Origin: an uncultured Clostridia bacterium
GTDB taxonomy: Bacteria > Bacillota > Clostridia > TANB77 > CAG-508
Length of the DNA: 53,725 nucleotides
Direction of reading: 5' to 3'
NCBI GenBank assembly: GCA_944388985.1
Contig: CALXKT010000001.1
Span: 1 to 53,725, forward strand
Part shown: piece after piece, positions 1-53,725 of the stretch
Layout: each line of letters begins with the position of its first letter
How positions within the stretch are numbered: the first letter of the stretch is position 1
Position numbers and translations under genes: made by a program
Notes under the pieces: model-generated
Told to the model about the DNA's origin: nothing
Databases searched by the model: none
The model's input: only the letters and a program-made list of their open reading frames with translations

Positions 1-314
1 AAAACCATTACAGTTCTAGTGATATATGTTTTGGTTGCGGGGTAAGACTTTGGACTACGTGCCTTCGGGTTATGAGAGAGGAAATGCTTTTTTCGTTTTT
101 TATATTACATTTAAAAATGTAATATTTTATATGATTACAACATAACACTCTTTTTATTATTTATTATTACTTCTATTATTTTTAGGTTGGTATGGATATT
201 ATACTTTACAAATTCATCTAAAATATTGCTTAAGTTATAAAGAATTTGTAACAAGCATCTTTTACTATCTTCCATTTTTCTTTCTAATTTGCATTAAATA
301 GAATCTTTTACTTT

Positions 315-2105
315 TTATTCATCACTCTTCTCCTTTTTTTCAAGAGAAGTGCCAAAATAATTAACTACATCTTCCGAATTTCTGTCTGTAATTTTCTTTC
401 CAGTACACCTTTCAATTCCGTTCAAAATTTTTATTGCCCTGTCTATAATAAAATCTTCAAAATTATTATTATCTAATAAATCTGCATTTATCATATGTGA
501 AGAAATATAATATTTTAAGTCTTCCTTAGAAATATCTTTATTTCTAACAATTTTATTCATATAATCATTTGGTGATGTTCCGCCAATATATCTATTAGTT
601 GAAAAAAAGAGCGGTGTTTTATTTATTATAGAATTCCATTTCTTTTTGTCATAATTCATGTTGATACAATACTCTTGTGGAAAAATATGATGAACATCAC
701 TTCTTTCATCTAAATATGTTTGTACTCTCATTTCCATTCCATTTATCCAGTCGTATGCTCTATTACTCAATATTAAAGCCATTATTCCTTTATAAGCTGC
801 ACTATTTTTAGTTTGTAATCCTAATAGTCTCATTGTGTTAAAATTACAATCATTTATTGTTTTAGGCAACTCTTCTTTGCCTTTAATCCAATCATATACT
901 TGTTTTACATCTAAAGCATATCTAGTTTCATTTGCTCCACCATATAGTTCTCCAAATACTCCACACCAAAACCATTGCTTTATTTTTTCTTTTACTGATG
1001 AATTTTCAAATTCTTTATCTAATAAAGTACAAATTACCGCTAGTGGAATAAGTTGAGTTGAATATGGAATATCATATACAGAATATATATTCATTTCAAC
1101 TAATAATTTATAAGCCTTTTTAAATCCATTTATTAAATCCTCTTCATTTTTCTCATAATCTCTATAATCTAGATTTAATACATCTTTTCTTTTACAACTA
1201 ACAGTTATATTCTTTCGCATTGCTATTAAAAGTGTCATAGCAATTAAAAATGAAGTATTATCAAATTTTTTCAATGTTTCATATTGTTCAAAAATTTCTT
1301 TAACTTTATTCCAATGTTCTTTTAAGTCAAAATTATCTGCTGCAAAAGTCGCTGTTAATAACTCAAATACAGTTAATGGAACTCCACCTTGGTTTACATT
1401 TTCAAATACTTGACATACAGCCTCTTTAGGTGCTTCTTTTAGCACTTTAATAATAGGTATTCTATAATTTAATATAGGTTGTATTATATTAGTATCTATC
1501 TGTTGATATTCTTTAATAATATTGGGTTCAAAATTGTAATACTCTTGATATTTATTTCTCCAGTCATTAATTTCATTAGCTATTGTCATTTTATTAAATG
1601 GTATCATTTTATTTTTAAATTCTAATTCTTCCGTTGATAAATCTAGTAAAACATCTCTTCCTATATTTCCTCTTATTTGTTTATTTTCATCTACAGAAAT
1701 TATCGCGTCTATTCTATCAGTGGTAGTATTTAATGCTTTTTCTATATCAAGATAGTAAAACCTTTTTATTGCTTTCTTTTGATCTGACCAAGTACTAACA
1801 GCATTTTTTGATCTCATTGCTTGAAATGTTGATGTCATTCTCTGTTGTCCATCTAATATCATACTCTCTGGATTTTTATATTCATCTCCGCTACCTTCTA
1901 TATTTTTACATTTAAAACGAAAATCCCCGCCAGACTCTAATAGCATAATAGCTCCTACTGGATATTTCAGAGTTAAACTTGCTAATAATGCTTTTATTCT
2001 ATTGTCTTCCCATACCCATCCTCTTTGAAAATCTGGAAGTTGTATATCATGGTTTTCTACTTTATCTAATAAAGTTGATAAAAGTTCATCATCCGACTTA
2101 AACAT
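315..2105 (-). CDS. GmrSD-family (type IV, modification-dependent) restriction endonuclease-like protein; DUF262 N-domain plus DUF1524 His-Me-finger C-domain
   Basis: ORF 315-2123. N-terminal DUF262 signatures LPDFQRGWVWE and LDGQQRMTS. C-terminal DVHHIFPQEY...NSIINKTPL (DUF1524/HNH-like). The likely start is the ATG at 2105, 6 nt after GGAGG; the track start at 2123 is a TTG. Confidence 0.8.
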   Translation of the reverse strand: MFKSDDELLSTLLDKVENHDIQLPDFQRGWVWEDNRIKALLASLTLKYPVGAIMLLESGGDFRFKCKNIEGSGDEYKNPESMILDGQQRMTSTFQAMRSKNAVSTWSDQKKAIKRFYYLDIEKALNTTTDRIDAIISVDENKQIRGNIGRDVLLDLSTEELEFKNKMIPFNKMTIANEINDWRNKYQEYYNFEPNIIKEYQQIDTNIIQPILNYRIPIIKVLKEAPKEAVCQVFENVNQGGVPLTVFELLTATFAADNFDLKEHWNKVKEIFEQYETLKKFDNTSFLIAMTLLIAMRKNITVSCKRKDVLNLDYRDYEKNEEDLINGFKKAYKLLVEMNIYSVYDIPYSTQLIPLAVICTLLDKEFENSSVKEKIKQWFWCGVFGELYGGANETRYALDVKQVYDWIKGKEELPKTINDCNFNTMRLLGLQTKNSAAYKGIMALILSNRAYDWINGMEMRVQTYLDERSDVHHIFPQEYCINMNYDKKKWNSIINKTPLFFSTNRYIGGTSPNDYMNKIVRNKDISKEDLKYYISSHMINADLLDNNNFEDFIIDRAIKILNGIERCTGKKITDRNSEDVVNYFGTSLEKKEKSDE

Positions 2106-2324
2106 ATTATACCTCCAAGCCAACTAACAAAAATTATTTATTTCAAGAAATATTGTATCATAAATCAACAATTTATTCCATATTTTACTATTAATTCTAT
2201 TATATCACTTATTTTTATATGTAATTATTTTATAAGAGAGCCATTTGCTATCTTTATATCTATCTTCCGAATGTCCAAATTTATCATCATACATAAAATT
2301 CTCAATATTCACCACTAATTTCAC

Positions 2325-3779
2325 CTATCCCCCAAGTTCCAACTCATCAACATCCATTATCTTACCCGTCAAATAATAATGGTAAGCGAGTTTCGCAGGC
2401 AACATCCTCACTTGAATATTTTCAAGTCCAATGCCCTTTAGCATGTCTAGCGAAACCTCTCCTTTCGGGATAACCTCTTCTTTTTCTGTGGGCATTAAGA
2501 AACAGTTTTTTATGCATTGTATCTCATGGTCTGCTAAAAAATCTTTGTAAGCAAGCTGATATAAATATTGCTTTGTGATAGAATCTATGCCCGGAACGCC
2601 TCTTATTACTCCGCCTTCTTCCAATACCGTATTGTAATATTTAGCGTCGAAGATGATAAATTGGCACCTGCCATTCTTTTCATAAATGGATATAATATCT
2701 GGAAGCAATGTATCCGATGACCTTGCGTTCGGCACACTCCATAAAGGCTTTTCAATAATGTCTACCAATTTGTCCGTTTTATCATATTTTGCTTTCAGCT
2801 CCGTAGGCAATTCTAGCTTTGCAAGAGGCGTGTTTAATTTATTATCTAAAATAGCTGCACAAACCTTTTCCCAAACAAGATGAAACGCATTCGTTCCAAA
2901 CATTGAAAAGCATTCCAAATCATATAAATGTCCATTTTTATTTACATATGCATACATTGCTTTTAATAAAAGTTGCTTTCTTGTATTGAATTGTACATTT
3001 AATTCATTTTCGATGCGATACAGAATATATTCCGTGTCTCCCAAACTATCTATCTTTTCATCCGACAGCTCTACCTCTGTTATTTCGAACAAATCTAATA
3101 AATCTGCCTTTTCTAATTCCTTTGAAATTTCTGATAAAATAATTTCGTGCAGTTTTTTGAAAAAATCCATTTGATTTTCCACATTCTTCTTTGTTTTGAG
3201 CTCTAGGTAGTATGGTTTATTATTTTGTAATAACGCAAATATTTCATTAATCGTTTTATCCCAAAATATTTCTCCTTCTCCATTTGTTTCGAGAATATCA
3301 TTGGTGTTTGTATATAATCCATACTCGTAATAATCCTTAAGCAAAAACAATTGTAGCGCTAATAAATTAAATTCTCTTGTGTCACTGTCTCCATTATACA
3401 TATGGATTATTTGCTCTTTCGAATTATATTTTTCAAGCACCTTGATAATCTGCTTTAATTCCTTTTTTGGCTCTTGATTGCTTAATATATATTTTGGATA
3501 ACATTTTAGCACTTTATCTGCAATAATAATGACTCCTACAAATGTAAATACATAGTAACAATCCTCATTATCCATGTCAATTGGCATAGCTTCAATATCC
3601 GCTTCCAACAAATCGCTCCTGTTTTTTTGAGCATCATTGGCTTTTACCAGTTTTACGATGCCATACTCTTTTAGCTTTCTTAAAAGTGCCAATAATGTTT
3701 CCTCAGATTTTTCTTCTAATAATTCTCCTAACTCTCTTTGTGTATATCTTTTCTGTTCCTGTATATATTTCGATAACAT
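2325..3779 (-). CDS. McrC-like PD-(D/E)xK nuclease subunit (LlaJI.R2-like)
   Basis: 484 aa. The C-terminal nuclease motif FIIFDAKYY followed by ITKQYLYQ is as in McrC. It lies immediately downstream of the McrB-like gene, with the SD GGAGG overlapping the upstream stop, which suggests translational coupling. Confidence 0.75.
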   Translation of the reverse strand: MLSKYIQEQKRYTQRELGELLEEKSEETLLALLRKLKEYGIVKLVKANDAQKNRSDLLEADIEAMPIDMDNEDCYYVFTFVGVIIIADKVLKCYPKYILSNQEPKKELKQIIKVLEKYNSKEQIIHMYNGDSDTREFNLLALQLFLLKDYYEYGLYTNTNDILETNGEGEIFWDKTINEIFALLQNNKPYYLELKTKKNVENQMDFFKKLHEIILSEISKELEKADLLDLFEITEVELSDEKIDSLGDTEYILYRIENELNVQFNTRKQLLLKAMYAYVNKNGHLYDLECFSMFGTNAFHLVWEKVCAAILDNKLNTPLAKLELPTELKAKYDKTDKLVDIIEKPLWSVPNARSSDTLLPDIISIYEKNGRCQFIIFDAKYYNTVLEEGGVIRGVPGIDSITKQYLYQLAYKDFLADHEIQCIKNCFLMPTEKEEVIPKGEVSLDMLKGIGLENIQVRMLPAKLAYHYYLTGKIMDVDELELGG

Positions 3780-3791
3780 TCATTATCCTCC

Positions 3792-5393
3792 TTAAGCAAT
3801 ATCTCTATCAAATTCTTTGCTGATATCGATATCAAATACATATACACCTTTTTCGTCAAAATCCTTACATAGCGACGAATACCTTATATTATCATCATTT
3901 GTTGCAAATAAAGCTTTTCTTTTTTGTTTTGCAGCATCTTCAAATAGATACATAAGTACTTTGCTTTTGAAAACTTGTATAAATAGTTCATCACTTTCTA
4001 ATGCTTTTGTAGCGATAAAATAAGGGCCAAGCAATTTATCTTCATTAATTTTTAGGGAACTCAGCTTATTGTTGATTGCTTTTCTTAACTTGTTCCATTC
4101 TACATTACGCTTAAACTCTCCCTTTCCAAGCACAACATATTTGCTGGCTATTCCTTCTTCTTTTTCATCTATTCCTAAGTAATCAAAATTCCATCTTCTT
4201 TTAAATGCAGTGTCCATTGGAAATACTCCTTGGTCGGCACTATTCATGGTCGCCCAAATAAACATATTGTCTGGAATAGCTATCTTTTTGTAATCTTCTG
4301 GACTTCCTCCTAATTCTTGTGCCAAATACTTTTTCATATCTTCTGAAGCTTCGATAGGATACTCGCTTACATGATTCTCATCACGGTCTAATAATTGGAA
4401 GATGTCGCCAAAGACAGCAGCCACATTTGCTCTATTAATTTCTTCTATCATTAATAAATATGGCTTAATATGATTCGTTCTGCTATTTTTTATAGCCTCC
4501 ACATAGATGCGCATAAATGGTCCTGGCACGTATTGATAGGTTATGCCTTCTTCCTCTCCCTTTTTATAAGGTACCGGTTTATAGGTTCCTACAAAATTTG
4601 CATAAGAATAATCTGGATGGAAAGTAACACGCTCATAGTTTTCTTCGTTTCCATCTTTTAATAATATTTTACGGTCTTCATTTAATCTATAGCTCTTTCC
4701 TGTTCCAGGTGCTCCAAAAACAATACGATTTCGACTAAATTCACTGACATATCCTGTTTTATAATTTGGGGCTATTCCCTCATAAAGCAATTCATCAACA
4801 TGTACAAGCGTATTGGTTGGCTTTTCATAGAATTTATTATTTAATTCTTGTAAGTTGTCATTCACATCATCTGGTAATATTCCATAGTATTCATACTCAA
4901 ACAGCTCTTTTTTCTTTAAGATAATTAAATATGCACCAACATGTAGCATCTTTCTAAATTTTATAAAATTATCGTCATCATAAGTTGGTAATGACATTTG
5001 AATTTGGTCTGCTTGTCCTGCTCTTTTACTTCTTACAATGGATACATAGGTTTTTAATTTTCCACTTTGAAATTCCATTTCCTCTGTTAGCACATCATGG
5101 TTTATATATTTTAGATTGCTTTCTGTTAACATCACAGGTATTTGCATAATAAAATATTTCTTCCTATTTTGCAAATTATGTATAAAGTAACCATCTGACC
5201 TAAAATATGGGAATATATCCATCTGGTCCCCGGTAATCGCAATATGGGTTTGGTTTGTTGTCCTATTAGCATCTAGTGTATTGCTTGCTTCCAATTTCTT
5301 TACTATTAATCCATCATAATCTGCTGGATTAATATCCGTTCCTAAATCTTTTAGTAGCTCTTTTACAGAATTAATTGCTTCCTCAAAATTCAT
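3792..5393 (-). CDS. McrB-like AAA+ GTPase restriction subunit with a distinct N-terminal DNA-binding domain (LlaJI.R1-like)
   Basis: Walker A GAPGTGKSY, Walker B LLMIEEINRANVAAVFGD, McrB signatures WATMNSADQG and FKRRWNF. About 220 aa of N-terminal domain are not assignable by eye. Confidence 0.8.
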   Translation of the reverse strand: MNFEEAINSVKELLKDLGTDINPADYDGLIVKKLEASNTLDANRTTNQTHIAITGDQMDIFPYFRSDGYFIHNLQNRKKYFIMQIPVMLTESNLKYINHDVLTEEMEFQSGKLKTYVSIVRSKRAGQADQIQMSLPTYDDDNFIKFRKMLHVGAYLIILKKKELFEYEYYGILPDDVNDNLQELNNKFYEKPTNTLVHVDELLYEGIAPNYKTGYVSEFSRNRIVFGAPGTGKSYRLNEDRKILLKDGNEENYERVTFHPDYSYANFVGTYKPVPYKKGEEEGITYQYVPGPFMRIYVEAIKNSRTNHIKPYLLMIEEINRANVAAVFGDIFQLLDRDENHVSEYPIEASEDMKKYLAQELGGSPEDYKKIAIPDNMFIWATMNSADQGVFPMDTAFKRRWNFDYLGIDEKEEGIASKYVVLGKGEFKRNVEWNKLRKAINNKLSSLKINEDKLLGPYFIATKALESDELFIQVFKSKVLMYLFEDAAKQKRKALFATNDDNIRYSSLCKDFDEKGVYVFDIDISKEFDRDIA

Positions 5394-5453
5394 AATTTAT
5401 CACATTCCTTTCTAGATTGTTTTAAATCCTTATCTTTATATCATAATTTTTAT

Positions 5454-5598
5454 TGCTTCTGTGGGCCGTCTTTTTTTCTTTTAGTTGGAGACTTAAGGTG
5501 GGGACCGACAAGTTTACAAACTGTTAAGCGAAGCTTGTACAGTTTGTACGCAGTTGGGGGTCGTAAACTAAAAGAAAAAAAGACGGTCTGCAGAAGCA
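5454..5598 (+). ncRNA. Unclassified structured hairpin element, copy 1 (invariant core in a copy-specific 33-bp closing stem); strand and RNA-versus-DNA role uncertain
   Basis: 5454-5486 pairs with 5566-5598 (30 Watson-Crick plus 3 G:T, no bulges). Core blocks are CTTAAGGTGGGGACCGACAAG (5492-5512) and ACAGTTTGTACGCAGTTGGGGG (5539-5560). Inner stem is TACAAACTGT/ACAGTTTGTA. No ORF. The same architecture occurs at 24395-24550 and 49679-49882. Confidence 0.45.
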
Positions 5599-5609
5599 TA
5601 ATCCCATAA

Positions 5610-7061
5610 TTATTCAATATTTTGCTCCTCTTCTAAACAACGTTTAATAACCTGTGCAATTGTTTTACTTAATAATGGCGGTACAGAATTTCCTATTTGC
5701 ATATAGGTTTTTGTGTAAGAGCCTCTAAAGAAATAATCATCTGGATAGGATTGCACTCTTGCGGCTTCCCTTGGCGTTAGCCCTCTAGCTTGTGTTGGGT
5801 GAATATACATGTTGCAATCAAATTTCATATGTGCTGTAATTGTTTTGCAAACCTTATTCTCCTCTAGCTTAAAATATTTATCTTTAAAAATATCGTTTCT
5901 ATTTTTATATGGCATAATATCTGCTATCTTAGGATCATCCGATTTATCTCCTTGTTTTAGTCTCCTAAAAATTTCGATATCCCTTTCATTATTATACCTA
6001 GCCTTATGATTAAAAATCAAGCCACAGGTTTTGTTTTGATTGATAATACTTATATACTCATTTTGATTTTGCCTATTATTTTTTTCAATTTTCTTTCCGG
6101 AATCGATTGTATCTCTTTCTGTTGCATTTTTTTCTTGTAGTGCTTTTAACTCTCTAAGCCCATATAACGCATCTTTTAAAACAAATTTCGGTATTGTTAG
6201 AGCTGTTTCTTCAATTTGCTTAAAGATTTCTTCATTATCGTATCCTACATTATTTCCGATAAATATTAATCTTTCTCTATTTTGTGGCACGCCATAATCT
6301 TTTGCATTTAGAATTTTGCAAGATACAGTGTAGCCAATTTTCTCAAAATCTTCTATTATTTGGTTTGCCACTGAATACATGCCTTTTACATTTTCCATTA
6401 CAAAAAATTTAGGTTTTACTAAATCTACCACTTTCACATAACTTTTATATAATTTATTTCTTGGGTCATCGATTACTCGTTGGCGATTCGCCATGCTAAA
6501 TCCTTGGCAAGGTGGTCCTCCCACTACGATATCAATTTTGTCAAATCTTTTTAATTCGTTTATCTTATCCATAATGTTATTAATATCGTCGCAAACTATA
6601 TTTTCTCTTGGTATTTCTGGATGATTATGGGAATAGGTGTCCACACAGCATTCTTCTATATCGTTTGCAAAAGCCACCTTAAACCCAGCCTGCACAAACC
6701 CTAAGGATAATCCTCCTGCTCCGCAGAATAAATCAATTAATGTTGGTGCATCATTTTCTACCTTATTATTTCTATTTTGTATATTGTAATTGCAATATTT
6801 CGCCACTGGACATTCGGCACATTTTTCTTCTTGACAAAATTTTTTATATAGCCATGTTAATTTATTTTCTTTTTCGTCAAATTCATACTCTCTAAAATAT
6901 TGCATTCTTTCCTTTAAATAAGCATTTGTGTTCTCTGCGCATAAATAATTTAATGCATTAAAAGCATATTCTTGGTTTGGATATTCCTCTTCATATAATT
7001 CGGAAAGAATACTACAAATTTCTTTTGCATCATTTTCATACTTTTTCGTTGTTTTAGTCAT
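5610..7061 (-). CDS. DNA (cytosine-5) methyltransferase with a Cys-rich N-terminal extension of about 100 aa
   Basis: Motif I DLFCGAGG, motif IV GGPPCQGFS, motif VI ENVKGM, motif VIII QNRERLIFIG, motif X GNSVPP. An 8-nt overlap with the upstream MTase gene (ATGACTAA) suggests translational coupling. Confidence 0.9.
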   Translation of the reverse strand: MTKTTKKYENDAKEICSILSELYEEEYPNQEYAFNALNYLCAENTNAYLKERMQYFREYEFDEKENKLTWLYKKFCQEEKCAECPVAKYCNYNIQNRNNKVENDAPTLIDLFCGAGGLSLGFVQAGFKVAFANDIEECCVDTYSHNHPEIPRENIVCDDINNIMDKINELKRFDKIDIVVGGPPCQGFSMANRQRVIDDPRNKLYKSYVKVVDLVKPKFFVMENVKGMYSVANQIIEDFEKIGYTVSCKILNAKDYGVPQNRERLIFIGNNVGYDNEEIFKQIEETALTIPKFVLKDALYGLRELKALQEKNATERDTIDSGKKIEKNNRQNQNEYISIINQNKTCGLIFNHKARYNNERDIEIFRRLKQGDKSDDPKIADIMPYKNRNDIFKDKYFKLEENKVCKTITAHMKFDCNMYIHPTQARGLTPREAARVQSYPDDYFFRGSYTKTYMQIGNSVPPLLSKTIAQVIKRCLEEEQNIE

Positions 7062-7992
7062 TCTGCCACTCTCCTAAATTTTCTAATGTATTCTTAATTT
7101 GGGTTGCTACAGCGTATGAAACATTGACTGTTACGGCATTCCCAAATTGCTTATAGGCTTGTGTGTCTGATACCGGAATCACAAAATCATCGCTAAAGCC
7201 TTGTAATCTTGCACATTCTCTTGGCGTCAATCTTCGTATTCTATTTCCTTGTGTTACATAATTGTCTTGACAAGCACGATGCATTTTTGCCATTGTAGCA
7301 CATAAAGGTCTTGCTATTTTTAAATCTATCTCCGATTTTGCGTTATATCCACCGGTTCCATTGGATAAGATGGTAGGTATAATTTTATCGGATAAGAAAT
7401 ATTTTTCCTCTACATTTTCTTCTAGCAAATCTTGAAGTGTCAAGTTTAATTCTTGCTTTTCTGGAAATTCAAATTCCACGTTTTGATTGTCAAAACATAC
7501 AATGTACGTTCTATTCCTTGTTTGTGGAACCCCATAATCTGCCGAGTTTAATACATCTGTAAATACTTTATATTGCAAATCTTTTTCTAAAATTCTTTTT
7601 ATTGTTTTAAAGGTTCTTCCCTTGTCATGCGTTTTTAAGGAACGTACATTTTCCAAAACAACAACTTTTGGTTTTTCGTTTTGGTCTATTTTATATTTTA
7701 TGATTTCTGCTATTTTAAAAAACAAGGTTCCTCTAGCATCCTCAAATCCTTTTTCTTCTCCCATAATGCTAAATGGTTGGCATGGGAAACCTCCTATTAT
7801 CATATCAAATTCTGGTAATTCGTTTAAATTAACTTTATTAATATCCTGTAATACAATATTATCTCCGAAATTGGCTTTATATGTTTCTACAGCATATTTG
7901 TCAAAATCATTTGCCCATGTAATATGATACCCTGCTTGTAAAAAGCCTTGGTCTAGTCCTCCGCATCCACTAAATAACGATAATATTTTCAT
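7054..7992 (-). CDS. DNA (cytosine-5) methyltransferase
   Basis: Motif I LFSGCGG, motif IV GGFPCQPFS, motif VI LENVRSL, motif VIII QTRNRTYIV, motif X GNAVTVNV. SD AGGAGA lies 7 nt upstream of the ATG. Confidence 0.9.
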   Translation of the reverse strand: MKILSLFSGCGGLDQGFLQAGYHITWANDFDKYAVETYKANFGDNIVLQDINKVNLNELPEFDMIIGGFPCQPFSIMGEEKGFEDARGTLFFKIAEIIKYKIDQNEKPKVVVLENVRSLKTHDKGRTFKTIKRILEKDLQYKVFTDVLNSADYGVPQTRNRTYIVCFDNQNVEFEFPEKQELNLTLQDLLEENVEEKYFLSDKIIPTILSNGTGGYNAKSEIDLKIARPLCATMAKMHRACQDNYVTQGNRIRRLTPRECARLQGFSDDFVIPVSDTQAYKQFGNAVTVNVSYAVATQIKNTLENLGEWQND

Positions 7993-8029
7993 CTGTGTCT
8001 CTCCTATCTTTCATATCGCACTTTTTTCT

Positions 8030-8947
8030 TTAAAAAAGATATTTTTTTATAAATTTTCTCACTGTGTGCCAGTATTTTTCTGGGTTTATCCATTGTGCTT
8101 CTGCATGCCCTGCCCCCTTAATTACAAGCTTTTCTTTTTTGCTACCTCCTGCTTCATACAACTTATCTAACATGTAGAATGGTACAAAATTATCTTTATC
8201 GCCATGAATAAAAAGTATTGGTAGCTTTGATTTTTTTAATTGTTTTATGCAAGACGCTTTTTTTAAGGAGTATCCTGCTCTAATTCTTGTGATAAAATTT
8301 GCGTTATAAATGGCAGGGAATGTTGGCATTTTAAATAAATATTTCAATTCATGCGCCATCTCGTCCCATGCAGATGTGTATCCACAATCTTCTATCACCA
8401 TTCTTACATTACTTGGTAATTTTTCTCCGCTCGTCATCATCACAGTTGCAGCTCCCATGGAAATGCCATAAAGAATTATTTTGATGTTTCCATAAGTGGC
8501 AATTAGGTAGTCTATCCATAAAACAATATCCTCTTTATCGAGCCAGCCCATGCCAATGTATTTGCCACCACTTTTTCCATGTGCACGCAAATCTGGCATT
8601 AGTACATTGTATCCATAGTTTAAAAACTGTTTTGCGGAATTTACCATAAAGCTTGCAGAATCTGTATAGCCATGAACAGCAATCACCCAAATTTTGCTTT
8701 CTTTTTTGTTTTTTACTTCATAACTATGTAATTGTATTTTTTTACTTTCTATTTCTACTTCTCTTGCATTTTCTTTAAGCCACTTTTCATTTTCCATTCT
8801 TCTTTGTTCTTTTTCTTCATCAAACCCGCTTTGAAAAATGATTGCTTTTGAAGATTTTGGGTTTAACGCCAAATTAAATAAAAAGTTGCCTGTAATAAAA
8901 CCTGTGACTACTGCAAGAATCATCAAAAAGACTAACATTATAATCAT
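8030..8947 (-). CDS. Membrane-anchored alpha/beta hydrolase (S9/BAAT-like serine hydrolase)
   Basis: N-terminal TM helix, nucleophile elbow GISMGA, HGDKDNFVP and GAGHAE triad-like residues. Confidence 0.7.
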   Translation of the reverse strand: MIIMLVFLMILAVVTGFITGNFLFNLALNPKSSKAIIFQSGFDEEKEQRRMENEKWLKENAREVEIESKKIQLHSYEVKNKKESKIWVIAVHGYTDSASFMVNSAKQFLNYGYNVLMPDLRAHGKSGGKYIGMGWLDKEDIVLWIDYLIATYGNIKIILYGISMGAATVMMTSGEKLPSNVRMVIEDCGYTSAWDEMAHELKYLFKMPTFPAIYNANFITRIRAGYSLKKASCIKQLKKSKLPILFIHGDKDNFVPFYMLDKLYEAGGSKKEKLVIKGAGHAEAQWINPEKYWHTVRKFIKKYLF

Positions 8948-9044
8948 GTTTTTCCTTCCTTACTTTTCGATTTTTTATGCATATTAACTTTGTTCTATTA
9001 TATCATTCGCTTTCGTTTGTTGCAATCTAAAAATTTATTTTTTT

Positions 9045-9103
9045 GAAACAAGGGGACACACAATTCGTTTCATTTTTGAAACAAATTGTGTGTCCCCAAT
9101 TGC
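9045..9103. repeat. GGGAC-core palindromic repeat, subfamily C (GAAACAAGGGGACACACAATTCGTTTC and its inverted partner)
   Basis: 9045-9071 and 9078-9097 are inverted copies (GGGGACACACAATT / AATTGTGTGTCCCC). A near-identical unit occurs at 36421-36480. It sits between the adhE stop and the hydrolase start. Confidence 0.8.
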
Positions 9104-9107
9104 TCAT

Positions 9108-11711
9108 TTAATTTCCATAATAGCTGTCAATTAATATTTGTTTTAGTTCGCTTACTAGTGGCAATCTTGGGTTCGCGGTGGTGCATTGGTCTTCAAATGC
9201 TCTATCTGCAAGCATGTCTACTTTTGCCATGAATTCTGCTTCGTCAATACCTGCTTCCTTAAAGCTTCTTTCTATTCCTAAATCGGCATTTAGTTTCTTA
9301 ATTTCCTCAATTAAAGAGTTTACTCCCTCTTCGTTGGTGTATGCAGGGAAGTTCATTCTTCTAGATAAATCTGCATATTTTTGGTCTGCAATAAAGTATT
9401 CATATTTTGGGAAAGATACAAATTTGGTTGGTCTACTGCTGTTGTACCTTATTACATATGGTAGTAATATCGCATTAATTCTGCCGTGTGCCATATGGAA
9501 TTCGGCTCCAATTTTGTGTGCTAAGGAGTGGTTGATTCCTAAAAATGCATTGGTAAACGCCATTCCTGCAATGGTACTTGCATTATGCATGTGTTCTCTT
9601 GCTTCTTTGTTGTTTCCATTGTTATAGGCTTCTCTTAAGTTTTTGAATACTAACTCTACTGCCTTTTCTGCAAGTCCATCTGTGTAATCAGATGCCATGT
9701 TTGAAACATATGCTTCTATGGCGTGTGTTAGCACATCCATTCCCGTATCTGCTGTAATTTTCTTTGGTAAGCTCATTACTAAATCTGGGTCTACAATGGC
9801 AACGTCTGGTGTTAGCTCATAATCTGCTAATGGATATTTTTTGTTTAATTTCTTATCGGTAAGCACTGCAAAAGAGGTAACTTCCGAACCTGTTCCCGAA
9901 GTAGTAGGTATTGCTACGAATTTTGCTTTTTCTCCTAGTTTTGGGAACTTGTAGGTACGCTTACGAATGTCCATAAACTTTAGTTTTAATCCTTCTACAT
10001 CGGCGTCTGGATGTTCGTAGAATAGCCACATTCCTTTTGCTGCATCGATTGGGCTTCCTCCTCCTACTGCTATAATGACATCTGGTTTGAATTCATTCAT
10101 CATTTGAACGCCTCTATTGATTGTATCAAAAGATGGGTCTGATTCTACATCAGAGAATATCTCCGAATGCACATATTCATGTCTTTTTCTTAAATGATAT
10201 AGTATTTTATCTATATAACCTAATTCCACCATCGATGGGTCGGTTACAATAAAGGCTCTTGTAATTTCTGGCATTTTTTCTAAGTAAGCAATAGAACCTG
10301 CTTCAAAATATATTTTTTCTGGAACTTTAAGCCATTGCATATTAACCCTCCTATCGGCAACTCTTTTAATATTTATTAGATTTACACTCGACACATTGGC
10401 TGTTGTGGAATTTCCTCCAAAGGTACCACAGCCAAGGGTAAGGGATGGCATGTTGGTATTATAAATATCGCCAATGGCTCCATGCGTAGATGGTGAATTT
10501 ACAATGATTCTTCCTGCTTTAACAGTTTCTGAGAATTTTAAAATCGTATCTTTGTCTTCCGAATGGATAACTGCGGAATGTCCCAGTCCTCCAAATTCGA
10601 TTAATTTTTCTGCAAGTGCTATACCTTCGTCACTGTCATTTACCACATAATATGCTAGTACTGGGCTTAGTTTTTCTTTTGAAAATGGATATTCAATTCC
10701 TACACCATTTTCTTTTAGCACAAGAACTTTAGTATCTTGTGGAACTTCAATTCCCGCTTCTCCTGCAATTTTGTATGGACTTTGTCCCACAATAGCAGAA
10801 TTTAAAGCTCCATCCTTTTCTTTAAGGAACATCGTATCTCTTAAACGCTTCGTTTCTTCATCCGATAAGAAGTAGCATCCTGCTTCTCTCATCAATTTTT
10901 CAAATTCATCTTTTATCTCTTTATCCACAATAACAGATTGTTCTGAAGCACATATCATTCCATTATCAAAGGATTTGGACATTACTAAATCATTTACCGA
11001 AGTTCTTAATTTTGCTGTTTTATCAATATAACAAGGTACATTTCCTGGACCTACGCCTAGCGCCGGCTTTCCACAAGAGTAAGCCGCCTTAACCATGCCA
11101 GTTCCACCTGTTGCCAAAATTAAATTTACATCTGGATGATGCATAAGCATGTTGGTTGCGGTAACCGATGGTTCTTCAATCCATAGAATGCAATTCTCTG
11201 GTGCACCTGCGGCTATAGCTGCATCCCTTAAAATGGTGGCTGCTTCTACACTACATTTTTGTGCAGATGGATGGAATCCAAACACAATAACATTTCTTGT
11301 TTTTGCTGCAATAATCGACTTAAACATCGTGGTAGAAGTTGGATTTGTAACTGGTGTAACACCCGCAATAATTCCAATAGGCTCTGCAATTTCTACATAC
11401 CCCTCTTCTTCATTTTCTGATATCACGCCTACGGTTTTATCATACTTAATACTGTGATAAATATATTCTGTTGCAAACATGTTCTTCGTTATTTTATCTT
11501 CGTAAATACCTCTTCCTGTCTCTTCTACTGCCATTTTTGCAAGTTCCATGTGATGCTCTAATCCTGCCATGGACATTGCTTTTACTATTCTGTCTACATC
11601 TTCTTGGTTTAATTTCAAATATTCCTCAGATGCCTTTTTTGCCTTTCGCATTAGCTCATCAATCATCTCTTTTATCTTTGCTTGTTCTTCTTCACTAATC
11701 TCTCTTCCCAT
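9108..11711 (-). CDS. adhE: Bifunctional acetaldehyde-CoA/alcohol dehydrogenase
   Basis: ALDH catalytic Cys region FDNGMICASEQS, a linker, and an Fe-ADH domain with GGGSPIDAAK. The real start is MGREISEEEQ (ATG 11711, SD GGGAGG). The 49 extra N-terminal residues in the ORF track are read-through of repeat DNA. Confidence 0.95.
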   Translation of the reverse strand: MGREISEEEQAKIKEMIDELMRKAKKASEEYLKLNQEDVDRIVKAMSMAGLEHHMELAKMAVEETGRGIYEDKITKNMFATEYIYHSIKYDKTVGVISENEEEGYVEIAEPIGIIAGVTPVTNPTSTTMFKSIIAAKTRNVIVFGFHPSAQKCSVEAATILRDAAIAAGAPENCILWIEEPSVTATNMLMHHPDVNLILATGGTGMVKAAYSCGKPALGVGPGNVPCYIDKTAKLRTSVNDLVMSKSFDNGMICASEQSVIVDKEIKDEFEKLMREAGCYFLSDEETKRLRDTMFLKEKDGALNSAIVGQSPYKIAGEAGIEVPQDTKVLVLKENGVGIEYPFSKEKLSPVLAYYVVNDSDEGIALAEKLIEFGGLGHSAVIHSEDKDTILKFSETVKAGRIIVNSPSTHGAIGDIYNTNMPSLTLGCGTFGGNSTTANVSSVNLINIKRVADRRVNMQWLKVPEKIYFEAGSIAYLEKMPEITRAFIVTDPSMVELGYIDKILYHLRKRHEYVHSEIFSDVESDPSFDTINRGVQMMNEFKPDVIIAVGGGSPIDAAKGMWLFYEHPDADVEGLKLKFMDIRKRTYKFPKLGEKAKFVAIPTTSGTGSEVTSFAVLTDKKLNKKYPLADYELTPDVAIVDPDLVMSLPKKITADTGMDVLTHAIEAYVSNMASDYTDGLAEKAVELVFKNLREAYNNGNNKEAREHMHNASTIAGMAFTNAFLGINHSLAHKIGAEFHMAHGRINAILLPYVIRYNSSRPTKFVSFPKYEYFIADQKYADLSRRMNFPAYTNEEGVNSLIEEIKKLNADLGIERSFKEAGIDEAEFMAKVDMLADRAFEDQCTTANPRLPLVSELKQILIDSYYGN

Positions 11712-11727
11712 GTTTTCCTCCCTTATT

Positions 11728-11816
11728 CCAATTTGGGGACAGGCGTTTTTCTTCACTTTTTTCCATAAAAAGGCCTGTCCCCAAATTGGAAAAAAGTGGA
11801 GAAAAAGGCCTGTCCC
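11728..11816. repeat. GGGAC-core palindromic repeat cluster, subfamily B (CCAATTTGGGGACAGGCGTTTTTCTTCACTTTTTTCC units)
   Basis: The full unit at 11728-11764 is followed by oppositely oriented partial units (GCCTGTCCCCAAATTGG at 11772-11788; GGAAAAAAGTGGAGAAAAAGGCCTGTCCC at 11787-11816). The cluster ends 16 nt from the adhE start codon. Confidence 0.85.
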
Positions 11817-11898
11817 TATTCTCCACTCTATCATATATAAAGATACGCACAAAGTCAAGTATATTTTATCGTGCTTTTTCGAGTTTTTTCTTTTTATT

Positions 11899-13881
11899 CT
11901 ATAGTTGTATACTATTTTGTTTTTCTGGCCATATATCTGCCAATGTTATTGTTCGTGTATTATCTTGTGTTTTTCCTATCACAATACTAGATAATGGTAG
12001 ATTTCCTTTTTTTATTCCATCTTTTAATGTTTTCCAAAAAGTATTTTCTTCTTCTTGTGTCATTGTAGAATTAAGTGCTACTTTTACTAAATCTCCAATT
12101 TCTGCTATCATTACTTTTCGCTTTAAATCCATCATGTTTCTTTTTAAATCTTTATTTTCTGTCCTATTGGAATAATTGGTGCAAAATCCTTTTGCATCTT
12201 CAAATTTTCTATTTCCAATCAAATTATCTACCACCGCATTCAAATTCACTCCTGTTTCTCCTGCTGATACTTCCTCTAAGCTTTCTATTGCCTTATCGGC
12301 ATCTTTAATAGGATATCTCTCTGCTTGTTCTCTTAATGCATTTCTTATTTGTATCATAATTTGCTTTCTATGTTGTTCCTCTGTTAATCGAAATTTGCCT
12401 GTTCTTTCTTCGCTTCTTTCTTCTACTAATTTCTGAATTATTGCTTCTGTTTTTTCTGCTTGTTGCTTTCCGCTGCTAATATCCTGTAAAACTTCCTGTA
12501 GAGCCATTGGAATAGTATTATGCTTCTTTGCCATCCTCTTTTCATTTTCTATTTTTGCAATTCTTTGAAGAATGGTTGCTCTTGCTGTTTCTGAACCCAC
12601 TAATCCTTTCTGCTTATTTTCCGGCACTTCTTTTAGTAAACTTTTTAAAACATCTATATCGCCAATGGTATTTGCATAACTTTGTATTGCTCGTAGTAAC
12701 TTTGAATTAGCATACTCTCTCATTTTTAAAGTAGCTCTTCCTAAAAGAATTTTTTTATCTACGTTTTCCTCTAAAAAATCTGAATAAAATAATGCTTTTA
12801 GCCTTTGGGCTTGTTCTATGGAAAAAGACAAAGCTGCAATTTGTGTTAAGTTTTTGCCTATTTGTTGAATTAAATAGTTACTATTCTTTCCTTGTGAAAT
12901 CGCTTGCTGTAGCATTTGCAAATTATCTTCTATTTTACTAATTGTATTATCAATCACTTTACTGTCTTGCGAAATTCTATCTTTTTCTGTTTCTGTGCTA
13001 CTTCTTTTTTCATCTTTACCAATATATTTACTTTTATATTTTTCTTTCATCAAATGCATTTTATAACTTTCATTTGGATTTTCTTTTGGCACTATTGTTG
13101 CTTTCTCTTGTGCCTTGCTATGTGGTACTTCTGTTTCTGCAGATTTTTTCTTTGCCTCTTCTTTTTTACCTTGTAATTGATTTTCATGTGCCATGGTCAT
13201 TTTTTTAGCTAACACAGCTTCCATCTCCTCTACTGCTTCCCTACATACATTAAGTTCTTTATCCGCTGCTATTTCTGCCACGCTATCTCCTTTACTTAAT
13301 CTTTCTGCAATTTTTTGCACTTTTTGGTGTCTCATTTCCACAATATTGTTCACACTTTCTGTTGTAGCATAAACTTTTATTGCTTTTTGTATTCTTGCTT
13401 CGAATGCCTCGGCCGTTTCTCCTTCTTCTCTTTGTAACATTCTTTTAGCAATTTCTCTTTTTGGCATACATTGAACCAATAAAAAAATTACAGAGAACTC
13501 TTCTTGTAACCTTACCATCTGTTCTTCTGTAATTTCTAAACTTTTATCTTTCGCTAAATTTTCAAACGATTCTCCCTGTAGGATTCTTTCCTTAACTTTT
13601 TGTCTTAATTCCGAATTAATAACACCACTCTTTGGTGTTTCTTTCTTTGATTTGCTCGCTTCTAACTCTTTCACTCTGGCTATTGTTTGCTCTAAAATAC
13701 TTTGATAAATAGCATCAATTTCTTCTTGTCCTTTTTGCAACAAATCTTGAATTTTTTCATCTTTTAGATAACGCTCACTAATATTTCTTTGTCTTAAGTC
13801 TTCTAGCAATTTACTTTCTGCTCTTAGCACTCCATAAAATTTAGCTCTTTTCATGGTTGATTTCATTCCTTTCTTTCTCAA
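11899..13881 (-). CDS. Hypothetical, highly charged alpha-helical protein (660 aa) with repeated HTH-like modules
   Basis: Long ORF with no recognisable catalytic motif. It has an internal repeat: RQKVKERILQGESFENLAKDKSLEITEEQM versus HQKVQKIAERLSKGDSVAEIAADKELNVCREAV. The exact start is uncertain (TTG 13881, or ATG 13866/13854). Confidence 0.5.
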   Translation of the reverse strand: MRKKGMKSTMKRAKFYGVLRAESKLLEDLRQRNISERYLKDEKIQDLLQKGQEEIDAIYQSILEQTIARVKELEASKSKKETPKSGVINSELRQKVKERILQGESFENLAKDKSLEITEEQMVRLQEEFSVIFLLVQCMPKREIAKRMLQREEGETAEAFEARIQKAIKVYATTESVNNIVEMRHQKVQKIAERLSKGDSVAEIAADKELNVCREAVEEMEAVLAKKMTMAHENQLQGKKEEAKKKSAETEVPHSKAQEKATIVPKENPNESYKMHLMKEKYKSKYIGKDEKRSSTETEKDRISQDSKVIDNTISKIEDNLQMLQQAISQGKNSNYLIQQIGKNLTQIAALSFSIEQAQRLKALFYSDFLEENVDKKILLGRATLKMREYANSKLLRAIQSYANTIGDIDVLKSLLKEVPENKQKGLVGSETARATILQRIAKIENEKRMAKKHNTIPMALQEVLQDISSGKQQAEKTEAIIQKLVEERSEERTGKFRLTEEQHRKQIMIQIRNALREQAERYPIKDADKAIESLEEVSAGETGVNLNAVVDNLIGNRKFEDAKGFCTNYSNRTENKDLKRNMMDLKRKVMIAEIGDLVKVALNSTMTQEEENTFWKTLKDGIKKGNLPLSSIVIGKTQDNTRTITLADIWPEKQNSIQL

Positions 13882-13944
13882 GACCAGATTTGGTTGGAAA
13901 AGAATTAAATTTTGTAATTCTTTTTCAACATTCTCTCTTTTTTA

Positions 13945-13968
13945 TTGCATAGGAAATTTCCTATGCAA
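13945..13968. promoter_or_regulatory. Perfect 24-bp palindrome TTGCATAGGAAA|TTTCCTATGCAA; candidate operator or hairpin upstream of the 660-aa gene
   Basis: Read directly from the sequence. It lies in the 288-bp gap between the guaD stop and the 660-aa ORF start. Confidence 0.35.
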
Positions 13969-14116
13969 CAAGGTTAAGTTACCTTGGGCTGTGCATATTC
14001 GCGAAGCGAAATGCACATGTGGCGAAGCCACTTTTTTTACAAATTCTTACATATTATACCATATTTTTACTAGTGACGCAATATGTAAACCAAAAATATA
14101 GGGTAAAATTGTACCG

Positions 14117-14156
14117 AAAAATATCCCAGTTACTTTATCATAACTAGGATATTTTT
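14117..14156 (-). terminator. Rho-independent terminator of guaD
   Basis: On the minus strand, AAAAATATCCTAGTTA ... TAACTGGGATATTTTT forms a stem followed by a T-run. The single non-Watson-Crick position is G:U on the minus strand. Confidence 0.6.
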
Positions 14157-14169
14157 ATCTGTACTTTGC

Positions 14170-14631
14170 TTAATAGATTGTTTTATTCTTTTTTTGATAT
14201 TCTTCAAACAAAGAAATACATTCCTCACGGTTAATTTGTTTTAAGTTAATTAATTCTTTATTATGTCCTGCTAGATATTTATAAATAGCATCATCTCGAA
14301 AACCAATGTTTCCTGCATCTTCTCGTGTACATCCATAATATATTTCTTTTATATTTGCCCAAATAATAGCGGATAAGCACATTGGACATGGCTCACAGGA
14401 AGTATATAAAATGTAACCCGATAAATCATAGGTGCCTAGCTTTTGGCAAGCTTCCCTTATAACTGTTACTTCTGCATGAGCAGTTGGGTCATTGCTAACA
14501 AGTACTCTGTTATTTCCTTTTGCAATAATGTTACCTGCTTTATCGGTAATAACTGCACCAAATGGTCCTCCTTCTCCTGCATTTGCTCCATGCTCGGCAC
14601 ATTCTTTTGCAATTTTCATATATTCATTCAT
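14170..14631 (-). CDS. guaD: Guanine deaminase (CDA-fold, GuaD type)
   Basis: 153 aa. GGPFGAVI, TAHAEVTVIREAC and TSCEPCPMCLSAI (HAE / PCxxC zinc site). From memory it is collinear with B. subtilis GuaD. Confidence 0.8.
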   Translation of the reverse strand: MNEYMKIAKECAEHGANAGEGGPFGAVITDKAGNIIAKGNNRVLVSNDPTAHAEVTVIREACQKLGTYDLSGYILYTSCEPCPMCLSAIIWANIKEIYYGCTREDAGNIGFRDDAIYKYLAGHNKELINLKQINREECISLFEEYQKKNKTIY

Positions 14632-14788
14632 ATGTTTCCTCCTTCGGTGTTTTTGTGTTAGTATATACGAGTTTTAGAGGAAATGTCAAGGGACGTCGCC
14701 ATACTCCTCCTTTGCATAAGCAAAAATAGTATTAAGTTTGCAAAAAATGTCGAAAAGTAATAGTTTTGCAAGTGTATTTGCAAAACTA

Positions 14789-14817
14789 TTGACAAATATT
14801 TAAAAAAATGTTATATT
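14789..14817 (+). promoter_or_regulatory. Sigma-A type promoter (TTGACA - 17 nt - TATATT), preceded by an 11-bp-arm inverted repeat
   Basis: TTGACA at 14789-14794, TATATT at 14812-14817. The inverted repeat TAGTTTTGCAA/TTGCAAAACTA at 14761-14788 abuts the -35 and is a possible operator. Confidence 0.5.
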
Positions 14818-14821
14818 TTAA

Positions 14822-16051
14822 ATGGAGATGATTAGTGTGATTATAAGAGAAAATTATTTAAATTTACTAATTGAAGCAAAAGATACCGAATTTATTAAAG
14901 TTATTACTGGTGTTAGAAGAAGTGGTAAGTCTACATTATTATTGATGTTTAAAGAATATCTTTTGAATAATAAGGTGGATGAAAAAAATGTTATCCATAT
15001 GAATTTTGAATCTGCAATATATGATTATATAAAGGACTATAAAGATTTATACAATGAAATAAAAAGCAAAATTCGTAATGGAAAAATGTATATATTGTTA
15101 GATGAAATTCAAAATATAGAAAAATGGGAAAAGGCAATTAATTCATTGAATATTGACTTTGATGTAGACATTTATATTACTGGTTCTAATGCATATTTAC
15201 TATCGAGTGAACTAGCAACATTGTTGTCGGGTAGATATATTGAAATAAAAATGTATACATTGTCGTTTAAAGAATTTCTTAAATTTAATGGCTATAATCA
15301 AGAACATATAGAAGATAAGTTTAATGAGTATTTGAAGTATGGAGGACTTCCAGCAATAACGCAAATTAAAGAAAAGAATAATTTAATTATGTCATACTTG
15401 ACTGATATTTATAACACAATCGTAAAAAAAGATATTATTGAAAGAAATAATATTAAAGATATTGCCCTTTTAGAAAATATAGTAAAATATATTTCTTCTA
15501 ATATTGGAAGTTCCGTTTCAGCCAATAAAATAAGTGATTATTTAAATAGCAATAAAATAGTTGAAAAAACAAATCATCAAACAATTGATAATTATTTAAA
15601 GATGTTAGAAAATGCCTTTATTGTCTATAAAGCTGAAAGAAGTGATATAAGAAGCAAAGCTTTACTAAAAACATTAGGCAAATACTATATAGCAGATACA
15701 GGATTAAGAAATATAATTTTGGGCTTTAGAAATATTGATGAAGGACATTTGTTAGAGAACGTAGTATATATAGAATTGTTACGAAGAGGATATAAGATTA
15801 GTATTGGTAAAACATTAGATTACGAAGTAGATTTTGTAGCAGAAAATCCGGAAGAAATAAAATATTATCAAGTAACCAAAAGCTTATTGGACGATAATGT
15901 TAAAGAGAGGGAAATTAGAAGTTTAGAAAGTATACCGGATAATTACGAAAAAACTATTCTAACAATGGATAAAACAATTAATAAAGATTATAACGGAATA
16001 AAAGTAAAAAATATTATAGAATTTTTGCTAGAAAATAATAATGGGAAATAA
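14822..16051 (+). CDS. AAA-family ATPase of the AAA_14/DUF4143 type
   Basis: Walker A GVRRSGKSTLL and Walker B ILLDEIQ, with a C-terminal DUF4143-like region. The start may instead be the GTG at 14837 (SD GGAG at 14824). Confidence 0.7.
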   Translation: MEMISVIIRENYLNLLIEAKDTEFIKVITGVRRSGKSTLLLMFKEYLLNNKVDEKNVIHMNFESAIYDYIKDYKDLYNEIKSKIRNGKMYILLDEIQNIEKWEKAINSLNIDFDVDIYITGSNAYLLSSELATLLSGRYIEIKMYTLSFKEFLKFNGYNQEHIEDKFNEYLKYGGLPAITQIKEKNNLIMSYLTDIYNTIVKKDIIERNNIKDIALLENIVKYISSNIGSSVSANKISDYLNSNKIVEKTNHQTIDNYLKMLENAFIVYKAERSDIRSKALLKTLGKYYIADTGLRNIILGFRNIDEGHLLENVVYIELLRRGYKISIGKTLDYEVDFVAENPEEIKYYQVTKSLLDDNVKEREIRSLESIPDNYEKTILTMDKTINKDYNGIKVKNIIEFLLENNNGK

Positions 16052-16154
16052 CTAATAGTAATGCTTTTTTCAAAAAACTTGCATAAACTCTAGTATTTTT
16101 CCACATTTTGTGATATAGTAGTAATCGTAAATATAGAAGAAAAGGACTGATACT

Positions 16155-18551
16155 ATGTCATATAACTTTAATGAAATTGAGAAAAAGTGGCAAGAATATT
16201 GGGACGAGCATAAAACCTTTAAGACAGATGTCTGGGATTTTTCAAAGCCTAAATTCTATGCACTTGATATGTTCCCTTACCCATCTGGACAAGGGCTACA
16301 TGTTGGTCATCCGGAGGGCTATACAGCAACTGATATTATGTCTCGTATGAGAAGAATGCAAGGGTACAATGTTCTTCATCCAATGGGATGGGATGCCTTT
16401 GGTCTTCCTGCAGAGCAATATGCCATCAAAACAGGAAATCATCCAGCAGGTTTCACTGCAAAGAATATTGAAACTTTTAAAAAGCAATTGAAAATGCTTG
16501 GTTTTTCTTTTGACTGGGATAGGGAAATTTCCACTTGTGACCCTAGTTATTATAAATGGACACAATGGATTTTCAAACAATTATATAATGATGGACTAGC
16601 AAAACTAATTGAAATGCCTGTTAACTGGTGTGAGGGCTTAGGTTGCGTGCTTTCTAATGACGAGGTTATTAATGGAAAAAGCGAAAGAGGAGGATTTCCT
16701 GTTGTTCGTAAGAATATGAAGCAATGGGTAATGGATATTCCTAAATATGCAGAAGTTCTTCTTTCTGGATTAGATGAAGTAGACTGGCCAGAATCCACCA
16801 AAGAGATTCAAAGAAATTGGATTGGTAAATCGGTTGGTGCAGAAGTTACATTTAAAGTAGCTGGCACGAATAAAACATTCACAGTATTTACAACAAGAGC
16901 TGATACTTTATTTGGTGCTACCTATTGTGTGCTTTCTCCAGAGCATGAATTAGTAGATGAAATTACAACGTCTGAGCAAAAAGAGGCTGTAGAAGAATAC
17001 AAAGCAATGGCAGCTGCTAAATCCGATTTAGAAAGAACAGAATTAAATAAAGAAAAAACAGGATGCTTTACAGGAGCTTATGCTATTAATCCAGTTAATG
17101 GAAAAGAAATTCCTATTTGGATTTCCGATTATGTTTTAGCAACCTATGGTACTGGTGCTATTATGGCAGTACCGGCTCATGATGAGAGAGATTATGCATT
17201 TGCAAAGAAGTTCGGAATTGAAATTACTCCTGTACTCGAGGGTGGAGATATTTCAAAAGAAGCCTTTACAGGAGACGGATTGCATATTAATTCTGATTTC
17301 TTAAATGGTCTTGGAAAACAAGAAGCAATTGATAAAATGATTGCATGGCTTGAAGAAAAAGGTATTGGCGAGAAGAAAGTAAACTACAAATTACGTGAAT
17401 GGATATTTGCAAGACAACGTTATTGGGGTGAGCCAATTCCAATTGTATTTACCGAGGGAGACGAAATTCATGTTTTGGCAGATGAGGATTTACCATTAAT
17501 TCTTCCAGAGCTTGAAGATTATGCTCCATCGAAAACAGGAGCCTCTCCTTTGGATAAAGCAACTGATTGGGTAAATACCACCTTTGAAGGAAAGCCAGCA
17601 AGACGTGAAACTAGTACAATGCCTGGTTCAGCAGGTTCTAGTTGGTACTTCTTAAGATATATTGATCCTCATAATGATAAGGAAATCGCAGACCCAGAGC
17701 TTCTAAAGCACTGGATGCCAGTAGATTTATATGTTGGTGGACCAGAGCATGCGGTAGGTCATTTGCTATATTCTCGATTTTGGAATAATTATTTATACAA
17801 TAAAGGCATTGCTCCAACAAAAGAGCCATTTACCAAACTTCGCCATCAAGGAATGATTCTTGGTTCGAATGGAGAAAAAATGAGCAAATCGAAAGGAAAT
17901 GTTATTAACCCAGATGACATGGTAAAACAATATGGAGCCGATGCTTTAAGAGTTTACGAGATGTTTATGGGACCAATCGATGCAGCAAAGCCTTGGGACC
18001 CAAACGGTATTGACGGTTCTAAGAAATTCTTAGATAGAGTTTGGAGATTGTTTGTAGAATCTGGTAAAGTACAAGAAAAAGAAAATAAAAACTTGGAAAA
18101 AGTATACCATTACACCGTAAAAAAAGTAACAAACGATTATGAAAACATGTTCTATAACACTGCTATTTCGCAAATGATGATATTTATTAATAGCGCAACC
18201 AAGGAAGATGTACTTCCTAAAGAATATGCCGAGGGATTTGTAAAACTACTTAGCCCAGTAGCACCACACATTGCAGAGGAACTATGGAATCGTTTAGGAC
18301 ATAACGATACCATTACCTACGAAACTTGGCCAACTTACGATGAATCCAAACTTGTAGAAGACACCGTAGAAATTCCTGTACAAGTAAATGGAAAAGTAAG
18401 AGCTACTGTAGAAATTGCTGTAGATGCGAGCGAAGAAGAAGTAAAAGAAACAGTTCATAAAAACAGTAATGTGCAAGCACAATTAGAAGGAAAAAATGTA
18501 GTAAAGGAAATCTATGTAAAGAATAAGATTTATAACATTGTTATAAAGTAA
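16155..18551 (+). CDS. leuS: Leucyl-tRNA synthetase
   Basis: 798 aa. HIGH motif (LHVGHPEGY), KMSKS motif (KMSKSKGN) and a CP1 editing domain. Confidence 0.97.
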
Positions 18552-18563
18552 TTAAAGACTTGA

Positions 18564-18603
18564 ACTTGAACAAAAGGGACACTCCTTTTTGTTCAAGTTT
18601 TTG
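18564..18603 (+). terminator. leuS terminator, built from a subfamily-A GGGAC repeat unit
   Basis: ACTTGAACAAAAGG-GACACT-CCTTTTTGTTCAAGT followed by TTTTT. Confidence 0.7.
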
Positions 18604-18700
18604 TAACATTTTTGTAACACAAAAGTAATATTATTGTAATATTTCTTTTGTGTTTTTTGTAGTATAATGTTGGTATATGAATTACTAAGGAGAAATACGT

Positions 18701-19777
18701 ATGAGTATTGAATCAGATTTAAAAAAGGATGGAATTACCGTTGTTGGTAAGTTAGATACATTAAGCGTAAATACCATTTCGAGGAACATAGCAGAAAAAA
18801 TTTGTAGGACTTTTCCAGAACAAAACTTTATTTTTCAAAATCTTTTTATTGCATTATCTAGAATACCAATGTATATCGCAGACATTCCAGCGGGATTTGC
18901 GGAAGCTACTTATTTTTATAAAAATTCTTCCATGTATTTCAAGCAAGGCTTATCATTAGAGGAATTAGAAAAGTTTGCAGTACATGAGTTTATTCATTAT
19001 TTGCAAGAGATTAAAGATAAAAAAGGACGTTTAGTAAAACTCGGTTTGTGCGATTTTGGAGATTTAAAGGTTTGTGGCATGGGCTTAAACGAGGGAGCTG
19101 TTCAACTTATGGCTTCCAAAGCTTTGGAATCACCAGAAGAAATTGTAAAATATTATGGCATTTCCTTTCCTACTATTAGCCCATCTTATTATCCACTTTT
19201 ATGCAATTTAGTAAACCAGATGGCTTACGTAGTGGGAGAAGAAACACTTTATGATAGCACTTTTTATGGAACAGATGCTTTTAAAGAGCGTTTTGCCAAT
19301 TTGTGTGGAGTAGACAATTTCTTTAAGATTCAATCCAATTTAGATAAAATTATGGAAGCAGAAGAAAAAGCGATAAAACTAAACAACAAGTTAATGAGTG
19401 ATGATGTTGAGGGTAACAAAGCACAAAAAATTGCCAAGAAAATAGAAGCTTATAAAACAAAAATCGGAAAACTTTTCTTTGAAACGCAAAATTTAATTTA
19501 CACATCTTACTTTAACACACAATTTACTAAGCTTTCTACTACCGCTGATATTGATGAATATCGTTTGCGTTTATACAATTACAAAAACTATATGGGAATT
19601 TCGGACAATTATTCTGACTTTAACGAATTTTACATTAATAAAATGATGGATTTAGATAATAAATATGAAAGCATTATGAATAATACTGGTTTAGTAGTAG
19701 CTAATAATTCGACAATTGCTAGATTTTTCCGCAAAATAAGAGCAATTTTATCGGCTACCGTAGAACTAAAAAAATAA
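18701..19777 (+). CDS. Hypothetical protein with an HExxH motif (possible metallopeptidase)
   Basis: 358 aa. The only motif seen is AVHEFIHYLQE. SD AAGGAG is upstream. Confidence 0.45.
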   Translation: MSIESDLKKDGITVVGKLDTLSVNTISRNIAEKICRTFPEQNFIFQNLFIALSRIPMYIADIPAGFAEATYFYKNSSMYFKQGLSLEELEKFAVHEFIHYLQEIKDKKGRLVKLGLCDFGDLKVCGMGLNEGAVQLMASKALESPEEIVKYYGISFPTISPSYYPLLCNLVNQMAYVVGEETLYDSTFYGTDAFKERFANLCGVDNFFKIQSNLDKIMEAEEKAIKLNNKLMSDDVEGNKAQKIAKKIEAYKTKIGKLFFETQNLIYTSYFNTQFTKLSTTADIDEYRLRLYNYKNYMGISDNYSDFNEFYINKMMDLDNKYESIMNNTGLVVANNSTIARFFRKIRAILSATVELKK

Positions 19778-19785
19778 ATATAGTA

Positions 19786-19857
19786 AGAGCTTGAACAAAA
19801 GGGACACTCCTTTTTGTTCAAGCTCTTAAACGTTTAGGAGTGTCCCTTTTGTTCAAA
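19786..19857. repeat. GGGAC-core repeat pair, subfamily A, between convergent genes (probable bidirectional terminator)
   Basis: AGAGCTTGAACAAAAGGGACACTCCTTTTTGTTCAAGCTCT is followed by TAAACGTTTAGGAGTGTCCCTTTTGTTCAAAC, the inverted copy. Confidence 0.8.
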
Positions 19858-19872
19858 CTTTTAATTCAGTCA

Positions 19873-21165
19873 TTATTTTTTGCGCAGAACAAGTGCGTCC
19901 CCAATTGCGCAAGCAGTATCTCTTCCGGCACGAGCCGCCCAAGCTACTGTGGCTTTATCTCCTGCCAAATCTCCTCCTGCATAAATTTTTGGATTGGAAG
20001 TTTTGTGATTTTCGTCTACTTCTATATATCCCCATTTATTTAGTGCTAGTCCTAATTTTTCTACAATTTCTTTTTCTGGACTTGAGCCTACTGCCATTAC
20101 AACATAATCCATATCCATTACATAGTTACTGTTTTCTATGTTAACTGGTACTTCTCTTGTTTCTCCCTCTTTTTTTACTAACTCGGTTCTAATACATTCT
20201 ATTTTTTCAACTTTTTTGTCTCCTAAAATTTTTACTATATTATTCTGAAATAAAAACTCGATACCCTCTTCTTTTGCTTCCGCAATTTCTTTTGTCTCTG
20301 CTGGCATTTGTTTTTCTGCCCTACGGTAGATGACGGAAACCTTTTCTGCTCCTAGTCTTTTTATGGTTCGTGCGCAATCCATTGCCACATTGCCACCGCC
20401 AATTACGGCTACTTTCTTACCTACATAAGATGGATGTTTTCCTGTTTCTAATAAACGATTTCCTCCATAAACGCCTTCTAAGTCTTCTCCCTCAATATGC
20501 ATTTTTGCAGGAATATTAGCTCCAAATCCTAAGAAAATAGCATCATAATTGTTTTCTAGCTCTTTTAAATCTAAATTTTTTCCTAGCTCTTTGTGATATT
20601 CTACTTTTATTCCTAAGCTTAGAATGGCTTCCACTGTTTTTTGCAATACGGATTTTTCCAATCGAAATTCTGGTATTCCGTGGGATAAAATACCGCCTAG
20701 CTCTCCTTGTTTTTCAAAAATGGTAACTTCTGCTCCACTTCTTGCTAAAAAAGCACTACAAGTAAGACCAGCAGGACCGCCTCCTACCACTGCCACTTTT
20801 TTTCCTTTTAATTCGTCTGTCTTTTCTAACTTTTCATACCACTTGTTTTTTAGCGCCTCATCAAAAACATATGCTTCAATCTTTCCTATTTGAACTGGCT
20901 CTCCTTTAATTCCGCGTACACAGCTTCCCTCACACTGCTTCATATGTGGGCATATTCTTCCGCAAACGCTTCCTAGAACTGTGGTATTGCTTAATATTTT
21001 GTATGCCTCTTCTACCTTTCCCTCTTTTACTTGCTTTATAAAGGCTGGTATGTCATTATTTAGTGGGCAACCTTTATTACTACAAGGTTTTGCAGGGCAA
21101 TTCAAGCAATATTCTGTGGCTTTTTGTATTTCTTCGCTTATTTTCTCATTCATCTCTGTGTTCAT
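19873..21165 (-). CDS. GltD-like NAD(P)H-dependent FAD oxidoreductase with N-terminal Fe-S cysteines (glutamate synthase small-chain / SudA family)
   Basis: Cys cluster CLNCPAKPCSNKGCP, two dinucleotide folds VAVVGGGPAGL and VAVIGGGNVAMDCAR. The likely start is MNTEMNEK (ATG 21165). Confidence 0.8.
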   Translation of the reverse strand: MNTEMNEKISEEIQKATEYCLNCPAKPCSNKGCPLNNDIPAFIKQVKEGKVEEAYKILSNTTVLGSVCGRICPHMKQCEGSCVRGIKGEPVQIGKIEAYVFDEALKNKWYEKLEKTDELKGKKVAVVGGGPAGLTCSAFLARSGAEVTIFEKQGELGGILSHGIPEFRLEKSVLQKTVEAILSLGIKVEYHKELGKNLDLKELENNYDAIFLGFGANIPAKMHIEGEDLEGVYGGNRLLETGKHPSYVGKKVAVIGGGNVAMDCARTIKRLGAEKVSVIYRRAEKQMPAETKEIAEAKEEGIEFLFQNNIVKILGDKKVEKIECIRTELVKKEGETREVPVNIENSNYVMDMDYVVMAVGSSPEKEIVEKLGLALNKWGYIEVDENHKTSNPKIYAGGDLAGDKATVAWAARAGRDTACAIGDALVLRKK

Positions 21166-21337
21166 CCTTTCTTTCCTTTTAGGACATTTCAAAATTCCAT
21201 CCTTTTAACTATAAACACAAAATGATGTTTTGTCAATATACTTTGACCAATTGTTAGGACAATCTTCATTTTAGCTATTGCTATTTTTTATAGAAATGAT
21301 ATAATCTTTTTGTATTATAATGTTAGGAGGAATTTCT

Positions 21338-22030
21338 ATGAAAACCAAAAAAATTTGGCTTATTTTATCCCTTATTCTTCTTATTGTTATTATCCTTTTT
21401 ATTGTTTTAACAGCACGAAAATTCATCATTATTGGAGATTTAGAAGAAAAAGTAAATCAGCAAAATGCTAGGAACAATATTTATGTAAAAGTAGATACAT
21501 CTGATATCTCGGGAGAAATTTTTAAAAAGGACGATACCATTAAGGCAATTTTAAATTATAAGGACTCTGACACGAAAGTAATCCAAGTAGCAAGTGGCAC
21601 TACACGCACTGTGTACACTGAAAGTAATGCAGAAAGCGATGCAGAAGACAGTGCAGATAGTAATACAGAAAAAAAGGCATATGTTAATGAAAATGAAACC
21701 TTAAATACAAATGTTATTTCTAATGCAGTAGCTACCGATGGTTTTTGGAGCAAATTAAATTTTAGTTTACTCTCTCATATTACTACCGAGCTAATCGAAG
21801 ATACGGAATACTATGTATTAGAAAATAAGCATAATTCTAATTTTATGCTTCCCGTAAATTGTGACAATCTAAAAGTTTATATTGAAAAAGAAACCGGATT
21901 GATCTGGAAAGAAGTGCTAATTTTTGAAGATGGTACGGAAGAAACGACTACTTATGAATATTCTTTTGATACCGTTACTGATGACGATATTCAAGTACCA
22001 GATATAACTGAGTATGAGGTACAAGAATAA
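21338..22030 (+). CDS. Hypothetical membrane-anchored protein
   Basis: ATG at 21338, 8 nt after AGGAGG. One N-terminal TM helix and an acidic low-complexity stretch (ESNAESDAEDSADSN). Confidence 0.5.
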   Translation: MKTKKIWLILSLILLIVIILFIVLTARKFIIIGDLEEKVNQQNARNNIYVKVDTSDISGEIFKKDDTIKAILNYKDSDTKVIQVASGTTRTVYTESNAESDAEDSADSNTEKKAYVNENETLNTNVISNAVATDGFWSKLNFSLLSHITTELIEDTEYYVLENKHNSNFMLPVNCDNLKVYIEKETGLIWKEVLIFEDGTEETTTYEYSFDTVTDDDIQVPDITEYEVQE

Positions 22031-22039
22031 AAGCACAGC

Positions 22040-22639
22040 TTATCCAGCCATGATATTAGTAGTTGTATTTGCCTTATTTTGCTTATTTTCTTCATATAGA
22101 AAATAATGCATTAGTGCTATTGTCTCGCTAGAGGTTCTAATGTAACCTTCGGCGAGCAATTTTTTTGCTTCTTCCAAGGGAATGGTTACTACCTCAATGT
22201 CTTCTGTTTCATCTAAGTTTCTTTGTGTTTTTACCAAATCGGTTGCTAAAAAGATAGCAATTCTTTCATTCGAATAACCTATTGCAGTGTACTCTTCTCT
22301 TATTTTTTTTATTTTACCTGCTTTGTATCCTGTTTCCTCTTCTAATTCACGTAAAGCTGCATCTTCCGGTGTTTCTCCATTTTCCACCATTCCTGCTGGA
22401 AAAGCTAATACATTAATCCCAATTGGTGTACGTGGTTCTTTTATCATAATTAACTTATTATCTTCCGTTAATGGCATAATAATTGCTGCTTTTCCTGCTA
22501 ATACGTGCTCACGGTAAAGGATATCTCCTGTTCGTGGATTTTTGTAATGCAATTCTTCTACTGTAATTCTTTTTCCTTTGTATGCTACTTTTTCATCTAA
22601 AATCTCATAATCTATTTTTGAAAAAAATTCGTTTTCCAT
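22040..22639 (-). CDS. Nudix hydrolase (ADP-ribose pyrophosphatase-like)
   Basis: Nudix box GMVENGETPEDAALRELEEETGY. Confidence 0.8.
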   Translation of the reverse strand: MENEFFSKIDYEILDEKVAYKGKRITVEELHYKNPRTGDILYREHVLAGKAAIIMPLTEDNKLIMIKEPRTPIGINVLAFPAGMVENGETPEDAALRELEEETGYKAGKIKKIREEYTAIGYSNERIAIFLATDLVKTQRNLDETEDIEVVTIPLEEAKKLLAEGYIRTSSETIALMHYFLYEENKQNKANTTTNIMAG

Positions 22640-22717
22640 CTTTATTGATACTTCCTTTCAACGTTCATAGAACATCACAAGCTACCTCTTCTAGTTCTTC
22701 TGAGGCGCAATGTTGCT

Positions 22718-23281
22718 TTAATCCTCAGCTATTTCTTGATATTTTCTTATTACTTCTTTTAAATCTAACCAGAATTCAATTTTTTTATTTTCATCCCTTA
22801 AAAGTGCGGCGGGATGCCAAGTTGGCATGTATAATATTCCTTTTTTTTCAATCCATTTTCCTCTCGAAGAAGTAATACCATATTCTTTCCCACAAATGTT
22901 TTTTAGTGCTGTACTCCCTAGTAGCACAATAATTTTCGGGTTAACCAGAATTACTTGATTGCGCAAATAATTCAAACAAGCCTCTGCTTCGTCTTCTTCC
23001 GGCACTCTGTTTGCTGGTGGTCTACATTTTACAATATTGGCAATATATACCTTTTCTCTTTCCAGTCCTAGTCCTTCAAAAGCTTTATCCATTAACTTTC
23101 CTGCTTTTCCTACAAAAGGAATTCCTTGTTTATCCTCGTCTGCACCTGGTCCTTCTCCTATTAACATGATATCCGCATTTTTATTTCCTGTTCCAAACAC
23201 AATATTTAATCTCGTTTTGCATAATTTGCACTTATTACAATTTTCAATCGATTCTTCTAGTTCTTCCCAATTATTGTACAT
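22718..23281 (-). CDS. Uracil-DNA glycosylase, family 4 (Fe-S type)
   Basis: CNKCKLC cysteines, GEGPGADEDKQGIPFVGKAGKLM, WHPAALLR. Confidence 0.85.
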   Translation of the reverse strand: MYNNWEELEESIENCNKCKLCKTRLNIVFGTGNKNADIMLIGEGPGADEDKQGIPFVGKAGKLMDKAFEGLGLEREKVYIANIVKCRPPANRVPEEDEAEACLNYLRNQVILVNPKIIVLLGSTALKNICGKEYGITSSRGKWIEKKGILYMPTWHPAALLRDENKKIEFWLDLKEVIRKYQEIAED

Positions 23282-23328
23282 TTCTTTGTCCTTTCTCTTA
23301 AAACAAGCGAGCTATCTAACTTTTTCGT

Positions 23329-24237
23329 CTACTCCATAAAATTCTCCGTAATTTCTATTTTTACCTTCTTGCTGGTGTCAATTTTCGCTTTTCCCCCCAC
23401 AGGGATTACCGTTTTCTTCTCGGTATGTCCGAAATTGTTCGATTTTATAATAGGAAAAGTATATTTATCTTCCAAAACATCTAGTAAAATTTTCTCTAAT
23501 GCTACACTTCCGTCATAATTTCCTACCCAAATCCCTTTAATTTTATCAAAAACGCCATTTTGCTTCATATGGTATAAATAATTGCAAACTCTCTCTGGTG
23601 GTGTTTCTAAGCAAAATTCCTCCATAAATAATATCTTGTCAGTAAAGTCAATGGCATAATTGCCTGCGACCATCTCTGTTGTTAAACTTAAATTTCCTCC
23701 CACAAGAATGCCTTCCGCTGTGCCCTCTTGAATTGTTTTATACTCATCATCTTCTTGTCCTAGAGCCATGTTTCCTTCCATAAAGCGTTTGATGGCTTCT
23801 TCATAAGCGTATGGAGTAGCCCATGAAGTTAATGCTTTAAAAGTAGGACCATTAAAAGTAATTACTCCTGTTTTGGCATAAATTGCATTTTCTAAAGAGG
23901 TGCTGTCACTAAATCCACAGAGTGGCTTTGGATTATTTTTTATCAGTTCATAATCTAAATATTCAAAAACAGAATTGGAATTAAAACCTCCACTTACACA
24001 AAAAATAAGCTTTACCTCTTTATCGGCAAACATGGCATTAATATCTTCTGCTTTTTCCTGCGGTGTTGCACTATATCCAAGCGTTTTCTTGAATGCATTC
24101 TTTCCAAATTTCACTTTTAATCCTGTACTTTCCATTAGCAGTACAGAATTATTAATCGTCTCCAAATCGTCTTCATCAATTTTGGAAGATGGTGCTATAA
24201 CGCCTACTGTATCGCCTTTTTTAAGTTTTTGAAACAT
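23329..24237 (-). CDS. LD-carboxypeptidase (peptidase S66, LdcA/MccF family)
   Basis: Nucleophile motif GFSDSTSL, a C-terminal FGHTEKK histidine, and typical length of 302 aa. Confidence 0.8.
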   Translation of the reverse strand: MFQKLKKGDTVGVIAPSSKIDEDDLETINNSVLLMESTGLKVKFGKNAFKKTLGYSATPQEKAEDINAMFADKEVKLIFCVSGGFNSNSVFEYLDYELIKNNPKPLCGFSDSTSLENAIYAKTGVITFNGPTFKALTSWATPYAYEEAIKRFMEGNMALGQEDDEYKTIQEGTAEGILVGGNLSLTTEMVAGNYAIDFTDKILFMEEFCLETPPERVCNYLYHMKQNGVFDKIKGIWVGNYDGSVALEKILLDVLEDKYTFPIIKSNNFGHTEKKTVIPVGGKAKIDTSKKVKIEITENFME

Positions 24238-24394
24238 GGTTTTCCCTCCTGTTTTTCAATTTTTACTTTTTCTTTATGCATTTCTATCGATTTCGTACTT
24301 AACTATTGTATCATTTTTTAGATGCAAAGGCAACTAATTTTTGGTCGTTTTCTTGAACAAAAGTTACTGGATAGTTACAATTCACGGTTGTTTT

Positions 24395-24550
24395 AATCGT
24401 AGCAATGTATATTTTAAATTTATGTTGGAGTGCTTAAGGTGGGGACCGACAAGTTTACAAACTGTTAAACGAAACATAAGTGGAGTTTATACAGTTTGTA
24501 CGCAGTTGGGGGCCGGAAACATAAATTTAAAATATACATTGTTACGACTT
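24395..24550 (+). ncRNA. Unclassified structured hairpin element, copy 2
   Basis: A 29-bp closing stem: 24398-24426 pairs with 24518-24546 (28 Watson-Crick plus 1 G:T), extended by AAT/ATT-like pairs with one bulge. Core blocks are identical to copy 1 (36 nt at 24433-24468 and 22 nt at 24491-24512). The apical hairpin differs. Confidence 0.45.
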
Positions 24551-24600
24551 TTTAGAACAAGCTTTGAATGGTAACACTGACTAATGAAGAAAAAATGCAT

Positions 24601-24629
24601 TTGCCTTTTTCTTAAAAGCGTAGTATAAT
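24601..24629 (+). promoter_or_regulatory. Sigma-A type promoter TTGCCT - 17 nt - TATAAT for the gene at 24699
   Basis: -35 at 24601-24606 and -10 at 24624-24629. SD AAAGGAG lies before the ATG at 24699. Confidence 0.5.
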
Positions 24630-24698
24630 AGATAACGTAGTTACCATAAGAACAGTTCCATACAATTAAATGGAGCGACATTAGAAAGGAGAATTTTT

Positions 24699-25364
24699 AT
24701 GCCTGGTTACTTAATTCATTTAGCATCTTGTTACCCCGGCAGCTTATCTTCGCAAAGTTTTCGGCTTGGAGTAGAAGCGCCCGATTTGCTAAAAGGCTAT
24801 TATAAGCGATTTGGCTTAGAGGGTGCTCGGAGTAAGTGGGAATCCTTAAGAATTCCCGGCATTCCTCGCTTCGACCGATTTGAAAAAAGAGTTCAGCAAC
24901 CAGAGCTAAAAGGCTCTACAGACGGACTACATTTTGGTCCAAGTTCCTCGCCAGATTTAACTGCGTTCTGGAATTCATTATCCTTGCCGGAGCAATACTC
25001 TCCGTTTTGGCGGGGATATCTGTGGCATCTAGCTACAGACAAAGTCTTCTATAAGAGGCTTCGCATTGAAGAACTTCTTAAGAAAAAAATGGCAACGATG
25101 CAAAGAGGTAAGAAAGCATACGAAAAAGAGGTTTCTCAACTGCACCTAGATTGGGATAGGACAAATTCTCTTGTCTTAAGTCACTATCCTCATTTGTTCA
25201 TTCCTCTGGAACTGCAAGAGCTTGATGTGATTCACTTTGTAGAGGATAAAAACTTTCGCTATATAAGCGAGATTATCCTACTGGACACTATTGACTATTT
25301 GAGGAAATTCGATCCCCTTTCTGATGGAATCATGAACTCCATCCAGTTCATTCTGGAAGGATAA
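24699..25364 (+). CDS. Hypothetical protein, compositionally foreign; weak resemblance to the Zn-dependent phospholipase C / P1-nuclease-fold hydrolase family
   Basis: 221 aa. N-terminal GYLIHL and internal GYLWHLATD His/Asp motifs. G+C hand count is 58/120 in 24721-24840, against 21-24 per 60 nt in the flanking genes. It has its own promoter and terminator. Confidence 0.4.
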   Translation: MPGYLIHLASCYPGSLSSQSFRLGVEAPDLLKGYYKRFGLEGARSKWESLRIPGIPRFDRFEKRVQQPELKGSTDGLHFGPSSSPDLTAFWNSLSLPEQYSPFWRGYLWHLATDKVFYKRLRIEELLKKKMATMQRGKKAYEKEVSQLHLDWDRTNSLVLSHYPHLFIPLELQELDVIHFVEDKNFRYISEIILLDTIDYLRKFDPLSDGIMNSIQFILEG

Positions 25365-25367
25365 AAG

Positions 25368-25402
25368 AAATACGGAGACAGTTTTAATCTGTCTCCGTAT
25401 TT
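25368..25402 (+). terminator. Rho-independent terminator
   Basis: Perfect 14-bp stem AAATACGGAGACAG / CTGTCTCCGTATTT, a 7-nt loop, then a T-rich tail. Confidence 0.8.
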
Positions 25403-25483
25403 TATTCGTTTTAGGAATTATGGTTATTAATCATTCTTGTTATATTTTAATAAAAATCAATCTCCATTTAAAAATTCTAGAAA

Positions 25484-26284
25484 TTATAAAATCATTCCAA
25501 TAAACGCACCATTTCTACCCGATTGTTCTTTGTCTACGCGGTAAGAATGAAATAAATCGGAATGGCAAACTGTACAAATGCCACTATCCATAATGTTTTC
25601 TGGCACTAACCCCGCTTCCTGCAAAATTAGCTTATTAATTAAAGTAGTATCAATGTTATATTTTTGCTTTTCTTCTACTTTTCTGCCTCTTTCTATTATT
25701 TCTTGTATTCTTCCCGTATAAGTAAATTCTTTTTCAAATAGCTTCATTACATCTTCCTCTACCTCAAAATGGCATTTTTGAATACATGGACCAATGCAAC
25801 AAATAATATCTTCTGGATGGCAGTCAAATTCCTTTTTCATTTTTTCTACTGCTTTCTTTCCAATTTGTTGCAGTGTTCCTTTCCAGCCAGAATGCACATC
25901 TCCCACCACTTTTTTCTTATCGTCATAAAAGAATAAAGAAGTGCAATCTGCAGATGTTGTACACAAAAAAATATTCCTTTGGTTTGTAATCATTCCGTCT
26001 ACCTCATCCCATACTTCTTCTGGTCGGTTTACTATTTCTACTCTGTCGGTATGGGTTTGATGTGGTTTTATGATGTTATGATAATCTATTTCAAGCGCTT
26101 TTGCTATTTTTTTGTAGCTATCAATTAAGTCGGTTTTATCTTGCCCTTTTATCTGAACATTTATATGATTCTTTCGCAATGTATAACAATGCTTTACATT
26201 TGGAAATTCTAGCAATTTTCTAAATTGCAGAAATTCCGTTCCATCTATTTTTTTATGAACGATTATGTCATTGGTCAAATCCAA
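25484..26284 (-). CDS. pgeF: YfiH/PgeF family (laccase-domain / purine nucleoside phosphorylase-like) protein
   Basis: HTDRV, DVHSGWKGT, CIGPCIQKCHFEV, FHSYRVD. The first 37 codons of the track ORF (to 26395) run through repeat units. The likely start is the TTG at 26284 after AAGAGG. Confidence 0.8.
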   Translation of the reverse strand: MDLTNDIIVHKKIDGTEFLQFRKLLEFPNVKHCYTLRKNHINVQIKGQDKTDLIDSYKKIAKALEIDYHNIIKPHQTHTDRVEIVNRPEEVWDEVDGMITNQRNIFLCTTSADCTSLFFYDDKKKVVGDVHSGWKGTLQQIGKKAVEKMKKEFDCHPEDIICCIGPCIQKCHFEVEEDVMKLFEKEFTYTGRIQEIIERGRKVEEKQKYNIDTTLINKLILQEAGLVPENIMDSGICTVCHSDLFHSYRVDKEQSGRNGAFIGMIL

Positions 26285-26325
26285 TACTTTCACCTCTTTC
26301 TCTGTTTTTTCAATTTGGACGTTAG

Positions 26326-26453
26326 GGACACTCTTTTTTGTCCAAGTTTTTGGTGAACGTTGGGGACACTCCTTTTTGTTTAAGAACTTGAACATTTAGG
26401 AGTGTCCCTTTTGTTCAAGTTCTTGAACGTTTAGGAGTGTCCCTTTTGTTCAA
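26326..26453. repeat. Four tandem subfamily-A GGGAC units of about 35 bp (two forward, two inverted)
   Basis: GGGACACTC at about 26335 and GGGGACACTCC at about 26362, then GGAGTGTCCC at 26398-26407 and at about 26434. Each is flanked by TTGAAC/GTTCAA words. The cluster overlaps the addB stop codon (26450-26452). Confidence 0.85.
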
Positions 26454-29400
26454 CCCTTCTCCTTCATTTGCTCTAGAATCGTGTCTCTCTCTGCATTGCC
26501 AATATACGTATACTCCTTTTTGCCGATTCCTGTATTAAAGTTACAAATGGACTTATATTTACAATACTCACATGGTGTTTTGCCACCTTTTATTTTGTAA
26601 TATGGTTTTACCTGTATATTTCCCTCTAAAATATTGTTTGCAATTTGTTTTATTATTTTATTCGTATATTTCTGCAAGTTTTCAAATTGCTGTCTTGTAA
26701 TGGTACTACTTCGGCTAGGAGTAATTTCTCCCTTTGTGTTAATGTAAGCGGGCACCATATTGGCATAGCCTGTCGAAAAGCTTTTGTCCATCTTTTTAAT
26801 CATATTCACATCTGCTAGAATGAGACCTTTCATTTTAAATTGTTTGCGAATTTCCGCTTCTATTTTTGCCTCGTCTGCTCCTTTTGCCACATTGGCGCTA
26901 GGATCCATTAAGGTAAAGTAAAGCACTCCTGCTGGCATAACATCTTCGATATTGCAGACAGCGTCCAAATAGGTTAATAACTGTAATTGTAAGCCTGCCA
27001 CAACCTCATTTAGGTTAATGTCCTTGGCAGAAGATTTGTAGTCGATAATTCGTATATAATTTCCCTCTGGTGTTTTTGCAATGTCAATACGGTCAATCTT
27101 CCCTGTGATTTCTACTTTTTTTCCATCTTCTAGTTGTAATTGAATTGCTGGATATTCCTTGCCATTTTTGAATTCCATTTCATGTCCCATTACTTCAAAA
27201 TCGCTATATTTTAAACTGTCTACAATATAAAGAATAGAAGTTTGAATCACTCTTTTTAGTCGATTGGCTAAAACTTTATATTTTGGTATGCTGGTAAAAA
27301 TATAATTTCGTTTTAATTGCAATTTTTCTTCAATTACTTCTTCTACTATTTCCTGTATTTCTTCTTGCGTTACGGTTTTAACATCTAAATTTCTTTCTTG
27401 CAATTTGTCGAAAAAGCTATCAATTACGTCATGCATAAAGGTACCGGTGTCAATCGATTGCACTTTAAATTCTTCTTTTTCTGAAAGATTTAGCCCATAT
27501 TTTAAGTAATACGAAAATGGACAAGATTGGTATTGCTCCAGTCTTGAAATACTTGTTCTTAAGGTGTCTCCATATAATTTTTGTAATAACTCTTTGCTTA
27601 AGTTGTCTGGCTGAATATGGAAATGTAGCGCCTCTAAACTGTTCTTTAGCCTTTCTTTCCACTCTGGTGTAGTCACATAATAGTGGTATAGCATTAGCCA
27701 AGTATCTTCTATTTCTTTTCCCTCTTTGTAATCACGTAATTTATCTAATAGTGCTTCAAACGTGCTCTCTTCTGTGCTAACCGAATATCTCTTTTGAATA
27801 ACATCGCTTTCTTCTATTAGGTTAGGAAATATCTTTTTCACTCGGTTTCGTAAAATGGATGGTCGTAGTGCCTTTCCCTCGATGTCTGCAGATGAATAGG
27901 ATAGATATAGTTTTTCTTCGGCAGTTCCAAAGGCTTTGTAGATATTGAAGTTGTCATCATACAATTGCTCTGTTGTACCTTTTGCAAGTTCCATGCCTTG
28001 CTCTTTTAAAATATCTCTATCCTTATCATTCAAAAAGCCTTCGTTTTTGTTGACGCTTGGGAACATTCCATCATTTAGCCCAATGATAAATACAGCTCGT
28101 ACTTTGTGGCTTCTTGACCTATCCACATCTCCCACGGTTACTTGGTCTTGCGTACTTGGTATTTTGCCTAAGCCGGTATTTCCTAGTCCCGTTTTTAGTA
28201 TTTCCGCATATTGGTCAAAACTTAGTTTTCTCTCGCCTAGCACCAGCACCATTTCGTCGAAAAGATTCATCATAATGGTATAACTGCTTTCCAATTCTTT
28301 CGCTTTTTCTAATTCTCCCATCTCTTCTAAATCTTTTATTCTTTCGCTTAACCTTTGTTGGATGCTATTTTCAATTAAAAATTGATATAGCTTCGAGGTG
28401 ATGCTTTTTACATCTTTACTGCTAGATAACGCATTTTTTAGGCTTAACAATGGCTCGATTATCTTTTCTCGTATATGTAAAATCTTTTTTTGCTCTTCTT
28501 CTGTTTCCTGGTAAAAATTCCATTCTACTTGATACCATTTTGCTCCCTTAATGCCCCATTTGATAGCATAATTTTCTATCACATAGACATCGTCTTCTTC
28601 GATTTCTTTTACCAAACCGGTTTTAATATATTCCAAAATACTGTCTGTCGTCCAGTTCTTGGCAAAGATATTTAAAACCGCTAAGAGGTATTTTACTAAT
28701 ACATTTTGGCTCAAATCCTTTTTTTCATCGATAAACACCGGAATATGGTATTTGGCAAAAATAACTTTGCATAAATTTGCATACCCCTCTAAGTCTTTGG
28801 TAATAACCGAAATGTCTTGGTATCGATATTGCTTATCATGCACTAGTTTTACAATCTGCTCTGCCACATACTCTATTTCAGAATATTGATTTTTTGCTAG
28901 GAATAAGCTTAAATTTTCCACTTTTTCGGTATACTGGTGATACGGAAAAGCATAGATGTTTTGCTCTAAATGCTTTAGCTCTGATGCTTTAAATCGATAC
29001 GTTTTTTCTAAGCAAACATTTTCTTGTACCGCACAATTTTCTTGCTTTGCGATTTGCAATATTCTATCTAAGGTCACTTTATTGGCATAAAAAACATCAG
29101 TATCTGGATTGGTACTTACCTCAATGTCATCGGTACACACAGTAATCGTAACTTGATGCGCCTTTTGTAATAACTTTCTTAGAATTTCATACTCTTGATG
29201 GGTAAATCCGACAAATTCGTCAATATAGATATCGGTATCATCAAATTCTTGTACCAAATCAAGTGTTTCTGCTAGTCTCGTTAAATTATCGTTTTCATCT
29301 AAATACTCACTTTGGATGCATTCTTCGTATTTTTCGTATATTTCTAGCATATCTTGCAACTTTGTTTGCAAATATTTATTTTGCACTTTCTCTTTTTCTT

Positions 29401-29914
29401 GCTTTAATTGTTCCACTGTGATGCCATGCTTTTTAAACTCCGTAATTTGTGTGCCAATCATCTCCACATTTTCTTGCGTTTTCCCAATAAATTTAAGATT
29501 CTTTTTTTCTTCCGAAAGAATCTGGTACAAAAGCATCGCTTTCCCGCTGGAAGAAAGATTCTTTAAATTACTACTTCCTATCTCTTTGCTCACACGGTAA
29601 GCCATACGGTTAAACGTTAATACCTCTGCCGAAACAACAGCAGTCATGGTTTGTGCGGTCACGTCGGTGGTTGGAGTTGTGAATGTGTCTGAGGCTACAG
29701 GCATTGGCTCGGATGTGTGTGGTAATATTGCTACTGACGCTGTGGATGAAGCCACTGCTTCCATTAGCTTTTTCTCTGCCGTAAACGAAAACTGCTCTGG
29801 AGTAATAATATATATTTTTCGTTTTTGCCCATGCTTTATTTTTTCTGCTATCTCCTTAAATAGGTATGTACTCTTTCCGGTCCCAGACCTACCATAAACA
29901 ATTCTTAAACTCAT
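26450..29914 (-). CDS. addB: ATP-dependent helicase/nuclease AddAB, subunit B
   Basis: Start MSLRIVYGRSGTGKST (ATG 29914, SD GGAG 7 nt upstream). Walker A is present. The C-terminal RecB-type nuclease has RIIDYKSS and Fe-S cysteines (CPFSYY ... CEYCKYKSIC). The 31 N-terminal residues in the track are repeat read-through. Confidence 0.9.
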   Translation of the reverse strand: MSLRIVYGRSGTGKSTYLFKEIAEKIKHGQKRKIYIITPEQFSFTAEKKLMEAVASSTASVAILPHTSEPMPVASDTFTTPTTDVTAQTMTAVVSAEVLTFNRMAYRVSKEIGSSNLKNLSSSGKAMLLYQILSEEKKNLKFIGKTQENVEMIGTQITEFKKHGITVEQLKQEKEKVQNKYLQTKLQDMLEIYEKYEECIQSEYLDENDNLTRLAETLDLVQEFDDTDIYIDEFVGFTHQEYEILRKLLQKAHQVTITVCTDDIEVSTNPDTDVFYANKVTLDRILQIAKQENCAVQENVCLEKTYRFKASELKHLEQNIYAFPYHQYTEKVENLSLFLAKNQYSEIEYVAEQIVKLVHDKQYRYQDISVITKDLEGYANLCKVIFAKYHIPVFIDEKKDLSQNVLVKYLLAVLNIFAKNWTTDSILEYIKTGLVKEIEEDDVYVIENYAIKWGIKGAKWYQVEWNFYQETEEEQKKILHIREKIIEPLLSLKNALSSSKDVKSITSKLYQFLIENSIQQRLSERIKDLEEMGELEKAKELESSYTIMMNLFDEMVLVLGERKLSFDQYAEILKTGLGNTGLGKIPSTQDQVTVGDVDRSRSHKVRAVFIIGLNDGMFPSVNKNEGFLNDKDRDILKEQGMELAKGTTEQLYDDNFNIYKAFGTAEEKLYLSYSSADIEGKALRPSILRNRVKKIFPNLIEESDVIQKRYSVSTEESTFEALLDKLRDYKEGKEIEDTWLMLYHYYVTTPEWKERLKNSLEALHFHIQPDNLSKELLQKLYGDTLRTSISRLEQYQSCPFSYYLKYGLNLSEKEEFKVQSIDTGTFMHDVIDSFFDKLQERNLDVKTVTQEEIQEIVEEVIEEKLQLKRNYIFTSIPKYKVLANRLKRVIQTSILYIVDSLKYSDFEVMGHEMEFKNGKEYPAIQLQLEDGKKVEITGKIDRIDIAKTPEGNYIRIIDYKSSAKDINLNEVVAGLQLQLLTYLDAVCNIEDVMPAGVLYFTLMDPSANVAKGADEAKIEAEIRKQFKMKGLILADVNMIKKMDKSFSTGYANMVPAYINTKGEITPSRSSTITRQQFENLQKYTNKIIKQIANNILEGNIQVKPYYKIKGGKTPCEYCKYKSICNFNTGIGKKEYTYIGNAERDTILEQMKEKG

Positions 29915-29932
29915 ATTTTTCTCCTTTTTAGT

Positions 29933-30152
29933 CCAATTTGGGGACAGGCGTTTTTCTCTACTTTTTTCCAGTTTAGGGACAGGTCTTTTTCTCTCATTTG
30001 CTCTCATTTTCGCGAAATTAAGATATCAATTTTCGTCTTATTTTTCCATTTTTGCTCTAGTACTACTTTTCAATTGCTTTATTATTTCTTCTTTACGAAC
30101 GGGTGTCCCAATTTTGGAAAAAAGTAGAGAAAAACGCCTGTCCCCAAATTGG
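29933..30152. mobile_element. MITE-like 220-bp element with perfect 37-bp terminal inverted repeats (subfamily-B GGGAC units)
   Basis: 29933-29969 (CCAATTTGGGGACAGGCGTTTTTCTCTACTTTTTTCC) is the exact reverse complement of 30116-30152. Degenerate second units lie just inside each end. There is no ORF and no obvious target-site duplication. Confidence 0.6.
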
Positions 30153-30155
30153 AAT

Positions 30156-31025
30156 TTATGCGGTGTCTCTTTTCCAATAGAACAAGTATTGTTGTGCTAT
30201 CCCCTCTAAAGCTCCATACTTTTCTTTGGCTAGTTTTTCGATTTCCCTTTTATTTACTTTTGTTTCATCTTCTTTTTTTAGGTATAACTCATTCATTACT
30301 CTTCTTACCCATACATCTATTGGAAATACATCCAATCTTTTTAGGGTAGAGAATAGTAATATGCAATCTGCCACTTTTGGCCCTACCCCTGCCAAAGTTA
30401 AAAGTGTGTCTCTTGCTTTTTGGGTGTCTGGCTCTTCATGTAGTTTTTCTAAATTCACTTCTTTATTTAGAATTTTGTGTGTTGTTTCGTATACACGTAC
30501 ATCGCGGAAACCTAAACCCAATTTGCGTAAGTCTTCTACACTTGCTTTTGCTAACTCCTCTATGGTTGGGAAAGTGTAATAGTCTCTTCCCTTCCATTCT
30601 ATTTTATTACCATACTTTTTTGATAAGCGTTCTATAATGCCTTTAATTCTTGGTATGTTGTTGTTTGCTGAGATTATAAAAGAAATGATGGTCTCCCACA
30701 AGTCTTGGTTTAAAATACGAATTCCGCTTCCATATTTGATACTATTAGCTAAATAGTTATCTATTTTAGATAATTCGCTTTTTATTTTCTCATAATCTCT
30801 TTTTAAATCAAAATAATCGGTGACCAACGTTTCTAAATTATCAGCACCAAAGCTCGAAAAGAGAATGGTGTTATCCACTTTTTTCACATTAATTACATTA
30901 TCCCCTACTACACCTGTGTAACTTCCGTCTTTTTCTTCGTCCCATCGAAAGCACTGTCCACATTCGAAAATGTGCTTTGGCTCGAATGAGGATGTGTTTT
31001 TTAGTATGTATTGTTGTTCGTACAT
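30156..31025 (-). CDS. ogg: 8-oxoguanine DNA glycosylase/AP lyase (Ogg1-type HhH-GPD)
   Basis: HhH-GPD motif LAGVGPKVADCILLF with the catalytic Lys, and PIDVWVRR with the Asp. 289 aa. Confidence 0.85.
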   Translation of the reverse strand: MYEQQYILKNTSSFEPKHIFECGQCFRWDEEKDGSYTGVVGDNVINVKKVDNTILFSSFGADNLETLVTDYFDLKRDYEKIKSELSKIDNYLANSIKYGSGIRILNQDLWETIISFIISANNNIPRIKGIIERLSKKYGNKIEWKGRDYYTFPTIEELAKASVEDLRKLGLGFRDVRVYETTHKILNKEVNLEKLHEEPDTQKARDTLLTLAGVGPKVADCILLFSTLKRLDVFPIDVWVRRVMNELYLKKEDETKVNKREIEKLAKEKYGALEGIAQQYLFYWKRDTA

Positions 31026-31053
31026 TTCTACTAGATTCCTCTCTTTCTATACA

Positions 31054-31713
31054 CTAGTTTGGTTCTTCTTGTATCTGGTCTAGACCAACCTTGTCTGTTT
31101 CTACAATATTTTTAATAGCAAATTCTTGAAAAATGGTAGCATTATCTCTTTTTTTATTTTCTCCAACTGTAATACTTCCTTCGAAAGTAAATTCGTAATT
31201 TTTATTTTCTTCTAAAGAATACTCTTTATTTACCTTTATAAGGATTGGTTCTTCCTGTTGAAATTGTGCTACTACATAATATTGATCTGTCCCTGACTCA
31301 TTTGTCCTATCTAAATCTGCAATAACTTGATAAGTTCTCGTAAATTGTACATTCTTTATTTCAATAGTAATTCCTTGCCTTGCTTTTTGATATGCATCAT
31401 GATAATCCATAAAAAAGCTACCAATACAAATTTTACTGTTTGCTTCTTTTTCCCAATCTGGTGTTTCATCTGTATAAAGTCTATTAAAATCAATTACTTT
31501 ATAACCTAATCCCCAATACTCCATTGTTCCACCATCAGAATAAATTGTCATTGGAATACAAAAAATTGGTAGTTTTTGTTCTTTCACTCTGTTATAATCT
31601 ACCGCATAACAAATAATTCCCAATACGATAATAATTGCTAAAAGAATTAGTACAATTTTTAGTGCTTTTTTCACTATAATCATCCCCCTTTTACTAATGC
31701 TATTCTTCTGCAC
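31054..31713 (-). CDS. Hypothetical membrane-anchored protein
   Basis: One TM helix (ALKIVLILLAIIIVLGIICYAV). No motif recognised. The start is uncertain (internal ATG or GTG). Confidence 0.45.
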   Translation of the reverse strand: MQKNSISKRGMIIVKKALKIVLILLAIIIVLGIICYAVDYNRVKEQKLPIFCIPMTIYSDGGTMEYWGLGYKVIDFNRLYTDETPDWEKEANSKICIGSFFMDYHDAYQKARQGITIEIKNVQFTRTYQVIADLDRTNESGTDQYYVVAQFQQEEPILIKVNKEYSLEENKNYEFTFEGSITVGENKKRDNATIFQEFAIKNIVETDKVGLDQIQEEPN

Positions 31714-31851
31714 TAGCTATTTCTCTCTACCTTTTTGCATCAAAATGAGAAACTACTTTTGCACAAAGAATAGTTTTATTTATTTCTATTATATAAATTT
31801 AAAATGGTAGTGTCAATTGTTTGTTTTGGGATTTTTTAAGAAAAAATTGTT

Positions 31852-32712
31852 TTACTTAAACCCCTTTCCCCACACCTCTCTTGCACTAGAAATTACAATA
31901 AAGGCTCTTGGGTCTATTTCTTGCGCAATTTGTTTTATTTTCGCTACCTCATTTCGAGAAGCTACCACCCAAAGCATCATTCTTTTTTCTTTCGTATAAG
32001 TTCCTTTTGCATAAACAGCAGTGCTTCCTCTTTCTAACTTCAAGGCAATTTCCTGTGCAATTTCTTTGTATTTATTTGATACAATAAACATCATCTTTGT
32101 AAAATAAATACCTTCAAACACAATGTCTATCATTTTTCCGCTCAAATAAATAGCAATGGAAGAATATAAGCCAATTTCTATTTCTTTGAAAAATAGAACG
32201 TTTAGCAAAATAATGGCTATATCAATGATAACAATCAAGTTGCTAGCCCTGTAGTGTGGTTTGAAAGATCGAATAATGTAAGTTAATAAATCGGTTCCAC
32301 CAGTAGATGCATTGGCTTTTAAAACAATTGCGGTTCCAATTCCAATTAAGATTCCTCCATAAATACAGGATAGTAAACGGTCCTGTGTCAGACTTCCAAA
32401 CCTCTCAAACAAATCGATAAATGCGGAAAGAAAAAAGGTTCCAAAAATCCCTTTGATAGCTACTTCTTTTCCAACTCGAATAAGAGCTAAAATGAATAAA
32501 GGAATATTTAAAATTAGCATTGTAGTTCCTAATGGCAAGTGAAACAAATAATAGAAAATCGTAGAAATACCTGCAAATCCTCCAGAAGACAATTGGTTTG
32601 GTAATAAGAAAAAAGAGGTTCCTGCTGCCATTAACGCACAACCTACAATAATGAAAAAATATTCTTTTATTATTTTCTTAACCAAAATCTGTTTTCGTGA
32701 CAATTTTTTCAT
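31852..32712 (-). CDS. YitT-family membrane protein (DUF161 repeats plus C-terminal DUF2179)
   Basis: Multi-pass TM N-domain and a soluble C-terminal domain ending RAFIVISSAREVWGKGF. The likely start is MKKLSRKQ (ATG 32712). Confidence 0.7.
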   Translation of the reverse strand: MKKLSRKQILVKKIIKEYFFIIVGCALMAAGTSFFLLPNQLSSGGFAGISTIFYYLFHLPLGTTMLILNIPLFILALIRVGKEVAIKGIFGTFFLSAFIDLFERFGSLTQDRLLSCIYGGILIGIGTAIVLKANASTGGTDLLTYIIRSFKPHYRASNLIVIIDIAIILLNVLFFKEIEIGLYSSIAIYLSGKMIDIVFEGIYFTKMMFIVSNKYKEIAQEIALKLERGSTAVYAKGTYTKEKRMMLWVVASRNEVAKIKQIAQEIDPRAFIVISSAREVWGKGFK

Positions 32713-32852
32713 AATAATAAAACCACCTACAATGTAATACTGCGTGCACATTTTACTTCTTTCACTAGTATTTCCCATTATTGGTGATTTTATGCTACAA
32801 ATTTGCTATTTGTTTTTTACATTTGCATTTTCATCTAAAATTCAACTCGCAT

Positions 32853-33893
32853 TTACTCATACGACTCCAAAATCTCTAGTTCAAATTTTCCCGGCTTTAT
32901 ATTATCATCCTTTTCAATTACCACATCCACATCATATATTTCCTTTAGTTTTAGAATGTTTTCTTTTCCGTGTCCAATAATATTGTTGATGTTAATATCA
33001 TTTGCTTTTATTTTTACTTTTTTTACTTTTGCATTCACTTTTTTTATCTTTCCAACAATACTATCATACCACATGCTGGATTCTACCAATTGCCTAAATG
33101 CAGGATGATATGGTCCTGCTACTACGCTACTCTTTTCGGATGATGGATCTGTTATTTCTTCTGTATTTTGAAGTCCAATTCTTATTACATTTATTTTACT
33201 TCTGTTAAACAAATCCACAATTTCTTTGCATCTTTCTACCGCTTGTCCAACAGTAAGTGGTGTATACTCTCCACTTTTATATTCTTCTTCTAATTCTGTA
33301 TCTTTGATTACTAGTACAGGATAAATTCGTACTATTTTTGGTTTCATTTTAATTAATTCTTTGGCTGTATTAATTTCATCTTGTTTTGTACTTTCTGGTA
33401 AGCCTACCATCATCTGATGGCCTAATATAAAGCCATAATGACGGATTAATTTGGATGCTTTTTTCACATCTTCCCCCGTATGTCCTCTTTTGCATCTTTC
33501 TAATATGTAATTGTTGGTTGACTGCACTCCAAGCTCAATGGTCTTTACATGATATTTTTTCATTCTTTTTAGAATTTCTTTATTAATGCAATCTGGCCTT
33601 GTCGAAACACGAATACTGTTTACTCGTTTTTGTTCAATATAGCTTTGTACCGCTTCTAAAAGTTCCTCTTGCTTTTCTGTTTCAATTGCAGTAAAACTAC
33701 CTCCAAAGAAAGCTACTTCTACATATTTGTGATTATCCTTAAAGTTCTTTAAATAATATTCTATTGTGTCTTTCACATCTTTTGCTGTAACCATTTTTGT
33801 TTGCCCACTAATCTTTTTCTGATTGCAAAAAGTACAATTATTAGGGCACCCTAAGTGAGGAACAAAAATGGGAATAATATATTCTTTTTTCAT
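32853..33893 (-). CDS. Radical SAM protein (Elp3-like core)
   Basis: CxxxCxxC motif CPNNCTFC near the N-terminus. 346 aa. Confidence 0.75.
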   Translation of the reverse strand: MKKEYIIPIFVPHLGCPNNCTFCNQKKISGQTKMVTAKDVKDTIEYYLKNFKDNHKYVEVAFFGGSFTAIETEKQEELLEAVQSYIEQKRVNSIRVSTRPDCINKEILKRMKKYHVKTIELGVQSTNNYILERCKRGHTGEDVKKASKLIRHYGFILGHQMMVGLPESTKQDEINTAKELIKMKPKIVRIYPVLVIKDTELEEEYKSGEYTPLTVGQAVERCKEIVDLFNRSKINVIRIGLQNTEEITDPSSEKSSVVAGPYHPAFRQLVESSMWYDSIVGKIKKVNAKVKKVKIKANDININNIIGHGKENILKLKEIYDVDVVIEKDDNIKPGKFELEILESYE

Positions 33894-33917
33894 CCTGTTA
33901 GCTCCTTTCTTTGCTTT

Positions 33918-33987
33918 ACTTGAACAGAAGGGACACTCCTATTTGTTCAAGCTTTTGGACAAATAGGAGTGTCCCTTCTGTCCAAGT
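33918..33987. repeat. GGGAC-core repeat pair, subfamily A (probable rnc terminator)
   Basis: ACTTGAACAGAAGGGACACTCCTATTTGTTCAAGC is followed by TTTTGGACAAATAGGAGTGTCCCTTCTGTCCAAGT. The two halves carry matching variant bases (AGAAGGG/CCCTTCT, CCTATTT/AAATAGG). Confidence 0.8.
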
Positions 33988-33994
33988 ATCCAAG

Positions 33995-34670
33995 TTACTT
34001 TAATTTTTCTAGTGCTTTTCCTGCTGCATCCATTTCGGCATGCTTTTTGGTTCGTCCTTCTCCAATGGCAAGCTCTTTTCCATTTACTTCTACTTTGACA
34101 GTAAATAGCTTGTCATGGTCTGGACCTGTTTCTTTAATTACAGTGTATTTTATATTGACATCTCCATTTTCCTGCAGTTTCTCTTGTAGCACCGTTTTAT
34201 GGTCTTTCATTCCTACATGTTTCGTAGAACTTTCTATTGCCTCTTTTAAATTGTTCACAATAAATTCTTCTGCTTTTTCTAAGCCACCATCAAAATAAAT
34301 GGCTGCAATGGTTGCTTCTATGCTGTCAGCTAGGATGGCTGGCTTTTCATTTCCGTTTATTATTAGCTTCGCTTTTTCCCACGAAGATAAAATCACTAAA
34401 ATTATGCTTTTTAGCTACATTGTACAAACTTTGTTCGCACACTACCTCTGCTCTAACTTTAGTCATTTCACCTTCTCTTAAATTTTGATAATGCGTATAA
34501 ATATATTTACTTGAGATATACTCTAAAATACTATCTCCTAAAAATTCTAATTTTTCGTTGCTCTCTATATTTTTTTCATAAGCATATGAAGTATGAGTTA
34601 ATGCTTGTTTTAGCAATGCTTTGTTATTAAAAGTATATCCTATACTTTGTTCTAATTTTTCAAAATTCAT
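33995..34670 (-). pseudogene. rnc: Ribonuclease III, split by a 1-nt frameshift as given
   Basis: ORF 34347-34670 carries the catalytic EKLEFLGDSILE. ORF 33995-34396 carries PAILADSIEA plus the dsRBD (GEGRTKKHAEMDAAGKAL). The frames overlap at AATAATAAACGG (plus strand 34353-34364). Removing one A gives a continuous GKSEANNNGNEKPAILADS. Confidence 0.8.
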
Positions 34671-34875
34671 TTTACTATTTGTATAATATGCTCATCTTCT
34701 AATCCATGAAAATATTTTTACATATTATACTCTCCTTTCATTTTTTGCTTCAAGCATTTCCATTATACACCTTTTTTATGCAAAAAAAAAGAGCTTTCTG
34801 CAAAAGATTTTCCCTATTTTTCGACAAAAATGCACAAAAAAACAAAGCAATCTTCTGATTACTCTGCTTTTTTGG

Positions 34876-35118
34876 TTATGCAATATGATCTTTGATATAA
34901 TCTACAACATCTCCTACAGAAACAACCTTTTCTGCATCAGCATCTGGTATTTCTATATCAAATTCTTCTTCAAGAGCCATGATTAATTCTACTATGTCTA
35001 GAGAATCTGCTCCTAAATCATCTATAAAAGATGCTTCCATCGTAACTGCTGTTTCAGCTACTCCTAATTGCTCTACTATTATTCCTTTTACCTTTTCAAA
35101 AACTTCTTCTGAACTCAT
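34876..35118 (-). CDS. acpP: Acyl carrier protein
   Basis: 80 aa, with [20 protein letters not shown] containing the phosphopantetheine serine. Confidence 0.95.
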
Positions 35119-35266
35119 GATATAAGTTCACCTCCTTATATATTTTCTTCATTTCGTTCTACCTAACAATAATACATATTAATTTAATTGTCAATATATT
35201 TTACAAATTTTATTAAAATATTTGCTGTATCCCTTTATTTTAGGCAGTTTTTTGTTGTTGTACTAA

Positions 35267-36301
35267 CTAGTCTGCATCTTCTTTTTGCTTTTCAAAAGCC
35301 TCTATCATTTTTTCTACCGCTCTATTCTCCACAAACTGTTCTGCCTGTTTTATGGTAAATTCAAATAGCTTTTCATCACTGCTTCCATGCGCTTTTACCA
35401 CTGGTTTTTTTACTCCTAAGAACAATGCTCCACCATATTCTTTGTAATCCATTGCTTTTGAGAATTTGTTAATGGCTGGCAAGCTAGGTATTGCCGCTAT
35501 TTTAGTAAGTATATTTTGTTTCAAACTTTCGGTAAGGCTTCTTTTTACAAACTTTCCTAATCCTTCTACCGATTTTAAGAATACATTTCCTGTAAATCCA
35601 TCGGTAACTACCACATCTACCTCTCCAGAAAATGCATCTCTTCCCTCTATATTACCAATAAAATTAATATCTAGTTTTTCTGCATTTTCTTTCAGTAGTT
35701 GATAAGATTCTCTTGTAAGTTCATTTCCCTTCGTTTCCTCTGTTCCAATGTTTAGCAAGCCTACTGCTGGTGCTTCCATTCCGAAAGTGTTCTTTAAATA
35801 GATACTTGCCATCTGTGCAAATTGCAATAAATTAATTGGTTTGCAATTGGTATTGGAACCACAATCCATAAGAAGTAGTCTGCTTTTATAGGCTGGCAAA
35901 ATTCCTGCTAATGCTGGACGGTCAATTCCTTTAATTCTACCTACTAAAAGTGTTGCTCCTGTAAGAAGTGCTCCCGAATTTCCAGCAGATATAAATACAT
36001 CTCCTTCTCCTTGTTTTAGCATATTAAATCCTACCACCATAGAAGAATCTTTTTTGTGTTTAATGGCTTGTGTTGGAATATCTTCCATTTCAATGGTTTC
36101 AGTTGCATTTTTAATACTTAATCTAGGGGAAATATCGTTAATATTATCTTTTCCATATAATTCTTTAATTCGACTCTTAATGACTTCCTCTTTTCCAATT
36201 AGTACTACTTTTGCTTCTATTTGACTTATTGCCTTTACTGCTCCTTTTATGTTTGCATCTGGTGCATTATCTCCACCCATGGCATCTAGTAAAATAATCA
36301 T
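35267..36301 (-). CDS. plsX: Phosphate acyltransferase PlsX
   Basis: The LDAMGGDNAP N-terminus, 344 aa, and the conserved plsX-acpP-rnc neighbourhood. Confidence 0.9.
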   Translation of the reverse strand: MIILLDAMGGDNAPDANIKGAVKAISQIEAKVVLIGKEEVIKSRIKELYGKDNINDISPRLSIKNATETIEMEDIPTQAIKHKKDSSMVVGFNMLKQGEGDVFISAGNSGALLTGATLLVGRIKGIDRPALAGILPAYKSRLLLMDCGSNTNCKPINLLQFAQMASIYLKNTFGMEAPAVGLLNIGTEETKGNELTRESYQLLKENAEKLDINFIGNIEGRDAFSGEVDVVVTDGFTGNVFLKSVEGLGKFVKRSLTESLKQNILTKIAAIPSLPAINKFSKAMDYKEYGGALFLGVKKPVVKAHGSSDEKLFEFTIKQAEQFVENRAVEKMIEAFEKQKEDAD

Positions 36302-36420
36302 TTGGTTTCCTCCAATAATTGTGTTTTTTCTAAATATATATTACTATTTAAATATTTTATAACTAATGCTTGCCAAAGTCAATTGCAAAATGAAAATTTG
36401 ACTTATCTTTCGAAAAAACT

Positions 36421-36480
36421 GAAACAAGGGGACACACAATTCGTTTCAAAAATGAAACAAAACGTGTATCCCCCTGTTTC
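36421..36480. repeat. GGGAC-core palindromic repeat, subfamily C
   Basis: GAAACAAGGGGACACACAATTCGTTTC - AAAAAT - GAAACAAAACGTGTATCCCCCTGTTTC. The first arm is identical to 9045-9071. Confidence 0.8.
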
Positions 36481-36491
36481 AAGTCTCTTTT

Positions 36492-37442
36492 CTAATTATA
36501 TAAGTAATTCTGTGGGTTTACTTCATTTCCGTTTATCCTTACTTCAAAGTGTAAGTGGTTACCCGTCGAGTTACCTGTCGAACCAACTGCTGCAATCGTT
36601 TCTCCTGCTTCTATCGTTTCGCCGGTTGAAACATATAATCTGCTACAGTGAGCGTAGTAAGTTTCTACTCCGTTTCCGTTGTTTACTTTTACTACGTAAC
36701 CGTATCCGCCACTATATCCAGCAAATGTTACGGTTCCGTCAGCTGCTGCTTTAATAGGTGTTCCATAAGGTGCTGCGATGTCTAACCCTGTATGGCTACT
36801 AGATCTTATACTTTCTCTGTTACCAAAACGAGAAGTAATAGTACCAGAAACTGGGGTTACTTCTAAATAAACTCCACGTACAGTATGTGATTCTATCTCT
36901 TTTTGTTTTTCAATTTCTGCTTCTATTTCTTCTTTCTTTTCTTCTATTTCGTCATCAATACTTGCTGTCGCTACTTTTACTGTATTTTCTTCTTCTTTAT
37001 CGGTCGTAATTTTATCTGTAATACCTATATCTAATTCTATATCGTCTTCATATTTTTCTGTCATTTCATCTACTATTTTTTCAGCTTCTTCTAAGCTTGA
37101 TAGAACGGCTTTTTCTTCTCCGTCTAGTGTCACGGCATATAATTGATAGGTGGTTTCAGAACTATCTTCTAGTTTCGCTAATATAACCTCTTCATTGGTT
37201 TGCTCCGTCTTATCGACGAATTTTAACTGATATTCTGGCATATATTCAATCGTTGTAAATAATTTTGCTTCTTCTTCTTTATTAATTATTTCATTTACCT
37301 TAGCTTCAAATGCTTCTTTGTCTGCAATATAACCAACACTTTGTCCATTTATGGTTACTTCACACACTAGATTGAATTTGAATAGTATAATTATCAACAT
37401 TATAAACAGTGCAATTGCTACTATATTTATAAGCCTAATCAC
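36492..37442 (-). CDS. M23-family metallopeptidase with an N-terminal membrane anchor
   Basis: HTGLDIAAPYGTPI and GNHLHFEV motifs. Confidence 0.85.
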   Translation of the reverse strand: MIRLINIVAIALFIMLIIILFKFNLVCEVTINGQSVGYIADKEAFEAKVNEIINKEEEAKLFTTIEYMPEYQLKFVDKTEQTNEEVILAKLEDSSETTYQLYAVTLDGEEKAVLSSLEEAEKIVDEMTEKYEDDIELDIGITDKITTDKEEENTVKVATASIDDEIEEKKEEIEAEIEKQKEIESHTVRGVYLEVTPVSGTITSRFGNRESIRSSSHTGLDIAAPYGTPIKAAADGTVTFAGYSGGYGYVVKVNNGNGVETYYAHCSRLYVSTGETIEAGETIAAVGSTGNSTGNHLHFEVRINGNEVNPQNYLYN

Positions 37443-37682
37443 TTCTTTTGTGTAGTATTTAATTTTCCTGTTTAAAATATAATTTCACACTCCTTTTTGT
37501 GACGTGACAAAGTTAATTATACCATATATTCTATGCAATTTCAAATTAAATATTCTATTTTCTCGCAAATTTGGCAATTTTCAGATATTTCGTCGATTTT
37601 TGATTTTGTTTTATCTCATGGTTTTCTCACTTTTTCTCGTTTTTTCTTGTTTTTTCTCGTTTTTTCAGCTATTGACATTCGA

Positions 37683-37752
37683 CCTTGAACAAAAGGGACA
37701 CTCCTTTTTGTTCAAGCTCTTGAACGTTTTGGAGTGTCCCTTTTGTTTAAGG
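37683..37752. repeat. GGGAC-core repeat pair, subfamily A (probable terminator of the P-type ATPase gene)
   Basis: CCTTGAACAAAAGGGACACTCCTTTTTGTTCAAGCTC plus TTGAACGTTTTGGAGTGTCCCTTTTGTTTAAGG, 3 nt from the ATPase stop codon. Confidence 0.8.
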
Positions 37753-37754
37753 TT

Positions 37755-40442
37755 TTAAGCCTTTAGATAAACCTTCTTTCCAAATTTGATTTCATTAAAT
37801 TTCTTTTGTACTTCCATAATAACTAATGGTAGAATAGAGATTCCAATGGTAAAGAGCCATTGTGTTCCATTTAATGGTACTAAACTAAAGATATTCGCAA
37901 ATAACGGTACCATTACAACAATTACTTGTAATGCCACTCCTAAAAGAAATGCACCTATTAAGTATTTGTTTTCGAAAAGTCCAACTTTAAAAATGGACTC
38001 TTCACTTTTTACATTAAAGCTATGTACTAATTCGAGCATTGCAATAGAAACAAAAGCCATGGTTCTTCCTACTTCTAGTCCGTATAAATTATTGCCAATG
38101 CTAAAAGCAACTAAAGTAAGCATTCCAAGCATAGTACCTTCTACTAGTATTTTGCCCCATAATCCATCTGCAAAAATGCCTTTTTTGCTGTCTCGTGGCT
38201 TTTTGTTCATGATGTCTTTATCTGGTGGCTCTAAGCCCAGCGCTATGGCTGGAAGAGAATCGGTTACTAAGTTTACCCATAAAAGCTGTATTGCGAGAAG
38301 TGGTGCTTTCATGCCGAGTAATAACCCTACAAAGATGGTTACAATTTCTCCAATATTCGTAGCAATTAAAAAATGTACTGCCTTTTTTATGTTTTCAAAA
38401 ATATTTCTGCCTTGTTTTACCGCTTCTACAATGGTAACAAAGTTGTCATCTGCCAGAATCATGTCAGACGCATTTTTCGCAACATCGGTGCCATTTTTCC
38501 CCATTGCAATTCCAATATCTGCTTTTTTTAGAGCTGGAGCATCATTTACCCCATCTCCTGTCATTGCCACAACGGCTCCTGTTTTTTGAAAAGCCTCTAC
38601 AATTCGCACTTTATGTTCTGGAGAAACTCGTGCAAAAACAGAATAGTTCGAAATGGTTTTCTCTAGCTCTTTTTGCGGTATTTTATCTAACTCTTTTCCT
38701 GTTATGGCTAAATCTTGGTTCTTTAATATTCCTAAGTCTTTTGCAATGGCTTTAGCGGTAGCAATATGGTCTCCTGTAATCATTACCGTTTTTATTCCCG
38801 CTTTTCGACAGGTTGCAACAGCTTCTTCTACCCCTTCACGCGGTGGGTCTATCATTCCAATGAGTCCTGCAAAAGTTAAGTTGTTTTCAATGCTTTCGCT
38901 ATCAATATTCCTTGGAAGCTTTGGCATTACCCTATATGCTACTGCAATTACTCTTAAGGCGTCTTCTGCCATTTTGCTATTTATTTTTTCTATCTTGCTT
39001 AAGGAATTACTGTCTAAGGTATATATCTCTCCATTTAAGAAATATTGGGTGCAGTGTTTTAGTAGCACATCGGGCGCTCCTTTGGTTATTGTTAAGAAGC
39101 CACTTTCTGAATTTGCTAGCAATGTTTCCACTGCATTGCTTTCTAGTTGATTTTGGTTAGGAGCTCTTGCAAGATTTACTCTATGAATGGTACTCATCAT
39201 CTTTCGTTCAGAATCAAAGGGAATATCATTTACTCTTTCCCATTTTTGATAGAGCCTTTCTTTAAACTTGCCTTGCTCTTTTGCACTATTTACAATAGCA
39301 AGTTCGGTAGCTTCTCCTACATCTCCCTCCACATCGGTACCCATGGTTCCTAATTCTAAAATAACATCCCTCTGAAAAGCTAAGCTCTCGCCTTTCAAAT
39401 CCATTATTTTCGTTACTTGCATTTTATTTTGTGTCAATGTTCCTGTTTTGTCGGAACAAATAACGCTACTACTTCCCAGAGTTTCTACTGCAGGCAGTTT
39501 TCGTATGATGGTATTTCGTTTTGCCATTCTTGTTACTCCAATGGAAAGCATAATGGTAACAATTGCAGGTAATCCCTCTGGAATTGCTGCTACTGCTAGT
39601 CCCACAGATGTCATAAACATTTCAATTGGTTCTATCTTTTTCAGTACACCAATAACGAAGATAACCGCACAGATGGCTAAACATCCCATTCCTAATGTTT
39701 TTCCTACCTCTCCCAGTTTCTTTTGAATTGGTGTTTCTGGAGATTCGTTAGTAATAATCATTTTTGCAATTTTTCCTACTTTTGTGTCCATTCCAATATC
39801 GGTCACAATGGCTTCTGCATGTCCATTAACAACAATGGTATTTGCAAATGCCATGTTTAATGTATCTCCTAATGGTGTATTTTCTTCTAATAAAACATTC
39901 GCATCCTTGGTAACTGGAACGGTCTCTCCTGTTAAGCTAGATTCTTCTACTTTCAAATTAGAACTATTGATGAGCCTGCAATCTGCTGGCACATAATTTC
40001 CCGCTTCTAATAAAACAATATCGCCAGGCACCACTTCCGTTCCTTTTATTGTCATCACTCTGCCATCTCTTCTTACCTTTGCCACAGGTGCTGACATATC
40101 TTTTAATGCTTCCAATGATTTCTCTGCTTTTGCTTCTTGCACCAGTCCCATAATAGCATTTAACACGACAATTGCTACAATAATAATGGAGTCAATATAA
40201 TCGTTTTGTCCTTGTACAAAAGACACTCCTGCTGAAACTACTGCTGCTATTAATAAAATAATAATCATAAAATCTTGAAATTGCTTGATAAAACGAACGA
40301 AAAGACTTTCTTTCTTTTGTTCTTCTAGTTTATTGGGTCCATGTTTGTTATGCCTATTTTCTGCCTCCTCTTTACTTAACCCTTGCTTTAGGTTTGTCCT
40401 AAGTTTTCTCGCCACTTCATTTACATTAAAACACTGCCACAT
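37755..40442 (-). CDS. P-type Ca2+-transporting ATPase (PMCA/SERCA-like, type IIA)
   Basis: LTGETVPV, the phosphorylation site CSDKTGTLTQN, the hinge MTGDGVNDAPALKKADIGIAMG, and 10 predicted TM segments. Confidence 0.9.
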   Translation of the reverse strand: MWQCFNVNEVARKLRTNLKQGLSKEEAENRHNKHGPNKLEEQKKESLFVRFIKQFQDFMIIILLIAAVVSAGVSFVQGQNDYIDSIIIVAIVVLNAIMGLVQEAKAEKSLEALKDMSAPVAKVRRDGRVMTIKGTEVVPGDIVLLEAGNYVPADCRLINSSNLKVEESSLTGETVPVTKDANVLLEENTPLGDTLNMAFANTIVVNGHAEAIVTDIGMDTKVGKIAKMIITNESPETPIQKKLGEVGKTLGMGCLAICAVIFVIGVLKKIEPIEMFMTSVGLAVAAIPEGLPAIVTIMLSIGVTRMAKRNTIIRKLPAVETLGSSSVICSDKTGTLTQNKMQVTKIMDLKGESLAFQRDVILELGTMGTDVEGDVGEATELAIVNSAKEQGKFKERLYQKWERVNDIPFDSERKMMSTIHRVNLARAPNQNQLESNAVETLLANSESGFLTITKGAPDVLLKHCTQYFLNGEIYTLDSNSLSKIEKINSKMAEDALRVIAVAYRVMPKLPRNIDSESIENNLTFAGLIGMIDPPREGVEEAVATCRKAGIKTVMITGDHIATAKAIAKDLGILKNQDLAITGKELDKIPQKELEKTISNYSVFARVSPEHKVRIVEAFQKTGAVVAMTGDGVNDAPALKKADIGIAMGKNGTDVAKNASDMILADDNFVTIVEAVKQGRNIFENIKKAVHFLIATNIGEIVTIFVGLLLGMKAPLLAIQLLWVNLVTDSLPAIALGLEPPDKDIMNKKPRDSKKGIFADGLWGKILVEGTMLGMLTLVAFSIGNNLYGLEVGRTMAFVSIAMLELVHSFNVKSEESIFKVGLFENKYLIGAFLLGVALQVIVVMVPLFANIFSLVPLNGTQWLFTIGISILPLVIMEVQKKFNEIKFGKKVYLKA

Positions 40443-40605
40443 CTATCTCCACTCTCCTTTGTTTACACTATACTATAATATATATGCAGGAGTGTTATGT
40501 TTTATGACTATTTCTTTCTGAGCATGGGAAGAGAGTGTCCTAAAATAGGACACCCTCTTTTTTGTTCATTCTCTTTTCAATGAAATTTCACTGCAAAGGC
40601 AGGCT

Positions 40606-40944
40606 CTATGTGTCGATATAATATCCTTCCTCTTTGTGTAATTTCGGATTATATCTGCAATTGCCTTTTCCTTTCTTCTGGCACCTTTCACAATGGACTT
40701 CTTTGCACAAAGCAATGAAGTCGCCATTCTCGTCAATACTGCCACGGATAGCTTTTATTTCCATTGTTCTGTTTGTAATGGTCAGAATACCTTTATGAAA
40801 TTTTTTTGGTACTCCCAGATAACGGACACCTAGATAGCATGATCCGTTCCGCATGGAAATTTTTTGCATCGACATCACATGTCCCTCCAAAAATAGAATG
40901 TAATAACCATTGTAGTCCTTTTTTCTGCAATTGTCAACTAACAT
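40606..40944 (-). CDS. Hypothetical small protein (Cys/Lys-rich C-terminus)
   Basis: ORF only, with no recognised motif. The start is uncertain (internal MSMQKISM is possible). Confidence 0.3.
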   Translation of the reverse strand: MLVDNCRKKDYNGYYILFLEGHVMSMQKISMRNGSCYLGVRYLGVPKKFHKGILTITNRTMEIKAIRGSIDENGDFIALCKEVHCERCQKKGKGNCRYNPKLHKEEGYYIDT

Positions 40945-41035
40945 TACATTGATATTGATAAATCCGTTATAGAATAATTACAATTCACTATCATATACAT
41001 TTAGTAATGCGCAATTCCAGTGCGTCCCCAATTGC

Positions 41036-44000
41036 TCAACCTAGTTTCATGGAAAGCAACTTACTTACTCCGTTTTCCTCCATGGTAACACCATAAACCG
41101 TGTTTGCCGCTTCCATGGTTCCTTTTCGGTGGGTAATTACTAAAAATTGTGTTTCTTTACTGAATTTCTTTAAGTATTCCGCAAAGCGATAAACATTCAC
41201 GTCATCTAAAGCCGCTTCAATCTCATCTAACACACAGAATGGCGCTGGATTAATTTTTAATATAGCAAACAATAATGCAATGGCAGTAAAGGCTTTTTCT
41301 CCTCCGGATAAAAGCATCATGTTTTGCAATTTCTTTCCGGTTGGTTGTACTTGAATATCAATGCCACATTCTAGCACATTTTCTTCATCTTCTAGCCTTA
41401 GTTCTGCTTTTCCACCACCAAATAGTTCTACAAATACCTCATTAAAGTTCTTGTTAATTTGTGCAAACTTTTCGATAAATTGCTCTTTCATGGTTTGTGT
41501 CATATCGGCAATGATTTTTCTTAGTTTTGCTGCTGTATTCTCTAGGTCTAAGCGTTGTTCACACATAAAATCATATCTTTCTTTCGTCTTTTTATATTCT
41601 TCAATCGCATCCACATTAATGCTTCCTAATTCCTTTATTTGGTTACGCAAAACATTTACATCTCTTGCTGCTTTTTGTACATTTTGTGGTTTTTGGTATT
41701 CCCCTGCATTGTTTGGTGTTAGTTCATATTCTACCCATAAATTATTCACCACTTGTTCTAGATCTTGCTCTAGCTTTGTTTTGCGCACATCTAGTTTAAC
41801 AAGCTGTCCTTTTATATCTTCGATAGTATTAAATTGTTCTCCTATGCTTGTTTCGGTAGATTTTAATTTTTCACTTTTTTTCGTCCTGTCATTTTTCAAA
41901 TTTTCTACAATGCTAGAACTATTTTCTACATCCGATTTTATTTTTTCAATTTCACTCTCCAGATTTTGAATCTTTAGCTCTAGCTCTGTATTTTCTGCTA
42001 AAACTTCTGCAATACTGTTTGCTTTATTTTCGATAGATACCCTATTATTGCCTATATCTTGATTTATTCTCTCTACCATTTCATCAATGGAAATGCCACT
42101 CTCATCAAACGAAGATACGGAAATCTTTAAGTTCGTAATATCAAAGTTTAAGTCATCGATGTATTTTTGATTATCTTTATTGTGAATAGCAAATTCTTCT
42201 ACAATTTTGCTTAATTTTTCTATTTCTTCATTTCTATAGTTCGTTTCTTCTGCTTTTTGTTCCTTTTCGGTTCGATTGTCTATTTTTTGTTTTGCTAGTT
42301 CTTCTAATTCGTTCTTTAATTTTTCTCTTCTTACTTCTAACTTTTTAATTTCTTCTTCCTTATTTAACATTTTTTGATTTTCTGCCGCATACGTAATTTC
42401 AATATCTTGAAGCTCTTTTTCTAGTCTTGTTACTTCTTCTATTACATCCGTAATCGATTCAGTATATTCCTTTTTTTCTTGTGATAGCTTTTCAATTTTG
42501 CTATTCATTTCTTTTAAGGCTTTTTCTATGTCTTCAATTTCTCTGCTTCTTCCCAAAATATTAACTGTTTTTGTTTGAATGGAGCCACCAGTAATAGCTC
42601 CTGTATTACTGATGATATCTCCCTCTAAAGTAACAATTCGAAAAGAATAGGAATTTTGTTTTGCCATTTGAATGGCAGTATCCATATTTTCGACAATCAA
42701 AGTTCTTCCCAAAAGATTTAAGACAATTTGCTCGTATTTTTTATCACACTTTACCAAATCGGAGGCTACTCCAATAACACCCTCGGTGTTGTTTCTTATA
42801 ATTCGATCGAGTTTTTTGCCTCGAATAGAAGATACTGGCAAGAAAGATGCTCTTCCTAGTTTGTTCTTTCTTAGATGTTCTACTAATTTTTTGGCATCCT
42901 CTTCGGTATCGGTTACAATGTTTTGTAACGCTTGCCCTAAGCACATTTCAATCGCCGTTTCATATTTCTTATCCACGGAAATTAAATTAGCAAAAACACC
43001 ATTCATTCCTTTTTTTAGCCCTGCATCTTTCTCGCAATCCGTGAGTAGTGCTTTTACACTTCGCATATAGCCTTCTTTTTCTTTTTCTGTCTCCTGCAAA
43101 AATTTTAGCCTTGCATCTTTCATGCGCGCTTCATAATTCAAATTATTTAGCTGGGTGTCAAACTCTTTTATTTTTGCCATACTTTCGTTTTTCTTGCTAG
43201 CTCTTTCTTGCAATGCTTTGTTTTTTTCTGCTTTAGCATGCTCTATTTCATAAAAGGCTTTTCCGTTTTCCTGTTTATCTTCTCTTGCTCGGTCAATTTC
43301 TAACGTCAAACTATCGATTTCTGCTTTTGCCGTTTTCTCTCTTTTTTCAAGATTTTCAAAGTTGGCATCTAAGCTACTAATTTCGGTAGCAATCTCATAT
43401 TTTCGGTCTGTATGCTGTTCAATTGCTTGTTTTTTGGTTTCTATTTCTAATTCTTTGTCCGATAATTTTTTCGTTAATTCTTCTAATTCTTTTTGCTTTT
43501 CGTCCAATTCCTTTTGAAACTTTTCTCTGTTTTGGGATAGATTTTCTTTTTTATCTAACTTTTGTTTTTGTTCCTCTTCTAACTCTGCTATTCTTTGCTT
43601 TACTTCTTCAATTTCTTTTTCTAGTCTTTCTTTGTTGGCAGAATTGTTTTGTATTCTTTCTTTTGAAATACCAATTTCCGAATTTAATTTTTCAATCTTG
43701 TTCGTACTTTCAAACCCTAAATTTTGCATTTCTTCTACTTTAGCAGTGATGGCATCTATTTCTGCTTTTAGTTCTTCTTTTGCATTTTGTAAATTTAGCA
43801 TTTTTTGATTTTCTGCCTCGTTTTGCCCCTCTACAATTTGGATATCTTCTGCTAATTTCGTGAGCTTTTCTTTATACTCTGTTATGTTGTATAGAAATAG
43901 CCCTACTTCAATGTTTTTAAGTTCTTCACGTAAATCTAAATACTTTCTCGCTTTTTCAGATTGCATCTTAAGAGGCTCAATATTTGCTTCAATCTCTGAC

Positions 44001-44584
44001 AAAATGTCATTAATTCTTAGCAAATTTAGTTTTGTTTGCTCTAGCTTTTTCTCAGACTCTACTTTTCTCGTTCGATACTTTACAATCCCTGCTGCTTCTT
44101 CAAAAATTTTTCTTCGGTCTTCAGATTTATTACTTAAAATTTCATCAATTTTGCCTTGTCCAATAATGCTGTAGCCATCTCTTCCAATACCTGTATCCAT
44201 AAAAAGCTCTAGCACATCTTTTAGACGGCATGGTACTTTATTAATAAAATAGCCGGTTTCACCACTACGATATAGCTTCCTTGTCACAGTTACTTCACTA
44301 TACTCAATCGGAAGTTTTCCATCCGTATTATCAATTACCATCGAAACTTCCGCGAACCCAAGAGATTTTCTCGCTTGCGTTCCTGCAAAAATAACATCCT
44401 CTGACTTAGCACCTCTTAGCGACTTCATGCTTTGCTCTCCCAGCACCCACCTTATCGCATCCGAAATATTACTTTTACCAGAACCATTTGGTCCAATAAC
44501 CGAAGTAATACCGCTTTTAAACTCTAACACTGTTTTATCTGCAAAGGATTTGAATCCTTGTAATTCTAACCTTTTTAAATACAT
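41036..44584 (-). CDS. smc: Chromosome partition protein Smc
   Basis: 1182 aa. Walker A GPNGSGKSNI, long coiled coils, a hinge, the signature LSGGEK, and Walker B FCVLDEIEAALD. Confidence 0.97.
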   Translation of the reverse strand: MYLKRLELQGFKSFADKTVLEFKSGITSVIGPNGSGKSNISDAIRWVLGEQSMKSLRGAKSEDVIFAGTQARKSLGFAEVSMVIDNTDGKLPIEYSEVTVTRKLYRSGETGYFINKVPCRLKDVLELFMDTGIGRDGYSIIGQGKIDEILSNKSEDRRKIFEEAAGIVKYRTRKVESEKKLEQTKLNLLRINDILSEIEANIEPLKMQSEKARKYLDLREELKNIEVGLFLYNITEYKEKLTKLAEDIQIVEGQNEAENQKMLNLQNAKEELKAEIDAITAKVEEMQNLGFESTNKIEKLNSEIGISKERIQNNSANKERLEKEIEEVKQRIAELEEEQKQKLDKKENLSQNREKFQKELDEKQKELEELTKKLSDKELEIETKKQAIEQHTDRKYEIATEISSLDANFENLEKREKTAKAEIDSLTLEIDRAREDKQENGKAFYEIEHAKAEKNKALQERASKKNESMAKIKEFDTQLNNLNYEARMKDARLKFLQETEKEKEGYMRSVKALLTDCEKDAGLKKGMNGVFANLISVDKKYETAIEMCLGQALQNIVTDTEEDAKKLVEHLRKNKLGRASFLPVSSIRGKKLDRIIRNNTEGVIGVASDLVKCDKKYEQIVLNLLGRTLIVENMDTAIQMAKQNSYSFRIVTLEGDIISNTGAITGGSIQTKTVNILGRSREIEDIEKALKEMNSKIEKLSQEKKEYTESITDVIEEVTRLEKELQDIEITYAAENQKMLNKEEEIKKLEVRREKLKNELEELAKQKIDNRTEKEQKAEETNYRNEEIEKLSKIVEEFAIHNKDNQKYIDDLNFDITNLKISVSSFDESGISIDEMVERINQDIGNNRVSIENKANSIAEVLAENTELELKIQNLESEIEKIKSDVENSSSIVENLKNDRTKKSEKLKSTETSIGEQFNTIEDIKGQLVKLDVRKTKLEQDLEQVVNNLWVEYELTPNNAGEYQKPQNVQKAARDVNVLRNQIKELGSINVDAIEEYKKTKERYDFMCEQRLDLENTAAKLRKIIADMTQTMKEQFIEKFAQINKNFNEVFVELFGGGKAELRLEDEENVLECGIDIQVQPTGKKLQNMMLLSGGEKAFTAIALLFAILKINPAPFCVLDEIEAALDDVNVYRFAEYLKKFSKETQFLVITHRKGTMEAANTVYGVTMEENGVSKLLSMKLG

Positions 44585-44603
44585 TCATTACACCTACTTT
44601 TCT

Positions 44604-44698
44604 AGTTTAGGGACAGGCGTTTTTCTTCACCTTTTTCCAATTTAGGGACAGGCCTTTTTCTTCACTTTTTTCCAATTTAACGCCTGTCCCTAAATTGG
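44604..44698. repeat. GGGAC-core repeat cluster, subfamily B (two tandem units plus one inverted partial unit)
   Basis: AGTTTAGGGACAGGCGTTTTTCTTCACCTTTTTCC, AATTTAGGGACAGGCCTTTTTCTTCACTTTTTTCC, AATTTAACGCCTGTCCCTAAATTGG. The cluster ends 19 nt from the smc start codon. Confidence 0.85.
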
Positions 44699-44766
44699 AC
44701 TCTCACTCACTCCCTCATTATATTAAAATTTCCTCTTTTTTTCAACAAATTTTTCTAATTTCTATG

Positions 44767-44797
44767 AAAAAAGAGCAAAGTACGTTACTTTGCTCTT
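44767..44797 (-). terminator. Rho-independent terminator of the XRE gene
   Basis: The minus strand reads AAGAGCAAAGTA-ACG-TACTTTGCTCTT followed by TTTTTT. Confidence 0.7.
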
Positions 44798-44814
44798 GTC
44801 CTGCCATCTTGAAA

Positions 44815-45150
44815 TTAAGAAACATTGCTTTTATTAAAATATTCAATCATGTGAATAATGGTATCTTGATTGTTTGGTTTTAACTTATCAAACCCAAATA
44901 AAGCGCTATTAATCTCTCGTTTTCCTTTTATGTTTAAATAGCCACTAAATATCTCATCTAATCCGATGTTAAAAAGATTGCAAATTTTTACTAATACTTC
45001 ATAAGATGGCTTTGATCTGTCCTGTTCCACATCTCCAATATATCTCGGAGAGCATTCGATAGCTTCTGCTAATTTTTCTTGTGTGTAGCCATGACTTTTT
45101 CGAATAGCTTGAATATTTTTTCCGATTTTTATTACCCTTGCTTTCTTCAT
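44815..45150 (-). CDS. XRE-family helix-turn-helix transcriptional regulator
   Basis: IRKSHGYTQEKLAEAIECSPRYIGDVEQ is a Cro/C1-type HTH. 111 aa. Confidence 0.8.
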   Translation of the reverse strand: MKKARVIKIGKNIQAIRKSHGYTQEKLAEAIECSPRYIGDVEQDRSKPSYEVLVKICNLFNIGLDEIFSGYLNIKGKREINSALFGFDKLKPNNQDTIIHMIEYFNKSNVS

Positions 45151-45291
45151 ATTCTACCCCTTCTCACACAAATATTTATTATATGATAGCAAAGGTAACG
45201 GAGATATAAAACGAATTATTTGCGTATTCTATACTCGTATGTTTCTGTTTACATATTAATAAAATTACTATAAATTAAATATTTACCCATT

Positions 45292-46566
45292 TTAACTGTG
45301 CTTCCACTGCCTCAAGATTTTTTCTACTGGCAAATGATTTATTTTTCGATTTTCCATTAAAATTTTTCCTCTTACGATAGTAGTAATAACACTACTTCCT
45401 TCCGTATTGTAAACTAAATTGGAAATAATATCTTTGTTTGGTATTCTCTTTACATTATCTAAAGTTGGTGCCATATCCACTAAAATGATGTCCGCTTCTT
45501 TTCCTACTTCGATACTTCCTATTTTATCATCTAGTCCCAATAATTTTGCCCCATTTATGGTTGCCATTTGTATAACTTCTTTTGAGCCAATTCTCTCTTC
45601 TCCCTCATGGATTCCGCCTTGTGCTAGTGCGGCTAATTTCATAGTCTCAAACATATCTAAATTATTACCCGACCCCTGTCCATCGGTTCCTAATGCTACA
45701 TTAATTCCCTCTTTTCGATAGGTAGTAATATCTGCGATTTTACATCCTAGTCTGAAATTTGAAATAGGGTTGTGCGCAATTCCTACGTTCATTGTTTTCA
45801 AAATAGCAATATCTTCAGCATTTAGCTTTACACCATGTGCTAATATTGTAGGAATACCATCAAAATATTTCTTTAATACATTAGAAGCTGTATCGCCATG
45901 TATTTTTTGAATATCGGCTATTTCGCTCGTACTTTCCAAAAAATGTGTATGTATTGGCAAATGATACTTTAGTGCTAAGTTTCTTGCTGTTTCTAACACT
46001 TTTCCAGAGCAGGTATATAACCCGTGCGGTGACACCGTATAGGTAACAAGCGAATTTTCTTCATCTCTCGTTTCATATAAACGAATGAATTCTTCTATTC
46101 GTTGTTGTGACGCTTTTTCCCCATCATTATCCATTAATACTCTTGTAATAACCGCTCTCATTTTAGACTCTTCTAGTGCTTCACGAATTTTTTCTGAGAA
46201 GAAATAGTGGTCGTTGACACAGGTGGTTCCGGTAGAAATCATTTCTACAATAGAGAGCATCGTCGCATCATATACTTCCTCCTCTGTTAATTTTGCTTCA
46301 ATTGGCCAAATTTTTTCATTTAGCCATGTATATAAATCGCATCCTTCAAAAGTTCCTCTGAAAATGCTCATAGCAATATGGGCATGCGTATTAATCAGTC
46401 CTGGCATCACCACTTGGTCTGTTGCATCAATTACCTTCTCGTCTTTTTCTGGCTCTATCTTTTCTGCAATTTTTTCAATTTTGTCATTTTTTATTTTTAT
46501 GTCTAACCCTTTCACTTTAACGTCATTATCTTCAAAAATTACGACTTTTCCATTTTTAATTAGCAT
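45292..46566 (-). CDS. Amidohydrolase-superfamily deaminase (5-methylthioadenosine/S-adenosylhomocysteine deaminase MtaD-like)
   Basis: Metal-binding NTHAHIAMSIFRG, plus GTDGQGSGNNLDMFETMKLAAL. 424 aa. Confidence 0.7.
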   Translation of the reverse strand: MLIKNGKVVIFEDNDVKVKGLDIKIKNDKIEKIAEKIEPEKDEKVIDATDQVVMPGLINTHAHIAMSIFRGTFEGCDLYTWLNEKIWPIEAKLTEEEVYDATMLSIVEMISTGTTCVNDHYFFSEKIREALEESKMRAVITRVLMDNDGEKASQQRIEEFIRLYETRDEENSLVTYTVSPHGLYTCSGKVLETARNLALKYHLPIHTHFLESTSEIADIQKIHGDTASNVLKKYFDGIPTILAHGVKLNAEDIAILKTMNVGIAHNPISNFRLGCKIADITTYRKEGINVALGTDGQGSGNNLDMFETMKLAALAQGGIHEGEERIGSKEVIQMATINGAKLLGLDDKIGSIEVGKEADIILVDMAPTLDNVKRIPNKDIISNLVYNTEGSSVITTIVRGKILMENRKINHLPVEKILRQWKHS

Positions 46567-46590
46567 TTGCTTTCCTCCTATCTTTTTTTG

Positions 46591-46618
46591 ATTATAACTG
46601 TTTTTATTCGTTTGTCAA
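46591..46618 (-). promoter_or_regulatory. Consensus sigma-A promoter TTGACA - 16 nt - TATAAT for the deaminase gene
   Basis: The minus strand reads TTGACAAACGAATAAAAACAGTTATAAT, followed by GGAGG and the ATG at 46566. Confidence 0.6.
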
Positions 46619-46667
46619 TATTCTATAGCAAAAAACATAACAATACTTGTCTCCATTTTTGTAGAGG

Positions 46668-46727
46668 TGGACAAAACGCCTGTCCCCAAATTGGAAAAAA
46701 GTATAAAAAAAGGCCTGTCCCTAAATT
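46668..46727. repeat. GGGAC-core repeat cluster, subfamily B
   Basis: TGGACAAAACGCCTGTCCCCAAATTGG overlapping GGAAAAAAGTATAAAAAAAGGCCTGTCCCTAAATT. Confidence 0.8.
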
Positions 46728-47427
46728 ACACTCAAACATTAAATGTCGCTACCATAATAAAGTGGTAGCGACATTTACTATAAAACTGATATTAATCTCC
46801 AGCTAAAACCAATATACCTAACTTATAACCTAATATACATTGCTGTATAAATAAGCTAATCGCCAAATATACCAATCATTCGCTCGACTACAAATGCACT
46901 CATAATAACCATATTCGTCCTCATGGGACTAATAACAACTATTATTAAATACAAGAATAATCTTAACTTTGAATTTATTACCTATGGTTCAACCACACAT
47001 TATATTTATTATCACTATCTAACTTAAGTAAAAATAGAAATAATACTCTATATAGCCATAACACAAATAATAAACTCTCATCGCCGACATAACATAATAT
47101 AAGGTCATTACACCATGTTATCTCTTTGCTCGAACACGATAAAACATACTAAAATCTACATCCTATCGCACTCTTATTTGAACTAATATCAATCTTATAC
47201 TAGTATTATGTACAATGTTTTTTTTATTATTCATTTTTTATTGTTTTTTTGAAAACCAATTTTTAGTAGTTGTTTTTTTTCTTTTTTTATAGTATGATAA
47301 CATTAGAATTAATTTAAGGTTACCATTTACGGCTTTCGAAAAGTAACTTGTATATAAAATGTCTTTCGATAATGGATATTCTATAGAAATACATAAACTA
47401 TAATGGTAACTACACAGGAGAAAAAAG

Positions 47428-48360
47428 ATGAAGAGTGAAATTTTTGATTTTTATAGTCCCATTAATTTAAAATCGTATAACTTAGATAAAACCATGCGTT
47501 ATCAACTTGATGTTTTAGGCAACTTGGATTTTTTTACTCGCAGACATAGTGAAAATGTAGCAAACCTTTCTTGTAGAATTTGCGAATATTTACATTGTAA
47601 TAAAAATTTTACTATATATTGTACAATATGTGCTTATTTACATGATATTGGTAAATTATTTATTCCTTCTAAAATTTTAAATAAACCTGGAAGATTGACA
47701 GATGAAGAATTTGAAATCATGAAAACGCATACGACAAAAGGGTATGAAATGTGCATGAAAGATTTAAATTTAAGACCTTATGCTATTGGTGCTTTAGACC
47801 ATCATGAAGCTTTGAATGGAAGTGGATATCCGAATGGAATAACAAAAATTCCAATGGAAGCACAAATTATTCGTGTTGCGGATGAGTATGATGCCATTGT
47901 TACCAAAAGGCAATATAAGACACACGTTAACATATCTGAATTATTAAAAGATTTGATAAAAGATGCTCAACCAGATCCTAAATTCGTTGCTTTGGATCAA
48001 CTTGCTCAAAATTCTAAAGTTGGAAAAATTAATAAACGTGTTTTAAAAACATTGTTTAAGGTTGTTATTGATGATATTTTGTATGAGATTAGTTGTATTA
48101 CGGATTATTTGGATTATTTAAAGGATAACATTAAACGTTTTGAATTAATTTGTAAATATGCTGATAAAGCGAAAGAGGCAAAATCTGACAAAAAGAAAAA
48201 TTACTACCGAGAGGGAATGAAAATGCTATTTCAAGCAGATGAGACTTTTGAAAATTATTTACAAGTATATGAAGATTACAAAAATGCTCTCCAAATTAGA
48301 ACAGAGAGAATGGATAAACTTTATAATGAGATTAAAATTATTAAGAAATTGGAAGTTTAG
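47428..48360 (+). CDS. HD-GYP domain protein (putative cyclic-di-GMP phosphodiesterase)
   Basis: HDIGKLFIP and HHEALNGSGYPNG motifs. SD AGGAG lies before the ATG. Confidence 0.8.
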   Translation: MKSEIFDFYSPINLKSYNLDKTMRYQLDVLGNLDFFTRRHSENVANLSCRICEYLHCNKNFTIYCTICAYLHDIGKLFIPSKILNKPGRLTDEEFEIMKTHTTKGYEMCMKDLNLRPYAIGALDHHEALNGSGYPNGITKIPMEAQIIRVADEYDAIVTKRQYKTHVNISELLKDLIKDAQPDPKFVALDQLAQNSKVGKINKRVLKTLFKVVIDDILYEISCITDYLDYLKDNIKRFELICKYADKAKEAKSDKKKNYYREGMKMLFQADETFENYLQVYEDYKNALQIRTERMDKLYNEIKIIKKLEV

Positions 48361-48362
48361 CA

Positions 48363-48440
48363 GAACTTGAACAAAAGGGACACTCCTAAACGTTTAAGAA
48401 CTTGAACAAAAGGCAGTAGTCCCTTTTGTTCAAGTTCAAG
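48363..48440. repeat. GGGAC-core repeat pair, subfamily A, between convergent HD-GYP and mazF genes (probable bidirectional terminator)
   Basis: GAACTTGAACAAAAGGGACACTCCTAAACGTTTAAGAAC plus TTGAACAAAAGGCAGTAGTCCCTTTTGTTCAAGTTCAAG, followed by TTTTT. Confidence 0.8.
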
Positions 48441-48443
48441 TTT

Positions 48444-48791
48444 TTAATCTAGCCCAAAGCTTACACCCAAAGCATTATTCACCTGCGATATAATCGTTTC
48501 ATCATCAATATGTCCTATTTTTTCTTTTAATCTACTCTTATCAATCGTTCTAATTTGTTCTGCTAGTACCACTGAATCTTCTTTTAATCCATTATTTTGT
48601 GAGCCTATTTCTATATGTGTTGGTAATTTGTTTTTTCCGGTTTGTGATGTAATTGCTGCTGCGATTACCGTAGGGCTATGTTTATTTCCTACATCATTCT
48701 GGATAATGAGTACTGGTCTTACCCCACCTTGTTCTGAACCAACTACTGGACTTAAATCCGCATAAAACATATCTCCTCTTTTTATTACCAT
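48444..48791 (-). CDS. mazF: MazF/PemK/EndoA-type endoribonuclease toxin
   Basis: [36 protein letters not shown]... From memory it is near-collinear with B. subtilis EndoA (NdoA). The start ATG at 48791 is 8 nt after AGGAG. Confidence 0.9.
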
Positions 48792-48871
48792 ATTCTTCAC
48801 TCCTACTGTTTGTATATTTAAGGCATTATTTTTAATATATTTTAGAAATCAGTTTGAAATAACGAAAAGAG

Positions 48872-49573
48872 CTAATACAATTCTGCTTCTGTTTCTATCG
48901 TTTTAAAGGCTAATATATCATTTTCTTTTATGCTATTTATCGTTATCTCATTATATAATATGTAAACTACATTTTTTTCGTTAACATCTTGTATTACCAT
49001 TTTGCATGGATTTCCAGTTTCTTTTTTTACATATAACTTTTTATTTTGTCGATAGTCATTTTCTTTTTTTGAAGTACATTCTAAAACAAACTCATTATTT
49101 TCTTCATAACATTTATTGCTATTGTCTTCCTTATTTTGCCTATAATCCGCAATAAATGCCTCTAAACTCAAATCGTTATTGGTAAAACTTTCATAACTTT
49201 CGTAAATTTTACTTAAATTAAACTTTGCATTGTATATCGTAAGGTTGTTTCCATCATAAGTTGTTTCTAACCCTGCTATGTTTTCTGGCTCTAGGACGAT
49301 TTGTTTCGAGATGTTTGGTGCTACATATTTTTGGGATAATACATATTTATTTTCATTTTTATTACTTACCACTGTTACTGCTACTGTTGCTTCATAAGAA
49401 CTGAGATTTAAAATATATTCTTCTATGTCCTCAATACTTTTGTTACTTTTAGTATTGCCAATTTTTAAATTTTTATCATTATTTTTCAGAAAAAAAATGA
49501 TAATTATTAAAAAAATAAGAATCACAGCCAAAATGGCAATCGTTTTTTTTCTTTTTTTGAACTGTTGCAACAT
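48872..49573 (-). CDS. Hypothetical membrane-anchored protein
   Basis: N-terminal TM helix followed by an Asn/Lys-rich extracytoplasmic domain. No motif recognised. Confidence 0.5.
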   Translation of the reverse strand: MLQQFKKRKKTIAILAVILIFLIIIIFFLKNNDKNLKIGNTKSNKSIEDIEEYILNLSSYEATVAVTVVSNKNENKYVLSQKYVAPNISKQIVLEPENIAGLETTYDGNNLTIYNAKFNLSKIYESYESFTNNDLSLEAFIADYRQNKEDNSNKCYEENNEFVLECTSKKENDYRQNKKLYVKKETGNPCKMVIQDVNEKNVVYILYNEITINSIKENDILAFKTIETEAELY

Positions 49574-49641
49574 TGCATTAACTCCTTTTACCAGACCAGA
49601 TTTACATCATTTGTTCCTCGGAAAATTTTATAGTGTTGCCT

Positions 49642-49918
49642 GTTACTAGATAATAGTTTATTAGGTTATATCTTGCCCAAATGCAGTTAGTGGATACTTT
49701 TCATTTTTATTTACGACTCAAGGTGGGGACCGACAAGATACAGGCTGTGGAAAAATTACTCTTGAAGAAAAAACTTGTTTTTTCTTCAAGTAGAAATAGG
49801 CAGAACCCCTGTAATTTTTACTACAGACTGTTCGATGTTGGGGGGAGTAAATACAAATGAAAAGTACCCACTAACTGCATTTCAAAATAAAAAGAATGAT
49901 AAACCATTATCTTGTAAC
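49642..49918 (+). ncRNA. Unclassified structured hairpin element, copy 3; a 277-bp foldback with the conserved core, flanked by a 9-bp direct repeat
   Basis: Outer arms 49642-49663 / 49897-49918 (19 Watson-Crick plus 1 G:T of 22). Main 36-bp stem 49679-49714 / 49847-49882 (34 of 36 paired). Core AAGGTGGGGACCGACAAG at 49720-49737 and GTTGGGGG at 49837-49844. Direct repeat GTGTTGCCT at 49633-49641 and 49919-49927. Confidence 0.5.
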
Positions 49919-49986
49919 GTGTTGCCTATCGCCCAGCTGTAAGAAAAAAGTAGATTAACTACTCATTAATCTACTTTCATTTTATT

Positions 49987-50958
49987 TTATAAACTTCTAA
50001 AGTATTCGTTTAGACAATCTATTAATTCTTTTTTGTTATCTATTTTATTGATGCTATCTCTTATTTTACTAGCATCTTTTGTGTTTTTCACATAGTGGGC
50101 TAGATGTTTTCGCATTTCTTTTATTCCAACATTCTCTCCTTTTTCTTTCACTTCTAATTCGATGTGTTCTAAGATAGTATTTAATTTTTCTGTATTAGAA
50201 ACAACTCTTTGTTCTTCTCCTTTTAAGTAATGTAGAATTTCTTCGAAAAGCCAAGGATTGCCAATGGCTCCTCTTCCAATCATAATTCCGTCAACCTTTG
50301 TTTTTTCAAACATTTCTAAAGCATCTTCTTTGGTTTTAATATCTCCATTGCCTATAACCGGAATACTAACCGCTTCTTTTACCTGTTTTATGATATCCCA
50401 ATCTGCTTTTCCGGAATAATATTCTTCTCTTGTTCTGCCATGTACCGTAATAGCTGACACTCCAGCTTTTTCTAAAATTTTTGCGACCTCTACTGCTACA
50501 ATATGATTGCTATCCCAACCTTTTCTTATTTTAGCAGTTACTGGTGCTTTTGCATTTTTTACCACGGTAGTTGCTACTTTCTCTAGCAAATCTAAATTTA
50601 GCAATAACTTACTTCCGTCTCCGTTTTTTACAATTTTAGGTGCAGGACAGCCCATATTTACATCTACGATATCCACCAATTTGCTCACATAGTCACTTGC
50701 ATAAGCCATTGCTTCCAAATCGTTTCCAAAAATCTGTGCAGCTACTGGTCTTTCTTCACCCTCTATGTTTAGCAAAAGCTTTGTTTTCGCATCGTTATAA
50801 TATAATCCTTTGCTACTAATCATTTCCGTACAAGTAAGACCTGCTCCATATTTTTCGCATATCAAACGAAATGGCAGGTCTGTAATCCCTGCCATAGGTG
50901 CTAAAAGTATGTTGTTTTTTAGTTCTACGTTTCCTATTTCTAGCTTTTTTACGTACAT
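49987..50958 (-). CDS. dusB: tRNA-dihydrouridine synthase
   Basis: [13 protein letters not shown], the catalytic region [12 protein letters not shown], and a TIM-barrel FMN family. The likely start is MYVKKLEIG (ATG 50958, SD GTGAGGAA). Confidence 0.85.
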
Positions 50959-50981
50959 TTTCTTATTCCTCACTTTATTTA

Positions 50982-52088
50982 TCAATCAATAAAGATTGCC
51001 TTTTTTCTTCTTCCAGAAATGTTAAGTAATATCCCTATCATAATAAAATTGCTAAGTAAAGAGCTACCACCATAACTTACAAAAGGTAATGGAATACCGG
51101 TTATTGGTAAAAGTCCCATTGTCATTCCTATATTTTCTACCATGTGGAAGAAAAACACCCCCGCAATTCCTATTGCAATGTAGGAACCTAGGTCATCTTT
51201 AGCTGTTTTCGCCACATAAATAGCTTTTGTAATTAGAATAACATAAACAATAATAATTCCTGCTGCTACAATAAAGCCCATTTCCTCTGCTATCATGGAA
51301 AAGATAAAGTCTGTTGTTTTTGGATATAAATATCCCAATTGTGTTTGATTTCCTTTAAATAGCCCCATTCCAAATAGCTCGCCAGCACCAATAGCCAACT
51401 TGGATTGAATAACATTATAGCCCGCACCTCTTGGGTCTAAATCGGGATTTAAAAACACATCAATTCTTGTTTTCGCATGTTCTGGTAGAACAAAAAAATA
51501 GAGCAATGGTAATGCGATTACAACAATTAAAATAGCAGTGATAATATATCTCTTTTTTATTCCTGCTGCAAACAACATAAAAATAAGTGCCATCACAAAG
51601 GCTAGAGCCGTACCATAGTCTGGTTGCAATATAATAAGTCCCGTAGGAACGGCAAATGTTAATAATACTAATAAAAGTTTTGGCACACGGCTTAATTCAT
51701 CTCTACCTTTTCTTTGTATTTTCGTGATAACAAATGCCAACATTAAAATGCAAATTATTTTTGCAAATTCCGCCGGCTGTAAGGAAAAAGATCCAATGTT
51801 AAACCAACTGGTTGCACCATTAATGGGTTCGGTAAATAGAACACCTACTAAAAGAATTAAAATAATTCCATAAAATACAGGCGATATTTTAGCAATCGTT
51901 TCATAATCCACAAAAATAATAATTAGCATCACAGGGATGCTAATACATACCCATAAAATTTGTTTTTTTAACTCATCATAGTCAGAATTTTGTGTTGCAG
52001 AAGTTAACGCTACTAAACCAACAATAATGAGTAGCATAGTGCATATTAATATGCCCCATTCTATATTTCTAATTATTTTTCTTTTCAT
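50982..52088 (-). CDS. rodA: SEDS-family peptidoglycan glycosyltransferase (RodA/FtsW)
   Basis: [36 protein letters not shown]. Its position downstream of minDE matches the clostridial mre-min-rodA cluster. Confidence 0.8.
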
Positions 52089-52689
52089 CTGCCACCTCGT
52101 TTACATTATTCTTGGCAAGATCTTCTGGTTCTTTTTTTGTGTTATTATTTTCCTCTAATTCTTTTCCTTTCTCTGCTTTCTCGTTTTGTTCTGTTACCTC
52201 TTTATTCGTGCTTTCTTGTTCTATTTCTGGCTCGTTGTTAGCAGTTTTATTTTTATCTTGTTCTGCATCTTTCTCTTTTTCCTCATTTATCTCTTGCGTT
52301 TCTTCTTGTGTTTTTTCCTTTTTATCAGCATTGTTTTCTTGTTGTGCTTGCTGAGTTGTGGCTTCTTCTTTCTTTCCAGTACCCTCTAATTTCCTTGCCT
52401 CATTTTTTATGGTAATAATCGGAATATTAGCATATAACGCTGGAGCTCCTACGCCACCATCTTCGCTCTCTTTATTTGTAAGTCTTACATCTATTGCTTT
52501 TTCATCTATATCAATGTATTTTTTAATTACTTCTAAAATTTCTTGTTTCATCATTTCTAAAAAGTCTGCTGAAATATTAGCTCTATCTTGTGCTAATACT
52601 AAATGTAATCTTTCTTTTGCAGTGCTTTTAGAAGTTTCTTTTTCGCTTTTTCTAAATCTCTTAAAAAAATGTGCTATGTTCTCAAACAT
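52069..52689 (-). CDS. minE: Cell-division topological specificity factor MinE with an extra C-terminal low-complexity tail of about 109 aa
   Basis: Residues 1-97 look like canonical MinE (KERLHLVLAQDR ... ANIPIITIKNE). Residues 98-206 are E/K/N/Q/T-rich. The 3' end overlaps the rodA start by 20 nt. Confidence 0.85.
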   Translation of the reverse strand: MFENIAHFFKRFRKSEKETSKSTAKERLHLVLAQDRANISADFLEMMKQEILEVIKKYIDIDEKAIDVRLTNKESEDGGVGAPALYANIPIITIKNEARKLEGTGKKEEATTQQAQQENNADKKEKTQEETQEINEEKEKDAEQDKNKTANNEPEIEQESTNKEVTEQNEKAEKGKELEENNNTKKEPEDLAKNNVNEVADEKKNN

Positions 52690-52707
52690 GTTTTACCTCC
52701 AATAGTA

Positions 52708-53508
52708 TTAATGTTTACCTTTTGCGAAAAAACCTCTCATTTTACTAAAAAGACCTTCTTTTCTTCCTGGAATTGTAACATCGATATTTTCTCCCAATAT
52801 TCTTCTTGCAATTTCTGTATATGCCTTGCCAGAAGGAGCTTTGTCTTTTGTCACAACCGGCTCTCCCTTATTTGTTTGGGTAATGATGTATTCATCATCT
52901 GGTACAACTCCTATTAAATCAATGGATAATAAATCCACAATATCTTCTACATCCATCATTTCGCCTTTTTTTATCATGGATGGTCTTATTCTGTTTATGA
53001 CTAATTCTGGATTTTTTATTTCGGATGCTTCTAGTAGCCCTATAATTCGGTCTGCATCACGTATTGCTGAAATTTCTGCTGTTGTTACTACAATAGCACG
53101 ATTTGCTCCAGCAATAGCATTTTTAAATCCTTGTTCAATTCCTGCTGGACAATCAATTAATATATAATCAAACTCGTCTTTTAGTTTTCCTATTAGTTCT
53201 TTCATTTGTTCTTCATTAATTGCACTTTTATCTCTTGTTTGGGCTGCTGGTAATAAGAATAGTTCGTTAAATCTTTTATCTTTAATAAGGGCTTGTCTTA
53301 ACTTGCATTTGCCTTCTACTACATCTACGATGTCGTATACAATTCTGTTTTCAAGTCCCATAACAACGTCTAGGTTTCTAAGACCAATGTCGGTATCTAC
53401 TAAAGCTACTTTTTTCTCTCTTAGCGCTAATGCGGCACCTAGGTTTGCTGTTGTCGTTGTCTTTCCTACTCCACCTTTGCCAGATGTTATAACGATAACC
53501 TCTCCCAT
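52708..53508 (-). CDS. minD: Septum site-determining ATPase MinD
   Basis: Deviant Walker A SGKGGVGKTT, 266 aa, and a C-terminal amphipathic helix (GLFSKMRGFFAKGK). Confidence 0.95.
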   Translation of the reverse strand: MGEVIVITSGKGGVGKTTTTANLGAALALREKKVALVDTDIGLRNLDVVMGLENRIVYDIVDVVEGKCKLRQALIKDKRFNELFLLPAAQTRDKSAINEEQMKELIGKLKDEFDYILIDCPAGIEQGFKNAIAGANRAIVVTTAEISAIRDADRIIGLLEASEIKNPELVINRIRPSMIKKGEMMDVEDIVDLLSIDLIGVVPDDEYIITQTNKGEPVVTKDKAPSGKAYTEIARRILGENIDVTIPGRKEGLFSKMRGFFAKGKH

Positions 53509-53592
53509 ATATTCTCCTCCTTGTAATTTGAAAGCAACTTTTACTTAAGTTGTATTTTGTTTTCTTTTAAAAGCACAATTTTAAACACTACT

Positions 53593-53621
53593 ATTATATA
53601 CGGAAAAGCCCAAAAGGTCAA
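53593..53621 (-). promoter_or_regulatory. Consensus sigma-A promoter TTGACC - 17 nt - TATAAT upstream of minD
   Basis: The minus strand reads TTGACCTTTTGGGCTTTTCCGTATATAAT. AAGGAGG lies before the minD ATG. Confidence 0.55.
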
Positions 53622-53725
53622 TGTTTTGAGAGAAAAAAATACAAACCAATTTATTTCGTAAATTTACAAAGTAACTTCCAAGACTAATATATAAATATGG
53701 AAATTAAGTTTACACAAAATATCAT

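Follow-up and report, generated by a model that had tools for sequence, protein, structure and literature searches.

A probable family of miniature inverted-repeat transposable elements with a separately constrained, invertible central cassette in uncultured Clostridia

Background

In this study, we report a dispersed family of long hairpins in uncultured Clostridia, which is probably a non-autonomous DNA transposon (miniature inverted-repeat transposable element, MITE) of an undescribed family, with a central core that is separately constrained. It is a new family of a kind of element that is already known, and a literature search for the sequences of the element and for MITEs of Clostridia returned nothing specific.

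The stretch of DNA analysed, referred to here as the window, comprises 53,725 nucleotides of an uncultured Clostridia bacterium (assembly GCA_944388985.1, contig CALXKT010000001.1, positions 1 to 53,725 of the forward strand). A preliminary description of the window had noted three loci in which one core is enclosed by stems of different sequence, and had proposed either a fixed cassette carried in exchangeable or programmable stems or a structure under selection.

Results

Three hairpins with a common core

Three occurrences of the 18-mer AAGGTGGGGACCGACAAG, all on the + strand, were found in the window (at 5495, 24436 and 49720), against about 0.01 expected by chance. Each occurrence lies in a very stable long hairpin, which confirms the common architecture reported earlier. 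Fold energies of copies 1, 2 and 3 were -78.3, -62.7 and -86.1 kcal/mol, with z-scores against dinucleotide shuffles of -12.8, -9.3 and -10.5, respectively. The features of the three copies are the following.

5454..5598, + strand: copy 1, whole hairpin, with 33-nt arms at 5454-5486 and 5566-5598
5492..5512, + strand: copy 1, 5' core CTTAAGGTGGGGACCGACAAG
5513..5552, + strand: copy 1, inner stem and apical hairpin region, with GCGAAGC at 5528-5534
5515-5524 and 5539-5548, + strand: copy 1, inner stem TACAAACTGT/ACAGTTTGTA
5553..5560, + strand: copy 1, 3' core GTTGGGGG
24366..24373, no strand: copy 2, left target-site duplication ACTGGATA, 6/8 identical to its right partner
24374..24575, + strand: copy 2, complete canonical copy of the putative MITE, 202 bp
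24374-24387 and 24562-24575: copy 2, terminal inverted repeats GTTACAATTCACGG and CTTTGAATGGTAAC
24397-24426 and 24518-24547, + strand: copy 2, arms
24433-24453 and 24505-24512, + strand: copy 2, 5' core and 3' core
24576..24583, no strand: copy 2, right target-site duplication ACTGACTA
49679..49882, + strand: copy 3, long-form hairpin, with arms at 49679-49714 and 49847-49882
49717-49737 and 49837-49845, + strand: copy 3, 5' core and 3' core
49761..49790, - strand: copy 3, terminator-like perfect palindrome followed by a T-run, on the strand of the flanking genes

Copy 1 proved to be built as first described, with 30 Watson-Crick and three G:T pairs and no bulge in its 33-nt arms, and with the same core strings, inner stem and GCGAAGC loop; its pairing may extend to 5450-5602. 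The reported identity of copies 1 and 2 over 36 plus 22 nt of core was also reproduced. The apical domain of copy 3 (about 100 nt) matches those of four other copies (L021, L059, L088 and L092). Both copy 1 and copy 3 lack a canonical terminal repeat and a clear target duplication; a possible direct repeat around copy 1, 7/8 identical (CATAATTT at 5442-5449 and CATAATTA at 5605-5612), was spotted by eye only. A PemK-family toxin near copy 3 (48444-48800, - strand) is suggested by the precomputed annotation of an identical neighbour (L133, PF02452).

Distribution of the family

The 18-mer was used to scan one genome per species and was found exactly in more than 113 stretches among the matches listed. 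Fourteen of the listed stretches, from unrelated, mostly GC-rich genomes and two viral contigs, are chance matches and have no 3' core. The remaining matches belong to at least 23 metagenome-assembled genomes (MAGs) whose labels read uncultured Clostridia or Clostridium sp. and which come from the human gut, the Hadza, deer rumen and comparable sources, with up to 16 loci per MAG among the matches listed. Both cores lie within 260 nt of each other in at least 94 copies, and the exact 18-mer is present in more than 100 hairpin copies. Plasmid, phage and IMG/VR collections gave no match except chance ones in coding sequence. As far as was sampled, the family is confined to a group of uncultured gut and rumen Clostridia.

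No conserved open reading frame was found: a small GTG-start frame in the core and frames of 9 and 23 codons are not maintained across copies. The earlier statement that no RNA family is recognisable was borne out, as a search of the window at the Rfam gathering thresholds gave no match, and a permissive one over copy 1 (E<=10) gave only noise.

In several samples, short-read contigs begin or end within the element (the end of L117 and the starts of L122 and L131-L134). Such breaks are expected of a core, of about 33 nt, that is repeated genome-wide, and the family thus fragments the assemblies of these species.

Termini, target duplications and empty sites

Canonical copies, copy 2 included, are 190-204 bp long. 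From the outside inwards, such a copy has the 14-bp terminal repeat GTTACAATTCACAG, then a short loop that is asymmetric, an AT-rich closing stem of 30 bp and a GA-rich internal loop; its centre comprises the conserved core (a stem P1, the 10-nt bulge AAGGTGGGGA and the pairing CCGAC/GTTGG), the inner stem and a variable apical hairpin.

The terminal inverted repeat (GTTACAATTCACAG ... CTGTGAATTGTAAC, 14 bp) was identified in 37 copies, among them copy 2. The 8-mers directly outside it agree at six or more of eight positions in 18 of these 37 copies, seven of them perfectly, against 3 of 111 shifted controls. The same termini also bound derivatives from which the core has been deleted, as well as unrelated small elements that have no core, such as one in L007 with a perfect AGCATGTA duplication.

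Comparison of related genomes revealed filled and empty sites. A copy in locus L043 is missing from L065 (flank identity 98.6%), and the same relation holds for L024 against L066 and for L051 against L024, the last pair with a remnant of one terminus. L130 has no element at the site of copy 2, and nine other assemblies have one there. Elements at some orthologous intergenic sites belong to different subfamilies, indicative of repeated insertion or replacement. The features by which a MITE is recognised, namely small size, lack of coding capacity, terminal inverted repeats, a duplication of fixed length (8 bp) and dispersed copies with presence and absence, were all found. Membership of the core in an IS or MITE had been named in the preliminary description as evidence against its own reading, and the terminal repeats and 8-bp duplications are evidence of this kind, though the MITE is an undescribed one and not one already known.

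The element would be inserted by a transposase acting in trans, with duplication of 8 bp of the target. A parent transposase was sought as terminal-repeat pairs 0.5-4 kb apart and as multi-copy open reading frames in about 0.9 Mb of loci (8-kb tiles of draft MAGs), and none was found; the search yielded only a MITE pair around a 604-aa gene in L041, plus ordinary orthologues. In that locus, two MITE copies, taken together with about 15-24 nt of flank, make up direct repeats of 240 bp (3803-4042 and 5909-6149) on either side of the gene. The related genome L014 is without the second copy, and the arrangement could be a recombination-mediated insertion or a composite.

Several further observations concern termini and interrupted copies. 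The terminal repeat of copy 2 holds an inward-facing -10-like TACAAT, which together with a flanking TTGAAC makes a 9/12 promoter-like site reading into the copy (window 24353-24381); it may be a relic of the transposase promoter of the parent element. An element of about 89 bp at window 47319-47407, with ends GTTACCATTTACGG ... CTATAATGGTAAC, has termini of the MITE type and no core, and resembles a 100-bp element in L007 (1952-2051). Near positions 1-110 of L066, a unit bounded by GGGAATTTGACA...TGTCAAATTTCCC lies inside the apical loop of a copy; the inner stem of a copy in L028 contains an insert of about 100 nt (about 1880-1980); and a MITE in L030 is interrupted after its left arm (about 3100-3420).

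Arms of the element

The arms have a median length of 55 nt and a maximum of 92 nt, and pairing usually runs well past the 30-bp closing stem, so that the whole element is a palindrome of about 200 bp. Family-wide, the closing stems follow an AT-rich consensus and fall into subfamilies that recur at non-orthologous sites in different MAGs. Copy 2 belongs to one of these, its arms recurring in many other genomes, and for the arms of copy 1 no other match was found in the window or among the examined loci, except at the same locus in other samples. The statement that the stems are unrelated therefore holds roughly for the three copies in the window and fails across the family.

Arm mismatches are strand-neutral family-wide (86 G.T against 71 A.C), which is the expectation for a DNA palindrome whose two arms undergo concerted evolution. 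The arms are probably halves of a long DNA palindrome that co-evolve by arm-to-arm recombination or templated repair, a process that would keep complementarity while the sequence drifts into subfamilies. In three distant members (L012, L015 and L068), the same core is enclosed by perfect arms (40-59 nt) of completely different sequence, which is unexpected and argues against reading the family as a decaying MITE.

Conservation, covariation and strand of the inner module

The inner module is far more conserved than the arms. Deviations from the 18-mer were found in 6 of 118 profile matches, five of them at one base, the G of CCGAC, a core conservation that is inflated by the use of the exact 18-mer to gather the copies (a query such as TTGGAGTGCTT-N18-GTTTACAAACTGT would collect copies without requiring it). 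In the consensus fold, GCUU pairs with GGGC and CCGAC with GUUGG, and AAGGUGGGGA is left as a bulge of 10 nt, beyond which come the inner stem and the apical hairpin. In copy 1, CTT and the base before it pair with GGG and the base after it (5558-5561), the bulge AAGGTGGGGA is at 5495-5504 and CCGAC pairs with GTTGG.

Conservation of pairing, which the preliminary description had proposed to check in additional copies, was found, with compensatory changes in 31 of 45 pairs of the whole hairpin. In the 21 pairs of the inner module, 97.9% of cells are paired and double changes occur at seven pairs. The covariation score of the module was 0.145, against 0.054 in shuffles, and was exceeded by 0 of 500 of them; all slid controls scored lower, collapsing. 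DNA palindromes can give the same covariation counts through arm-to-arm conversion. One isolated covarying pair in P1 (columns 48-135; GC 54, UA 7, AU 2, CG 1) lies outside any arm homology and is not explicable in this way, so that pairing itself must be under some direct selection.

One-sided changes in the inner module are of the G.U type in 23 sequences, at nine pairs, against one of the A.C type, and in the arms 60 against 55, these counts being of sequences and not of independent events. Three invariant G.U pairs of the module exist on the plus strand only. The three G:T pairs in the arms of copy 1 had been taken as a hint of a plus-strand RNA; given the strand-neutral mismatches of the long stems, they are not a family-wide signal, and the plus-strand bias is confined to the inner module. 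It is likewise for the inner module that the earlier suggestion of a structure under selection survives; the suggestion of programmable stems is rejected.

An alternative 3' core, GCCAAAGGGCC in place of GTTGGGGGCC, accompanies an unchanged 5' core in about 10 copies of several arm subfamilies (L024, L028, L045, L049, L054, L058, L074, L084 and L104 carry it); nearly every difference is a transition (T to C, G to A). No consistent promoter or terminator was found in or around the core, where only the terminator-like palindrome of the long form and the -10-like TACAAT of the terminal repeat were seen.

Orientation and position

Relative to long flanking reading frames, the core is antisense to both in 56 copies and sense in 11 (n=67, about 84% antisense). 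Where the outer frame could be scored, the core is antisense in a ratio of 20:3 and the outer frame in a ratio of 15:8, partly by hand assignment, and the orientation bias therefore belongs to the core. GC skew and gene direction coincide in nearly every 8-kb locus, so that effects of transcription and of replication are inseparable. The median distance from the upstream stop codon to the hairpin end is 19 nt, and the next start codon is much further away. Since the best-folding strand is antisense in about 84%, it is usually absent from the mRNA of the neighbouring genes, and there is a tension between the strand that folds best and the strand that these mRNAs contain.

The same body of evidence bears on whether the inner module is a functional structured RNA of the plus strand, cis-regulatory or small, of use to the host or to the element, which the MITE frame merely spreads. 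Covariation that includes a pair beyond conversion, the excess of G.U-type changes (23 against 1) with three plus-only invariant pairs, the retention of the core across subfamilies and in distant MAGs with unrelated arms, and an orientation bias tied to the core and not to the outer frame all speak for such an RNA. We nevertheless consider it unlikely, because it has no Rfam match and no consistent promoter or terminator around the core, its best-folding strand is antisense to the neighbours in most copies, about 10 copies combine the same 5' core with a different 3' core, and the G.U counts are of sequences, not independent events. A version in which the closing stem would present the bulge AAGGUGGGGA, or the C-rich loops of the other strand, to the ribosome, a Shine-Dalgarno sequence or a protein is doubtful to the same degree.

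Under the MITE interpretation, the inner module would be under a separate and stronger constraint than the arms, probably as a single-strand fold of plus-strand polarity that serves the element itself, and may be what is left of a cis-acting or leader region in the parent element. Host selection would then remove or flip those copies that put the G-rich, Shine-Dalgarno-like plus strand into the mRNA of neighbouring genes, which could produce the antisense bias.

In-place inversion of the central cassette

Loci L039 and L087 have identical flanks and arms, and their central segment of about 95 bp is exactly reverse-complemented. The loop between terminus and closing stem is asymmetric, so that the orientation of the cassette can be scored against the outer frame; it is flipped in about 9 of 23 scored copies (about 39%, partly assigned by hand). 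Flipping is not fast, as copy 1 has a single orientation in all five other assemblies that carry it and copy 2 in all nine others that are filled. Apparent flips at L018/L071 and at a site A of L039/L087 were rejected, these being elements of different subfamilies at the same intergenic site. The arm-to-arm recombination proposed above would also flip the central cassette, and could by the same process explain the inversion between L039 and L087.

Such an inversion raises the question of an inverton, that is, a phase-variable switch in which a site-specific recombinase acting on the arms would turn a downstream gene on or off (here the restriction half of the LlaJI system). Both orientations at one locus were indeed seen, between the two genomes of L039 and L087, the inversion is exact and in place between orthologues, about 39% of scored copies are flipped relative to the outer frame, and the terminator-like hairpin of the long form works in one orientation only. 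Known switches of this type, such as those of Clostridioides difficile (cwpV and flgB, with RecV) and the invertons of gut bacteria, occur at single-copy loci, are served by a dedicated recombinase and show mixed orientations in the same population. The present family resembles them in having a segment flanked by inverted repeats in both orientations, with a possible action after transcription start, and differs in having more than 100 copies, no linked recombinase and a fixed orientation across five to nine assemblies. No promoter-like site was found within the cassette, no recombinase reading frame recurs near or adjoins the copies among the examined loci, and the length of the arms (30-90 bp) suffices for ordinary recombination. 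An inverton is thus a very unlikely explanation.

Other palindromic repeats and rejected readings

An extragenic palindrome of the REP/REPIN type, moved as single-stranded hairpin DNA by a RAYT (Y1 HUH) transposase, would likewise be intergenic, hairpin-forming and close to upstream stop codons, its orientation bias could follow replication direction, and the genome does have other families of palindromic repeats. The 8-bp duplications and terminal inverted repeats point instead to a cut-and-paste or copy-in mechanism of the DDE type; moreover, REPINs conserve their arms, vary the loop and make no target duplication, whereas here the centre is conserved and the arms vary. We regard this origin as highly improbable.

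Copy-specific guide stems around a fixed cassette, suggested by the unrelated look of the three closing stems in the window, can be dismissed with near certainty, since the stems form subfamilies common to different genomes at non-orthologous sites, the arms of copy 1 match nothing else examined, and stem mismatches favour neither strand. Three further resemblances were dropped: a retron msr-msd, because no reverse transcriptase is present (the neighbours are methylases, an McrB-like protein, a peptidase, Dus and similar) and the element is multi-copy; IS200/IS605, because target duplications are present; and CIRCE, with only a half-site-like match.

Two other palindromic repeat families were observed in the window. 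Units of the second, like CTTGAACAAAAGGGACACTCCTTTTTGTTCAAG, often form inverted doublets in the manner of REPINs (window 18574, 19768-19879, 26312-26452, 33917-33988, 37682-37753 and 48360-48440); its motif has 10 matches in the window and occurs in only six of the examined sequences, the window included. The third, TCCAATTTGGGGACAGGCGTTTTTC..., has arms of up to 50 nt (window 11723-11816, 29932-30153, 44609-44681 and 46677). The string GGGAC is common to the core and to the second and third families.

Copy 1 in the LlaJI-type operon

Copy 1 lies between the methylase and nuclease halves of a restriction-modification operon. The M-M-R1-R2 context given earlier is correct, because the neighbours are two C5 methylases, an AAA_5/McrB-like protein and RE_LlaJI, and so is the gap of 216 nt between the M2 stop (5610) and the R1 start (5393). 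The distance from the M2 stop codon to copy 1 is 8 nt. An operon without the insert, a comparison that the preliminary description had recommended, was found in a distant LlaJI-type system whose R1 is 69% identical and in which the M2 stop and the R1 start overlap (ATGA), leaving no spacer. Copy 1 thus breaks up a junction at which the two genes are coupled elsewhere. The insert is identical in all close relatives. Just downstream of the operon, a GmrSD-like nuclease (window 315-2123, - strand) is suggested by the precomputed annotation of an identical neighbour (L120, PF03235).

On the MITE interpretation, copy 1 would be an atypical copy without canonical termini that landed 8 nt after the M2 stop. 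It would put a perfect hairpin of 145 nt into the polycistronic mRNA and leave R1 uncoupled from M2, and it might, as proposed earlier, set the M:R expression ratio by lowering R1 relative to the methylases.

Discussion

The family is closest in kind to other dispersed bacterial repeats. Correia elements (NEMIS) of Neisseria are short, abundant, intergenic, non-coding MITEs that duplicate TA, form a hairpin when co-transcribed and have functional sites in their interior. The present elements are likewise short non-coding MITEs by their terminal inverted repeats and target duplications, abundant, intergenic and able to form a long hairpin. They differ in the 8-bp duplication in place of TA, in their size of about 200 bp with arms of 30-90 nt, and in a centre that is more conserved than the arms and invertible; the host phylum is another one and no sequence similarity was found.

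The bcr1 repeats of the Bacillus cereus group and the ERIC/IRU repeats of enterobacteria are dispersed intergenic imperfect palindromes with compensatory changes, which are thought to be mobile and act on transcripts. The present family shares with them the dispersed intergenic palindromes and a fold preserved by compensatory changes, and differs in sequence, size and target duplication. To our knowledge, no orientation-biased invertible central cassette has been described for either.

A bolder reading of the inner module, to which we give little credence, is that it is an undescribed functional nucleic-acid structure, spread by the transposon and flipped in place by recombination between its own long arms, which would act as a heritable, orientation-dependent modulator of operon polarity or translation. 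It could possibly offer a C-rich loop for anti-Shine-Dalgarno pairing or Rho loading in one orientation, and mimic a ribosome-binding site in the other. In the LlaJI operon, such an element would set the ratio of methylase to nuclease.

The present analysis explains a striking hairpin as a mobile repeat, one that breaks the assemblies of these gut Clostridia and that tools seeking inverted repeats would flag as an inverton. The family is a clean example from nature of how the arms of a long palindrome can stay perfect as their sequence drifts, and the central cassette is conserved and invertible, has covariation support and is biased in orientation. If the cassette acts on transcripts, the transposon would seed dozens of operons with a switchable regulatory hairpin, and one such operon is a restriction-modification system, in which the balance of methylase and nuclease is important.

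Follow-up and report, generated by a model that had tools for sequence, protein, structure and literature searches.

A probable foldback MITE with an invariant internal junction, inserted between divergent genes of an uncultured gut Clostridia bacterium

Bacterial MITEs that fold as hairpins over their whole length include Correia/NEMIS of Neisseria, ERIC/IRU of the enterobacteria and RUP of Streptococcus pneumoniae. Like the element described here, they are non-coding, intergenic, multicopy sequences of 100-300 bp with terminal inverted repeats and target duplications, and are imperfect palindromes that would form a long hairpin if transcribed and that vary in length by internal insertion. 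The present element differs from them in the sequence of its terminal repeats, in its hosts, which are uncultured low-GC gut Clostridia, in its strong orientation bias, and in being most conserved at an internal asymmetric junction, found within several sets of ends, rather than at the ends themselves; its target duplication is 8-9 bp, whereas that of Correia is 2 bp. The REP/BIME/REPIN sequences are likewise intergenic palindromes, often located just downstream of genes, with orientation effects and with doublets that form long hairpins. REP units, however, are 20-40 nt in length, make no target duplication and are accompanied by a RAYT gene, whereas the element is 150-280 bp, has inverted-repeat ends and duplications, and no RAYT was found with it. 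BOX of S. pneumoniae (boxA-boxB-boxC) resembles the element in being intergenic, in consisting of modules that recombine and in the stable RNA hairpins predicted for it, but lacks terminal inverted repeats and target duplications of the element's kind and shares no sequence similarity with it. Covarying helices, short invariant junction strands and multicopy occurrence are also features of small ribozymes (hammerhead, twister, pistol and hatchet) and of Rfam hairpin RNAs, although, in contrast to repeat-borne ribozymes, the element is matched by no Rfam 15 model on either strand and signature cores such as CUGAUGA...GAAA are absent from it.

The element is represented by three copies in the stretch of DNA analysed here (53,725 nucleotides, referred to below as the window), the second of which is the subject of this report. 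Copy 2 is very probably a MITE, i.e., a non-autonomous DNA transposon, since terminal repeats, a duplication of fixed length, many copies, no coding capacity and the existence of empty sites together are what defines this class. The features of the locus, with orientation set by the G-rich junction strand, are as follows.

24333-24305, minus strand: promoter-like site, flanking copy 2 on the left
24352-24363, plus strand: 12-nt fragment CTTGAACAAAAG of the CTTGAACAAAAGGGAC... palindromic repeat family, just outside copy 2
24366-24373, unstranded: left target-site duplication ACTGGATA, exactly at the element end, matching 24576-24583 at 6 of 8 positions
24374-24575, plus strand: copy 2, a complete foldback element of 202 bp, very probably a MITE
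24374-24387, plus strand: left terminal inverted repeat GTTACAATTCACGG, 1 mismatch to the family consensus GTTACAATTCACAG
24397-24426, plus strand: 5' arm of the P1 closing stem, by inverted-repeat pairing; P1 columns covary
24432-24453, plus strand: invariant 5' junction, in the order GCTT (P1.1), 10-nt bulge, CCGAC (P2a), AAG
24454-24500, plus strand: P2 hairpin, with a variable apical part at 24466-24490 and compensatory variants such as ACAAAGTGT/ACACTTTGT
24500-24517, plus strand: conserved 3' junction ACGCAGTTGGGGGCCGGA, with GTTGG:CCGAC and GGGC:GCTT pairing
24518-24547, plus strand: 3' arm of the P1 closing stem, by inverted-repeat pairing with 24397-24426
24562-24575, minus strand: right terminal inverted repeat, CTTTGAATGGTAAC on the plus strand, 2 mismatches to the consensus GTTACAATTCACAG
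24576-24583, unstranded: right target-site duplication ACTGACTA, decayed, abutting the right end of copy 2
24601-24629, plus strand: promoter-like site of gene 24699-25364 (TTGCCT-17-TATAAT), outside the element and conserved in the related strain L120

The other two copies in the window are:

5449-5603, plus strand: copy 1, 155 bp, with a stem of its own and a core identical to that of copy 2
49642-49918, plus strand: copy 3, 277 bp, a long-P2 variant with terminal repeat GTTACTAGATAATAG, a different 36-bp stem and a longer inner hairpin

Copy 2 is bounded by the terminal inverted repeats GTTACAATTCAC.../...GAATGGTAAC. An earlier, sequence-only reading of the window had noted the words GTTAC at 24363-24367 and GTAAC at 24571-24575, shared with copy 3; both are present, and the words are tips of the terminal inverted repeats, but comparison across the family moves the left end from 24363 to the second GTTAC, at 24374. 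That reading had also seen no flanking direct repeat, whereas ACTGGATA and ACTGACTA abut the ends and represent a decayed 8-bp target-site duplication. The closing stem, reported previously as 29 bp, pairs as described but is one pair longer: its arms, 30 nt each, 97% complementary and spaced 91 nt apart, contain a sole non-Watson-Crick pair, G24402:T24542, which is indeed G:T on the plus strand. Within the stem, the identity of the core to that of copy 1 is exact, with 24433-24464 corresponding to 5492-5523 and 24491-24512 to 5539-5560 (0 mismatches over both blocks; 0 expected by chance from shuffled sequence), and alignment of the two copies both carries the first identical block on to 24468 and bears out the difference between their apical hairpins. 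Folding of 24390-24555 as RNA gives -62.7 kcal/mol (z = -9.3 against shuffles), and for the whole 202-nt copy an end-to-end DNA fold of -45.3 kcal/mol (z = -11.4) is obtained. The sole ORF across copy 2 (24341-24574) covers the variable stems and is unconserved, so that coding capacity is absent. The locus was found to be identical in six independent metagenome assemblies (L114-L119), which rules out the assembly artefact that had been raised as a concern.

In well-preserved copies, exact 8-9-bp direct repeats lie immediately outside the ends, and a sliding search for duplications gave an exact match in 8 of 91 copies, compared with 1 of 91 in a shifted control. Exact duplications were recorded at the following sites.

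L003: exact duplication TACTATTT
L072: exact duplication AAGCATTA
L073: exact duplication ATATTTTG
L091: exact duplication ATGTGAAT
L044: exact duplication ACCCGATT
Window copy 3, 49633-49641 and 49919-49927: exact 9-bp duplication GTGTTGCCT

Sites without the element were found in two relatives of the host. In a related strain (L120), an identical 221-aa protein and the same promoter are present and the element is absent, 18 nt standing in place of the window's 256 nt with TGGATA kept at the empty site; other indels also differ there, and the excision boundary is therefore not clean. A related species (L128), which encodes a 57%-identical orthologue of the protein, has a 218-nt spacer lacking the element, and synteny is kept through genes for UDG, LD-carboxypeptidase, the orthologue, Cu-oxidase_4 and AddB. 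Among other contigs corresponding to copies 1 and 3, the copy 1 site is filled (L122) and the copy 3 contig (L124) ends inside the repeat. When the ORFs of ~100 loci are clustered, only housekeeping families recur beside the copies, each at 10 loci or fewer, with no transposase among them and no candidate partner gene; similarly, neither the window nor ~120 loci of 8 kb yielded an autonomous IS with these ends. A 3.9-kb segment of the window (11983-15876), with weak matches to the copy-3 terminal repeat at its bounds, was considered as an autonomous element and rejected, as it contains ordinary genes and no transposase. Copy 2 would have entered the spacer that separates two divergent promoters, those of the LD-carboxypeptidase gene and of the 221-aa gene, generating a target duplication of 8 bp, and would have been mobilised in trans, presumably by a DDE-type transposase recognising the GTTAC... 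ends.

The anatomy of the element was read from an alignment of 81 copies and consists of nested palindromic shells, which are, from the outside in, the terminal repeat, P1, P1.1, the bulge, P2a, an internal loop and P2. Across the family, P1 is ~30 bp in length and AT-rich, and comprises several sequence subfamilies, while P1.1 is a helix of 2-4 bp that covaries (GAC:GTC, GTC:GAC, GTTC:GAAC, GGAC:GTCC, CGTC:GACG). The bulge, AAGGUGGGGA, is an invariant, G-rich 10-nt sequence present on the 5' strand only, and is represented in copy 2 by the unpaired AAGGTGGGGA at 24436-24445. P2a is CCGAC:GUUGG, 5 bp with one G:U included, and is separated by the small internal loop, AAG opposite ACGCA, from the covarying P2, whose apex accepts insertions of 11-60 nt. 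The junction so formed (5' strand CUUAAGGUGGGGACCGACAAG, 3' strand ACGCAGUUGGGGG) is invariant while helices and terminal repeats differ by subfamily, and the 18-mer at 24436-24453 is identical in more than 100 copies. Because the 5' junction had been the original query, metagenomes were also queried with the 3' junction from a diverged subgroup as a control for bias; the exact 5' 18-mer was present in 7 of 7 genuine low-GC matches found via the 3' junction, and their P1, P2 and ends differ. Further copies detected in the loci with nhmmer deviate from the 18-mer by at most 1 nt, and a G-to-A change (CCAAC) still pairs with GTTGG.

Pairing is maintained throughout the family, with 90.6% of cells paired against 37-49% with slid partners, double-sided changes in 28 of 39 pairs and covariation far above controls. 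The description of a repeated hairpin with a conserved core and a different yet pairing stem stands. The stems are 96% Watson-Crick and G:T pairs (32) are in no significant excess over A:C (21; p = 0.17), so the stems give no support to a role at the RNA level. Stem covariation does not single out RNA, as a palindromic DNA transposon would give the same pattern.

The two strands of the junction are direct repeats of each other (GKTGGGGRCCGR). In at least nine copies, from several stem subfamilies (L024, L028, L045, L049, L054, L058, L074, L084 and L104), the 3' junction has GCCAAAGG where others have GTTGGGGG, a change that amounts to TTGG being swapped for its reverse complement CCAA, plus one A, and that breaks the CCGAC:GTTGG helix. 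Two orthologous copies (L049:2713-2873 and L098:5224-5384) are near-identical apart from this difference, indicating a templated or converted block and not a set of point mutations. Orthologous copy pairs in general show few differences, too few to weigh selection on the junction after insertion. In one further copy (L063:5845-5994), the inner 5' arm has been replaced by TTTGGCCCCAAG, the complement of the 3' junction of the same copy, an arrangement that resembles the copying anew of one arm from its partner in a fold-back.

The family was assembled from a scan in which each species was represented by a single genome; the 18-mer AAGGTGGGGACCGACAAG matched at least 113 loci. Among the matches listed, ~12 are chance occurrences in high-GC genomes and ~100 are real elements, distributed over no fewer than 10 MAGs of uncultured Clostridia from human or animal guts, with 4-10 or more loci in each; the window, which comes from this lineage, has its three copies in 53.7 kb. 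The element is absent from phage and plasmid collections, where two IMG/VR matches are chance ones in 45%-GC coding DNA. A scan for tRNA and tmRNA genes found none. A full-text literature search for the core sequence gave no match, and a keyword search of the literature on MITEs in Clostridia returned nothing specific to the element. Elements bounded by GTTACAATTCACAG and its complement CTGTGAATTGTAAC occur at 20 loci, measure 192-211 bp and enclose the core in all cases; in these relatives the palindrome runs past the 30-bp stem as far as GTTACAATTCACAG...CTGTGAATTGTAAC, and the units so bounded are 192-194 or 201-211 bp long. Copy 1, in common with several relatives, is without GTTAC ends and without a clear duplication. 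It occupies a gap of 216 nt that has a DNA methylase gene on one side and a pair of AAA_5/LlaJI-type restriction genes on the other (window 3792-7061), and hence lies inside a restriction-modification operon.

Ends, stems and cores are combined in different ways in these genomes. The junction is found inside at least three kinds of ends, namely GTTACAATTCAC, GTTACTAGATAATGG (the copy 3 type) and others, and ~10 copies lie between inverted REP-like units of the type GCAAAAGGGGACGGGC. Other MITE families have the terminal repeats GTTACTAGATAATGG or GTTACAATTCAC around different conserved interiors of 268, 160 and 100 bp, and the 268-bp family additionally has the outer stem CTAGGTAATATGTATATTT, which is the outer part of P1, in common with the element. 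No Rfam match was obtained for these families with other cores, members of which are:

L051:2423-2690, L056:2080-2348, L087:7721-7988 and L103:809-1068: MITEs with the 268-bp interior
L029:3578-3737 and L058:431-590: MITEs with the 160-bp interior
L007:1953-2052: MITE with the 100-bp interior

Since other cores are found within these ends and this outer stem, and the same junction is located inside several unrelated sets of ends, the junction is a cargo module and not part of the transposition apparatus. The suspicion that the repeat families of the window exchange sequence with one another is likewise borne out by this sharing of modules. At a single orthologous intergenic site, different species can contain copies of different stem subfamilies (L102:2737-2897 versus L109:4797-4946; L042 versus L049/L098), which suggests repeated insertion at a hot spot or replacement of one copy by another. 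A diverged subgroup, from other gut and rumen metagenomes (L134, L139, L140 and L144), has a conserved left-end word, G(T/C)AGAGTAG, that is without a matching complement at the right end and differs from the GTTAC ends of the window copies.

Placement of the copies is intergenic, only 3 of 93 touching an ORF, and the median copy lies ~40 nt past the preceding stop codon, in either orientation, and ~100 nt ahead of the next start codon. Relative to both neighbours, the count for the G-rich strand is 60 antisense to 11 sense (85% antisense in co-directional settings; p = 2.6e-9), and the strand bias with respect to local gene direction and G/C skew is 68 to 21. This orientation bias could reflect the direction of replication instead of transcription; the loci that are discordant for the two number only two and point opposite ways, and GC skew in the window tracks gene direction and so provides no independent proxy. 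Copy 2 is one of 12 copies situated between divergent genes. As the promoters on either side of it both point away, it is probably transcribed from neither and is probably a silent, neutral insertion.

The gene to the right of copy 2 (24699-25364; 221 aa) is on the strand opposite to its neighbours. Its high GC content, to which the sequence-only reading drew attention, is confirmed: at 42.2% (40.5% GC3) it is 9 points above the genome and ranks highest of 1062 windows of 666 bp. The protein has no match in Pfam, NCBIfam, PADLOC or a PDB sequence search, and belongs to a small family of 34 unnamed metagenome proteins. Its 57%-identical orthologue at the same locus in another species is likewise GC-rich and syntenic, from which it follows that the gene is a long-term resident and that copy 2 is a later, lineage-specific insertion. 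The possibility that element and gene arrived together is contradicted by L120 and L128, which have kept the gene or its orthologue and lack the element.

The best overall explanation, and one that is considered reasonably probable, is that copy 2 is a MITE with a cargo junction. As to the role of the junction, an orientation-dependent effect of the folded transcript is preferred, but only tentatively suggested: the element would act only when transcribed through, folding into a long hairpin, and the exposed junction would make the effect on the host transcript dependent on orientation; selection would then keep the G-rich strand antisense to neighbouring genes. Alternatively, the main identity of the hairpin could be that of a novel structured-RNA gene (for a small self-cleaving ribozyme or an RNA that binds protein, for example) or of a recognition module in single-stranded DNA, the junction being its active site and the transposon shells the means by which it spreads. 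The layout is that of a functional RNA, in that two fully covarying helices flank ~35 invariant junction nucleotides, and the junction is more conserved across subgroups than the terminal repeats. Three invariant G:U pairs are located beside the bulge, on the G-rich strand only, where a natural G-to-A change restores Watson-Crick pairing, and either of the directly repeated junction strands is able to pair with CCGAC. This reading is nevertheless judged unlikely, given that Rfam 15, searched on both strands, has 0 matches at the gathering threshold in the window and none in the loci of five relatives, and at E <= 10 on the locus gives only chance-level miRNA and snoRNA matches. Nor was a conserved promoter or intrinsic terminator found in the element, which has no core promoter on either strand, or a protein gene associated with the copies. 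The antisense position of the G-rich strand in most co-directional settings and the lack of wobble enrichment in the stems also count against it, and as the junction nucleotides never vary, the pairings of the junction are beyond the reach of covariation. It is conceivable, if doubtful, that the junction is a previously undescribed nucleic-acid module (a small ribozyme, a protein- or ribosome-binding RNA, or a G-rich switch) that has been captured by several unrelated MITE scaffolds and is spreading in gut Clostridia as mobile cargo; in the switch version, CCGAC could alternate between two GKUGGGG partners.

The uniformity of the junction may also have another origin, if it is a passenger without function whose copies have been kept alike by gene conversion and by transposition bursts in the recent past, originating from a few master copies; the orientation bias would then be a by-product, e.g., of purging of the Shine-Dalgarno-like AAGGUGGGGA from mRNAs. 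Copies are near-identical within a subfamily, stem mismatches are of all kinds, as in neutral decay, and orthologous sites with different subfamilies or block-converted junctions suggest replacement or conversion. A passenger would, however, be expected to diverge at least as fast as the stems, whereas the junction is exactly common to subfamilies whose terminal repeats differ, as do their stems at practically all positions, the deeply diverged subgroup from other hosts included, and this origin is therefore regarded as possible but not likely. Movement of the element as a single-stranded hairpin, IS200/IS605-derived or in the style of REP/REPIN, by a Y1 (HUH) transposase for which the junction is the recognition site, would be in keeping with the strong strand bias with respect to gene direction and skew, with the conservation of structure and not of stem sequence, and with the GTAG-like left-end word of one subgroup. 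IS200/IS605 chemistry, however, yields no exact 8-9-bp target-site duplications at inverted-repeat ends, of the kind found here, and no TnpA- or RAYT-like ORF was found near the copies, making this mode of movement highly improbable. The nested architecture, the ~10 copies between inverted REP-like GCAAAAGGGGACGGGC units and the location of copies just past stop codons would be in keeping with such a history if the closing stems were pre-existing host palindromes (terminators or REP-like hairpins) into the centre of which an 80-nt core had inserted. Against such an origin, the P1 arms can be aligned family-wide, with near-invariant positions and recurring subfamilies that are common to another MITE family, the 30-bp AT-rich P1 is unlike a terminator, and no duplication surrounds the core inside P1; there is accordingly very little likelihood that the stems preceded the core in this way.

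Several further classes were considered for the element and rejected: a retron, there being no reverse transcriptase nearby; an integron attC site, as copies are dispersed singly between housekeeping genes and no integrase is near copy 2; a terminator, as the element has neither a G+C-rich stem nor a T-run; an invertible promoter, as the element contains no promoter and its inverted repeats are not constant from copy to copy; and an IS200/IS605-derived palindrome or member of the REP/RAYT class, given the duplications and inverted-repeat ends and the failure to find such an ORF nearby.

As a MITE, the element is ordinary biology. Its annotation matters, as such elements break gut Clostridia MAG assemblies (contig L124, which ends inside copy 3, being an example), are located within operons and promoter regions, and, in screens based on covariation, give signals like those of structured RNAs. 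An invariant internal asymmetric junction, with helices and ends that have been replaced, inverts what is usually seen in MITEs. If the junction is active, the family would amount to a naturally occurring means of dispersing an RNA module, regulatory or catalytic, throughout a genome, and would offer a compact, portable hairpin scaffold for the engineering of low-GC Firmicutes.

Other repeats are present in the window. The repeat fragment previously noticed at 24352-24363, adjoining copy 2, is CTTGAACAAAAG, and is missing from L120, as is the element. A promoter-like site, TTGAAC-17-TACAAT at 24353-24381, spans the boundary between this fragment and copy 2, taking its -35 box from the fragment and its -10 box from the terminal repeat (GTTACAATTC), and points into copy 2 on the G-rich strand. 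Small hairpins, CTTGAACAAAAG-GGACACTCC-TTTTTGTTCAAG, most often arranged as inverted doublets in the manner of REPINs, make up a second repeat family, found at the following positions.

19768-19879, 26312-26452, 33917-33988, 37682-37753 and 48363-48437: second repeat family

A third family, based on TCCAATTTGGGGACAGGCGTTTTTCT, is located at 11723-11816, 29932-30153 and 44601-44699 (also 9052-9097); its member at 29932-30153 has 50-nt inverted ends with tandem sub-repeats and a 122-nt centre, and resembles a small transposon with multiple binding sites. A GGGGAC-like word is common to all repeat families of the genome and to the hairpin core.

Follow-up and report, generated by a model that had tools for sequence, protein, structure and literature searches.

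MITEs are non-coding derivatives of DNA transposons. Those of bacteria are small, have conserved terminal inverted repeats (TIRs) and target-site duplications (TSDs) that are fixed in length and variable in sequence, occur in many intergenic copies, show insertion polymorphism, and fold as long hairpins. The Correia elements (CREE/NEMIS) of Neisseria are foldback MITEs of 100–160 bp that are abundant beside genes. They have 26-bp TIRs and a TA duplication, their hairpin transcripts are cleaved by RNase III, and their central region is functional. ERIC/IRU and the pneumococcal BOX and RUP elements are intergenic palindromic repeats with orientation-dependent effects on flanking mRNAs; BOX is modular, ERIC and BOX are without regular 8-bp TSDs, and RUP, like Correia, duplicates TA. 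Duplications of 8–9 bp are made by the insertion sequence (IS) families IS256, ISL3, IS6, IS66 and IS1595 (ISfinder), and the TIRs of families with TSDs of this length start with GG..., GGCTCTT, GGTTCTG or GTAAGCG. Elements moved by Y1-type transposases have neither target duplications nor TIRs. REP/BIME sequences (RAYT) are palindromes of 20–40 nt associated with a Y1 gene, and the palindromes derived from IS200/IS605 have subterminal hairpins and similarly lack TIRs and target duplication.

The foldback described here adjoins dusB in a 53,725-nt stretch of contig CALXKT010000001.1 from an uncultured Clostridia bacterium (the whole stretch is called the window). It is 277 bp long, is the third of three related copies in the window, and is very probably a MITE with TIRs of a type designated T1, a 9-bp target duplication and a structured family core. 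The family to which it belongs is new: an undescribed, high-copy family of MITEs of uncultured gut Clostridia, of which a literature search by core sequence and keywords found no description. The properties of bacterial MITEs listed above are seen in it, insertion polymorphism at a sister element, and copy 3 itself is short and non-coding, with conserved TIRs and a TSD of variable sequence. Unlike in the usual MITEs, a parent IS was not found, and a conserved, covarying, asymmetric centre is common to several TIR types. The inverted symmetry is also unusual, extending 60–90 bp inward, far past the TIRs.

The variable TSD of 7–9 bp is incompatible with the TA duplication of Correia and RUP, and no relation in sequence would be expected between TIRs starting with GTTAC and the 26-bp TIRs of Correia. 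Orientation bias and modular make-up are points of likeness to ERIC, BOX and RUP, whose hosts and sequences differ; none of these is known to carry the core described below. The IS256, ISL3, IS6, IS66 and IS1595 families share the TSD length and have TIR starts different from GTTAC, so that they provide a lead only; none of their transposases was found beside family TIRs in the related loci.

Anatomy and distribution of the family

Copy 3 lies between dusB, a member of the Dus family, and a YdcC-like gene, beyond which there is a gene for a PemK toxin; the two genes flanking the element are on the - strand. The dusB terminator is separate (49940–49984), and the element is located between it and the promoter region of the next gene. 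The ORFs that overlap the element are short (up to about 74 aa), spurious and not conserved, leaving it without coding capacity. The arms, core motifs and flanking 9-mer reported in the first-pass annotation were all recovered at their positions (Table 1). The outermost arm begins GTTACTAGATAATAG; the outer arms are 90% complementary over 20 nt (49642–49661 with 49899–49918) and can be extended to 22 nt, and those of the inner hairpin (49761–49774 with 49777–49790) are 100% complementary. The 295-nt segment containing the element is predicted to fold with -107.9 kcal/mol on the + strand (z = -10.5 vs shuffled sequences) and with -102.6 kcal/mol on the - strand (z = -10.1).

Table 1. Positions of the family copies in the window and of the parts of copy 3. 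R1 is the covariance model of the core.
Feature	Position	Strand	Description
Copy 1	5454..5598	+	Same core and proximal arms as copy 3; R1 115 bits
Copy 2	24374..24575	+	202-bp MITE with T2 TIRs GTTACAATTCACGG / CTTTGAATGGTAAC and the same core as copy 3; R1 136 bits
Copy 3, left TSD	49633..49641	.	GTGTTGCCT; exact 9-mer, abuts the TIR, repeated at 49919-49927
Copy 3, left TIR	49642..49663	.	Type T1 (GTTACTAGATAATAGTTTAT..); pairs with 49897-49918
Copy 3, left spacer	49664..49678	.	15-nt side of the internal loop between TIR and long arm; unpaired in the MFE fold
Copy 3, left long arm	49679..49714	.	36 nt, 94% complementary to 49847-49882
Copy 3, structured cargo core	49715..49846	+	R1 match at 49717-49844, E = 3.6e-8
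Copy 3, outer parts of core			G·A/A·G and 3-bp helix; 10-nt bulge AAGGUGGGGA; helix CCGAC/GUUGG; loop AAG/CGAU
Copy 3, P2 of core	49740-49748 / 49823-49831
Copy 3, apical subfamily domain	49749-49822		Helix 49751-49759/49811-49819; hairpin 49761-49790
Copy 3, right long arm	49847..49882	.	36 nt, 94% complementary to the left long arm
Copy 3, right spacer	49883..49896	.	14-nt side of the internal loop
Copy 3, right TIR	49897..49918	.	Type T1 (..ATAAACCATTATCTTGTAAC); pairs with the left TIR
Copy 3, right TSD	49919..49927	.	GTGTTGCCT; exact 9-mer

The core is marked by an 18-mer, AAGGTGGGGACCGACAAG (49720–49737 in copy 3), and a second motif, GTTGGGGG (49837–49844). Exactly three occurrences of the 18-mer lie in the window, all on the + strand, where 0.01 are expected by chance, and R1 matched only copies 1, 2 and 3 there. 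Homology of copy 1 to the other copies is confined to 5468–5584. Unique to it are the distal 16 nt of each arm (TGCTTCTGTGGGCCGT / ACGGTCTGCAGAAGCA), and neither a T1 nor a T2 TIR is recognisable there. Copy 2 is 85–90% identical to T2 elements in loci L041, L073 and L022, and had no match in phage and plasmid collections. Its flanks, ACTGGATA (24366–24373) and ACTGACTA (24576–24583), agree at 6/8 positions; put end to end, they restore a T1 TIR, GTT-ACTGGATA-ATG. Because the joined flanks reconstitute this repeat, copy 2 must have inserted into a solo T1 TIR.

A scan of species-representative genomes with the exact 18-mer yielded at least 113 loci, from which chance matches in high-G+C genomes were then removed. 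At least 94 exact-core copies remain, spread over about 20 species-level MAGs that belong to uncultured Clostridia of ~29% G+C. These MAGs are from human gut (BRZ, Hadza, HRGM and MGYG sets) and ruminant gut, and many of them have numerous copies. The covariance model made 114 matches in 707 kb of the loci listed, some of them without the exact 18-mer; the invariance of the 18-mer is in part an artefact of collection, the loci having been picked by that exact pattern. Matches to core and TIR among viral contigs were single, at chance level, and in sequences of 44–45% G+C or otherwise unrelated. Copies occupy unrelated sites both inside a genome and from one genome to another; in one MAG (BRZ_HM bin72) the same element is present at two different sites with different TSDs (L076 and L044).

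Elements are generally laid out as an outer shell, a long arm, the core, a second long arm and again an outer shell, with cargos and shells shuffled across the family. The arms are not specific to single copies; they form subfamilies with a common T-rich proximal part (...GTATATATTTTTTNATTTTTATT), and the proximal two thirds of the left long arm of copy 3 are homologous to family arms. The 36-bp stem had been thought unique to this copy, and the three-part insert in its interior a local growth. Positions 49694–49866 instead align with four other loci (L021, L059, L092 and L002) at 81–84% identity, and the insert is a conserved subfamily domain that also occurs in other genomes. The changed base of the inner stem in copy 3, its P2, is the subfamily consensus ACAGTCTGT/ACAGACTGT with one point mutation. 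The proposed likeness of the inner hairpin to a CTTGAACAAAA repeat comes down to one 11-mer with a mismatch, and the consensus elsewhere is CWTGAATAAAAAAC.

Terminal repeats, target duplications and insertion sites

The T1 TIR has the consensus GTTACTRGATAATGG and is common to dozens of elements across many MAGs. The sequence GTTACTAGATAATAGTTT of this type recurs as inverted pairs in many loci, and the outer arm of copy 3 matches inverted pairs of 15–18-mers spaced 50–350 bp apart in L029, L051, L056, L058, L076, L091, L103 and others. Spacers homologous to the left spacer of copy 3 are also present in other T1 elements. A second type of TIR, T2 (GTTACAATTCACRG), bounds copy 2 and many other elements. 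The termini of copies 2 and 3 are thus conserved repeats, and the description of copy 3 as the opposite of a MITE, with terminal arms specific to each copy, does not hold. One part of that description stands: the core does occur in several unrelated shells, and the distal arm of copy 1 is unique. Both TIRs are recognisable as T1 or T2 in only about a third of the core copies; others have terminator-like or other palindromic shells.

Direct repeats flank the TIR pairs far more often than shifted controls. Among 46 TIR pairs the flanking 8-mers are identical at 8/8 positions in 13, at 7/8 in 6 and at 6/8 in 5, vs 0/184 controls with at most one mismatch. Perfect 8-bp direct repeats, every one different in sequence, lie just outside the ends of 12 other GTTAC...GTAAC elements, and in L012 an 8-bp duplication, TTATTCAA, accompanies a TIR of another kind. 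The catalogue of copies with flanking repeats makes TSDs of 7–9 bp, with a mode of 8 bp, a hallmark of the family; the length is 9 bp at copy 3 and 7 bp at L076. The 9-mer at copy 3 is more than chance because it is placed exactly where family members carry their duplications, which bears out the proposal that it is a target-site duplication and that the foldback is or was mobile.

An empty site was found for a sister T1 element. Locus L066 reads GACC-TTTCGTTC-GTTATACAATAA, so that the 8-mer occurs once between flanks that are collinear, and its filled counterpart L051, in a different species-level MAG, reads GACC-TTTCGTTC-[268-bp T1 MITE]-TTTCGTTC-GCTATACAATAA. A third MAG (L024) has the same left junction as L051 and a T1 element with GGTGGGGACCGAC cargo (cargo a), where L051 has cargo c. 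The comparison proposed in the first-pass annotation for copy 3 itself gave two occupied alleles and no empty dusB site among same-species contigs and DusB homologues. The predicted empty junction is ...GGCGATAGGCAACAC joined to TATAAAATTTTCC on the + strand, with a single GTGTTGCCT. The allele of the window has a 413-nt spacer (L147–L149 and L155–L157; L116 and L117 break inside the element). The second allele has a 285-nt spacer (L141, L142, L144 and L154) in which the core is absent and a T1-like remnant with one TIR lies about 21 nt away. In a sister species, whose DusB is 81% identical, the spacer measures 91 nt and is free of the element; divergence there is too great for the target sequence to be recognised. 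L014 was considered as the empty site of the L041 element and was rejected, since the locus has undergone rearrangement and has its terminator in duplicate.

Deletion evidently removes long palindromes and leaves solo TIRs behind, like the target of copy 2. L024, for example, retains the left TIR only where L051 and L011 hold a full T2 element.

A search of 880 kb of related loci for the trans-acting enzyme anticipated in the first-pass annotation yielded no autonomous element or transposase with family TIRs. No GTTAC...GTAAC pairs with an exact TSD were present at spacings of up to 4 kb, nor were inverted repeats seeded by any 10-mer, 0.6–3.5 kb apart, with an 8-bp TSD. The ORFs beside unpaired TIRs encode a radical SAM enzyme, Fic, HisRS, a histidine kinase, a glycosyltransferase, a GH15-like protein and similar products, and were rejected as transposases; the multi-copy ORFs in the related loci are orthologues only.

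The best explanation of copy 3 is that a MITE landed between the dusB terminator and the next promoter region and duplicated 9 bp, GTGTTGCCT. Its movement would have depended on a cut-and-paste transposase of the DDE type, supplied in trans, which would bind the GTTAC... ends and cut with a stagger of about 8 bp. Because no transposase was found, we infer this mechanism from the anatomy of the TIRs and TSDs and from general knowledge of IS elements. The interior is no mere filler: it is a long, near-perfect foldback with a conserved asymmetric module at its tip, to which copy 3 adds an apical three-way domain. Several results weigh against this explanation: the search of related loci for a transposase found none, no clean empty site turned up for copy 3 itself, both TIRs are recognisable as T1 or T2 in about a third of the core copies only, and the 9-bp duplication departs from the 8-bp mode.

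Structure of the core and its possible role as RNA

A consensus fold of the core was obtained from an alignment of 71 copies. It has 30 pairs, 19 of which show compensatory double changes. From the outside inward, the closing stem leads into a purine-rich 3x3 loop and then into a short helix in which two U·G pairs are invariant. Next come the 10-nt bulge AAGGUGGGGA, the helix CCGAC/GUUGG, whose G·U is invariant, and the loop AAG/CGMW, followed by P2, P3 and a tip that varies. The 3x3 loop occurs as GGA/GGA, GGA/GAA and UGA/GAA, which on inspection may form tandem G·A pairs. Divergent copies (L012, L015, L031, L068, L094 and L095) have unrelated P2 sequences, arms and ends and keep the pairing and the GTTGGGG motif. 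The apical domain of copy 3 is conserved in L021, L059, L082, L088, L092 and L002, and its helices covary (AAAAATTAC/GTAATTTTT vs AAAAAATAC/GTATTTTTT, and CTTGAAG/CTTCAAG vs CATGAAT/ATTCATG).

The same core is found in at least four types of shell, namely T1, T2, a terminator-like CAAAAGGGGACGGGC palindrome and the L012 type, in addition to the unique arm of copy 1. The core is therefore more widely conserved than any single kind of end. Since P2, P3 and the closing helices keep their pairing through compensatory changes although arms and TIRs differ, the module appears to be under selection for a single-strand structure. Read most economically, the covariation points to a putative RNA, and the core most likely acts as an RNA from the + strand, in which the long perfect stem would serve for processing or stability.

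The + strand is the more stable in 71/71 copies (mean -34.9 vs -25.0 kcal/mol), and the core helices contain 234 G·U vs 8 A·C. A strand hint had been read from a single A:C mismatch in the arm of copy 3. It is uninformative: the family arms have 25 G·U vs 14 A·C by symmetric scoring (p = 0.11, not significant), and a strand call from an apparent 31 vs 11 was rejected as an effect of scoring.

These observations lend themselves to a further reading, tentatively entertained here, in which the core is itself the functional unit, a novel small RNA (sponge, ribozyme or antisense regulator), and the TIR shells are mere vehicles. The long stem would then be an RNase III processing stem that frees an apical RNA of about 75–130 nt. 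Such a reading is compatible with copy 3 being a MITE and shifts what matters about it. It draws on the covariation in P1b, P2 and P3, on the recurrence of the core in distant MAGs within wholly different arms and TIRs, on the conserved apical domain with its covarying helices, and on the stability of the + strand in every copy. Elements are also oriented non-randomly. In 59 tandem contexts across the family, the + strand of the core is antisense to both neighbours in 49 and sense in 10. In one orthologous pair the element is 92–93% identical and the flanks 60–81%. A search of the window, the element and 12 related loci against Rfam (4227 families), with gathering and permissive thresholds, gave no match at the gathering threshold, and the best matches below it were eukaryotic snoRNA and miRNA noise.

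Other observations weigh against the small RNA. A promoter or terminator is not demonstrable, and a U-run follows the foldback in only 12/93 copies on the + strand and 7/93 on the - strand. Recent amplification alone yields high similarity between copies, the collection by exact pattern accounts for part of the 18-mer's invariance, and the three G·U wobbles that are invariant in the consensus fold may be conserved as sequence rather than as pairs. Because the better-folding strand is antisense to the neighbours in 49/59 contexts, a + strand RNA would require a promoter of its own; within the TIRs there are -10-like hexamers that face inward (GATAAT and TACAAT), which are weak, and promoter scans were at background level. 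The elements are usually 10–60 nt past the stop codon of the upstream gene. Terminator polarity was rejected as the cause of the orientation bias, U-runs being rare on both strands.

The fuller proposal is that the GGUGGGGACCGAC hairpin core represents an undescribed class of structured RNA spread as MITE cargo, with a stem of ~30 bp for RNase III, a function of its own, and capture by at least four shells. It is one that we would put forward as a possibility and not as the expected outcome. Possible functions of such a core are a sponge for ribosomes or a protein, with UAAGGUGGGGA as an extended Shine-Dalgarno-like bulge, or a self-processing RNA.

Shells and cargos, alternative readings and significance

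The same TIRs occur with other cargos and the same cargo in other shells, which would fit recombination between family members. Less probable than the small-RNA reading, and on balance unlikely, is that copy 3 is a nested composite, whose inner foldback (arms and core) moves on its own and inserts at the centres of pre-existing palindromes. Its targets would be terminator hairpins and short T1 or T2 MITEs, and the T1 TIRs and 9-bp duplication at dusB would be those of an older host MITE. The inner module is indeed found inside terminator-like palindromes (CAAAAGGGGACGGGC...GCCCGTCCCCTTTTG) and, as copy 1 shows, within distal stems peculiar to one copy; other cargos are carried by T1 and T2 shells, and L051 and L024 differ in cargo at the same left junction. 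Against this, direct repeats bracketing the inner module were not seen in any shell. The mini T1 and T2 elements of 49–61 bp that might pass for empty shells were rejected as such, since they retain the first bases of the arm and are internal deletion derivatives. Recombination accounts equally well for chimeric T1/T2 elements and for the middle stems that elements share. Because the inner module is without bracketing direct repeats, recombination between members is tentatively favoured over insertion at palindrome centres.

It is highly improbable that the family consists of single-strand-DNA hairpin elements (REP/BIME-like with RAYT, or derived from IS200/IS605) moved by a Y1 (HUH) transposase that recognises the hairpin and not the ends. 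Strong hairpin potential, a strand-asymmetric core and the orientation bias would suit such a mechanism, but the copies are 200–280 bp long, TIRs and TSDs of about 8 bp are the rule among them, the filled and empty sites of L051 and L066 show a precise 8-bp duplication, the flanking repeats vary in sequence and are not a conserved target motif, and no Y1 transposase genes were seen near the copies. That copy 3 is an ordinary intergenic hairpin or terminator with a coincidental 9-mer, as its place in AT-rich intergenic DNA just downstream of dusB might suggest, is refuted by the family evidence to the point of being barely conceivable: dusB has its own terminator, the foldback lacks the U-run that with a G+C-rich hairpin defines an intrinsic terminator, as is general in the family, and its arms, core and repeat position match those of more than 100 members.

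The reading of copy 3 as a MITE of a new family accounts for repeats that break assemblies of abundant uncultured gut Clostridia; the ends of contigs L116, L117, L011 and L066 fall within elements. The TIR consensus sequences and the covariance model can now serve for masking and annotating them. These MITEs create strain differences beside housekeeping genes, as with the two dusB alleles in one species, and at another site one relative is empty, a second has cargo c and a third cargo a. Should the cargo act as RNA, the family would be a clear example from bacteria of several transposon shells spreading one structured RNA.

Nested and other inserts

Copy 2 of the hairpin-core element, which is bounded by T2 terminal inverted repeats (TIRs), lies between the two halves of a solo T1 TIR (GTTACTGGATA/.../ATG), and this split repeat is direct evidence that one MITE inserted into the remnant of another. 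T1 ends also enclose two further conserved cargos, AAAGTCCGCGCAGGGAGC... and GCAGTGACGCGTAAGCGACCAAACGAGC..., neither of which has an Rfam match. The GCAGTGACGCGTAAGCGACCAAACGAGC... cargo and one subfamily of hairpin-core elements have a middle stem, CTAGGTAATATGTATATTT, in common. In addition to its T1 element, the related locus L051 carries GAAAAGTTGCTTCGCC...GAAGATTTTTCC, a short insert roughly 98 nt long with the 10-bp direct repeat TATACAATAA on either side. The orthologous locus L066 lacks this insert, which probably represents another mobile repeat family.

Coordinates of repeats, inserts and neighboring genes
Feature	Location
Solo T1 TIR, halves	window 24363-24373 and 24576-24586
T1 elements with other cargos (AAAGTCCGCGCAGGGAGC..., GCAGTGACGCGTAAGCGACCAAACGAGC...)	L029 3578-3737, L058 431-590; L051 2423-2690, L056 2080-2348, L103 809-1068
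GAAAAGTTGCTTCGCC...GAAGATTTTTCC insert	L051 2699-2816
CTTGAACAAAAGGGACACTCC...TTTTGTTCAAG repeat, examples	window 18565-18597, 19790-19857, 26336-26454, 37684-37751, 48366-48434, and others
Intergenic region with plain terminator	window 40517-41040
112-aa ORF	window 40606-40944
Counterpart with hairpin core	L004 428-707; L050
Copy 1 locus	window 3792-7061
PemK-family toxin gene and YdcC-like gene	window 48444-48800 and 48872-49573
Copy 3 core, bulge segment	window 49720-49737
Contig ends within foldbacks	L116 1-226, L117 1-151, L011 1-136, L066 1-131

A terminator-like repeat family

A short palindromic repeat, CTTGAACAAAAGGGACACTCC...TTTTGTTCAAG, forms a family distinct from the hairpin element, with 25 matches against 3.8 expected. 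It is similar to the CAAAAGGGGACGGGC shells, the terminator-like palindromes inside which the hairpin core sits in MAGs other than this one. Its copies lie directly 3' of genes, in the manner of a re-used terminator. One interval between orthologous genes holds a plain terminator and a 112-aa ORF without a Pfam match in the window; its counterpart in L004 and L050 holds the hairpin core inside a terminator-like palindrome.

Neighborhoods, core likenesses and contig ends

Copy 1 is flanked by a McrB-like AAA_5 gene on one side and a C5 cytosine DNA methyltransferase gene on the other, and its surroundings look like a restriction-modification locus. Next after copy 3 is a YdcC-like gene, followed directly downstream by a PemK-family toxin gene whose product is 108 aa long in the window allele versus 115 aa in the 285-nt allele of the same species. 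Within the copy 3 core, the bulge AAGGTGGGGA and the ...AAG after it are similar to GGAAGGTGGGGATGACGTCAAG, the universal 16S rRNA motif, and nearly match UAAGGAGGUGA, a full Shine-Dalgarno complement. Both likenesses may be coincidental.

Four metagenome contigs terminate within foldback elements. Contig ends repeatedly fall inside these elements, so the foldback family recurrently breaks the assemblies of these organisms.
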